In this document: in pieces, positions 1-64,000 of the stretch
Layout of the letters: every line of letters starts with the position of its first letter
Numbering within the stretch: position 1 is the first letter of the stretch
From: the human T2T-CHM13v2.0 reference genome, Homo sapiens
Length of the DNA: 64,000 nucleotides
Assembly (NCBI RefSeq): GCF_009914755.1
Contig: NC_060928.1
Direction: 5' to 3' (one strand)
Translations under genes and position numbers: made by a program
Notes under the pieces: generated by a model
Told to the model about the DNA's origin: nothing
The model's database searches: none
What the model saw: the letters and a program-made list of their open reading frames with translations, nothing else

Positions 1-3000
1 CTCAATGTCATCCTTTTCATGTGCTTCAGTTTTGTTTGAACCATATCTTAAAGAACTCTAAAACCTGACATTTTACTGCATTATTTCTTGTTCAAAACGA
101 AAAGCAAGAAATAAAACATTGTACTAGAAAAAGTAAATGTGAAAGAGTAATCATAGCTGAATTAAATAACATAAAAATGTAATTTAATTTAAATGAAAAG
201 AGTAATGTGATTATCTGAATATTATCTGTTTGACTCAAAATAACTGGTAATTTCTTTATTGTACATGGATAGCTACAGTGAAGATATATCAGCAGATTTA
301 CAACTCAACTAAAAAGATACAAAATATTAACTCGGTTGGATTCACAATGAATATTTTTTACAGCCTCTGATCATTGTGAAGATAGAGCATATCAGTGCCA
401 CCACTGATGCCCACCCAAAACTGCCTGCACAGCCACCATCACTAATTTTACATTTAAATTAATCTTGCTTTTATGGTCAAACAAAATAAAAAAGTGATGT
501 GTATATAAAATAAGCATTTAGCCACATTCACAGAAAATTTCCAAAATGTTTTACCATTATTTTATGTATGTATTCTCAAAGATAAAATTATTTATTTAAT
601 GGTATTGCTTTGTTAAGCCACAGTAGAATGCTTTCAGAGTTTCTGTTAAGTTATATACTCCTGTATTTGAAGTTTTATCATTTTAATAACAGTGGCATCA
701 AGAAAAATTTCATAAATTCATAAAGTAAGATGCTATAATAAAATATATAATGTGCCCTTTTCCTTTGACAGAAAAATAATATATCCACTTAATGATACAA
801 AGAATTAAAAACCTCAATGTACATTATCTTTTTCTTCACCAAAATTTTATGAGAACTAGCTAATGCTATATATGATTGATTCAAAATATTGCAGTCTACT
901 GTATTAAATATATGTATTAATAGGCCATGCAATGTACACTTTCAATTCATGTAAGAAAATGCTTAAATTCTCACAATGAGCTCTGCCCCTCTCTTGTGGT
1001 GTATTCATTACATCGTATCTTAACTTCTGACATATTTCTTCATGCATTTTAATTCATATTTGGGAGTGTTTTTACTAATGAGGAAACGGAGTAATCTCTG
1101 CAACCACATAATTGACTTGTTTAGGGTAAAGTAAGTGTGATTTACCATTATCAGCAAACCCAGAATCATATGTAAGACAGAAAAAAAAGTACCTATATAT
1201 GCATATATATTCGCTTATATTTGTATACCATAGCTGTCTCTTAAGAGAATACTGGATCCTGTGAGATGGACAATCCTGTTTTACTGAACACTTTGATGAG
1301 TTAGCATAAGGACCTCTGAGAGAAGAAGCAAGAGCTATTTTACTTTGCATAATAAAACTCAAGAGTCAAATCTGCAATGTGGAGTGTTTCTAAATTATGT
1401 GTTATTAGTGCTCCATTGATTTCTTCAGTAAAAATTTGTTGTAGAATGAGTCTGTTTAGTGTCTTTATTAAATTACAGAGCTTAGAGTCTACCAATAATA
1501 CCTATAAAAACTCTTCCTTTTTAAAATAATTACATATACATATATTAAAAATAACTTGTTCTTTAAATCAAATCGCATTGACCCATACATCAAGAACATT
1601 ACATAGCAAATGTGGGCTAGCAACATGACTAATAAGACATTCTGTGAAAAGAGGTGCAGGTCTATTTTGTTCTTCCACTTTGGACACAAGACTCCTTTCT
1701 TACAAGTGTCAGAGCAGAGCACAGTTAACACAGAACAAAGACCAAGAAGGGAAGCAGACAGGGTTCTCTAACTCAAGAAATAATAAAGGTAACACACTGA
1801 ATAGCACTCTGTTTTTTCTATCTAAGCATTTTACACTCAACGTGTGGCCTGTATTAATATGCTAAAGAAGATTGAAAGTATTGCTTAAAATAAAAGCCAA
1901 TCAGGTAACCATAATGAAAAAAAGAGAGTGGCATTATAGATCAAAGCTTGACAGTTATAGTGTGTTTACTTCATTAGAAATAAGATTAAGAAAGTTATCC
2001 AGTGTTTATGTTATGTAGATGAAGCTTTGCACCCATGTAAGAATGCTGGGTGGTTTGCTAACAATGGTTTGCACATATATACACACAGGCATATATAAAA
2101 GTATACGTATATACTTTGTTTGACAAACAATTTATGAATATCTTCTGTTTTCAGATAGTGAAGTAGCTCTGGGAATCTAACGATCCCATGAGATAATAGG
2201 TTCTGAAAATACAGAGTTTGTGTTTGTTTGGAGTGGAGAGGGGGAGTAAAAAAGGTAAAGAAACTGTGGAAAGGGAAGGTCACAATTTCAGAACTTATGC
2301 GTATTTCAATATTCACTTTTTGAGAGAGTGTAGACAGAGTTGGCTTCCTGGGATATTTGGAATTCTTTGTTAGTTTATTTCTCTTTGTGGGAGGAATTAG
2401 CATGTGAGGATGAAAGGAGTTAAAAGGCACCTCACTGAATTGTGACTTTTGTGAGATTTTCATCTACAAAACATTTTTTGAAACAATTTTAATTGCAGTT
2501 CATCATCCCAAGATTTTACTTTTCTCTAAATGCCATGGAACAGCAGGTATTTTCAATTTCTGCTGTGCTGGGATTTCAACGTAACCACAGCATTTTAGTG
2601 CTAAAATTGTATCTCCATACACCTGGCCTGTCCATGAATCAAGTCATAAGATGAGTTGTCTTGATATATGGTTAGCCATATATATAATTTTTGCTTTAAC
2701 GGATTTGATAAAATATGGGGGAGAATGATATACTTTCACTTTCACAGAATGTTTATTTTTCCCTTGGAGGAGTTTTAAGGAAACATATATCAAACTCAAT
2801 CCCTTCTTAATCATTTCCTTGCTGAATTTATGCCAAAATGAGTGCTATAGACCACTCTCCAGACTGCCGGAGCGGTGTCCGCTACTTACTCTCTCATTTT
2901 ACTTCATCCGTGTAGTAGAGCCATAGCCATTGGCTATGCAGGGATTACTGCTGATCGGAAACAAGATAAATCCTTAGCCCCTTACTACCCCCATTTGGCT

Positions 3001-4970
3001 CCAAGTACTCTTACACTCTTAGCACTTATTTCACTGTTGAGGATCCTAAAGGAGTGCCTTCCAGCTACCCTTGTCCTTTCCAGTCCATTCAAATTGAAGA
3101 GTAACACTGAGGTCCACTTCATTGAATTCCTGATTTACCCTAGGGTATTCAAGTCCAAACCAGTATCATCTTGGGGTGTGGTGCTGGGGAGGGGAGGCAT
3201 GTTATAACAAAACCTTTTGAACACTAGTTGTTTGTTTACTTGTTTCATTTAGCAGGTCAAGCCATGCCAAATGAAGCAAGCTAACAGAGGAGGAAAAAGC
3301 TGTGGGAACTGGCATTTTCAGGATTTTATATAAATGCCTGTTGCTTAAAGTCTCCCTGTCAGTGTGATTTAGAAATATCTCTATTCATCTTACTGCTTAT
3401 CATGTAATCACTGACTGAAATAAATACACTTGCATGCACACATACACACACACCCTCCCAAGTACAAACATTCATTTTAAGACACTACATAATCAACCAA
3501 TGAACCCCTAGACAAAAATGGCAATAATAAGTATATCAATTTCCTAACTGCTGCATTTTCCTCTCAAGAAATAAGAGCAATTTAAAGATTGATTTCTATA
3601 AAAATATAACTCAAAAAATGAGAAAAGTGGTTTGAAATTCCAAACAATATAATCAAATGGTAGTTTGGGTTGGAGGGGATAGTTTCAAGAGTAGGTAAGC
3701 CTTTCAAGACATCTCAAATAGCATCACCCAAGTTTATGCCTTCTCTTATTACTCACAGGCCTAGCCCTGGAGTGGCTATATAAATCATAAGTCATCTCCT
3801 TGAATTTACTCTAAGTGCCCTGTATGCCAATTGACATCAGCATGTTTCAGCTAGATTGGATTAAATCTGTTTGTAGTTGAACTCTAACTGGGAGAGATAG
3901 GAGAAGAAATGGGAAAGGAATGATTTGCAGGTGCTACAAAGTGCAGGTTATACATAATACATCTTTTTTTTTTCATCAAATGGCACTTGTTTTAAATTGT
4001 ATCAAAGGTATTATTTTAGTCAGTGAGAACCTTAAAGGATTTCTACTTATAACACCAAATAACCCAAATGTTAGCTGTTCCCTTGCAATCTAGGTGAAGA
4101 TATCTTGCTGTTATTCTCTTGCCAACACATCTTATTCGTGCTACGTCAAAAGCTCTAGGAAAGACTTCTGCTAATTCTTGCATTTGTGGTAGATTACACT
4201 TTGTGGCCTTCCTGGTATCCTGCACTCAGATTTCTTACATTTCCCTGCTCTGCACCACGTTGGTCTCCGTGTAGTTCTCACTTTCATCCCCCTTCTGCCC
4301 CAAACAAATAATTCTCAGGAAGGATTAATGAAGATTTTTTGAGGGAGGTTTCATGGAAAAATTTCATGGAAATTACTCATTGCTTAATGTCTGCTACCTC
4401 CTTAGCTTCTCCTCTTCTTTTCTCAATTCTCCTTACCTTTCTAGAATCTTTACATATAAAAGAAAATATAACATGTAACTGCCAGACCTATTGATCTTAA
4501 TTTATTATGCAAATTCTAGTTGCACCTGCACAGCAAGCTGCAATGTTCACACATAAGAAACTGATATTTAAATTTTTCTCTCTTCACAATGGCAGCAAAA
4601 ATAAAACAATTGATTATGTAAATCCTCATGCTTTATGAGAATTACTTGTTTTGAAGTTTAACACAAGCATTTCGAAAACTGTTTCACCAAATCTCCTATG
4701 CATTAGCCATGTAATTTTTAAAAAGTTAACAATAGTAGAATTACAATATTATTCAAATATTCAAGTATATCTATTTACATGTAATGATATTGTAATTTCA
4801 ATTTAATATAACAACTGAGTTGTATAACTTATTTTTTTGGATACAAATTACACATAGAATAATGAAGCGTTGCTTTATATTTGTTTATAATTGATTTTAG
4901 AAGGTAATGTATTATCATTTCAAATTTTATTAGACATAATTGACTATTACGAGAATTACATTCATCTTCA

Positions 4971-5272
4971 TTTTTTTTTTTTTTTTTTTGAGACAGAGTC
5001 TCACTCTGTTGCCCAGACTAGAGTGCAGTGGCACGATCTCGGCTTACTGCAAGATCCACCCTCCCAGGTTCATGGCATTCTCCTGCCTCTGCCTCCTGAG
5101 TAGCTGGGACTACAGGCGCCCACCACCACGCCTGGCTAATTTTTATGCATTTTCAGTAGAGACGAGGTTTCACCGTGTTAGCCAGGATGGTCTCGATCTC
5201 CTGACCTCGTGATCTGCCCGCCTCGGCCTCCCAAAGTGCTGGGATTACAGGCATGAGCCACTGAGCCCGGCC
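4971..5272 (-). mobile_element. Alu (AluY-like), full length
   Basis: Poly-T followed by the reverse Alu consensus. TSD cattcatcttcatttt on both sides. Confidence 0.95.
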
Positions 5273-6412
5273 CATTCATCTTCATTTTTAACAGCCACTT
5301 TTAATTTTACCTATCTGTATATTTTTATTTATAAAAATAAAAATCTAAATTGAAATTCATCCTATAACAAATTTATATTTCTTATGTCATTCCAAAATAT
5401 ACTCCTTTTGCACTCCATAATCTCTTCAACTTTAAAACTATGGTTTCCATAATTTATTAATTTCTTGCTTAAGTTTAAATTTTTTAAAGAAAAATTTTTA
5501 CTAACTTCAAGTCTGAGAATGTGTCTTAAATGGTATTCTTAAATTCTTCAGTCATGATTTACTTTATGACACTGCATGCTTATCTGATATGCTTAAAGAC
5601 TAAAGAAGCCTGAAAATTACAGGCACAGAAACAGAAAAACTGGAGGAAAAATGAGAGGAAGCCAGGCAGGGAAAAGTACAGACTTTTAGGAAAATTGCAA
5701 ATAATCAACAGGGAGCCAGTTTCCCAGTAGAGATTACGAAGTCTGGACAACAACTAGTGAGCAACTGAATACTCAAACATTATTTTATTCCAGTCCTTAG
5801 AAAGAAATGAAGTAAGTTGGTTAAGGTCACCAGAGTCAATGGTGAATGATGTTGCTGGGATATTCAGGCTTAGATCTGTCTGACAGCAGATGTAAATTCT
5901 TATTACTGTAGTTACTGGTTCCACAAATTTGTGTACTCTGAACACAGCATTTGCTTAATGCTGATAATGTGTTGGAGGCTGAGAAATCCATATATAGGAA
6001 ACACAGTTCTTCCCTCAGTACCAGCTAGTCTGGTTTAGGAAATAGTGTAGCACTTTCTTCCTTCTTTACTTCCATTCCTATGAGAAACATAAATTAAGTG
6101 TCCAGTGGTTTTTAGGCACTAAGAATATAAAAGCCTGACACGTGTCAAGAAGCTTTTCAGACACTGAAGATATAAATTATTTGAAATAAGTGTACCAGCA
6201 TGAGAGAAAAGCAGATTAATGTGATGTAGAGTCAGAGAAAGAAAACTAATATTAATTCAACACATGTTTCAGACCCTCTGCCTGGCATGGAAAACTTCTA
6301 TTGAGCCCAACAGTTAGAATGTAGTGTCAAATTCTGAAAAACACAATTCATAACGATTCAATCTCAGCAGCACATATTTAACTACATGCTGAATTTGCTT
6401 AGAAATATACTA

Positions 6413-6785
<373 letters not shown>

Positions 6786-7821
6786 TCATTATGTTAAAAC
6801 TACCTTACATAGTTAACAGTTTATTTTTGGAAACGCATGTTAATTTTTACTTCTCGCATTCACTGTAGTAAAATGAGTAATTACTTTGAACTGCACCAAG
6901 AAATTTGATGATCATTCATGTTCATTAAAATGGGATTCTACATGCAGGTAGAATTGCTATAATTTAATTTTTATTCTTACTAAATTACTCTTACTAAATT
7001 AAATACGTATAAATAAAGTAGTGACAAAATACCCATGCATTTCACTGCACATTCCTCAAAGGAATAAAATGATGCTTAAAAATATCCTCAGTTATACTTT
7101 TTACTCTTTTTCATAATATATAGAACTAAAATAAATGTGTGCCTTATAGTTCTTCACAATAGTTAGATGTTTTTCAAATTAGTATTAGCTCCAACTCCAG
7201 CTCTGAGGTAATCATTTAGAACCCAAAGAGATGCTGTGGTCTGACAACATATAAATTATATCTACAAACACAGAATTACAAATAGCACTTACTGCATGCC
7301 ACCAAAGTCTATACTCTTGACCCCGGTAGGTATTTTAACATAATGATAACTTTACATATTATAGGGTGAAACCACTCCCAACTATACACAATTATACCTA
7401 GTAGTGTCATACACACTAAAATTTTTCTCAAAGAAATTGTATTAATAGTACATTTTTAAAAAATAAGCAAGGTTGATAATAGCATATTAAATACAGTAAT
7501 AGGGAATAGGCAAGTGAGATAAAAACAAAGGTTACATATCTAATTATTGGTTATTAATACTTTGTCAATAACTTGAAAATAACAAAAGAATATTTATTAG
7601 TCATAACACCAATTGCCAATTACATTAAATTTTATCCTCATTAAATATGTATAAGAACTTCATATATTTTTCAGACAGCATCTTAAGTGGTACCATTTCA
7701 GTTCAACTCTGATTTTTAAGTCCCTGAGCTATTACAATCAGAACCTAAAAAACTGTTAATTTCATCAGATATTCTGTAGTTTCAATAATTTGTTTTCCAC
7801 AAAATGTGTAATAATAATAAT

Positions 7822-8116
7822 TACTATTATTATTTTTTGACAGGGTCTGGCTCTGTTGCCGAGGCTGGAGCACAAGGTGTGACCTCAGCTCACTGCAACC
7901 TCCACCTCTCAGGATCAAGCAATCCTCCCGCCTCATCCTCACGAGCAGCTGGGACTACAGACATGCGCCACCATGTCGGCTAATTTTTGTAATTTTAATA
8001 GAGACAGGGTTTTGCCATGTTGCCCAGGCTGGTTTCGAACTCCTGTACTCAAGCTACACCTCTGCCTTAGCCTCCCACAATGCTGGGATTACATGGGAGA
8101 GCTACCATGCCCAGCC
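7822..8116 (-). mobile_element. Alu (AluJ-like, diverged)
   Basis: Reverse Alu dimer with a degenerate (TAT)n tail. Confidence 0.9.
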
Positions 8117-9225
8117 TGCACATTATGTTATTTAATCACTTTTTTGCTGAGCACATAATAGGCATTCTGAAAATAATGGCTAATTGATTGACAAATATAT
8201 CAAACTTTGAAAATATGCTTGGCTTTGCAAGGAATAATTTATTCTATCTTTGACTATGAGTTATAATTCTGATTTATTAATCCCCGTTTTTATTTTTGCA
8301 AAGTTGAATTATGCAGTCTTTCATAATTCTCACAACTGCAATTTTTAGATGATATAATTTTTAATTTAAATAAGGAAACAAATACGCACAATAATCCAAT
8401 AATGGCTCATATAACATAGCTGGAGCAGTTTCCACACATCAGAATTCACTTGAGTAAAAGGACAAAATCTTTGTTTCAGATTCATTTTTAACATTGCTAA
8501 GCAAATATTTTTAAATTGTTTCAACAGATTTTAAAGATACATAATACTAAATATCATGATATCCCAACCTTCTCCTCATTTTAGCATTTAAACCTCTTCT
8601 ATAAAGCTTTGCAGTTTTATAACTAGAAGTTAATATTACTTTTCCGCCTCTTGTAAATACATCAAGAGATAAAACACACTAACATCTTTTCTCAAAGTGC
8701 AGACCTGAAACATTTCATTTCAACTTCTTGTATTTCCTAATACAATTTTATATTAATTACAATATGATCAAAAAATGATGAGAGTGAACAAAATATTTAC
8801 ATTGAATATATTTCTATGACTGTGGCTGCTTCTCCATACCAAGTTTCAGTTAACATTCTCTCCATTTGAGAAGTGATTTTATCTTTTAAATTAGTTATCT
8901 TTGGGGGAAATGCCAGCATTTTGTAAGAGCCCAGTAAGAAAAATCTTAATGACAATTTGCAAAAACATCGTTAAAGTGATTTTTAAAAATAAAACTGTAT
9001 TTTCACAAATTCACACCTCTGTTAGGCATAAAGAGAAACATTTTATGGGAAATTCATCACTAGTGTTGATAAACAAAGGTTCAGTAAGCAGATATGACAA
9101 AGCTAAAGCAAGTTCAATTGTACATGTGTATTTGTTTCATATCTAAGTTTCTTTACGATTTCACATGGCTTTCTATTATAATAGAGACAAATCTTTAAAA
9201 AGTTGATCACTCAACTTAGCACTTA

Positions 9226-9351
<126 letters not shown>

Positions 9352-10904
9352 CTAAAGAGAACACACCTTGGTTAGACCTCAACAATGCAGTCACTTCATA
9401 GTATAAGCTTTAATTTTATTTAGAGATGAAATAAATGTTTCTGGCAGTTGTTTGCATAGACTTTATGCCATCCTCAAAATCAATATATTATTACACAAAT
9501 TACAATTCTGTGACTGTTTTGCTTATTTTCAATATAGAAACTTGTTTCTATAAAGAAAAAAATAGAAAAATATTTGCCTTGAACAATTTCAGCTTAAAAT
9601 ATAAAATAAATAGGCATGTAAGCAACTTCTTCATTACAAAAATCCTAATCTTCTTACAAAGAGAAAAATAAATGCAAACATACAAGTAATGTGTGATATT
9701 AGGACAAAATCCCTCCAGTATAACATAACTGGCAACATAGTTTTAAAAACTCCAAATAAATCATATGAAACATTTTAAATTTTTAAAATCTTGGAATACA
9801 TAAAACCATATTTTAAAACGTTTTCCTCCTATCATTGAAAAATAACCGGTTTACGTGTTTTAATAAAAGAGATTTCATCTTTAATAATGAATTGTTTTTT
9901 AAACTTTTATAGTCCTTTAAAGAAAAGGTCAACTACATTTAAACTAGTTTATTTCCCTAATTCCATTAGTTACCAAATCCTGTTAGTTCTTTCTTCAGAT
10001 CTGTTTACACCCCTGTAAACTTTCATTGTTCCTACTGCACAACCATTGTTCTGGTAGCCTTCTAAAGGGCCTTTTTCCTGCCTTTACTTTATCCACTTTT
10101 AAATACTTTCTACATATGGCCATCAAAGTAACTTCCTAAACTACTGACTAAGTTAAAGTAATTCTCCCTCAAGACTAAAACTTCTCCTTTGGTTTTTATG
10201 ACAAGATTTTATTTTATAATTTTTAGTTTTAGAGTTAGTTTGTTTTTCCTAAAGGGTAATTTTTCTTCATCTAAATGAATATACTTTCATTGAGTTCCAT
10301 CGGAATCCCTCCTGGCTGGGGCCCACTTCCTGAACAATAGCAAAATGGAAGGCTTCTATTTCAAGTTATTTCCTGGGAATATTTTATTCTCTAATTATTG
10401 TGCATTTGATAAGACATTAATTATATTCCAATTGTGAAATTTGTGGATTACAGATTCATTATAATTTTTAAGGCAGTATTTTGAAATTTTTGTAAGACAC
10501 ATATGACTTTTAAAAGTAAAATAAATAAATTATGATAAATCCTTGAGAATCCACCTGAGGACACTAATTGGAAAATATTGTCATATATCTAAAATTATGA
10601 CACCTAGTCTCTATTAATTATAAATATCTCAGAAAATACATATTTTGCTTTCGTATTTGACGAAGACGTATGGATAAAATTATAATAAAAATTAAAACAC
10701 AAAGAAAAAGATAAGTAGAATTTTCTGATCCTTGAGAACATGCTTCAGCATCGATTTCTCTTCCAGCTTAATCTTTTAACATGATGGCATGGGAAACACT
10801 ATAGCCACAATGAGGGCTTGCCCATATTTTTGGTTTTGTGAATTCAGTTTCTCCAAAGGAAGCATATCTTAACTTCCACTTCCTTTGTGAATGTTTCCTG
10901 ATAA

Positions 10905-11380
10905 TCTTTTGGGAGACAATTATCCATGAACATTTTGACATTTCTGCAGAGTCAGGTCTTTCATAGCAAAGAGCATTGGCAAACTTGGTTTAAGTCTAAT
11001 GGCATAGCAAAAATGCCTTGGAGACTAGTGATAGTGGCTTGCTCATGAGAGATTTAGAGAATTATCTCCTTTGAACCATTTACTGACATTCAAGGGAATT
11101 GACCTACTCTTCTTCTTCCAGGGGAAGATTTTCATACATTCTAGAGTAATGATGATTATCTCTCCAGACAGAGGATAGGCTGATATGCTAGCAGCCTAAA
11201 AAAACGTAGAGACTTATAATTCTAGGGTCCCACTTCTTTCGTGCAACTGTGCTGAACATTCAGGGTAGCATTAGGCTCTCCACGTGACCCAAAGTTGATT
11301 ATGGCTGAGGCATAAACACTAACATGATCCATGAGTGAGAAATGGCCTATTCTCTGATCCAGAGATCTTGTGTTTCCTAT
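10905..11380 (+). mobile_element. Degenerate ERV LTR (MER90-like)
   Basis: Begins tgggagacaattatccatg, resembling the MER90 LTR start as I recall it. LTR-like 3' end (tctctgatccagagatcttgtgtttc). Confidence 0.5.
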
Positions 11381-12047
11381 CATATTGTTTGCCAATCAAT
11401 GAATCAATCAATCTACCTATCTAATCAAGCTTATATCTATATTCATATAACATACACACATATAAACCTTATGTAAATAAATCTTCTTGTGTATACCTTT
11501 TTAAAGGATACTTCTCAATTCCTACACTTTATTTTATATTTTCACTTGTGACATTTACCTTCCACTCCCACCTGGCAAATATTTTTATAATTTACCATAT
11601 TCTATCAGCACAAAATATGTTTTATTAGGCATCCAGAGAAAAATAAAGAACCCATTTTTAGATGGTTGAATAATGTGTGGGAAGAATACCTCCAGAAGGC
11701 TGTTTTCTGTGTACAATGTCAAAGGAATTTGTCTAAACTATTTTGTGGTGGAATTGCAACGCTGGGAAAGTTGTTAATCTATCCAAGTAGCATGAATCAA
11801 AGGGGAGAGGAAGGGATCAATTCTGAAGAAAATTGTATAATAAAAATATATGCAGCTTTAGTTTTTTAAAAAAAAAGACATGAAAAAATTAAACTTTTAT
11901 GTTATACTAATCTTAAAGTTAATAGAGTATTAAAATAATTTATAAGAATATTTTCTAAAAAATCATATATATATTGACCTGTTTTATTTATCTTGCAAAG
12001 AGTATACTTAAATACAAAATCTCAATTAACAAGCACCTATTACCATA

Positions 12048-12522
12048 TTGTGATAGATGATTCTAAAAGTTGCCCACTGTGAAGATTGTGCTTTTTCAAT
12101 CAAGAGATTGGCTCTATCACTCCATCCTCTTGAATCTGGGCAGGCAATGTGACTTGCTTCGATGAATATGATGTAGCAAAATTGGCTTTATATGCATTTT
12201 GAAGCCCATACCTCAGCTGGTCTTGTAGCTTCCACTTTTGTAACATAAGACCATTATGCTGTGAAGATGCAGTGTGAGCGTCACATGCAGGGGACACAAG
12301 GCACCCAGCTGAGCACCATCACCATGCGACAGACATGAGGGTGAGGCCATTCTGAACCTTCCAACTCTAGCCAAGTTATCAGGTAACTGGAGCCCATGAG
12401 TGCTCCCAGATCACATCAGCAGAGCTGCCCAGGTAGCCAACTCACAGAATTCTGAGTCATCCTTTAATTTTAAGACCTCACATTCTGAGAGTGGATTGAT
12501 TTGCAAAATAAATAACCAAAAT
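12048..12522 (+). mobile_element. MaLR solo LTR (MLT1 family)
   Basis: tgtgatag... start, cctcttgaatctgggcagg..gtgacttgcttc and gtgaggccattctgaaccttcca, ending ...ataaccaaaatac. Confidence 0.75.
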
Positions 12523-13396
12523 ACTATAATATTTTTTCAATGTTTCAAATGACACATATTTCTAGTGAATATAAAATGATCCATCATTATGCTAGCTATA
12601 TTAAAATATTCTATTTACATAAAACTGTCATTTGTAAGTTAAATATTGCAATACTGAAAATAACTCAGAAACATTAAAAGTCTTGGTAGTGACAACTGAT
12701 TAAAATAAAATTATTTCATTTAAAAGAATTTATTTTAAAATGTCCAAAAGTTAATAATTTGGGGTCTTGTTAAGAGGGGGATATTCAAGGCAGTAGCAAA
12801 ATCGCAAAGCATTTTGAAAAATACTGTAATATAAAGCACATTTCCAGGGCCAAAAACTCCTTCCCATTTCCTTTCTGTTTCTGCTTAAACTTGTAAGGCT
12901 AAGGACTGCTCCAAAGGGTCATGACCAAAATGCAGATTTTCTTTTTCTGTATCTGTGAAGTTCTCACATAAACAACTTCAAGGCAGAGGCAAAATCCATA
13001 AGAATAACACCACTATTCTTCCTTTAGAAATAAGCCTCTCCTCAGATAACAGAATATTATCTGATTAGAGAAAAATGGAGAAGGCCCTGAAGCTTTTGCT
13101 GTCGAATTCTCTTTGTCTCTATTGTACTTGCCTTACCAAAATTGTTAAAAAGTAAATTATGACTTTCTTTTCCTCCTAATGGCATCAGCTTTGTCACTAT
13201 AGGTTATTCTTTTCGCATATAAATATAACCTTTAATACACATTATCTATGATTTTTCCCAGTCCAAAAGTACATGAATGCCAACTTTTTTTGCCTTTTTC
13301 TGTGCCTATCTAGTTATGATTAAAGCTGTAGTCCTCAGATGGAAAAATATCATGGTTAAATGATCACAAATATCCAATAAAATGTTGAAAGCTTTA

Positions 13397-13543
<147 letters not shown>

Positions 13544-14434
13544 CTACAATAAAGAAGAATTGAAAAAAATGTTTTAGACTAAACTATTAGTTTAAAGCTA
13601 GGCCAGAAATTATGAAGATTCTAATTTAGATGTCAGATTAAAAATTTAATTTGCCAAATATATAATTTCCTTAGCCCTTATTTGATATTTGAAAATATCA
13701 TACTTTACTCATGTATATTCATATACATGAATAAAGTATTATCTTTCTAAATTTTTTATCATATACAATTATGATCACAATTATCATATACATGATAAAT
13801 ATTTTGTTTATCATTTGCACAACTGTACACAGCTTTCAGTTCATTCATTACCTATGCACATTGTGAGGTGGGGAGAAGCTATTTAGAAACTCAAGATATA
13901 AAAGATTAATATATTCATTTTAATTAAGTGTTGAATACAGGTGAGAACTATGTTTACACTATTAGATTTATTTTATCCCAATTCTGATTACAAGATTTCA
14001 CTATCTGTAATGTTAAAATGCCAACAATCTGATATATGGCTGTAATTCTAACGAATGATCAGCTAGTTAAGTTTCCTTAATGAGAAATTCAAAACCACAG
14101 AAGAAAAAAGAATTCTTTTTTTATGCACCATGCTTGGTATGAAAATGTGTTTTTTTTGCTAATATTTATAATAATATGTATAATATTTATAATATTTAGC
14201 ATTTACTTAAAACAAAATTCTCAGAAAACAAAGTGATGCCAGGAAGTTATTTCACTCACCTTAATTTTATGCTATTCATATTACAAGCTAACACCACTTA
14301 AAATTAATTTCCAGGAGTAGGTACTTATATATTTTCTAACTATGTAGCATAAAACAAATTGTATCCAGTAAAGTAAACTTTATCCAACAGTGAAAGCATT
14401 TCTTCCCAAAGCTCTATTAAATATCCTTAGAGAA

Positions 14435-14571
14435 TTTTCTTTTTTTTCTTTTTTCTTTTCTTTTTTATTATTATTATTATACTTTAAGCTCTAGGGTACA
14501 TATGCACAACGTGCAGGTTTGTCACATATGTATACATGTGCCATGTTGGTGTGCTGCACCCGTTAACTTGT
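14435..14571 (-). mobile_element. Very short 3' end of a young L1PA LINE
   Basis: T-rich tail then attatactttaagctctagggtacatatgcacaacgtgcaggtttg...gtgtgctgcacc, the L1PA 3' terminus. Confidence 0.9.
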
Positions 14572-14994
14572 CTAAGTACTTATCCATAATGCAATGTTCT
14601 TCTCAGCACATTAGTAACAGGTAAACTATTGTTGTGGTTGGAAATATGGAAATGCATGTTTTAAATTAAATGTTAACAAGTCTCACTAAGGCATCTCTTT
14701 TCGAAAATAATGCCCTTCATTTTGCCTATTTAACATTCTCAGTATTCTTGGATTACTGGAATAATTATTGGATTTCGAAAGAAACTCACTTAACCATTTT
14801 TTATATTAGTGTCTTTACCCCTTTTTTCCTCGCTAAGAGAGTCACTATACTGTTTTGGGATCAGATGGGCAGCAATATCCTCAGGGAAGGTAGCTCACTT
14901 GGCAAGCACCACAGATCCAAGGAAATGACTGATTCTATTTCCTTTTGACTGATATTGAGTTTCCCAGCCTCTTCAGAGGCTTAAGAGTGGTCAC

Positions 14995-15030
14995 ATTGCA
15001 TACTCTGTATGTATTGCATACTCTGTATGT
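14995..15030. repeat. 18-bp tandem duplication (attgcatactctgtatgt x2)
   Basis: Exact direct repeat read from the sequence. Confidence 0.9.
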
Positions 15031-15099
15031 ATTGTAGTTTCTGTATTGTAAAGATTAGTATGATGCATGATTTCTGAGAATAATACTCCATTCCATCAA

Positions 15100-15517
15100 C
15101 AGAGATAACAGAAGGCTTCCTTCCACCACATGTTCTCTTATTTCCCGTTTCCAGTGCTGTCCTATGAGGATATTAAGCCTCTAGTTTCCAAAGTCATTTT
15201 GAGGCCATGAAGCTATTAGGTTAAGAGGAAAAGGCCGGGTGCGGTGGCTCACGCCTGTAGTCCCAGCACTTCAGGAGGCTGAGGCAGGCGGATCAGGAGG
15301 TCAGGAGATAGATACCACGGCGAAACCCCGTCTCGACTAAAAATACAAAAAAAAAAAAAAAAAAAAAAATTAGCCAGGAGCTGTGGCGGGCGCCTGTAGT
15401 CCCAGCTGCTCGGGAGGCTGAGGCAGGAGAATGGCATGAACCTGGGAGGCGGTCTTGCAGTGAGCAGAGATCACGCCATTGCACTCCAGCCTGGGTGACA
15501 GAGCAAGACTCCGTCTC

Positions 15518-15550
<33 letters not shown>

Positions 15551-15730
15551 AAACCCAATACTTTGAGGGTGCAGAGGAGAAAAATAAAAGGAAACTGAAT
15601 TCTTTATAACCTTGAGTTGCTACACAAACATAGAACAGCTATTCCCAGACTTGATGTTATTTAGGTAATTAAATAGCTTTATTGCTTAAGGAATAGTTAA
15701 TCTGGATTCTGTTAATTGTGTTAGAATGCC
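15100..15730 (+). mobile_element. Old MaLR LTR (MLT1-like) interrupted by an Alu
   Basis: gtcattttgaggccatgaag...cagacttgatgttatttaggtaattaaat...ttctgttaattgtg, MLT1-type 3' motifs on both sides of the Alu. Confidence 0.55.
15233..15545 (+). mobile_element. AluY with the 12-bp left-arm deletion (AluYd-like) and an expanded central A tract
   Basis: gagatagataccacggcgaaacccc lacks the consensus atcctggctaac. ~23-A linker, ~28-A tail. TSD aagaggaaaa. Confidence 0.9.
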
Positions 15731-16594
15731 AGATGTTTCATTTAAATTTTTTCATGTACTAATCAATAATTTCAGTGCATATATAGCCCTAAAAAGTCAT
15801 CATTAATCAATACACTAATGACAAAGCCATAAGATTCCTTTGATTTTTCATATTTTCCCTTTCTATGTTAAACTTAATCTATGTGTGAATGTAATAGCCT
15901 ATTTTGCATGCAGCTTTAAATGGAATAATCTTTAGATCTTTAAAATGTTAAAGATAAGATAGCTCAACACAAATGAAAAAAGAAACAGTAAAAAAAAAAT
16001 CTCATTGTTATTTAATTGTAAGACTATATCAAAGGTCTGTAAGTAATGGTAAGGATCTGGGAACAATTTGAATGAAAATTTCCAGTTTGCCAGCTCTCAC
16101 AAATTGCTTTTCTTTTCACCAGGCCTTTCATAAGTATTATCTTATAGAGACATACTACAAAGCATAGGTTAGGCTAACACCTACATTTAATGGGATAAGG
16201 AAACTGAGAATCAGTCTTGTTGGAGGTCCTCCAGCCAATAACAAGGACATCTGGGATCTGATAGTCTGTGTTCCTTTCCAATGTGGGAACCTCTCTGCAT
16301 ATGAAAGACACTCCCTCTTAGTTGATTGTTTATTCCTGGGAATGTGTGGATATGTTGCTCTCTTATTCATGCCTCATGTATAAAAAACATTGCTTTGGGT
16401 CTTTTTCCTCTATTGGAGGTTAACAAGAAAACCAACGGGCTCAAATACATGCCGTCATCTCTGCAAGCAATAAAATCCTAATGGAGAATCACTGAAAGTC
16501 AGTATAGATCATGTTTATGAGCATTTATTCTGAAGCCAATTTCAAACTTTAACTCTTTCACTTACATTAAAATAATAATGACAACAACAATAAT

Positions 16595-16750
16595 AATAGT
16601 ACCTTGGGAAGTTACTAAATTTTTCTGTGGCTCAGTTTTTTTCTACAATAAAATGGAGACTGTAATAATACCTACTTCAAAGGGTTATTGTGAGTATTAG
16701 GTGAGATAGTAAAGTACTTAGCGTGTGCCTGGTGAATATTAAGTACCATG
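16595..16750 (+). mobile_element. MIR SINE
   Basis: accttgggaagttactaaat...ctcagtttt...taaaatggag..taataatacctacttcaaagggttattgtgag, the MIR core. Confidence 0.85.
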
Positions 16751-17859
16751 GAAATACCACTCATACTACTACTACTACTACCATTAGAAACAGTAATTGA
16801 GCTAGATGTTTTAGTGACTGTTAGCATCATAATGTTTCAAGGTTAGATGTGCAATATCTTTAGTAAGTGAAAGAAATGAGACCTAGAAGAGAAAATAAAC
16901 CCGTTTCTGTCCTTGAAGAATTTACAGACTAGAGGGTGAAAAGAGCACTTAAAATAACTTGATGTGTGTCACAAAAAAAATAAAAAAATAAGGACCACGC
17001 ACTACAAAAGCTCAGAGGAAGAAGTACAATGCAGGATAAAATATAAGGAAAAGAGGTAAGGCTTTCATTGAGCCTTAAAGAACGAATATTTTTATGAATG
17101 GAAAGAGAATATTTTTAAAAGTTAACTTATGGAAATATTTTACAGGAAGTGTCAGAAAGCAGTTCATGATGAACTGCCTTCAAATAAATTAGGATATACC
17201 TATTTGGAGGAAAAAAATATCAGCCAATTTTCAAAATAATTTCCGACTTTGAAAAATGTCTGCTCAACGATTTCCAAAAGTTTTGAACATTTTGTTTCAG
17301 CTTTTCAAAAGCTTTGCACTAAATTCAGTTATTTTGCTGTCTGGTTATAAAAGTTCACCAGAACTGAAAAAGATATGCAGATCAAAATAAAAAAAGTAAT
17401 ATAACATACTTTATTTGGAAAAATTGTAATTTTCAAGAAAATTTATTTATAAGTTTTCATGTATAAAATAACACATTTTATACAAGAAACATTTATATGA
17501 TTTTCATCAACAGAATCATATATTAATGATAAAAATATTTCCAAATGACTATCTTCAGGATAATACTTCCATGACCCAATTTTCAGTCAGAAAAGCCAGT
17601 ATGTTACTATTAATACCATCAACTTTGGCAAGGGAATAAATAACACACTGGATTTTACAAAATACCTGCTCGTATGCTCTTGAAATGGACTTTAAAGAAT
17701 CAGTAAATTTAGAACAATTGGTTTTTATAGAACAGAAGGGCAATATTTTTGACACTTACAAAATTTTGTTTTTGCCACAGACAACTTCTGAACTTCTTTG
17801 TCACAAGTGTTGAAATGGTTCTCCACATGTTATGCAAAGGATTACAAAGAGTCTGTCAT

Positions 17860-18745
17860 CCTTGACTGCCGTCTTCCTCCCATACTTCACATCCTCAGGA
17901 AATGCAATTGAATCTACCTTCTAAATGATGATCCCTTTGCAATATCTCTACTATCCCCATGAACACAGTCACCATTATCATTATCACATGGTGTCTAACT
18001 TCTTACCTTATACTCATCAGTCTTTCTCATAAATTTGTCTGAGTGATTTTTTTTTTCATTCTTTAAGCATCAGGCAAGTCATGACAGTAATCAGCTCCAA
18101 ACTGTCAGTTTTTGGAATAGACAAATTGTGTGTTGGGTTTTACAAAATACCGGCTAGGATACTCTTGAAATTTACAGCCTCTTCTAATTTCTTTTAGAGT
18201 GAAAGCCAAAAGTCATTATAATGACCACCTGGCCTTACCTGAACTGACACCTCCCCAGTCTTCTCTAGCCTTGTCGCCGACTACACTTTCCTTGATGTCT
18301 CTGATACAGAATCTCCTGGCCTCCTTTGCTGTTCATCCAATATGTCAGCCATGCTTCTGCCTTTTGGAGGGTCTTTCCTTGAAAAGTTCTTCCATAGAAT
18401 CCCAATGCCTGCTTCCTCAACATCTTTGCTCATAATTCACTTTCTCAGCACGGCCAGCTTGATCACCCTATTTAATAATCAAACCCTCCTTCCCTGTGTG
18501 CATACCTCTTCTCCTCAGCTTTCCCAAGCCCTCCTGTCCTTGCTCCGCAGTTTTACATTTTCCAAAAGCACTTACCTCCTTATATATGGCATAGTTTGTA
18601 TTTTAGTATATTTATTTCTTATTGTCTGCCTCATCTAATAGATTCTATGCTCCCAGAAGTTAAGCTTTTTGTGTTTGTTTAGGTCAATGAAATAAACCAT
18701 GCACTTAGAATAATACTTAGTGAAATAGTATTCTCAATTTATAAT
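17860..18745 (+). mobile_element. L2 LINE 3' part
   Basis: Pyrimidine-rich body (gtgaaagccaaaagtc, ctggcctcctttgctgttc) and an L2-type 3' end (tgtctgcctc...cttagaataatacttag..aatagtattctcaat). Confidence 0.7.
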
Positions 18746-19526
18746 TAATAAACTTCTTAGTCTACTTAATTGTAAAACGTAAGTTGCAAAATTTTGTAGC
18801 ATGGCAACTAATTATTATTATTAAGATCATGATCATTATTGTTATTATTTATTTTCTTAAAAAATTTCTCCTCTGATGTTGAAATTGAGATTATTATTTT
18901 ATTTAACAAAAATAATTGTACTCCTGCACCAGGCTTATACAACCTGGCTCTTTTAATGAGGTATTTTACAGACACCTTATTTGTACGAGACACAAATTTC
19001 AAAAATTTAATTTTCATAACAATCTTTTTGTTGAAGTATGCACTATTGTCATCTCTTTTATAGGGATAAAAGTAAACAGAAGACTAAGAGTACTATTGTT
19101 GATGCCTTCATATTGTAAAATTCCCACTTTCTTCTCAAGACACTAGAGTTCACTATATGTTACCTGACCATCCAATATACAGATAAATTCAGGCCTTCAA
19201 TATTGGTCCTTATAGTAGCTTTTTATTAAATAAAATAAGATTTTTTTAAGATTAAAAAATTGTGAACAGATGTCATAGGATTCTCTTCCCGTAACTAGTC
19301 ACCTGTAAGTTCTTTGGGTTTCATGTGCTCCACTTTGGAGACCATTGGTGTGCACATTTTTTGTTTATGCAGTCACCACTTAATTTAGGAAAAATGACAT
19401 GAAGTAAATGCATTATTCAGGAATATATAATTACAAAAAAGCATTAGTTATGTGCTCATATTTTATTTCAAAATTAACCTATATAATGCTCATTTATTGC
19501 TTACTGTAATTTACATTAAAAAAATA

Positions 19527-19633
19527 AAGATGGGATCTTCCTAGTTGCCCAGGCTGGCCTCCAACTCTGGTCACAAGCAATCCTCCCACCTCAGTTTCCC
19601 AAGCAGCTACAGACAAGTGCCACCACAACCGGC
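19527..19633 (-). mobile_element. Alu monomer (FLAM/AluJ fragment)
   Basis: gttgcccaggctggcctccaactc...caagcaatcctcccacctcag. Confidence 0.8.
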
Positions 19634-21759
19634 AGTATAATTTACACTTGACTACCCAAATTTATTTTGCTAGAAAAGTTGTTTTCAAACTGTCTTGAGA
19701 AGCCTATGGAAATGAGACTTACTTGTAGCTGGCAATTTGAACCCCCATCATAATAGAACAAAGGGGATCAGTTTGCATCTATTGAATTATTCTGTAAGAT
19801 TTTATTTAAGTGATAGCTTCCAATTATATATTGGAAATTTCTCTCCTACATAATAATCATTAAAAGAAAAGTTGTTCACACTGTAGCCTTTGCTTAGCCT
19901 GGTGATATTGAGATTATTAATTTACAATCCCTCTTCTGCAGTTTTATTGAATTATTAAACACTTTCAAAAAAGTTTCGAATAATAATTTTAAAATTGTAC
20001 TCAATTAATAGTAGTGATTTATACATTGAAGTTCTAGAATCTACATTTCTTAGTTTCTCAGACAAGCACTGTTTTCAGTGTTATATTGTCATGATGAATG
20101 AACTTTTTACCCTATTGCTTTGTATGTTAACATAAAATATATAGTGAAATAATAAAAAAGTGATTTGTTGTAGCTTTATACACATATTGATAAAAGCAAT
20201 TTTTCTTTAACATTTTAAAACATTGTTGAAGGATACTCAATTTACTTACATTATGAGATTTTTTATTTCTTTTGTTGCTATCTAAACTCCCTCACAATCC
20301 CAACATACACAGTATTAAAAAATTCATCAATATTTCTTGAGGGGGTGCATATACAACAAAGTTAAAACACATGATACCCTAGTCATGGACAAGTTGTATC
20401 AACTTCTAAATTTGAAATACTGATAATAGCAGCAAAGATACACAGAACTTGCGGTTTGGTCTTGACATGAAGGAACAGTGAAGCACAGCTTGTTTATCAG
20501 TCTGACAAGGAAAGTACCAGCTGGCTAATTAAGTGAACCTAATTTAAAATAATGATGCAGTTCTCAAGATAATACGCTAATGGCTGGAGGAGACTGCTGA
20601 TAATACTTAAGAGTACTCCCGGGGTGTTACAATAAGCCCCTTCTGCATCCAAGCAGAACTTGATCGTACTCCATAGACCATAAAATGAGGTCAGTTGTTT
20701 ACCAGCTAATCTTTTATACTACACAACATCACCTGTATGACATTCTTACAAAAACTTTGATGGTGAGAAAAGCAATAATTGAAACAATTTGACATTTAAA
20801 GGAACACCAAGTTTATAGATTCCATTAAAAAAATGTGACCTTTACTTTTTAGCTGCAGATAAAAATGATACTGATGTATTTGCTGAAAACAAATACACCA
20901 ATGATCTCCTAATGCTAATAATTTATTATAGTTTTTAAAATATTATATTGTCATAAAATATTTCTCATTTTAATAATAATATGAAATATTCAGTTTAAAT
21001 TTTAAAAAATGTTTAGTTCCAAAATACACATTTAATACCAGTCCACACAGTCAAATACATGCAAAAATCAGAAATATCAGTTCATGGATGAGGACAGCAT
21101 GAAATACTAGGGGATCAGTTGGACTGGACTGAAAAAGAAAACTTCAAAGTTTACATTTCAATAACTGTAACATTATTTTCTTTATTGTTATTTTTTTCAA
21201 GAAGGCATTTTGATTTTTGGACTTCACTGCCTCATTTCTATATCCATACTATGTATAATGTATACCACTTTTTATAATGTTTGGGAAATAATTAACTAAA
21301 TTTTGATTACAATTAGTATTCTTAGTTGCCTCTGTATAATATACTCAGATTAGAAAAAATAGGTAAATAAAAGCACATCATACAGTAAGGAAGTAAAACA
21401 TCATTTGGATACAAAAAAGTCTAACTTTGAATCTAGGCTTAGTTGACAAAAGTGGTCAAATTGAGAATTGATGCTTTACTTTTTACAAAATTAACTTTGT
21501 ACTTTGCAGTTCACTATAAATGTAAATGTGTGATGTCTTTATACACTTAGGTTACTAGAATGATCAATTTATAAAACAGAAGTCAATATCTTTGTCTGTA
21601 AAACTGACCATTTTACATGTTGTTTTAAATTCGGGAAAAACCTCAAGAGGATTTAAAATTCTAAAAGATGAATGATTTTCAAGTATAAAAATGGAGTCAT
21701 TAGCTTATTCATAATTCAACTTTAAGCATGTACTCTGAGGACTAAAATTCACATACTCC

Positions 21760-21895
21760 TAAGGTAATGTTAAGACAAATATAAGGGTGTGTTATTTCAC
21801 CCAGCAGGTAAGAGAGTTATGGAACTCATTATCTAAAGAGGCGCACAGGCTGAAATTATACGTGGCTGCAAAAAAGAGAGCTTAGGTAAATTCAA
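21760..21895 (+). mobile_element. CR1/L3-like ancient LINE 3' fragment
   Basis: acaaatataagg..tatttcacccagcaggta..ttatggaactcatt...caggctgaaa...ttaggtaaattca resembles the CR1 ORF2 end. Confidence 0.55.
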
Positions 21896-23693
21896 AAATA
21901 GCAAAACTTACATTTTTTAAAAGATAAATGTATGTATTTTGGTAGCATATATATAAAGCTTGAGGTAGTTATCTACAGTCAACAACATGCCTCAAAAGTA
22001 GTTTATCTCTCAGAAAGAATACTACACAGATGTACCAGTATGGAAATTTTCATTCCATATACTCAGGAGATCACTAAATTTCTATAGAATAGTTTGTCCA
22101 GAATGGCCCACATAATTCAGTTTTTATTTCACTCTCCTTCTTTCTAGCAAGGTATTTAATAGCTCTCATAATTGAAAACCCTTTTTTATAATTGACAGGT
22201 ACTAATCAACCCCATCATACAGTTCTCCAGAGCTGAGTGAGCGACCCCCACTACATACTACTGCCTCTGTGTTTTGCTTCAAGGATTAAGTGCCTACATT
22301 TTTTTTTTTTTTTTACAATAGGAACATATTTGATATGTTGCTTTTGGTTCTGTTTTCCTAATGGAGGGCAGCTATAGAAAGTGAGGCAATAAGGCTGATA
22401 AAGGGTGGCATGGGACAGAATGTATCAAGAGAAGGTTAGGATTTGTCTTTGATAGTAGGATATCTGAGAATACACAGTGACTATTAGAAAAACCTGAATT
22501 ATAGCAGCAGGTCTACACTGGCTTTTTAGATTGCTGCCCGCAAGCATATTCCTCAGGTTAGTTGAGAATGTACTGTTATTCCCAGAGCATGTGGAAAGAA
22601 AAAATGGGAAATCAACTGCTTAGTTAATGAAGATACACATTTTTAGATTAACAAGATTATTGTTTTTTGTTTCAGTATTCCTAAGTCAGTTCATTTGGTC
22701 AGTCATAAAATCATTTTTTCTTGATTTCTTCTTGTGTTTCATGTCATTAACTTATATTTTCTCTTTAATTTGGCCCCTCATATTCTTCTTAAATTTTACT
22801 AGCATGATTTTAACTTAATATTTTCTTAGTTGCTTTTATTATCTGTAAGACTGTGTGTATACCTTTTCTTTCATTCAATTCTGATAGTATTAATTGTGAC
22901 TTTTGTTCTTGTTCTTTGCCAAAATTTCCAGATTTATCTATTTCATTAGTATTTTTTTCATTTTTTAAAACTTTGGTCGATAAATTTGACATGAAATTTA
23001 CCATCTTAACCATTTTTAAGTGTGCTGAAATATGTTCATAATTCTGTGTAATCATCATCCCTATGAATCTCCATAATTCTTTTTACCTTGTAAAATGGAA
23101 CCATTATAGTCATTAAACAACAATTCCTCAATTCTGCCTCTTCCTAGCCCTGGAAACTACTATTCTACTTTCAGTCTCTATTATTTTCATTACTCTAATT
23201 ACCTCATATAAATGGAATCAGACAGTTTTTGTCTTATTATGACTGGCTTATTTCACTTATCATAATGTCCTCAGATTACACCCATGTTGTAGCATATTTC
23301 AGAATTTCTTTCCCTTGTAAGGCTGTATAATATTCCATTGCATTTATAAAGCATATTTTATCTATTCATCTGTCAACAGACACTTGAGTTACTTCCACAT
23401 GATAATTCTACTTTTAATTTTTTAAATAACCACCAGTCTCTCAAAGCAGTTCCACCATTTTATATTCCCAACAATAACGCACAAGGGTTTCAATCTCTCC
23501 AACCCCGTGCCAAAACTTATTTTTTGTTTGATAGTAGCCATCCTAATGGGTATGAGGTGACATCTCATTGAGTTTTGACTTACATTTCCCTAATGATTAC
23601 TTATATTGGTCATCTTTTTATATGCATATTGGCTATATGTATAACGTCTTTGAAAAATGTCTATTGAAGTTCTTTGCCCACTTTATTTATCTA

Positions 23694-23970
23694 TTTTTTT
23701 TTTTTTTGAAGCGGAGTCTCCCTCTGTTGCCCAGGCTGGAGTGCAGTGGTGCCATCTCGGCTCACTGGAAGCTCCGCCTCCCGGGTTCACGCCATTCTCC
23801 TGCCTCAGCCTCCTGAGTGGCTGGGACTACAGGCGCCCACCACCACGCCCGGCTACTTTTTGTTTGTTTGATTTTAGTAGAGACGGAGTTTCACCGTGTT
23901 AGCCAGGATGGTCTCAATCTCCTGACTTTGTGATCCACCCGCCTCAGCCTCCCAAAGTGCTGGGATTACA
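23694..23970 (-). mobile_element. AluY-like inside L1
   Basis: Reverse Alu with AluY diagnostics (aagctccgcctcccgggttcacgccattctcc). Slightly 5'-truncated. Confidence 0.93.
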
Positions 23971-26013
23971 TTTGCCACTTTTGAATCCAGTTTTGGTGAT
24001 TTTTGTGGTTGAGTTTTAGGAGTTCTCTATATACATTGGATAGTAATCCCTTAACAGATATATGATTTGCATATATCTTCTTCTATTATGTGGGTTGTCC
24101 TTTTACTTTTCACTCTGTTAATATTATCTTTGAATGAATAATTTTTAAAAAAAATTATTAAGTCCAATTTATGTAATTTTTCTTTGATTGCTTGTGCCTT
24201 TGTTGTCACATCTTAGATATCCTTGCCAAATCCAATAGCATAAAGTTTTTGCTCTTTCGTCTAACAGTTTAAATTTTGCACCTGAAATTTAGGTCTTTTA
24301 TTAATTTTGTGTTCGTTTTTATTTATGGTGTTATGTAAGGTTCCAACTTCATTCTTTTGCATGTGGACATCCAGTTTTCCCAGCATCACTTGTAGAAAGA
24401 CTGCCATTGCCCCACTGAATGGTCTTGGCACCCTTATAAAAAAAAATTGACTATATATGTTTATTTATGAACTTTCTATTCCATTCTATTATTCTGTATA
24501 CCTGTCTTTATGCTAGTACTACACAGTTTTTGATTATTGTAGCCTTTGCAGTAAGTTTTGACACAAGAAAATGAGAGTACTCCAGCTTTGTTCTTCTTTT
24601 GCAAGAATATATTTGCTATTTAGGGTCCCTTAAGATTCCATATGAATTTTAAGATGAGCTTCTCTATTTCTGCAAAAAAAAAAAAGTCTTAGGGATTTTG
24701 ATAAGAATTTCACTGAATCTCTAGATTGCTTTGAGTACTACTGACATCTTAACAATATTGAGTCTTTCAATTCATGAACATAGGTTGTTTTCCCATTTAT
24801 ATATCTCCTTTAATTTCTTTCAGCAATATTTTGTAATTTCCCTTGTATGTCTTTCACCTTCTTTGTTAATCTCTACGTATTTTACTCTTTATTATGCTAT
24901 GACAAGTTGAACTGTTTCCATAATTCTATTTGCAATTTGTTTATTATTAGTGTATAGAAATGCAACAGATTTATGCATGTTCCTTTCTATCCTGATACTT
25001 TATTGAATTCATTCATTAGTTCTAATAGTGTTTTGCATAATTTTTAGGGTTTTCTACATGTAAGATCATGCCATCTGCAAATAATTTTGCTTATTCCTTT
25101 TTAACTTGGAAGGCTTTTATTCATCTTTCTAGCCTAATTGTTCTGGCTAGAAGCCAATACAATGTTAAGTAGAAGTGGCAAAAGTGGGCATCCTTGTCTT
25201 TTTCCTGAACTTACAGGAGAAGCTCAATCTCTCATTGTTGAATTTTTTCCCACATGGGTTTTATATGTTGCCATAGTTTCTTCCCATTCCTAGTTTTTTG
25301 AGTATTTTTATTATGAAAGAGTGTTAAATTTTATCACATGCTTTTTTCGATCAATTGAGATGGTCATGTAATTTTTCTCTTTCATTTTGTTAAGTCTGTT
25401 TATTACAATGATCTGTTTTTATATGTTGAATCATCCTTGCATTCCAGGAATAAATCCTACTTGGTCATGGGTATGATGTAGTTATGTGCTGCTGAACTTG
25501 GTTCGCTAATATTTAGTTGTGTATTTTTACATCAGTGTTCATAAGGCATCTTGAGCTGTGGGTGTGTTTTCTTGTAGTGTTTTTGTCTGGCTTTAGTATC
25601 ACAGCAATGCTTGCTTCATAGAATGGGTTAGGCAGAATTTACTTCCTTTAATATTTTTAGTAAGGTTTGAGAAATATTGGTGTTAGTTCTCTTTGAATGT
25701 TTGGTAAAATTCAGCAGTGACATCATCAGATTTACTGCTTTTCTTTGAGCTATTTTTGATTACTGATTCAATTTTCCTAGCATTTGTAAGTAAATTTATT
25801 TTTTTCTATTTTAATTTAGTCTTGCTGCATTTTGTGTTTCCATAAATTTGTCCATTTTATGTAGGTTATCCAATTTGACAACATACAATTGTTCATGGTA
25901 CTCTCTTATAATCCTTTGCATTATCTATAGAATTGGTATAATAGTAATGGCCCCGCATTCATTTTAGATTTTATTAATTAAAATCTCTTTCTCTTATCCC
26001 ATCTAGCTAATAG

Positions 26014-26330
<317 letters not shown>

Positions 26331-26783
26331 ATTTTCTTGATCTTTTTAAAGAACTAACTTTTGGTTTCAATAGTTTTCTCTATTCTCTATTTTATCTTTT
26401 GTCTAATTTTTATCAGTTCCTTCTTTCTGCTAGCTCTGACTTTAGCTCTTTTTCTTTTTCTTTCCGTTTTTTTAAGTTGTAAAGATAGGTTGTTGATTTG
26501 AGATATTTCTTGATTTTTTTAAATGTAAGTATTTATCATTCTAAATTCCACTCCCCTGGCATCCTTCAGCACTGGTTTTGCCATGTCCCATAAGTTTTGG
26601 TCTGTTGTGCTTTTATTTTCATTTGCCTCTAAGTATTTTCTAATTTTCCTCATGATTTTTTTAATCGATTGTTTAAGGTTGTTTTAATTTCCACAATTTA
26701 AAAAAAATTCCAATTTTACTTCTATTATGGATTTCTACTTCCACACCATTATGCTGAGATAAGACAATTTTTATTATATGTAA

Positions 26784-27075
<292 letters not shown>

Positions 27076-27477
27076 GTGTCTAACTTTTAAAATCTATTGA
27101 GACTTAATTTCTGGCCTAACATATCATTTATCCTGGAAAATGTTCCATGAGCTCTTGAAAGAGAAAGATATATATGCTATTGTCATTGGATAGGGTATTC
27201 TGTATTTGTCTGTTAGATCTGTTGGTTTATTGTGATAAGTCCTCTACTCCCTTTATTATCTTCTGTCTGGTATTTCTATCAATTATTGACAGTGAGGAAT
27301 TGATGCTTTCAGTTATCATTGTAGAACTCCCTATTTCTCAATTCTGTCAGCTTTTGCTTCATATGTTTTGATGATTTAGTATTAACTATATGAATGTTTA
27401 TAATTTTTAAATCTGCTTGCTGTATTGCTGTATTGATTTTTTTATTAATAAATTATCTCCCTCTTTGTCTCTTGTAA

Positions 27478-27785
27478 TTTTTTTTTTTTTTTTTTCTGGG
27501 ACAGAGTCCCACTCTGTCTCCCAGGCTGGAGTGCAGTGGCACAACCAAAGGTCACTGCAGCTTTGACTTCCAGGCTCAAGTGATGCTCCCACATCACTCA
27601 GCTTCCCAAGTATGTGGGACTACAGGTGCGTGTCACCACACCCAGCAAATTAAAAAATGTGTATATAGAGAGACACCATCTCACTATGTTGTCCAGGTAG
27701 GTCTTGAACTCCTGGGGCCACACACTGCCCCTGTCCTGGCCTCTCAAAGTGCTGGTTTTAGAAGTGTGAGCCACCACACCAGGCC
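27478..27785 (-). mobile_element. AluJ-like inside L1
   Basis: Diverged reverse Alu dimer. Confidence 0.9.
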
Positions 27786-28598
27786 CTTGTGACTTTTTAA
27801 GTCTATGGAGACATATATTAGTATAGTTACCTCTCCGTTTTGGTTACTCAGTGCATGGACTATCCTTTTCAATCCCTTATCTTTCAGACTTTTAGTGTGA
27901 TTTTACCTAAAGTGAGCCTCTTGTAGATAGCATATAGTTTGATCCTGTTTTTAATCCATTCTGTCAATCTCTTTTGATTAAATAATGTAAGCCATTTATA
28001 TTTAAAGTACTTAGTGATAAGAAGGCACTTCCTTTTGTTATTTTGCTACATGTCTTCTATATGCCTTACAGATTTCCCCTCTCATTTCCTGCATTATTGT
28101 CTTCATTCATGTTTAGTTATTTTTTTGTAATGAAATGTTTAAATTTCTCATTTTCTTTTGTCTATATTCTGCAGCTATTTTCTTTGTGGTTAGCATGGGG
28201 ATTACACTTAATATCCTAAAGTTATAGCAGTTCTATAATACCTAAACTTCAATAACATAGAAAACTCTGCTCCTTTAATAGCTCCATTCTGATCTCTTTC
28301 GGTTATGTCACAAATTACATTTTTGTACACCACGTGCCAAAAAAATAAACAAATAATTATTTTAAATGCATTATTTTCTTAAATTATGTAGAAAACAAAA
28401 AGGGTTTTTGCAAATCAAAGTTACAATAATAATAACTTTTAGACTAATAATATTTATGCATTACTCTCATATCAGGTAAGAAACAAAAAGTGAAGTTACC
28501 AAATTTTATTATAATCATATTAGATTTTGTGATTGTCCATGTATTTGCTTTTATAAAGATCTGTATTTCTTCACATGACTTCAAGTTATTGTGTAGTG

Positions 28599-28899
<301 letters not shown>

Positions 28900-29814
28900 T
28901 GTGTAGTGTTTTGGTTTATTCATATGTTTGTTTCATTTACTTTGCTGGGCTACCTTGAACATTTCTTACAGGACAAGTCTAATTATGGCAAGCAAACTCA
29001 GCTATTGTGTATCTGGGAATGTCTTAATTTCTACTTCGCTTTTGAAGGACAATTTTTGTGGGATATAGGATCCTTGATTGGCTTTTTTTTTTTTTTTTGT
29101 CTTGTAGTATGCCGAACGTATGGATCCACTGCCTTCTGGCCTCCATAGTTTCTAGTAATAAATCTGATAGCAATCTTATTGAGGATACACAGTATGTGTA
29201 GAGTTGTTTCCCTCTTGCTGCTTTCATAATTCTTTCTTTGGCTTTGGCTTTTGAAAGTATAATTCCAACATGTCTTGATGTTGGTCACTTTTGTTTATCT
29301 TAGTTGGACTTTGTTGATCTTCATGGATGCTTATATTCTTATTTTTCTTCAAATTTGGAAAGTTTTTAGCCATTATTTCTCCAAATATTCTGTTGGCCAT
29401 TTCTCTCTCTCTTCTCCTTCTGGGACTGCCGCAGTGCATATGTTGGTACACTTGACTGAGTCTCACAGGTCCCTTAGACTTGGTTCACTCCTCTTCAGTT
29501 GTTTTTCTTTCCAGTCCTCAGACTCAATAATTCAATTGTCCTATCTTCAAGTTAGTGGATTTTTCTGTCTGCTGAAATCTGCTTTGGAATACCTCCAGTA
29601 CATTTTTCATTTCAATTATTGTACTTTTCATCCTTCAAATTTTTAAATATTTTTTATTCTTTACTAATATTTCCATTTTGTTTTTACATTATTTCCTCAA
29701 CTCCTTTTTATCTTTAGTACTTTGAGCATCTTTAAGATAGTTATTTTAATGTTTTTATCTAGTAAATTTGCCTCAGGTCTTGTTCAGGAATACATTCTGT
29801 TGATTCTGTTTTCC

Positions 29815-30087
29815 TTTTTTTTGAGAGGGAGTCTCACTCTGTTGCCCAGGCTGGAGTGCAGTGGCGCAATCTCAGCTCACTGCAAGCTCCGCTTCCTGGG
29901 TTCACACCATTCTCCTACCTCAGCCTCCCGACTAGATGAGACTACAGTTGCCCACCACCACGCCCAGCTAATTTTTATTTTGTATTTTTAGTAGAGACGG
30001 GGTTCCACCGTGTTAGCGAGGATGGTCTTGATCTCCTGACCTCGTGATCCGCCCGCCTGGGCCTCCCAAAATGCTGGGATTACAGGT
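29815..30087 (-). mobile_element. AluY-like inside L1
   Basis: Reverse Alu, 5'-truncated. TSD tgattctgttttc. Confidence 0.92.
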
Positions 30088-30229
30088 GATTCTGTTTTCT
30101 TTAAATGACCATACTTTCCTGTTTCTTTGTACACCTTGTGACTTTTTTTTTTTTGAAGACTTAAGCATTCAAATCTAATAATTGTGATAATTCTAGAGAT
30201 CAGATTCTTCTCCTTCTTCAAGTTTGCTG

Positions 30230-30553
<324 letters not shown>

Positions 30554-31293
30554 ACTGCTGTTTTTTTAATTGCAATTTTTGCTTTTGTTTATTATTGTAG
30601 GCCATCTCTGTTCCAAGGTTCAGCCTAAAGCAAACTTAAAGTCTTCTAAGGTATTTTTCTGAGCCTTTCTCTGGGCACCAACTGGTCACTTTCTAATTTT
30701 TCTCCTATATGCACTTGTTTTTGAATAAACTAGTATTTAATATTTGGTTCTAAAATGAAGAACTAGAGAAAAATGAAAGAGGAGTATAAACAGACACTAG
30801 GCCTTTAGATGTCCTAGAAGTCACTTTTGCCAAAGGAAGAGGAGCTTGCAACAATGAGCAAGGTGTGGCAACAATGTTCACCCACCTCTGTCTGTAGCTC
30901 TGAAATCAGAAGTGTCAATCAACAATCAAAGAACAGATACCCCAAATGTAAAGGACAGCATCATTTTTGCTTACCCTGGCTCCTGCATTCTGCATGCAAG
31001 CTTCTCCTGTTTTTGACAGTTAATATTTTAATAGGCCATATGTTTATCAATTCCCTTGCTCACTATCACATCAAATTTACAGCTAATTTTCCTGATTCCT
31101 GAAGTAAACAATTTGTTTCCATGTTGTTTCCATTTACATTGGTGATAAAGTATATGTTTTGTGTGTCTGACACAATAAACAAATCGTGCCCTAGTTTTAT
31201 AATTATTTTTTAAATTTCCACTTAGTCTTTTTGTAATATTTTACTTTATTTTGATATTCATCATTTCTACTGAGAAATTTGCTACCATCTCAT

Positions 31294-31383
31294 AGTAATT
31301 TATCTGCCTTTTTAAGATCTTCCTCTTTGAAGTGACACAACCAAAAGGCAAAAGGAAGATCTTAAAAAGGCAGATAAATTACT
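31294..31383. repeat. Perfect inverted repeat, 31-bp arms, 28-nt loop
   Basis: agtaatttatctgcctttttaagatcttcct (31294-31324) / aggaagatcttaaaaaggcagataaattact (31353-31383). Confidence 0.97.
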
Positions 31384-32324
31384 GCCTTTTTAAAGTATAT
31401 ATATTTTTTTCCATTTGAGTTTCATTGTCATCTTAAATCTGAGGGTTTACATAAGTGATTCTATATTGTTTTATATTATATAAATTATTAATTATTATAG
31501 TTTATTACACTTTATGCAATTATTATTCATTTTGACCAAAATATTAACTTCTCCCTTCTCTTTCTATTGTCTACTTTAGGAAATATTGTTGCATATATGT
31601 TAGTCCTGACTTTATATCTTAATTTTTCATTTATATTTTCCTTCTCTTTTCCTAAATACACTGCATTATTTGATTGACTCCATTATTTGTAATTCAGGTC
31701 TATCTCTGAACTTATTTAATCATCCTCCTCTTTTATTTAAACTATTATTTAACATATACATATCAATTTTAATTTTAATAATTCACTTTTAATTTTTAGA
31801 AGATATATTTTGGCTTTTTCAATTTTAGGAACTTATTCAAGAAATACAGGGTTAGTATAAAACTTGAAAGTAAAATAATAAACAAAATGATCATCAATGT
31901 AGAAATATAGAAAAAGTCTCAATAGTGTAAACATTTTGCCTCTCTCTAATTTCATCAGTAGATTAAATGTAGTATTAGTTAAAAACTTAGCAGGAATGTA
32001 TAGAAATTCACTACTGATAGTCACATATGCTATTTTTGGAAGTTAAATATAATATAATAATTTGGAAAATGATGCACCTTGGATAGCTTCATATGCATAC
32101 ACACACATAAACTCACATGTAATATTCGGTCTCACTTTTCAACTCATATATGTATATACCAAAAGAATTGCATATTTTGCACACAGAAATAAAGTGTACA
32201 AAATTGTAGCAAGTAGTATTATTCACCATAGTACAAATTTAAATACACTTTAAATGTCTGTTAGCAGTAGAATGTATAAATACAATTCTGATACTCAAAT
32301 ATAGTAAATTATACTTATTGATGA

Positions 32325-32898
32325 TAGTTCCTCTATAAATCATCACTAACACCAAATTACTGAATACTGATTTCATAAAGGAAGTGAAAAGTTATGATCT
32401 GTTGAGCTTTTGTTCATAATATTTTAATCAACCAATCAATACATCACCTTGCTTTATGTATGTATATGTCTAAAGACACCTTATTTAATATACATTGTTA
32501 ACTGATGAAGATGGAACTCATGGCCAACAGCATTACAACTCATGCCTTAACAAAACTTACTGTTAGGTGCATCACAACCTTCTTGTACTTGGGAACTCTA
32601 GACAGCACTTCAACACTATGTGTGGAGGACATTTTAAACAGCAAAATTGTCAAAATCACCGATTTTTTTTTAAAGGTGTTAAATTGAACATGGAAAGAAT
32701 ATTCATTTATAGTATGAAAGTTGAAACAAGAAGGCAGAATATCTTCTTGTTCAAATACACAGAGGCATGTGTATATTTACTAATAAAAAAGTTTTCACAT
32801 CTAGGTATGCCCACAAATGACCATAAAATGCCATGGTTATAAATAAATTTAAGCAAGTAGGTAACTACAAATACAGAATCCACAATGAGAATCAACTG
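32325..32898. mobile_element. TcMar-Tigger DNA transposon fossil (MER82-like)
   Basis: ggaactcatggccaacagcattacaactcatgcc...gcatcacaaccttcttg...ctagacagcacttcaacac...ttttaaacagc. Terminus caaatacagaatccacaatgagaatcaactg. Confidence 0.7.
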
Positions 32899-33996
32899 TA
32901 ATCAGTTTCTCCACAGCAATAAAAGAAAGAATTACCCTAGCAACAGCTACAAACAAAATGATCTTGCAATCATCATGTAAAGCACAAATAGCCAGATTCA
33001 GATTGTGAATATCATACATATCCATTTATGCTCAAAATCAGTCAGTAGTTACATGTGGTAATAGAAATCTACACAATAATTTCCTTCAAATAGGTAGTAT
33101 CTAGAAGGAGTAATACAAATAATTATTATTATAATAACATGGTCATAAGGAGAATGCATTTGGACTGTGCCCCAATTTATCAACCTATAAAAATGTGTTT
33201 AGATACTAAGTTGAAAAATCTCCACAATCATGATTGTATCATATTATTATCTGCTTTAGCAATTTGTGAAGTCTTTTAAGTTCCCTTAGTATTTCATAAT
33301 AATAGGCATTTTGAAAAATAATACAGTTTATGTAATTATTACCATATCACTTGAACATTTTATTATTAATATTTTCTATTAATTTTAAATGTTTCACCAT
33401 TATTTGAAGGTGGAATTATATGAATAATAAGTGATGTTAGCTCTTTCCACTTTTGAACATCACTTAGATAATTTATATTCAGAGAGTATAGTTCTCTAGT
33501 TTGAAAACTCAATTTAAAAACCAGCCTGGTTATTTCTAAAATATATTTCCAATTTTAATCCACCAGCAAGGAGTTTTGATAATCCCAAAATGAATGCTTG
33601 TCATTTGTGTTGGCCTATGTTGCAGCTGAAATAAAAAGCCAATCTAGTCAAAATCCAACAGTCTCAAAAATCGGAAACAAAAGAAGTGAAATATACAGCA
33701 AAATTTTTTCTCACAATAAATATCAGACCATTAGATTGTATATTCATAAAAAATGTGTAACCTCAGGGCCTTAGGGTTTTCTATTAGAATAACTTCTTCC
33801 TTTTACTCATGGTTGTACTGCTCATTCTCATATTAGAAATTGAAACATTAGGCCAGTTATTCACTGTCAATTTATAAACCTGGAAGTGCCAGCTCTTCAT
33901 AGAAGAAATGTTTTTCATGTTTGTATTTGTGAAATAAGAAACACAAAATAAGCATTTGTTAAATAAGTACAGAATATATGGATGAAATGCTACATG

Positions 33997-34044
33997 GGTG
34001 AGTGAATGGATGGATGGATGGATGGATGGATGAATGAATGGATC
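33997..34044. repeat. (TGGA)n/(TGAA)n simple repeat
   Basis: gaatggatggatggatggatggatggatgaatgaatgg. Confidence 0.9.
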
Positions 34045-35078
34045 CATGTGAAGTTGTTAATCACTTTTAGAATGTGTAGTCCTACTTTGAACATCTTAAC
34101 ACTTTTTGTAGTGCTAGACAGAAATCAAAATTAGAGGGTTAATTTCAAACCAATATTGACTGAAAACATTCTCTGTAAATGAAAAGAATGTTTTGGGTCC
34201 AGTTTCCCCAGAAATTTTGATAGGAAACGGGCATATAGCACTTCCACATGCCAGGGTCTACTATAAATGCTTTACATGCATTATTCATCTAATTCTTAAA
34301 ATAACTTCGTAAGATACATATATTTATTATTCCCATTTGACAGATTATACATATCTCATAAAGCTAGTTAACTTAATTTCCTCTGAGCTGAGAAGCAAAA
34401 GATGAAAAAAATTAAGGGAGTAGACTCTAATGCCAGACTGACTGGACACCAACCCTGTACTTCACCTTGGTTGTTGTGCAACTGATTTCAGGTAAAGAGC
34501 ATGAGCTGCAGCAGTCAGTGGCTCAAACTTGAAGTATGAATTCAGAGAACTGTGAAAGCATGACGATGACAATGTTTATTAGAGATTGCTTTCTCTATCT
34601 CTAACCTACTTACATATTATTTATTTTACTACTACCTAGCAAATTCTACTAGGTTACTGTCATCTAGTGAAGCCTACAATTGTCTTGGTCTTTGTTAAGA
34701 ATAAAATAAGGAGACCTCAATTCCGGTTCTGTAATGATAAGCAGGAATGTCTTAATTGGCCTCTGCCTGCTCCGACTGTGCCTTCCTTGCTCTAGACAGA
34801 ATAAGCAGCTGGGAGGGAGATTTGTGTGGAGCTAGGCAGGTTAATATTACAAAGTGTTCATGGATCTAATTTTTGAAAACAAAAAAATTAAATTATCTCC
34901 TGAATTCATTAGGCTTAAGGAACAGAATGAGAGAAGAGTTTGCAGAAAATGCATAAATTTTCTAGTTATCCAAGTAAGGAAACACATTATCAGTGACAAT
35001 CAAGTTACCTGGTAAAGATTACTACAATGATATAAATATTTTTTAAAGATTTACTTTTTAAAAAGTAGTAATTATTCA

Positions 35079-35342
<264 letters not shown>

Positions 35343-36100
35343 TTAAATATATATATATAAAGTTTAATTAATAGAACATATTTCAGTTCATTAAATATGT
35401 ATAGAAAGCAATGTAAATGAGATTCCTTTAAAATAAATTTTATGTTCTTAATTACTTATTTTTCTAGTAAAATGTAGTTCTTTCATTTTTTTTCCTACTT
35501 GGTTATAACTCAGCAACTTCAGAAAGTCCAACATCTTTCCTCAAATTTTCTCAGTCTCAAGGTTCTTTAACAGAATAAATGTCACACTAAAGTATATTCC
35601 GAGTTTTACACAACATTGGTGGCTGTCCTTATGGCAAATTCATAGTTTTGTTAAGAGTCATGTAATCTTGTGGAAAAGACTGCAGGGTTCTTTTAATTTG
35701 TAATAAATCAGAGGCTTAAATAAATTATAATAAGATAGTTATTCACAATGGTTATTTTATTTTTCAATCAAGGTCAAATTGTATAAAATCTTTCAATATT
35801 CCCAAAGCTTCTTATTCTGCTTCCTTACCTTAGAACTGCCTTCTGGTTGAAGACTGCATACTTTGTGTTAGATGACCATAAATGAGGCCAAGAAAGCCCC
35901 TCTATTTCCTCTTTTCCTTCATATTGTCAAAAAATGATTGTGGAGGAGATATGCAAGCCCTTGTGATTTATCCTGGGAGTCACAGCATAAGTAAAAGCGT
36001 ATGAAATGTTTTCACGTTTTCTTTTATTCACTGTTCCATTACAGTTAGGAAAACCACTAATAAGAGAGACTGGTTAAAATGTACATAAAATGTATGTGCA

Positions 36101-36388
<288 letters not shown>

Positions 36389-38947
36389 TTATGTGCAGTA
36401 AAAATGTTATTTACATAATAATAATGTAATGATAAACAATTATTCCAGTATTTCATTTGATTTTTTTGTCTGACAATTAACAACGTCTAATTTCATTTAT
36501 TTGTATACTCCAGTTGTTATCTCTAAGCTAATTTAGAACACTATTTTTTCTAATCTATATAAAACCATTAGTTTTTCAGCAGAGATACCATTCATATGTA
36601 TTTAATACTCATAAGACAAAAATCAACCACACTTTCATCATCACTATCACCAAGCGTTTATTTTTAAAGATAATACTGATGGCAGATATACCACATTTGA
36701 CATTGAGTAACCACATTGAACAACTAAAAATGTAACCTTTCTCAGGCTGCATAACCATCATAGGTGGTTTTCCTTTTTGCATAAAATTTGGAAATTAATG
36801 TAAATAGCAAAGCACTTTGCAATGAGACATCCAGTGTGTGGCCTGCTGTTTATGTTCTCCAAATGTCAGATCTAATTCAGGAAGGCTCTGGAGTGTCCAT
36901 TAATTTTTAAGATCTGGTTCAGTATTGCATGGTTTAGGAACATGAAACAATAGTGTTCTCTTCTAAACAGCACAGATTGTTCTAAGCTTCTAAGACATAA
37001 GCGGAAAGTCTGAAAATGAAGCATGAGATGTATGGTGTTTCAGGTAGTCCTGGAGTTATGAAATTAATTCTATGTACCATGGCCATTACAGGTGACTACT
37101 CGGGAGGTCAACCTGAGTAAAGTCCTTGGCACTCTTAAGGAGGTAGCCCAAAGGCAGAAGTCTGTCTTCACTACATGCTTAGAATGCAGTATTACACTTT
37201 CATTCACCAATTCCTACTGACACACTGTTTTCTAAGTCAACCTTTTCTTCAGAAATATACTGAATGTCAAGGACAAGAATCTATTTTGCGAGAAACAAAC
37301 ACTCGATAAAATATGTACTTGAGAGGCATGAAGAAGTGGGAAAAAAGTGGGAACTAAGGTTGGTGAAAGGCTCTGAATACAGGGAAATTGTTTACAAATT
37401 CTTCGCCATTGCGTAAAACCTGCCAAAGTAATGAAAAGTGTGAGTGACCTGACAAATAACTGTCAGCCAAACAACTGCTGAAACACGAAAGATTTCCACC
37501 CCTTTGTTTGCTACAGAACTATTCAACAGTAAAATAAACTGCTCTGCTGGAAATTATTTTCTGTTTGGATGCTGTCCCTATAAGACATCCTTGACCAGAC
37601 TTACAAGCATTTTTACAAAGCCATTAAAAGTTTCCTGACAGTCATCCTGGATTTTCTTTGCTTTGGTTTATGCTATTATTTCTGATTATATTATATTATT
37701 TCTCACTTTACAATAGCACTCTTTTATTTTCTCAGATTAACATTGATTTCTATGGAAGAAAAATAGTAGAGGATTGTTTTTAAGCATGAATTAGAGATTT
37801 AATGGGCCAAAAAGGAGACACAGAATCCAGAGATGAAAAATAAGATTAAGATAATACATACTGATGAAGAAAGCTGCCAGGGATTATATCAAAGAGTATT
37901 ATTAAATCGCTTTTACAGAAATGTATACTAACATTTAGAGTGAACAGAATAAATAAGATATTAAACTAATGGAGATGAGAGTCCTGGAAAAGACAATTCT
38001 AATTTATAATTAGAATTTATTTCTTTTGGATCTTTTCCATATTTAATCACATATTTCCTACATATGTATTATACTTTCCCAAAATGTTAAGGAGTACAAG
38101 TTATATCACTACTGATGGTATAAATTTTAATTAGCAATTTAAATAATGTTACTCATATCTGATTTGCTAAGCCAAAGTAAATCAAACAGAATCATATATA
38201 CACTTGTCTTCTACTAGGATGTTGCCATTTTCATTTATTAGACTAATTACCTATTAAAAATACTTTGCCCTAAAATCTTTAAATTCCAATCTTTCCTTCC
38301 TTCTTTTTCTTATTCTCCTTCTCAGGTCATCCGGCATCATTCCTAAAGACAGATATTTCTCACAAACATGTCTATTCTCCTTGCTTTCACCTCAATAAGT
38401 TGCTGTCAGGACTACCTCCTCTCATCCTTCTATCTAAAAGATGTGTCCACTACTCCTTACTTTCAGAAATATCTGCCCTCAATTTTTCTTATAATTTTAA
38501 CTATTCAAGTATTCAAACATTCACATTGCCCCATAAATTTAAGAAACACTTCATAAAACAGTTTCAATTGAATTAATATTTCCATTTCAATCATCCATCT
38601 AATTATCTTCAGACTTTTGAGCAAGCTTTCTGGAACATTACTTCCATTTCCCAACCTTTCGCTCTAAACTAACCATGCTTCACATTGGCTTTCATGACAT
38701 CATCTCTTTTAAAAGATATATTTTCAAGGTCACCAGTGGCCTCAGAATTTCTAATTATTATCCTTTATTTCTCATTGGAAAGCATTTATTGAGAGCTTAC
38801 TATGTGAAGAATATTGTGCAAAGCTATGTTTGAAAATTAAAAACATGAATAGGAGAGAACGCTTGCTTTCAAGTTGCCTGTAATTTCTGCCGCATTTAGC
38901 TGTTTTAGACACTTGATTTGTCATAAAAGGTTCTTTCATTCTTGCAA

Positions 38948-39262
38948 GGAAGAGATTGGCAAATAATGGTCCCCCAGGCCAAATTTGGCCCACTGCCTAA
39001 TTTGATATGATCCAGAAACTAGGAATGTTTTCTTATCTTTTAATGGTTGGAAAAAAATAAGAAAAAGGAGTACAATTTCATGACAAGTAAACATTATATG
39101 AGATTCAAATTTACAGAAATGAAGGTGTTGTAACCCAACTACAACTATTCATTTAAATATTATGGCATCTTTCATGTTATAATGACAGACATATGAACTG
39201 AAAAGTCTAAGATATTTACTTACTACCTGGCCATTTGCAGAAAAAAAGTGTTGCTGATCCCA
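38948..39262. mobile_element. hAT-Charlie MITE (MER58-like)
   Basis: ttggcaaat..ggccaaatttggcccactgcct ... tacctggccatttgcagaaaaaa.tgttgctgatccc. Confidence 0.8.
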
Positions 39263-39918
39263 TGTTAGTGTACATTCTGACCTTAATTATCATTTTTGTC
39301 CTATTATTTAAATTATTTCTGCCTGTGGCAGCTCCTTTATCTTCAGTTCCCTGGATGTGGCTTCAGAAAAGCCAAGGCTCAGACTTTAGTTTTCTGCTGT
39401 AATTCTTTTACATTAAATTCCTCTGAAAACTCATCCATTCTGATTGCCTAATTACTATCATGGTCAGGTAACAACCAGACACTAATCTATGGCTTTGTCA
39501 TTCACCAGGCTTTCCTCCGCTGTCACCTTCTAGGAAAATTGTTGAACAGGCAGTTTCAAAGAGAGAGATAATATAGAACAAAAAAGTATACTATCTTAAA
39601 GGAAGCATTAAAGTTGATCCAAAACTTAATGAAATAAATAAACCAAAGAAAGAATGAAATACTTGCATACGTGAACACGAAGAAAGTGATTTGTATTACA
39701 AAAGTTTAAAAAAACTGAGTAGTTCTATACAACAGGAGACTATTGAATAGTAACATAACAAAGTAAAATTCATAATAAAAATATTCCAAACATATATTGA
39801 ACATAAGTATAGTTTATATGTCAAATATCTTGTCTTTTAGAAAAAAAAGAGTAAACGTATGGACTTTGGAAGATGTGAAACTAAAGCACTGAAAGAGCCA
39901 TTAATTAAATGCTAATGA

Positions 39919-40228
39919 GGCCGGGCGCAGCAGCTTACACCTGTAATCACAGCACTTTGGGAGGCCAAGGCAGGTGGATCACTTGAGTTCAGGAGTTCAA
40001 GACCAGCCTAGCCAACATGGTGAAACCCCATCTCTACCAAAAATGGAAATACAAAAATTAGCCAGGCACGGTGGTGCACGCCTGTAATCCCAGGCACTCA
40101 GGAGGCTGAGGCAGGAGAATGGCTTGAACCCAGGAGGCAGAGGTTGCAGTGAGCCGAGATCGCAGCACTGCAGTACAGCCTTGGCGACAGAGTAAGACTC
40201 CGTCTCAAAAAAAAAAAAAAAAAAAAAA
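39919..40228 (+). mobile_element. AluS
   Basis: Full Alu dimer with poly-A. Confidence 0.95.
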
Positions 40229-41404
40229 GTAAATATCTGGTTCTCTGCGTAATTTGGATTACAATGCATTCTGTAATTTATGTGAATAAAAACAAACTGT
40301 CGCTGGTATTATGAAGAACACAGAAATACAAATGTGATAAATAAGGTGGCCTAACATGTATACATCCAACTTGGGTTCCAAAATAGGGAGCCTTGGAGAT
40401 TCACCCATGTTTCTTAGGCAGACACTGCTAGACAAGTACTGAAAGAAAACAGATGTTGAGACAAAGGAGGGGAGAGAGGGTTTGGTGTCTTAATATATCA
40501 TTAAATAAAGGCATGTAAGTCTGAAAACTTGTGGAAACACTGCAGGCCTGGGTCTCTCACTGATCTAGTTAGTAGTTATGAAAAATAAACATATTTTAGT
40601 AGTTTTGCATTGTTTTACTTTTATGCTTCTCTACCAATCAGGTTCCTAAGACAGGCAGAGAGTCCCTACCCACTTGTTGTAACTGAAAATTGAATTGGGA
40701 TGTTCTCTGGGCTGCCAATGTGTGTAAATTAACCACTCTCTCTGCTCCTTCCTGCCACAAATAATGTATAAGATTGCATCATAGGAAATACAACCGTCAA
40801 CACAGTCTTCTGTTTTCTTCAGAGTTTCTTTTAATTACTCTTTCCTAGTGCCCCCTCTTTTGTAAAAAAATAATTAATACATTTTGGTATGAATTTTAAT
40901 TAATTAATTACAAATGTATAACTTTTATATCCATTGTTTATCAACAAATGTCCTGTCCATTAGCTAGAGCACTCTACTTAATATTTCATGAAAAGAAAAG
41001 ATTTTCCACAGCTATTGAAAAGCACCCCAAAATACTTTGTCAAATTATTTTCAATCTATATTTGGCAGCCAAATTTCCAACACCTACATAATTCATTCCT
41101 AACTTTGAGGTGTTTCACTGATTTTTTTCTTGTCTGAATTTTCACAGAATTTTCATTTTGTGACATATAATTTGGCAATGAATCATATATTATATTTCCA
41201 ATTAAAATGTTAGCCTTTGCTATTCCAGTATTTCTACATTTCCCAAACATAATGCTGAAGGTGCAATATTTGCTTAGTAAATACGTGTTTAAATATCACT
41301 TATAATAGCCAAAAAGAAAAAATAGTCAAGAAGTGGTGTATGTTACTCAATCACGATGTTAAACACTATGCAATGTCATGCAGAATCATTGAGAAACTGA
41401 ATTC

Positions 41405-41718
41405 TAGAGTAGTACTAATCAAAATGTGGTCTGTAAACTGCTGCCAGTTGGCATACAATTTGCTACCAAGCTGAGGATTCCATAGAAATTGAAAATAACC
41501 ATTTAGAAACTTTTATAGCAATTTGACATTGCCATAATATCCCTGTATGTGATCAGTAGACCTATCTACTTTAACAGTATTTAAACCAGTTTGGGTATTG
41601 TCAAATTTGCCTGGAGGATTTCATGTAGTGAAAACTACCTACTGGTTTTACAAGAGAAAAACAGAATGAGCAAAAATCAGTGATTTTTTTTTCTCCCACA
41701 GAGTTTAGGAAGCACTGA
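41405..41718. mobile_element. hAT-Charlie-type DNA transposon fossil
   Basis: TIR-like ends (agtactaatcaaaatgtggtctg ... cacagagtttaggaagcactg). Subfamily uncertain. Confidence 0.5.
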
Positions 41719-42584
41719 TTTCATGCTTTTTTATTCTAGCGCTCTCTCTCTCTTTCAGTATTTCTTTCTTTTAAGTATGTATTTTTAACCGAACCTGTCA
41801 CAATCTGAGTCTATTGCTGTAAATTTTAAAAGTGAATAATAAAATACTTGGAGATATAATGTTCAGTTTATCAAATGCAAGGAATATAAATAATTATTCT
41901 GAATGAGGATTTATTCAGTTTGTCATAAATCAAGGCAAATACAACACAGTTACTTTTGTACTGAATTAGAATATTCAGGTTTAGATTCCTAGGATATATT
42001 TACAGTCATGTAGAAATATTTATCTCTATACACACATGATCAAGTCTGAGCTATTTGTGAATATGCTAGATATAAAGTTCCCTTCAATATTGCTTTGCAA
42101 TATTGGAAAAAAATCTTACAAAAATACATTAAATGATTTGGTAGCATTGAATAGCCTCCAAATTTGACCATTTTTTAAAGCACTGAGGATAAAATACTTT
42201 CATAAGTTTTAACTGAGATTACTGCTTATAACCAAAGCAATACTTTTTTTCTAAACTGAGATATATTAAATTTATCCCATTCAATTTCCGATTTCATTTA
42301 TAAATATCATAAGTAGTCTTTCTCATATTAGTCAGAACATAGGTAGTCATGGTAACGTGGGGGCTCTATTTGCCTAATTTGTGCCACATTGACACACTGT
42401 TAGGTAGCATGGTTTTGCTTTAGGATATCAAAGGTCCAAAGGCTACATTACAGAAATTTTTATGCTTTCTTTTAATATATTATGTCTTTCAGCTATACAA
42501 TAAAAACAAAGCTTATGACACTATGCTATCATAAGCTGAGCATTGTTTTCTCTTTATAAATAGTGTATTAGAGAGGTTAAAAAA

Positions 42585-42745
42585 AACAGGCTTTGAGGAC
42601 AAAGAGACCTCAATGTAGTGTCCAAGGGTGCACTTATATTATCTGTGCAAGTAGACCTGTTGAGGCTTGTTAACTCATTGGTAAATTGGGTATAATGATA
42701 TTACCTATCACATGGCGTTATTGTGAGAAGTAAATAAAATCATAT
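42585..42745 (+). mobile_element. MIR fragment
   Basis: ctcattggtaaattgggtataatgatattacctatcacatggcgttattgtgagaagtaaat. Confidence 0.65.
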
Positions 42746-45622
42746 TTGAAAAGGTGAAGTGATCAATAAAAGTTACCACTTATTTTCATCTAGGAAATTA
42801 TCGATGTACTACATTTGACAAAAATTATAACAGTCTACATGTTTTTGATGCAAACTTTTTTTTAAATTCTACCAAATGTTTTGGAAGGAAGTTTGCTGTG
42901 CATGTTCAAGAGATTCAGAGAGCTACTTTAAATGTGGCATGATTATTGCATATAGGGCAAGGAGAATTTTATTCTCTCTATCTGGCGTTTGGCAGTCCCG
43001 TGACTGAGCAAATCACTTGATCTTTCTCATTTCTTTACCTGAAAATCGAGAGGATTAAATCAGAGGTTTGTCAATTTTTTTGATGAAAAAAATTATTTGA
43101 ATTATTTTAACTCTGCTTAAATGTAAAATGTTATAGTGGTTTTTAAAAATATTGAATTAGATGAGAAAAGCTGGTTTAAAAAGACACAACTGTAGGGTGT
43201 TAAATTTCAAATGCTTACAGAACATAAAAACCAAATTCTAGATGCTTCTTGAATGCAGGACTAGATGATTGCTTTCCTGGCTTTTACAGTTACTGTAAAG
43301 GAGCTGAAATCCTGGCTAGGGGGAAGGTCCAGGGGCCATTAGACACTGAGAACAGGAGAGGCAGGCACTTAATGTCTGTTGGGAAAGGTAAACATTTGAA
43401 TAGTAGGGAAAGCAAATTAAATATCAAGAAAAGGTCTAGAGTTAGGTCCAAAAAATAGAAAATAGAGCTTGACAAAAAGGTGTTGGAATTGAAAGCCAAT
43501 ATTAAAGCATTAAAGAAATAGGACAACTACTAGATGTATATCAGTAATTGCAAATTGTATGAACAATGAGGGTTTATGGATGAAACTAATTTAAACCTAG
43601 TATGGATAAGTTGGAATCAAAGAATTAGATGTGTTTAAACTTTCCTCAGTTTTGAATTGTATAGGAGCAGTGATTTTCTTTCTTTAACTTGTGGCACACA
43701 GCACAATTAGTAGATTGGTTAGTGAGGGAAAAAAATTAAAACTAAAGAAAATAATTACCACATAACACATGAAGTTAACTGACCCCCAACTATTGATTAA
43801 TAAATTCTTATCATTGAAAAATCAATAAAATATTTGTTTTAAATGCCCAAAGTACACCTTTCTGTACAATTTTCCTGACAATAGATATTCAACCTTTTCA
43901 TTAAACTTTGAAAAGAGGGAGTTTAGGATACTTTGTTAATGCAGCTTTTAAAACATGGCTGCAGGAATTAAAATGCAGAATTTTTTTTGTACTTCAGTCC
44001 TATCTTGTAGAATTCATTTTCGCAGCCTGATTTTTCATTTAGTGGGTATTTTTTATTTCAAAATCTGCATTATATTTGCTTTATTCATATAAGTGGAAAA
44101 CAGAGACATGAATTCTGTTGAAATAAAAATTCTAGTTATTAAAAGACATTTTATATGAATTCTAGTTGGATTTAATTCACTCTGATCCTCTGAATTTCTA
44201 ATATTATTGTGGAATAAATTTCATTATTTCTTGTCATTACAAATCCATAAAAAATCGAAAACAAACTTTTAAGGAAAAGCATCATACAGTTTGAAGATGG
44301 ACCATCCGATATAATACAAGTTCTCCTTTCTCCCCCTTAAATGTTTCTCTCTCCTTTTAGTAATGACACATGAGTTCTGATAACACATGTTGTACAATTT
44401 CTATTTTTGGAAACCTTAGTTGAAGAGTGAGACAGGTTTTATTAATTACTTTTCTAGATATGCATATGTAGCCTTTCCCTGTGATTATCTCACTCTGCCT
44501 ACTAACTAAAAAATGTTGACATGGAAGGATAAATCAGGTGGATTTTGTGACTGCTGGATTATCCACATTTGATTCAGTACAGTATATCACTTAGGAATAA
44601 AACTTTTTTTTTTCCTGTGGCACATAATCTTACAATACAGATGGTGCTTAGTTCTTGCATCTTTCCATATTGTCTAGCACAGAAGTGCCTTATATGGAAC
44701 AAAGGCTTAACAGGTTTACAAGACTACTATTGACTGAAAAAATTACTCTGAAATGCAATCAATTTATCTTTAAAAACTATAAATGTTTTACAGAGATAAT
44801 TATATGTGTTTAATTTTTAAGCATTACTGTAATTCACACATAAATTTGTTCTACATAAGAATGACTACAAAGAGCTTCGCATTTGATTTCTTACAGTTAT
44901 GTGGTAAAATAATATTGGACAAAGAATTGTTATACATGTATACCATTGCTATGTTTTATCAATTAAAGGAAAACCATAAAAAAGATTTGTTTTTTAAAAA
45001 ACATCTTTTTAAATCTTTAGAAATAAGTGTTACTTAAAGACTTTAGCTCTGTACCTACCTTCATTTTACATGAAAACAGAAATAAAAGGCACGTTATCTT
45101 TGTCCATTACATTTATAACTATATATTTATTATCATATTTTATAAAATATTACATTTCATCTGGGCTCTTTTTTACTAAAAATTTAAATAGGGTTCCAGG
45201 CCACATTATCCATTTTAGGAAAATTTTTCAGAGTAAGAACTTGAAAACAATATTGAGAATTCACAAAACCTGAGCCGGTGATTTAGTTCAAGGTCCACCG
45301 TTAGAAATATATACAGATTATATAATCAGTATGCTATTATTTAATTCTATCTTTTAATTTTTCAAATAAGTTCAAAAGGGAGCTATCGGCTATTAGATAT
45401 CTTTTGTGAAATTATATTACCTACTGTTTAGTGAAAATCACAGATTACAGAGTTAAGTTTTGAATGTAAATGATACTAGATACATAGATTTTTAAACATA
45501 TAATCTCATTCTCCTTTGCTCCTATCATAAGGAGCTAATTTTTCACTTTAAAATAGAGATGGGATAGAACTGATCGCTTCTTTTTCAGGATGGAAGCAAT
45601 AACACTTAGGAGACAGCCAACA

Positions 45623-45918
45623 GGCTGGGCATGGTGGCTCATGCCTGTAACCCCAGCACTTTGGGAAACTGTGGTGGGCAAATCACCTGAGGTCAGGAGT
45701 TCAAGACCCGCCTGGTCAACATGCTGAAACCCCGTCTCTACTAAAAATACAAAAATTAGCTGGGCGTGGTGGCACGCCCTTGTAATCCCAGCTACTGCAG
45801 AGCTGAGGCAGGAGACTGGCTTAAGCCCCAGAGGCAGAGGTTGCAGTGAGTTGAGAACATGCCACTGAAATCCAGCCTGGGCAACAGAAGGAGACTCTGT
45901 CTCAAAAAAAAAAAAAAA
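45623..45918 (+). mobile_element. AluS
   Basis: Full Alu. Imperfect TSD gagacagccaaca/gagagagccagca. Confidence 0.93.
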
Positions 45919-48841
45919 GAGAGAGAGCCAGCAAATAGGTCCCATTCCCCATTCCAGCAGAAACACCTTGGTAGAGTTTTCAGGCAATATAGTTCTGCTG
46001 CCAGTAGTTGCACCCTTCAAATGTGTTTTATGTTACATTTTCTTTAAAGCTGTACAAATGAGATTTATAATAGGATTATACAATATGCAGCCACATGTCA
46101 ATTTCATCTCCATTTTATCCTTCTATATCTTTAAAACAGCCTAGTTTCCTGATCTTTTGAAAAATATTTAAATTAGGAGAAATTCAGTAGTATTATTTCC
46201 TTTTTTGTGTCCTCAGTGTACATCTGTCTACAAGGGCAACCATTACACTTGAGTGTGCTTAAAATTTATGTATCTGTTATGTTATAATTTTCTCTCCCCT
46301 GCCTATCACAATGCTTGACACAAAGCAAATTCCAAATATGGATAAACTAGTAAACAAACCTCAGTGCACGAGTGATAGTTTGGAAGTCAATATTAAATGG
46401 GTCAAATTTAGATCTCATCTGTAAACTACTGTAGAGGTATACCATGAAATGTTTATTTTAAAATATAGCCAGAAACATAAATGTTATGTATGTCTATTAT
46501 TAACTTTTAGTATAACTTTCTGTTAACATGTATATATGCATATAAATGTAATATGTATTTACATGAAAACAGCAGCTGCTTTAATTCTATTGTTTTCTAA
46601 AATTAAAAAATAGGTAGATAGCATAGCTCATGGTACAACTATGTTGTTGTTTGGCAAGTTCTAGAGAAATATTGACTCTGCCACTAATTTGCCAAACAAC
46701 CCATCATATGTCTTCTAAAATTGAATCAACAACATTTTGAAAATAAATGACTAACATAGAAAAAACGAGTTATAATGGGCAATAAGTCGGTAGCTTAAGT
46801 ACTTAAAATACGAATGATAATTTTGAAGTTTAAGCTATTTTCATTGTAATTCTTATTATATAATTCTTTCTTAATTTCCATGTGGACAACATGGTATATA
46901 AAATAATTATATAGTACATGGAGAATGTAAATATATTTTTAAATACTGAAGAGTTAATTTTTAATATTTACCAATACAAACATTTAGTAAAATAAAATTG
47001 AAACACTATTTCCTGTAGTATGTTGTCCTTCCCTCACCACCTCCAAACTGATATTTGTGACTTTTTTAAAATATGGAAAAAAATTTAAAGAAATGGATGT
47101 CTTCACTGTTAAATTGAAATTGTGAGAACTATTGTTGAAATATCAAAAGTAAACAATGAGAAATTAAGCCAGTGTTCAGAAACTTATAGTTAAATGAAAA
47201 GTTTTAGAAATGTTGAGAAAAATAAAAGATAAAGATTTAATCATTAAAATTGTAAATCTAATCCATGAGTATGCAAAATAATTATATATATTTCAATATA
47301 TTTAGAAAGAAAAAGTTATTAGAATTGTATAAGCAAAATTATTGTCTCTCATAGAAGAACACGAACAGATAATATTTAATATTGATAATACAAGAAATAT
47401 CATCACTAACTACCTTTTTTTAGTGACTAAATGTAGCAATTGATTGTATGAGCTGGAACTAGACATAGGGGGACATGAAGGAATAATCTACTATATTTTA
47501 TAATAAAATCTTTTATTTTATTTTATATTTGCCGTGAATATATATTACCTTGAAAAGATAGGTACTTTTTTGTGTTAAAATAAATCTTAGATGAAAAGAC
47601 TAAGTATTCTTTAAGACACATCTAATATGATAGATTTGTGTGATTTTGTAAATCTCAAGTAAAATGTTTTGATGTTTAAATATATTTGTATCAATATTTT
47701 TTTCCATCAAAATCTTCAATTTTACCTTTAGGAAGTTTCTGTTGAAAAATCTAAATAACCTTAAACACGTTTATTTGTAAAGCGTGCGGAATGCACTTTT
47801 ACATGTGTATAAGTGAGCCCTTATTAGTCATATAAAAATGTTGTCGATGTATTATCTGAGACACACAACATTCTGATGGTATTCATCCAAACACCTTGGC
47901 TACTTGTTATCGATAATCTCTTGAAAGGACTTCATATGCTATTTGGCCCACTTAATAATGCTATGTAACTCCATTAGATTTATAAGCTTTCCACTGTTGT
48001 TACCCCCAATTTTAGGCTTACATATTAAAGCTTAAGAGAAACACGAAGTGAGAATTATAAAACAGTGTGATTACTAAGGAAGCTTTATAAGACCTCTTTA
48101 CATCTACGATGTCAAGCACCGATTTCTTAAATTCATTTCTTTTTAAATCTACAGAATAATCTTCTAAGGAATAGTTAGAAGTAGTTTACATTCCTCTCTT
48201 CAGGAAGCTCTTTGCAGGATATCATTGTCACCACAAAGGGAATAAAGCTCACATTTTTATCACTGTATAACTCTCTGTAAGTTAAGCCATGTTTGAAAAG
48301 AGACACCCTGAGAAAAAAAAATAAGTGGGGAAACATTTTGATTCCCTTTCTGAAAGACAGTGGTGTTGTATTCAAAAGGTTACTCACTGGCTTCATGGGG
48401 AAATGAATTGTTTGCATCATGTAAAGAGGCTGGTATTTCAAATGACTATTTTTGAGGACCAAGTTTGCAGAAGTATAAGTGGACTAGAAACAGAACAAGG
48501 GAATTGATGAACACCCTGAAGGCTGCTTTGTTTGAGATAAAGGACAACAACAGCAGAGAAATAAATGTGGACCATTGAGCTTCCCAATTTCTAATCTCAG
48601 TTTCAATTTCTTGAAACGTAAGTATTCTGGACATTACAAACAACCTGTTCCTAAGCAAGAATTCTTTTCTAACAGACTGGTAACAGTAGTTTATAAAGGT
48701 AAAATAATTTTGGTTTGTGGAAATGCCAAACCTGGATAACAGACATTTTAGAGGAGACTTACATCAGACTCCCTGTATAAAGTATAATGAGTTCAGTTCT
48801 ACAGTTCAGTATCATTTAAGTTAGCATTAAAACCAGGAATA

Positions 48842-49152
48842 GGCTGGCTGAGGTGTCTCATGGCTATAATCCTAGAGCTTCAGAGGTTAAGTGAGGAGAA
48901 TCTCTTGAGCCCAGGAATTAGAGACTAGCCTGGGCAACCTTGCGAGGCCCTGTCTCTACAAAAAATTGAAAAAAATTAATCAGATTCAGTGGTGTGCACT
49001 TGTAATTTCAGCTACCCATGAGGCTAAGGTAGAAGGATCACTTGAGCCCAGGAACTTGAGATTGCAGTGAGCTACGAATGCACCACTGCACTCCAACCTG
49101 GGCGAATGAGTGAGATCCTGTTTCAATAAAACAAAACAACAACAACAACAAC
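48842..49152 (+). mobile_element. AluJ-like with an (AAC)n tail
   Basis: Diverged Alu dimer ending aaaacaacaacaacaacaaca. Confidence 0.9.
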
Positions 49153-50355
49153 AGATAAGTAATAGATCTTTCAGGTTCCACAATATAAGACATATGCATA
49201 ATAAGACACGTGGTTTTCTTTAAAGTTATTTTAGGACCCATTAAATAATAAGTAATACCATGGCATATGTGAAAAGCAGCAGCTAGATCTATAACAAGCA
49301 AAGAAGGTGGCTGAATGTAAAAGTATCAAAGAATAAAAGAGTGATAGATAAGGATGGAACAGTAGTAGAAAACCAGAAGAGTGACAAAGTTGGTAATCTT
49401 GGGAAAGCTTGTTTTTGAGCCTGTAATTTTAAACATTTTTCCAAACTCCTTTTCAGTTTGACTTCTGAATCCATAAGTCTGAAATAGAATTCTATTTGCT
49501 TGAAGTTCATACTCCAGGTGACAAGATGAAATCATGTGTACAACTAGGATAAATATAGAAATAATCGTATCTAGTAAAGCTACATAACAAGATGGAATAA
49601 AAGATGAAAAATAGCTAAAAGTTTGTTGTATATATCCTCACCAACTCACTATCAAAAGCTGAAACCTAATGTAATCTGACATTGCACCAAAATTGAGTTT
49701 TTATTTACAGCAAGCAAATACCATTTTCTGAGAGATTTGATTCTATACTCTAAATATATCAGGTCTTATCTAAACTTTACTGATCAATGAGTTATATTGG
49801 GAAGTATACTACTACTCTCTCTTAATGTCGACCATGAATTTGAAAAATATTATATTCATATTTAATCCCTTTTCATGGGAAAAATGGTTCCAAAAGACTC
49901 ATTTCCACCACTGGTACTCAGGAAATCTGTCTTCTAAAATGAAACACATTAGCGTTTTTTCTGTACTAAAAACTCATATACAGTGCATTTACACAGGAAC
50001 TTTTCACTGTGTAATCCTGAATTAATAGATCCATGAGGTTAGAGTCACTCTGAAACAATTCAATAATAAATTACTCTATGAAACATTTTTCACAAACACA
50101 TTGAAAGAAGAATACTGTTTCATGGCAATTGCAAATTAAGGAGAAATACTAAGGTGGAGAGAGAATTAGATGTATACATTTTTAAACTTAGAGAATGCAT
50201 AAAACGATGAATAGCTAAGGCTCAAAGCAATGGAATTTTTGTTAAATTCATTTAACAAATGTTTCTTGGCCTGTCATATGTAAGACATTGTACCGAGCAT
50301 GTTGAGAATACAAACACTAATCAAACTTAATCCTTGACTACAAGTGATAGGAAGA

Positions 50356-51010
50356 TGTGATGGTTGATTTATATGTCAGCATGGCTAGCCTATGGTGCCC
50401 AGTTGTTTGGTCAAACACTCGTCTAGATTTTGCTGTGAAGATGCTTGTGAGGTGATTAGCATTTATAATTAGTTGACTTTAAGTAAACAGATTACCCTCC
50501 ATAATGTTTATGGGCTTCCTCTAATCAGTTGAAGGAATTAAGAGCAAAGACTAAGGTTTTTTCAAAAAGAAGGAATTCTACCTTAAGACTTCAACATAGA
50601 AATCCTGCTTGAGTTTCCAGCCTGCTCTATGAATTTAAGATTCAAGACTACGACTTCAACTCCTGTGTAGGTTTCCAGACTGATGGCCTCAACAGTAGAT
50701 TTTGGACTTAGGACTGCAACATCAACTCTTATCTGAATTTCCTGCTGCCTGGCAAACCCTACAAATTTTGGACTTGACATATCCCACCTGCAGTTGTGTG
50801 AGCCGATTCCTTAAAATAAAACTCTCTATATAGGAGATAGATAGAGAAAAAGATAGAGATAGAGATAGAGATAGAGATAGAGATAGAGATAGAGATAGAG
50901 ATCAAAAGAGAGAAATAGAGGGAAACGTGGCGACAGAGGTAGTGGTAGCAGTAGAGGAACAGACAGAGATAGAAATGGAGAACTTATTGATTCTGTTTTT
51001 CTGGATAAAT
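50356..51010 (+). mobile_element. ERVL solo LTR (MLT2-like) with an internal (AGAGAT)n
   Basis: tgtgatggttgattttatatgtca...gtgcccagttgtttggtcaaacac...cagattaccctccataatg...gtgagccgattccttaaaataaa...ttattgattctgtttttctgga. Confidence 0.85.
50852..50902. repeat. (AGAGAT)n hexanucleotide microsatellite
   Basis: About 8 perfect tandem units. Confidence 0.95.
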
Positions 51011-52976
51011 ATTTTCTGATTGCATAATATTCAACAAATTTCTCATGAAATTACTTTGGAATTAGAAATATATTATTAAGAGAATGTAGCACTAAATAGC
51101 TTCCACACTCTGAATTGCCATCTATCTTGTTTTTAAATGTAGAAAATATTACCTTCATGTAAAAATTATTTAGTTCAACACTTATTCTCAAAGCATAACA
51201 TGATCAATGCGCTTCTCATTCTATTGCTGTATACTTGCATGTACATGACAGTATTTGTGTATATATATTCCAATTATTTAAGCTTATTTTACATTAAGGA
51301 ATGAAAAATGACAGAGTAATATAAAATGAGTTTAATTTACTCTAGCCTTTTTTCATATATGTGGCATATAATAATTACATAAGAAATATCTTTCATGTCA
51401 TGAGTTTCTCCATATATTCTGTATTTAAAAATCATAAGCGGAAATTAGTTATAACAATTCCCTTTTTAAATATTATTCTTAGTTCTTTACAAAATGTTGG
51501 TCACCTTAAATTTTGAGCTGTATTTTAATTTCAACATCCAATGCAGTAAAAATGTCATAAATGTTTTCAAAACCAAAATACTATTTGATAGTTTTCTCCT
51601 TTCTTAAAAATGCAACAGGCTTTTCTTTTTAATCCTTTTATTACTCTTCCATAAGAGTACAGAAACCTTTATAAACTTTTTAATATAAGAATGCAAACTT
51701 TCTATCCTTGCATGTATTTTTATGTTGAAGTATATGTTTCTAGAATAACTTCATATTCTATAATATTTATCTCACATGCAATATGACTGTAGATTTCCAG
51801 GGGCTGTGACTTTAAAAATCTGATATAGCAGATTAGTTATTAGTAACTAGTTATCTCTACTTTGTCGCCGTTGGTGTATGTTTGTGGATAAGGGTTCACT
51901 GTTTGAAGAAAATAAGTTAAAGTTGTCATCATTCATATTTGGTTTCTATTTCCTCTTTAATATTTAATTTCTTATCAGAAAATTATACATAGTTTGCATA
52001 TATAATTTTTCTCTGTATCTATTAATATATTATGTATATTTATTTCTCTATGTATGCATACATAAACATATATGTATACATAGAGACCTGGATACATCAC
52101 ATTGCTTTGTCCTACATCTCTATGTCTCTATGTATGTATATATACATATACATATATATGTATACATAGATAAATATACATATTTAATTGGATACATAGA
52201 GAAATAATATGTGTATACATAGAGAAATAAATATACACAATTCTACATTGTTTTTCTTTAGTTGTTTTAGGAGGACATCTGAGTATTATAAAGCTTTAAA
52301 GAGAGAGAAATGCAGGTAAATAATGCTCACATCCTTGTTGCCCTGACATGTTGCAAAACTGTCACATCAAATTTTTGCTTGTTTGTTTAACTTGAGATTC
52401 CAAGTGATTAAATTAACTCACCCAGAGCTGTCAAGAAATGTTCTGGGAAAGCATGCTCTTTAAGACTTGAGTCACATAGTAATGAAGCATTTACTGATAC
52501 CCTGAAATAGCACACATGTGGTGCAGGAAAAATATTCTTTGTCTCTAAATTTGCAAATCAGATTCCTGAAGTGATAGTTTTGTGATGAAGAGTATGGATT
52601 TCACAGCCTATCTTATTAGTATTAGTAATTGAAGTTTCAAATTCTGTGATATAGCCAAGACATGTGTGTCGTTAGCTGCAAAACTGCTAGTCCTGTAGAA
52701 ATCAGAGAGAAACACTCTCCTATAAAATTATTTTGCTCTGATTTAAATAATAATATTTGTATTGAACACCACACTACCTATATCTGCATGTTAGTCCATA
52801 TTTCTTGTTCAGAATATTTTTGTAAGAATATGAGTGTGGCTTAAATTATTTCTTTTATCAGCAATAATTTGTTTTTATTCATGTGCTTATGTATTACATA
52901 CATATATGCACATAAACACAACTTATTCAAAGACTGACTTAATAATGATAACGTTTAAGATTATAAAAGAAAATAG

Positions 52977-53355
<379 letters not shown>

Positions 53356-53840
53356 TTAATAATTTAGCCTATGGCTGAAATATTTTTAAATAAAAGGACA
53401 TTAGATTTCTTTGTCCTACAAAATATCCAGGAGGAAACTGACCTCCTGGTCATTATCTCCTCTCATAATGTTTTTCCTTTTTTTCATTCTAGGGCATAGA
53501 TTTAAGGTATAAATTATTGTCTCCATGTATTAGTATATGACAGCAACACTGCCTACTGGTAGGCTGAAATGAGGATTTGAAAAAATTTGATATTTTCCCT
53601 TATTTATCTGAATTGTCCATTCCAATGAGACCTCATGAAGAATGAGATGAAGAATAAAAGTGGTTTTACATTTATAAAGCATCTAATATACACCAGCTTC
53701 CCACCAGATTATGTACAGGATATTTTATTTTATTTTCTTAAATATAACCTACAAATACAGGAGGTATTCTAAATTGGAGAGCAGGCAAAGCTATTGCAGG
53801 TCGTGCTCATCCCTGGTATTTCACTTTTCTTACCTTCATT

Positions 53841-53898
53841 TTAGCAAATTCTTAGGAATACATAATATATTAGCAAATTCTTAGGAATACATAATATA
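53841..53898. repeat. 29-bp perfect tandem duplication
   Basis: ttagcaaattcttaggaatacataatata x2. Confidence 0.95.
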
Positions 53899-54064
53899 TT
53901 ATTTTCCTCCTCAGATATAAAACCTAAAAAGAATAACACCGAATATCATGGGTTTCATAATTTTCTTCCAACACGAGTCTCATATATGTATAGGTTTTGT
54001 TATATTTCCAAAACATAATTCTACTTAACAAAATTTCTGCATAAAACGTCAAAGGAACTTTTTA

Positions 54065-54193
<129 letters not shown>

Positions 54194-57100
54194 TTAGGAA
54201 TAAAAACACATTTAAATGTTCAAAATATAATTATCATAAACCTTTACAACCAAAATTCAGTGCCTCTCATATCTTTAGCAGGAGACCAATTTTCGAAGTT
54301 GTGTAATGTTAATAAAGCAAACCATATGGGACCCTTACTGTATACTCGCACCACTTTGTGATATTATGCAGACATTACACTTCATTCTTCCTGTGCTGCA
54401 GTTTAGTGGTTTCTTTAATATAATTAAATAAATGTTTCATAGTTTAAAACAGTTATAAATAGGGATATAAACTCTTGATACATAGATTATCTTGGATACC
54501 TTCCCCACTTAATGTACATGTTGATTAAGGAGTAAAAGTACTTTCTGAAGAATCAAATTTGTTTTACTACTTTTATTAGAGTTCACTAGGAAAAGTTTAA
54601 TTTCTTTGCAGGAGTTTGGTTTATATAAAGATTTTTAGGAAGAAAAAGACCAAATGCCCTAGATTTTGTAGAATATAAATTTTCTTAAACTAATTTTTGT
54701 CAAAATAATTCTAAATAGAGGTCTTACATATTAGTTTTAATATTGGCAATTTGGGAAGTCTATTTCTATACCTCAAAACAAATTAAGGTATCTGAAAAAT
54801 CTTAATTTAATGTTTAAATCATACTTTTCTTTTTCACACTACGGATCTGGATGTGTGGTGTCTCAGAAATTCATCTCCCCCCACTTTCTAAATCCATGTC
54901 TAAATGGGTGCAGGAGGCTAGTTTGAAACCTGTGTAGGTTAATCAAAGCCTGAGCCCAGGGAACTTCCACATACTCATGAACACCTGTTCTCTTTGTTTC
55001 CTCTGCTTCTCCCCTGTTCCAATGTGGCCAGCCCTGAGCTCTTGTAATCCTTCCTTTTCTGGTCCTTGCCTATATAGCTCTTTTGACCTGTTATATTGGT
55101 TTACACAGTCAAATTTATTCAGTATAATTATATCTTACATAATTCAGTGATAGCATGTTCTCTTTAAAAGACAGCAATAATATTAAAATCTTGACTGGAA
55201 AATCAAACCATTGTTCTTACAATGTTTACATTCTAAAAACATCTGTAAAGAGAAAGATAATTTATTTAAATAAAAAATAATTTTCTAAGCATTATTAATT
55301 TTTTTCAATTGTGATCTCCTGGAAGATTCAGCCTGGGCTTTCCATCTATTGAGAATCACAAAAACAGTTTGTTGATTTGTAAAAAATATGTGTTTATTGA
55401 ACTTCAGTCATATTTAATCTTACATCTTATATGTTTCTAGGGAATAAATAGTCAACAATTTTTCCCATATAACTATGTATCCATATATTCCTAAGATTTA
55501 GAGAAAAATGTATATAAACTAAACTATTACTTTATTCATGTTTATATATAGTGTGCATACAATTTTTCTTTTAGCACATGAAATTATTTATAATAATACA
55601 TATACACTTTAAATTACTCCAGGTTGTTTGATACATCTTATTATTTTATAAATAATTCTCAGTACTTCTATTTTAATAGATGTAATCTTTAATAGTTAAT
55701 TATCCATTATAATTCCAGAGAGCAATGCATAAAGACGGAATATTCCTGAACAGAAGCAGAAGTGGCAAGCAATAGACTCAAGTCACGTTTTATATAAAAT
55801 AAAATTTAGTAGTTGTCAGCTATTATTTATAATCATAGTTGTGTTTAAAGGAATATAAATATTACATGCACAAAAGAGAAAGCCGAAACAAAGCACATAA
55901 GTATTTATGCCAAAGCTTTTTGATTTGTATCAGCAAAGCCTCCATGTAAACATTAACATATAAATAACTATCAATTTAACATTATTGGTTTCTGAATACT
56001 GTTGTTGAAACTTATGAACATAACAAAACCATAATGTGGTGTCTGATTTTCATTTGTGTCTGTTACATACTATGTTTGATTTTTATTACTAAGCTCTTAA
56101 CATTTTTCAGTGAATATGACTACCCTTCTTTAACTTTGCCAAAATACTGTTCGAAAATTATGAATTTGAATGTGTTTGGGCCTGACAACTACTTTAAGTC
56201 CAGATTGTTTGTCATGTTTCTTGAAATATTTCCTTCCCTTACCACTATGCATACTTTTATTAGGTTGTTTTACCATATTCTACACAGAAAAGAGTCAGTG
56301 GGATTCCACTATGATTTGTTGCACTGGTGGAATTTGTGAGCTATATTTTCCACTAAATACCACTTAATCCATCCAAATTACTCTTTCAGGTTCTAGAGCA
56401 TATTTTCTTGTCTTTTAACATATGAATTACACATGAACGTTTTTACAAAGCATAAACTACTTTTCAGGTTACAAGTTACTGAAGAAATACAGATATTATT
56501 AGTCAAGATTTAGTTTTTTATTTGACTGTTTTCAATGAGAATATAAATTCTTAGTGCTTATGAAACAGTAATGCCAACAAATTACTAAATACAACTAGAT
56601 TAATTAAAATAGCGATTATAAAATAAATGCCTATATACTGGTAACTCAGCTTATGAAATAAAACTTTTCCACTACCTTTAATGGTCTCTGCGAGTCCTCC
56701 TCATTCATAAGACTAGATATTTTGCCATTTACATTTTTGCAAGGCATTATTTTCTTCCTCAAAAGTTTTATTTAGAATTTTTGCAGCAGAATTTATGATC
56801 TGAACATATGACCTGATGTGTTTCTCTTTCAATTTGCTGCTTTGATATTGTGCACATATAAATTTATTAAGATTATCCTCAGCAAAGAGGAATATAAATG
56901 ACCTGATGATGGAGATGTTGGAAACTGAAGACACAATGCACATTTTCATTGGGGACATTCATTAGCTTTATGTGTAAAAAGAAAATAATATATTTGTATA
57001 GATTTTTACTAACTACTAAATTTATATATATTATATTTTTTGACAAGTGTAGGGATGAGAAAATATGACAAAGAGGGATGATAAATTTCATTCTCTGCAT

Positions 57101-57535
57101 TCAGACAGATCAGAGGCAAATAATAGCTATAGCACTTACTCTTTTACCGTGAGAATGTTAGACAGTGTGATAATTTCCCCATATCAAATTTAAAGATAAT
57201 AATTATACTATGTCATGCAGCTGTTGTAAGATTTCAATTAGTTAGAGAATGTAAAATATTTAGCAGAGTAACTCACACACAGCAAGATTTCAAAGAAATG
57301 GTAACCTATTTATTTATGTTTTGCAGGTATCTATTCATTATAACACTACTGAAAAAAGCAAATGGTGACATGATATATAACCAGACTTTGATAACTATTC
57401 TCATTTCTCCTCAAACCCGTATATGCTAAATTTTAATTTTCTATGATATAAAATTTTAAGTTCTGTTTTCCCAGAATCCTTGAGCCAGCTAAAAGATCAA
57501 CTTTATTTTCTAGTAAAGCATTTCTTAAATTTGGC

Positions 57536-57939
57536 ATATATGCATGTGTGATACACATGTGTGTGCATAGATATAATTATGTATGATTTCAACCAATGCC
57601 ATTTATAATGAAAACAAATATTCTATTACATTATAACATTTGCCTTGCTAATTAGTGTGTGAAGTTAATAATGAAGATTTCCATTCAGTGTTTTTCAATA
57701 CACCTTTGGAAGTTAAGGAGATTGTATACTTACTCAAAAGGACTGGTTTTAGATAATATCACTCTGGCCAATATATATAGTGTTCAGATGGTACTCACTT
57801 CCTGGAATAACAGGGCCTAAAAAAGAGCTTGACACACTCACTCCCAAAAAACTTTCTAGCAAGAATGAATGGATAAGCAAGTCTTGTTCTAGTTGAACAT
57901 AATATAAAGACTTTATTGAGGTGCAATGATATGATTTTG
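57536..57939 (+). repeat. Left arm of ~404-bp inverted duplication
   Basis: Reverse complement of 59370-59775 with about 14 substitutions and one 2-bp indel (manual alignment). Confidence 0.97.
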
Positions 57940-58074
57940 GGCCAAGCCCAAACTGTTTTCCTAATACTACTAAGATGTCATTCACATTTTTTCTTGTATT
58001 ATTATTACTTTTAATGTAGGGTTTAGTTTTCAACAGGCTACATGAAGTAGAATGTTACGTGGGATATCACAATT

Positions 58075-58405
58075 CATGCAGAAGCAGATGTAAGAATCCA
58101 GCATCTTCTATTAAGCCTGAAAGCTAAAGGATTTGCAAAATGTAAACAATGTTTTACCTTTTATTTGTTTGAAAACGTAGCTTTAAAAAGATAATATGCT
58201 ATTTATGGCTCCATGTAATGGGTTTATTAGGGCTATTTTAACAAGTTAATGAATGCATATTTTAAAAATTTCTATTTCCATTTCTAATACTAAATATTAG
58301 TAGATAGAGCTACACCTCTCCCCAACCAAACACAAAGTTCTTTAAGTTCTCAATATTTAAGTTTGTAAAGGGGTCCTGAGTCTCAAAAAGTTTGAGTAGT
58401 GGTGA
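58075..58405 (+). mobile_element. hAT Charlie1-like DNA transposon 3' end
   Basis: gaagcagatgtaagaatccagc..cttctattaagcc...gatttgcaaaatgtaaacaatg...tgtaaaggggtcctgag...aaaagtttgag. Confidence 0.8.
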
Positions 58406-59369
58406 TCATTACTTCTCTCTTCATGAATGCATTGTGGTGAAGTATATTACAAACATTATTGACTTCAGTGAAAGATTCTACACTACTCTAGACATGGTAA
58501 AGATCGGGAACATGTGCAGATTGTTTTTCGTTTTTGTTTTTTTTTTTTCCTTTTTCAAGCTCTGGTGAAGGCAGGCAAAAGCGCTTAGTCTTTTTTTTGG
58601 GTTGATTGTTAATCTAACAGAGTATAGTGACTCTAGAAGTTATCCATAATTTGTTTGTTCCTTAAGAGCTTTCTTTCTGCTTTTTCTTTCTATACACAGA
58701 AAAGACATAAGCAAGAATTACTCCTGCAGTCTTACAAGACAGAAGTATTTCCCAGAGGATTTTCTAATCAATATTGTACCCTTAAATACATGAAATGGAC
58801 TGAGAAAAAAATGGATATAATGCACTTTCCTATCTCAATCCTTTGGGAATGGGAACCACTCAAGAACAGTAGTGTATTGTGAAATATAGTTATACTACTT
58901 ATTATATACAGTGGATATATACTATGTAATCTACACTAGCAATACAATTTGATTAATTTCTGATCATTGGATGCATGTTTATGTGCATCATAAAAAAGAT
59001 TTTGTGATGTTTTTCTTCCTCTGACTTAATTGTCATTAGTTTTGCATTCATATTATAGTCCATGAGAAGTTATAAGTGTATGATGTAGTGATTTGGTAGC
59101 CAATCAAAGGTTTTTCAATAAATTATGGTGTTATACAGAATCCTTCATTTGTTGATATTATCCTTTTTACTTTCAAGTGATCCTAAAAGTATGCATATTT
59201 TTGAAATATGGAAGAAATCTCCCATCTTTAGATAAAGAATAATATAGGCAAGAATAGATTGCGTTGCATTTTCTCACTGAATAACTCAGCACGGATAGAT
59301 CTTTGGTTCATGAATGTTCTCATTCACTATATCCTGACTTTGGAGATAACATTGTCTTTGTACACAGAG

Positions 59370-59775
59370 CAAAATCATACCATTGCACCTCAATAAAGTC
59401 TTTATATTAAGTTCAACTAGAACAAGACTTGCTTATCCTTTCATTCTTGCTAGAAAGTTTTTTAGGAGTGAGTGTGTCAAGCTCTTTTTTAGGCCCTGTT
59501 AATCCAGGAAGTGGGTACCGTCTGACCACTATGTATATTGGCCAGAGTGATAGTATCTAAAACCAGTCATTTTGAGTAAGTATACAATCTCCTTAACTTC
59601 CAAAGGTGTACTGAAAAACACTGAATGGAAATCTTCATTATTAACTTCACACACTAATTAGCAGGGCAAATGTTATAATGTAATAGAATATTTGTTTTCA
59701 TAATAAATGGCATTGGTTGAAATCATACATAATTATATCTATGCACACACATATGTGTATCACACATGCATATAT
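59370..59775 (-). repeat. Right arm of ~404-bp inverted duplication
   Basis: Reverse complement of 57536-57939. Confidence 0.97.
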
Positions 59776-60129
59776 ATAATTTAAGCCAATGTCATTATAT
59801 ACTTGTATGTACATGTGCACATATATAGATATCGCTACAAATGGATATCTCTTGCAAGATCAAATTTTTGATGAAAAAAATTGTAAAATGATTTAAAAAG
59901 CTTAGACTGATGTAAGTTTTTAGCAGACCAGTTAGTGAACTGGCCAGTAGAAATAACAACAGGTTGATTGTGATTTAATTTAATTGCATCACGTACTCGC
60001 CATTAGAAAGCATAGTCTTCCCCTCCCCCCAATGCCATGACTAAATCTCATGTATTCAGAAGACTTATTCTGTGAGAAGTCTTTTTCTTTTTATTTATTT
60101 TATATTATTACTTTTATAGGCCCTGTTAT

Positions 60130-60432
60130 TTCTGAGGCAGGATATTGCTCTGTCCCTCAGTTTGGACAGTGGTGTGGGTGGCATAGAGGGCAGTGGAGCG
60201 ATCACTGCAGTCTTGAGCTCCAGAGCTCAGGCGATCCTCCCACCTCAGTCTTCTGAGTAGCTGGGATTACAGGCATGAGCCATCACGCCCGGCATTTTTT
60301 TTTTTAATTTTTTGTAGAGACAGGTTTTTGCTATATTGCCTAGGCTGTTCTCAAACTCCTGGCCTCAAGCAATCCTCCCTCTTCGGCCCCCCAAATTGCT
60401 AGGATTAAAGGTATCAGCCACCACATCCTGAC
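60130..60432 (-). mobile_element. AluJ-like
   Basis: Diverged reverse Alu dimer. Confidence 0.85.
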
Positions 60433-60477
60433 CTTTTTCATTTTAAATATTATTTCAGTATTATTTTGAAGTAGTAA

Positions 60478-60630
60478 TTTTTTTAATTTTTGTTTATTTC
60501 CGTAAGTTTTTTGGGAACAGGTGGTATTTGGTTACATGATTAAGTTCTTTAGTGGCGATTTGTAAGATTTTGGTTGAACCCATCTCCTGAGCAGTATACA
60601 CTGAACCCAGTTTGTAGTCTTTTATTCTTT
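60478..60630 (-). mobile_element. L1PB-type 3' end fragment
   Basis: gggaacaggtggtatttggttacatgattaagttctttagtggcgatttgtaagattttgg...gcagtatacactg. Confidence 0.8.
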
Positions 60631-63040
60631 TCTGTAAAATAATAGTTATACCAGAGGTTTTTGAACCACACTTAGAAGCTGTATTTTCGTCTGTATTTCC
60701 GAACCTCCCTGGCAGTGTACATTTTTTGTGGGTAATGAAATTTTAAATAATTTTAGGCTGAAGAAGCTAAGCTGGCCTGTTTTTAAATCTGTTTTCCCCC
60801 AACTGGATGACATTGGAAACCTTGTATTACAGATTATGAAACTAATCATGAAGTGTAATGTAATATTAACTTTGTTGTATAATTTCACTACATTTCTATT
60901 TGTAATTTTTTTGGTTTGGTGTTAGTCAAACTAAATAGTGATTTATTTTAAATGTTTCTATAACATATTTTTGTGTGAATAGATACATAAATTTAGAAAG
61001 AATAAAAAAGGCAATTTTCCTGAATACGAAACTTTTTTTCTGCTTTTAAATTATTCACATATCATATGAAGCTGGTGTTTCCCAAAGTATGTTATGTTCT
61101 ACTCAATATTGATCCTGGAGATATTCATCAAAGTAATTCATGTGCCAATAAATTTTAAAAATCCCATTTTATATACTGAATCATCCTAAATCTCTCCTTG
61201 GAGATTGAAACTAGCATATGTAAAATTTATATAAATCCTTCAGTGAATCAAATAATTTAAGTAAGTATAATTCAGTGCTTATATAATCCAAAACATATAT
61301 TATAAACTTTGACCTCATAACATAATCTAATTGCCACAAAATAAACATTAGAAAATACTTTATTAAATTATATTTAATTATACGTATCATAAATATACTG
61401 AAAATGAAAACAAATCATACTGAATATTTTAATGTGTATGTAAAAATACATATTAGTGCATGTATATTTAAATGTATTATATCTATAATTTAATATATAG
61501 TAAAACTACTTTTCAGTAAGAATGGTTCAGGCTTGAACCTTCTAGATTGAAAGTTTCTTTAGAGCAGATATTAGATCTTATTCATCTATGAATTTCCAAT
61601 GTTTTCAATGTGTTTTAATAGGCTCTTTAAAATATTTGTCAACAAATAAGTGAGATTTTCCTCTATTAGTATTGTCATTTTATACTCCTGTAAAATTTAA
61701 AGATGAGTAGAAAGCTGAAAGTGGAGCCCAGAGAAGTAGAGGACATTGCGTTCCAAGTTTATATATTGATGAGATTGGTAAGATAATACATATTAAATTC
61801 AGTTAAATTTATTTAGATTATAAACTCTTCACTAGATTCTGATGCTCATGTTTAAAAAAATAATTTTGTAATTATTAATATAAAAATAACATAGGTTTAA
61901 CATTTATAGATGAGTTCAATGGCATTATGAGAGAAATTATCATTTCAACTCTTTCCATTATTGGCCTTAAGTGACCTACATTCTAAGGTTTTATAATTGG
62001 TTCTCTCTAAGATAGATTTTTCTTGGCTATGGTAAAGAGGTAAATATATAAATATAAAACACTGCTAGAATGAAAATAAAAGTGTATCTCAGAAATATGT
62101 AGCTCATATTTATTTTATTCTAAATTGTAAAAATGAAGAGACAATTTCCTTAGAAAATTTAGTTACCTATAATTTTAATTATTTGTATGAAATACTTATA
62201 CCCAATGATGGGGTTCAGTGATTCCTCAAGCCAGTCTATTTTCTCTGGTCACCATTATTACTATTAGTACATGAAATCATTTTTATTGTAATGCCTTGCC
62301 AATAATTGTGGCATTATAAAAATAACTTACAGAAGTCTGTGAATCAAAATCAAATGTGCTGTCTTTAATCTATTTTTAAAATGTTTCCTATTACAAGAAA
62401 CAACAAGTACTGTTATGATAACTGTATGTAGAAAAAAAGACTTTAATAATTTACCCAAAGACGCACACTTGTTTTATGTGACTTAAAGTATCTGTAAAAT
62501 GTATCATATATCTATTTTTGTCAAGCACATTTTATATGTCAAATGAAATCGTGATGCATAAGAACATTATTCTTGATGGAGAATAATTACTGAGGGTATA
62601 AATTTCCAAAAACTAACAGAATACATTTTTAAATAGAAAATAATCTGGATTTATATAATGAATTTCATCATGATTTTAATTAATCTGAAAGCTTCTATTC
62701 TATACTTTAGAGGGTGGCCTGGAGTATTGTTATTATTATGTATTAAAAATTACTACGAATTAATAATGTTCACGGTGGTTACCAAAGTTCATAGAAAGAG
62801 TTGTTCCACATACTTTAAGTTGATTTACATAGCACAGATTTGTGAGGTGAGTGCCAAATCTATTTCAAATATTGTATTGGAAGCATCTGGCTTAGCTTCC
62901 AAATTTTGTATGGCAAAGCTTCATACAAATTTTCCCAGCAATTAACCGTCAAAGCCAGATCTGTAGTACTTGGTTCAGACTTGTTAAGTGTTATTCCTTC
63001 CATTTCAATGATAAAATAAAATCAATTTTTAAAATGCTCA

Positions 63041-63437
<397 letters not shown>

Positions 63438-64000
63438 TTAAAGGTGAAATATTTGAAGTGGAATAAAAATAGAGGGTATAGTTATACCAGAATTTCTTTA
63501 ATAAACCCAGGTTTTAATGGAGTTCATACAAAAGATTTAAGGAGCAACGGGATCTAAGAGAGAAAAAAAAAATAAGTGGACTGCTTCATCCTTGAGCACA
63601 GAATTGAGATGGCTAAATTCCAGAATTACTTGAGGCTTTGAGACTGGCTTTCACAGGGTACAGTGACTTGGGTTCCTACAGGAAGCTATAATCAGGGAAG
63701 AGAAATTTTGTTTAAGGTGGGTTTTGAAGACAATTTTTGGCCATTGCTCACCAGGAGTGTAATGATGGCTTTTAGACATTTTTCTCTTAAGAATTTCATT
63801 TAACCACAATTGATGGACTATTTAAGTACCGGGGCAAACGCATTCTTCCCAGTCTTTGTGACTAAATGAGGAAAACCAGTAACAACTGCAATAATATATG
63901 AAAATGGATACTGTTTATTGAGTGCTGTTAATAACTAAAGAACTGATAACAACCCTACTGAGTATTAACAACTACTATACTCCTTTTTGAGATAAGAAGA

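What the first reader, a model, noticed from the sequence alone, without database searches (positions are those of the whole stretch)
57536..59775. ~404-bp inverted duplication (~96% identity) flanking a 1.43-kb spacer in an FSTL5 intron
Seen: 57536-57939 is the reverse complement of 59370-59775, with about 14 substitutions and one 2-bp indel by manual count. The arms match no repeat family I recognise, and their outer ends fall in (TA)/(CA) alternating tracts. The spacer holds a Charlie1-like fossil that looks much older than the arms, so the arms are unlikely to be its TIRs. Inference: a local primate inverted duplication, or an older one homogenised by gene conversion. It could support a recurrent NAHR inversion of the spacer. 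It could also fold in the pre-mRNA into a ~400-bp non-Alu duplex, more perfect than typical Alu pairs and so a strong ADAR substrate, about 3.3 kb upstream of the 54192 acceptor.
Basis: partly seen in the sequence, partly recalled or inferred. Interest (0 to 1): 0.8.

Follow-up and report, generated by a model that had tools for sequence, protein, structure and literature searches.

The report
Old inverted duplication in FSTL5 intron
A 416-base stretch of unique intron DNA in the human FSTL5 gene was copied backwards 1.4 kb away some tens of millions of years ago; it is a real but ordinary rearrangement scar, already listed in a published catalogue of possible double-stranded RNAs, with no sign of activity there.

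Summary
Arms 57524-57939 and 59370-59785 (416 bp each, 12 bp longer than reported) are reverse complements: 398 matches, 16 substitutions and two 2-bp indels, with a 1430-bp spacer. In the whole T2T genome the arm occurs only at these two places. The same search found over 40 copies, 66-90% identical, of the old transposon in the spacer. So this is a local inverted duplication, not a dispersed repeat or transposon ends. The left arm's inner end cuts off the first ~48 positions of that hAT-type fossil. This points to the left arm as the derived copy, made by fold-back or template-switch repair with a small deletion. Divergence of 3.9% suggests roughly 17-40 Myr. Differences are evenly spread and the longest identical tract is 52 bp, so there is no sign of gene conversion and NAHR would be weak. 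In silico the FSTL5-strand RNA forms a ~400-bp duplex. The locus is already in Barak et al. 2020, Table S8, with zero read coverage and no editing value. Verdict: real, ordinary, already catalogued. Functional claims remain untested.

The parts
57524..57939 (.). Left arm of the inverted duplication (416 bp); probably the derived, inverted copy
   Evidence: Searches give the alignment to the right arm. Searches show only two places in the genome. The inner end abuts a truncated transposon. The outer purine/pyrimidine tract stops at the arm's edge.
57940..59369 (.). 1430-bp spacer, which would be the loop of a fold-back
   Evidence: Only spacer positions 11-465 match dispersed copies; the rest is unique in the genome.
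57945..58398 (+). Fossil of a ~500-bp hAT-type non-autonomous DNA transposon that lacks its first ~48 positions (the left terminal inverted repeat)
   Evidence: A profile of 499 positions built from 11 genomic copies matches here at profile positions 49-493, E=7.8e-54. Other copies carry the missing head and 8-bp target-site duplications. The head is absent from all junction-adjacent DNA. It is also absent from 55000-62000, although 3 of 3 leave-one-out controls found it.
59370..59785 (.). Right arm (416 bp); probably the source copy in its native context
   Evidence: The purine/pyrimidine-alternating tract continues beyond its outer end into the flank.
57534..57569 (.). Alternating purine/pyrimidine (TG/TA-type) tract at the left arm's outer end
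   Evidence: Strictly alternating runs of 17 nt (from 57534) and 19 nt (from 57551). Alternation is 0.79-0.87 in 40-nt windows inside the arm and 0.31-0.38 in the flank outside it.
59740..59827 (.). Alternating purine/pyrimidine tract that spans the right arm's outer boundary (59785/59786)
   Evidence: Runs of 21 nt (from 59740) and 18 nt (from 59761) lie inside the arm, and one of 24 nt (from 59804) lies outside it. Alternation is 0.74-0.95 across 59720-59839. Only sub-threshold, low-complexity Rfam microRNA matches occur here.
54074..54192 (-). Nearest downstream FSTL5 exon (reference point only); the acceptor at 54192 lies 3332 nt downstream of the repeat in the transcript
   Evidence: Hub annotation supplied with the finding; the distance is computed coordinates.

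Best explanation
This is a lineage-specific local inverted duplication, a neutral rearrangement scar. A 416-bp piece of single-copy FSTL5 intron was copied in reverse orientation 1.43 kb away. The source was most likely the right arm, 59370-59785. Proposed mechanism (inferred): a break or collapsed replication fork occurred inside the head of an old hAT transposon fossil, at what is now 57940. The freed 3' end folded back on its own strand and primed at 59370, with the 1.43-kb spacer as the loop. It copied 416 nt until it reached an alternating purine/pyrimidine tract. It was then rejoined to the other broken end at 57523, with loss of at least the first ~48 bp of the transposon. Since then the two arms have diverged independently by 3.9%, which is roughly 17-40 Myr at recalled primate substitution rates. 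When FSTL5 is transcribed the arms can pair into an imperfect ~400-bp RNA duplex, but nothing shows that this is used. Shown: the structure, its uniqueness, the truncated transposon at the left inner junction, and the in-silico duplex. Inferred: the direction of copying, the fold-back or template-switch mechanism, the age and the neutrality.
For: Structure:
- 416-bp arms with 398 matches, 16 substitutions and two 2-bp indels, and a 1430-bp spacer.
- Homology ends sharply. The outer and inner flanks score no better than shuffles (166/300, 147/300, 121/300 and 279/300 shuffles reach the observed score).

Single-copy origin:
- The left arm, the right arm and the arm core each find 2 of 2 candidates in the 3.1-Gb genome, namely self and partner.
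- The same tool finds 42 dispersed matches, 66-90% identical, for the spacer's transposon, so old repeats are detectable.
- The left flank is unique. The first 340 bp of the right flank are unique.

Direction of copying:
- The transposon profile matches 57945-58398 from profile position 49 of 499, so the copy starts within 6 bp of the arm's end.
- Other copies share a ~48-position head with the terminal repeat and 8-bp target duplications.
- That head is missing from the arm, from both outer flanks and from the other spacer end (scores 5-7 against shuffle means 6.1-6.5).
- It is also missing from 55000-62000. The best hit there has E=0.57 and is an Alu segment, whereas 3 of 3 held-out controls were found at E of 9.2e-6 or better.
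- The alternating tract continues past the right arm's outer end but stops at the left arm's.

Mechanism by analogy:
- Fold-back inverted duplications in patients had single-copy spacers of 766-70,466 bp in 21 of 21 sequenced junctions (Hermetz et al. 2014, PMC3907307, passages).
- The MMBIR model predicts an inverted segment from a switch in inverted orientation, followed by a second switch (Hastings et al. 2009, PMC2621351, passages).

No homogenisation: differences are evenly spread and the longest identical tract is 52 bp.

No transposition signature: no target-site duplication around either arm or around the whole unit.
Against: No outgroup or population sequence could be examined, so the ancestral arrangement, the direction of copying and the age are all inferred.
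- The coincidence of the transposon truncation with the arm boundary could be chance. I estimate about 5-15% from the density of repeat boundaries; this is my own rough estimate and comes from no call.
- The purine/pyrimidine argument cuts both ways. A copy ending in such a tract could have been joined next to a similar tract through microhomology.
- No microhomology can be read at the junctions without the ancestral sequence. In register there is none beyond the arms (printout).
- The deleted segment is hypothetical.
- Neutrality is assumed, not tested.
Confidence: 0.6

Rival explanations
1. Same kind of event in the opposite direction. The left arm is the source. A break at the spacer's right end (59369/59370) folded back onto 57939 and copied leftwards to the arm's alternating tract. 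The product was then joined to the right flank near another alternating tract.
For: The structure is symmetric, so fit equally well. Two similar alternating tracts, one at the arm end and one in the flank at 59804-59827, could have supplied microhomology for the final join.
Against: The transposon would then have been truncated, by an unrelated earlier event, exactly at the future arm boundary.
Confidence: 0.2
2. An inversion of the spacer made by staggered breaks, as in the model of Ranz et al. 2007 for Drosophila. One breakpoint region becomes duplicated in inverted orientation at both ends of the inverted segment.
For: The a-S-a' layout is what that model produces. PMC1885836 surfaced in the search listing; I saw only the title and the start of its abstract, and the model details are recalled.
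Against: The transposon head would then lie, inverted, just outside the right arm. It does not: the score is 5.0 against shuffles of 6.3+-1.1, and there is no profile hit. An extra deletion is therefore needed, which makes this less parsimonious.
Confidence: 0.1
3. An ancient inverted duplication, as old as the transposon, whose arms are kept similar by gene conversion and which toggles by NAHR.
For: Close inverted repeats can convert each other (general knowledge). The arms are far more alike than the spacer's transposon is to its relatives.
Against: There are no long identical tracts. The longest is 52 bp, against a simulated mean of 75 (P=0.93). Differences are not clustered (P=0.18). The homology has sharp edges with no weaker homology outside. 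No FSTL5 inversion appears in two catalogue supplements. The arms are shorter than the repeats known to drive recurrent inversions.
Confidence: 0.05
4. The two arms are the long terminal inverted repeats of a 2.26-kb DNA transposon, or two independent copies of a dispersed repeat.
For: The layout resembles a long-TIR element, and TTAA lies near both outer ends (read).
Against: There are only two places in the genome, although the search detects 66%-identical repeats. The unit has no target-site duplication: the longest word shared by the 25-bp flanks is 4 nt. The TTAA is part of the inverted homology itself.
Confidence: 0.02
5. A selected functional element: an intronic double-stranded RNA that recruits ADAR or modulates FSTL5 splicing or circular-RNA formation.
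For: The predicted duplex is very stable: -658.7 kcal/mol against -170.8+-5.2 for a shuffled partner, and 398 of 416 positions pair in the full 2262-nt fold. In mouse, two Fstl5 circular RNAs change in Adar2-knockout brain (PMC12775412, passages). This mouse result is suggestive only: no mouse sequence was compared here, so whether mouse has the repeat is unknown.
Against: Barak et al. 2020, Table S8, gives zero coverage (AEI NA on both arms, FPKM 0) in both of its GTEx RNA-seq pools. The arms' 16 mismatches show no compensatory pattern that can be assessed. There is no Rfam family above threshold.
Confidence: 0.05

Closest known systems
Long, nearly perfect 'inverted duplicated sequences' in human pre-mRNAs (Barak et al. 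2020, Genome Biol 21:26, PMC7006430)
   Same: This exact locus is one of their 197 human structures longer than 300 bp and more than 96% identical within RefSeq transcripts. Table S8 lists hg19 chr4:162424629-162425033 / 162426461-162426867, length 406, 96.3% identity. Arm length, identity, spacing and chromosome all match. I ran no liftover, and FSTL5's hg19 position is recalled.
   Different: That paper treats it only as a table row with zero expression. Its origin, its single-copy nature and the transposon truncation are not described there, as far as the passages and supplements I read show.
Fold-back inverted duplications with a single-copy spacer (Hermetz et al. 2014, PMC3907307)
   Same: Inverted copies are separated by a non-duplicated spacer of kilobase size. 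Their spacers measure 766-70,466 bp and ours is 1430 bp.
   Different: Their events duplicate megabases, form dicentric chromosomes and end in terminal deletions. Here synthesis stopped after 416 nt and the end was rejoined locally. The junction microhomology that defines their model cannot be read here without the ancestral sequence.
Replicative template switching (FoSTeS/MMBIR; Hastings et al. 2009, PMC2621351)
   Same: An inverted templated segment plus a small deletion, made by two switches, with endpoints near DNA that can form secondary structure (passages).
   Different: The 2-5 bp junction microhomology is a defining feature and could not be demonstrated.
Inverted repeats that mediate recurrent human inversions by NAHR (Giner-Delgado et al. 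2019, PMC6748972)
   Same: Inverted repeats more than 90% identical flank a short segment inside an intron.
   Different: Their repeats measure 654 bp-24.2 kb. Ours is 416 bp with no identical tract longer than 52 bp, and no orientation polymorphism is documented.
Inverted Alu pairs, the usual ADAR substrates
   Same: Intramolecular pairing of inverted copies in an intron.
   Different: The arms are single-copy, not Alu. They are longer and more alike than the window's two other inverted pairs, which are 177 nt at 85% and 165 nt at 81%.

Membership tests
Long tight inverted duplicated sequence in a pre-mRNA (Barak et al. 2020 criteria) | Arms longer than 300 bp | tested here: met
   416 bp; 406 in their table.
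Long tight inverted duplicated sequence in a pre-mRNA (Barak et al. 2020 criteria) | Identity above 96% | tested here: met
   Borderline. 96.1% over ungapped columns in T2T, 95% with gaps, 96.3% in hg19.
Long tight inverted duplicated sequence in a pre-mRNA (Barak et al. 2020 criteria) | Both arms lie within one RefSeq transcript | tested here: met
   Both arms lie in one FSTL5 intron according to the hub annotation, and the locus is listed in Table S8.
ADAR-edited double-stranded RNA | Clusters of A-to-G mismatches in RNA reads | not testable with these tools
   No RNA-seq is available here. Table S8 of Barak et al. gives AEI = NA (zero coverage) for both arms in both pools.
DNA transposon with terminal inverted repeats | Target-site duplication flanking the unit | tested here: not met
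   The longest word shared between the 25-bp outer flanks is 4 nt.
DNA transposon with terminal inverted repeats | Multiple dispersed copies | tested here: not met
   Only self and partner were found in 3 searches. A positive control with the spacer's transposon gave 42 matches.
hAT-type non-autonomous transposon (the fossil in the spacer only) | Dispersed copies with terminal inverted repeats and 8-bp target-site duplications | tested here: met
Terminal repeats and 8-bp duplications are visible in fetched copies such as L010, L005 and L014. The window copy keeps the right end only. That these features define hAT is recalled.
NAHR-competent inverted repeats | Repeat length and uninterrupted identity in the range known to recombine | tested here: not met
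   416 bp with a longest identical tract of 52 bp, against 654 bp-24.2 kb in 24 NAHR inversions. The several-hundred-bp minimal identity requirement is recalled.
NAHR-competent inverted repeats | Spacer found in both orientations among haplotypes or species | not testable with these tools
   Only one genome is held. Two catalogue supplements have no FSTL5 entry.
Fold-back / MMBIR template-switch product | Inverted templated copy separated from its source by a single-copy spacer | tested here: met
   spacer size is within the range given.
Fold-back / MMBIR template-switch product | Microhomology of 2 bp or more at the novel junctions | tested here: inconclusive
   There is none in register beyond the arms (printout). 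Any microhomology would be hidden inside the arm ends, so the ancestral sequence is needed.
Inversion by staggered breaks | Sequence once adjacent to the spacer end now lies beside the opposite arm | tested here: not met
   The transposon head is not next to 59786.

The most novel reading that the evidence does not exclude
In FSTL5-expressing neurons the intron folds into a ~400-bp non-Alu RNA duplex whose base carries alternating purine/pyrimidine runs of 17-21 nt that could adopt a Z conformation. This would make it a hyper-edited ADAR1/ADAR2 substrate. It might influence use of the exon 3.3 kb downstream or back-splicing, and it might be sensed (MDA5/ZBP1) when editing fails or the intron is retained. 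Separately, the spacer might still flip at low frequency between the arms.
Probability: 0.1. Interest if true: 0.5.

Novelty: already known. Interest (0 to 1): 0.2.

Why it matters
It matters little as it stands. The human genome holds many inverted duplications, and this one is already listed among 197 long, tight intragenic inverted pairs, with no expression detected. This analysis adds three things. The arms are single-copy DNA rather than repeats. The left junction truncates an old transposon, which gives a concrete and testable reconstruction of how the scar formed: fold-back or template-switch repair with a small deletion. The pattern of differences argues against gene conversion and against efficient NAHR. 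If brain total RNA showed heavy editing here, it would be a clean non-Alu model duplex, but there is no evidence for that now.

Tried and rejected
1. Dispersed-repeat origin of the arms. Three whole-genome searches found only self and partner. Rejected.
2. Weaker homology beyond the arms, as the sign of an older and larger duplication. Shuffle tests were negative on 100- and 300-bp flanks.
3. Looking for the missing transposon head. I checked next to each junction, across the whole window with the full profile, and in 55000-62000 with a head-only profile. Only a 12-nt match at 60344-60355 turned up (E=0.57), and it lies in an Alu.
4. Target-site duplications or poly(A) ends, which would indicate transposition or retro-copying. 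None were found (reading).
5. Rfam scan of 57000-60300. Nothing reached a gathering score. There were low-complexity microRNA-family matches in the TG/TA tract and an Alu-type SRP match.
6. Literature.
   - 'FSTL5' with 'inverted repeat' gave 1 paper, which I did not open.
   - 'FSTL5' with 'inversion' and 'polymorphic' matched 4 papers, of which 3 were listed; none concerned this locus, judging by title or abstract start.
   - 'FSTL5' with 'A-to-I' and 'editing' gave 1 paper, on mouse circular RNAs.
   - Aguado et al. 2014 has no 'chr4' or '4q32' in its main text.
7. Inversion catalogues. The supplements of PMC13721702 and PMC12229492 have no FSTL5 entry and no matching coordinate.
9. One fetched copy (L008, which covers only 58013-58170) was left out of the transposon alignment and profile. 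Non-homologous stretches of six of the 11 rows (L003, L004, L009, L011, L012, L013) were blanked before the profile was built.

Full report
Observation

The inverted repeat is real. The repeat finder reports arms 57524-57939 and 59370-59785, 416 nt each, 94% complementary without gaps, with 1430 nt between them. A gapped alignment gives 398 matches, 16 substitutions (9 transitions, 7 transversions) and two 2-bp indels, which is 96.1% identity over ungapped columns. The homology runs 12 bp further out on each side, past a second small indel. Homology stops sharply: 100- and 300-bp flanks outside and inside the arms align no better than shuffled sequence. Among inverted pairs of 150 nt or more lying within 10 kb of each other, the 64-kb window has only three. 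The other two are 177 nt at 85% and 165 nt at 81%.

What the arms are

The window's whole assembly (T2T-CHM13, 3.1 Gb) could be searched.
- The left arm, the right arm and a 340-bp core each found exactly two places, self and partner, with no further first-look candidates.
- The tool warns that it skips very common words, so I ran a control. The spacer as query returned 42 non-self matches at 66-90% identity, all within spacer positions 11-465. The search therefore does see old, diverged interspersed repeats.
- The 1.2 kb to the left of the unit is unique. To the right, repeats start only 340 bp out. They are an Alu-like element and an L1-like fragment; the naming is partly from the Rfam SRP match and partly recalled.
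- There is no target-site duplication around either arm or around the whole unit, and no poly(A) (sequence).

The arms are single-copy intron DNA duplicated locally. They are not a repeat family and not transposon termini.

The spacer and the direction of copying

I fetched 12 genomic copies of the spacer's repeat. All 12 align to the window at 62-75% identity.
- The copies share a ~500-bp unit with terminal inverted repeats and 8-bp target-site duplications. This is the hAT signature; that these features define hAT is recalled. No repeat library was available to name the family.
- A profile of 499 positions built from 11 of the copies matches window 57945-58398 at profile positions 49-493, E=7.8e-54. 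L008 was dropped as too short, and non-homologous stretches of six rows were blanked.
- The window copy therefore lacks the first ~48 positions, including the left terminal repeat. It begins within 6 bp of the left arm's inner end (57939).
- The other copies share that head with one another, so it is a true truncation.
- The head is not hidden in the arm, in either outer flank or at the other end of the spacer (scores 5-7 against shuffle means 6.1-6.5).
- A head-only profile finds nothing in 55000-62000. Its best hit (E=0.57) is a 12-nt piece of an Alu. The same kind of profile recovered the head in 3 of 3 held-out copies at E of 9.2e-6 or better.

The 57939/57940 junction is therefore a rearrangement breakpoint younger than the transposon.

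A second, weaker clue concerns the alternating purine/pyrimidine tract at the outer ends. It continues beyond the right arm into its flank, with a 24-nt strictly alternating run at 59804-59827. It stops dead at the left arm's edge.

Both clues make the left arm the derived copy. I put this at about two to one, because the tract argument can be turned round and the truncation could be a coincidence.

Mechanism (inferred)

A break or fork collapse at 57940 leaves a bottom-strand 3' end. Suppose that end folds back on its own strand, primes at 59370 and is extended to 59785. The product, read on the top strand, is exactly 'reverse complement of the right arm' placed directly left of 57940. That is the observed layout, with the spacer as the fold-back loop. 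Rejoining to 57523 with loss of the transposon head completes it.

Two published models match this outcome.
- It has the geometry of fold-back inverted duplications, in which 21 of 21 sequenced junctions had single-copy spacers of 766-70,466 bp (Hermetz et al. 2014, passages).
- It fits a double template switch in the MMBIR model (Hastings et al. 2009, passages).

The defining junction microhomology cannot be checked without the ancestral sequence. A staggered-break inversion would put the transposon head beside 59786, and it is not there.

Age and homogenisation

The proportion of differing sites is p = 16/414 = 0.039 (95% CI 0.022-0.062), and the Jukes-Cantor distance is 0.040. With recalled rates of 0.5-1.2e-9 per site per year this gives about 17-40 Myr. 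The 18 differences are evenly spread. At most 7 substitutions fall in any 68 bp (P=0.18). The longest identical tract is 52 bp against a simulated mean of 75 (P=0.93). So there is no footprint of gene conversion, and identical stretches are short for homologous recombination.

NAHR

In Giner-Delgado et al. 2019 the 24 NAHR inversions have repeats of 654 bp-24.2 kb (passages). Two inversion-catalogue supplements contain no FSTL5 entry and no matching coordinate. The preprint with 729 inversions has closed supplements, which may bear on this. Orientation polymorphism remains untested.

RNA

FSTL5 is on the minus strand, and the repeat lies 3332 nt upstream of the 54192 acceptor.
- In silico the minus-strand arms form 402 intermolecular pairs (4 of them G-U) at -658.7 kcal/mol, against -170.8+-5.2 with a shuffled partner.
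- The longest uninterrupted helix is 94 bp.
- In the minimum-energy fold of the whole 2262 nt, 398 of 416 positions of one arm pair with the other.

This is prediction only.

Prior knowledge

Barak et al. 2020 (PMC7006430; abstract, passages and supplement 1 read) list 197 human inverted duplicated sequences longer than 300 bp and more than 96% identical within RefSeq transcripts.

Table S8 contains hg19 chr4:162424629-162425033 / 162426461-162426867, length 406, identity 96.3%. AEI is NA on both arms, which means zero coverage, and FPKM is 0 in both pools: the 15-tissue GTEx pool and the muscle pool.

Chromosome, arm sizes, identity and spacing (1427 nt against 1430 nt) match this locus, and the arm is unique in the genome. 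FSTL5's hg19 position is recalled and I ran no liftover. So the feature is already catalogued as a putative long dsRNA, and the only available data show no expression and hence no editing.

A mouse study reports two Fstl5 circular RNAs altered in Adar2-knockout brain (PMC12775412, passages). It concerns mouse Fstl5, not this human repeat, and no mouse sequence was compared here.

Verdict

This is a real, single-copy, tens-of-millions-of-years-old inverted duplication. It was most likely made by fold-back or template-switch repair that clipped an old transposon. It is ordinary in kind and already listed in print, and the functional ideas remain untested.

Noticed in passing
window 60132-60430: An Alu-like element in minus orientation. 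It gives a sub-threshold Rfam Metazoa_SRP match at 60132-60293 (40.7 bits against a gathering score of 70), and the whole-genome search found 10,761 first-look candidates. A 12-nt stretch at 60344-60355 mimics the hAT terminal repeat by chance.
   Followed up: partly
window 60477-60629: A short fragment that matches many genomic copies at 87-92% identity (query positions 676-844). It looks like an L1 3' piece; that name is recalled, not tested.
   Followed up: no
window 28608-28772, 29815-29991 and 36209-36388: Two further inverted pairs (177 nt at 85% and 165 nt at 81%, 6-7 kb apart) coincide with ~300-bp masked blocks. They are presumably inverted Alu pairs in the same FSTL5 intron region (and the hub's mask list).
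   Followed up: no
window 59707-59832: The TG/TA-rich tract gives sub-threshold Rfam matches to mir-466, mir-3149, mir-4536 and mir-2002 (22-29 bits against gathering scores of 49-100). I read them as low-complexity chance matches.
   Followed up: partly
window 58535-58552: A T-rich run lies in the unique part of the spacer. The hg19 spacer in Barak et al.'s table is about 3 bp shorter than in T2T, which could reflect length variation in such a run. Not checked.
   Followed up: no
literature, mouse Fstl5: Two Fstl5 circular RNAs are differentially expressed in Adar2-knockout and Adar1/2-mutant mouse brain (PMC12775412, passages). No link to the human repeat is shown.
   Followed up: partly
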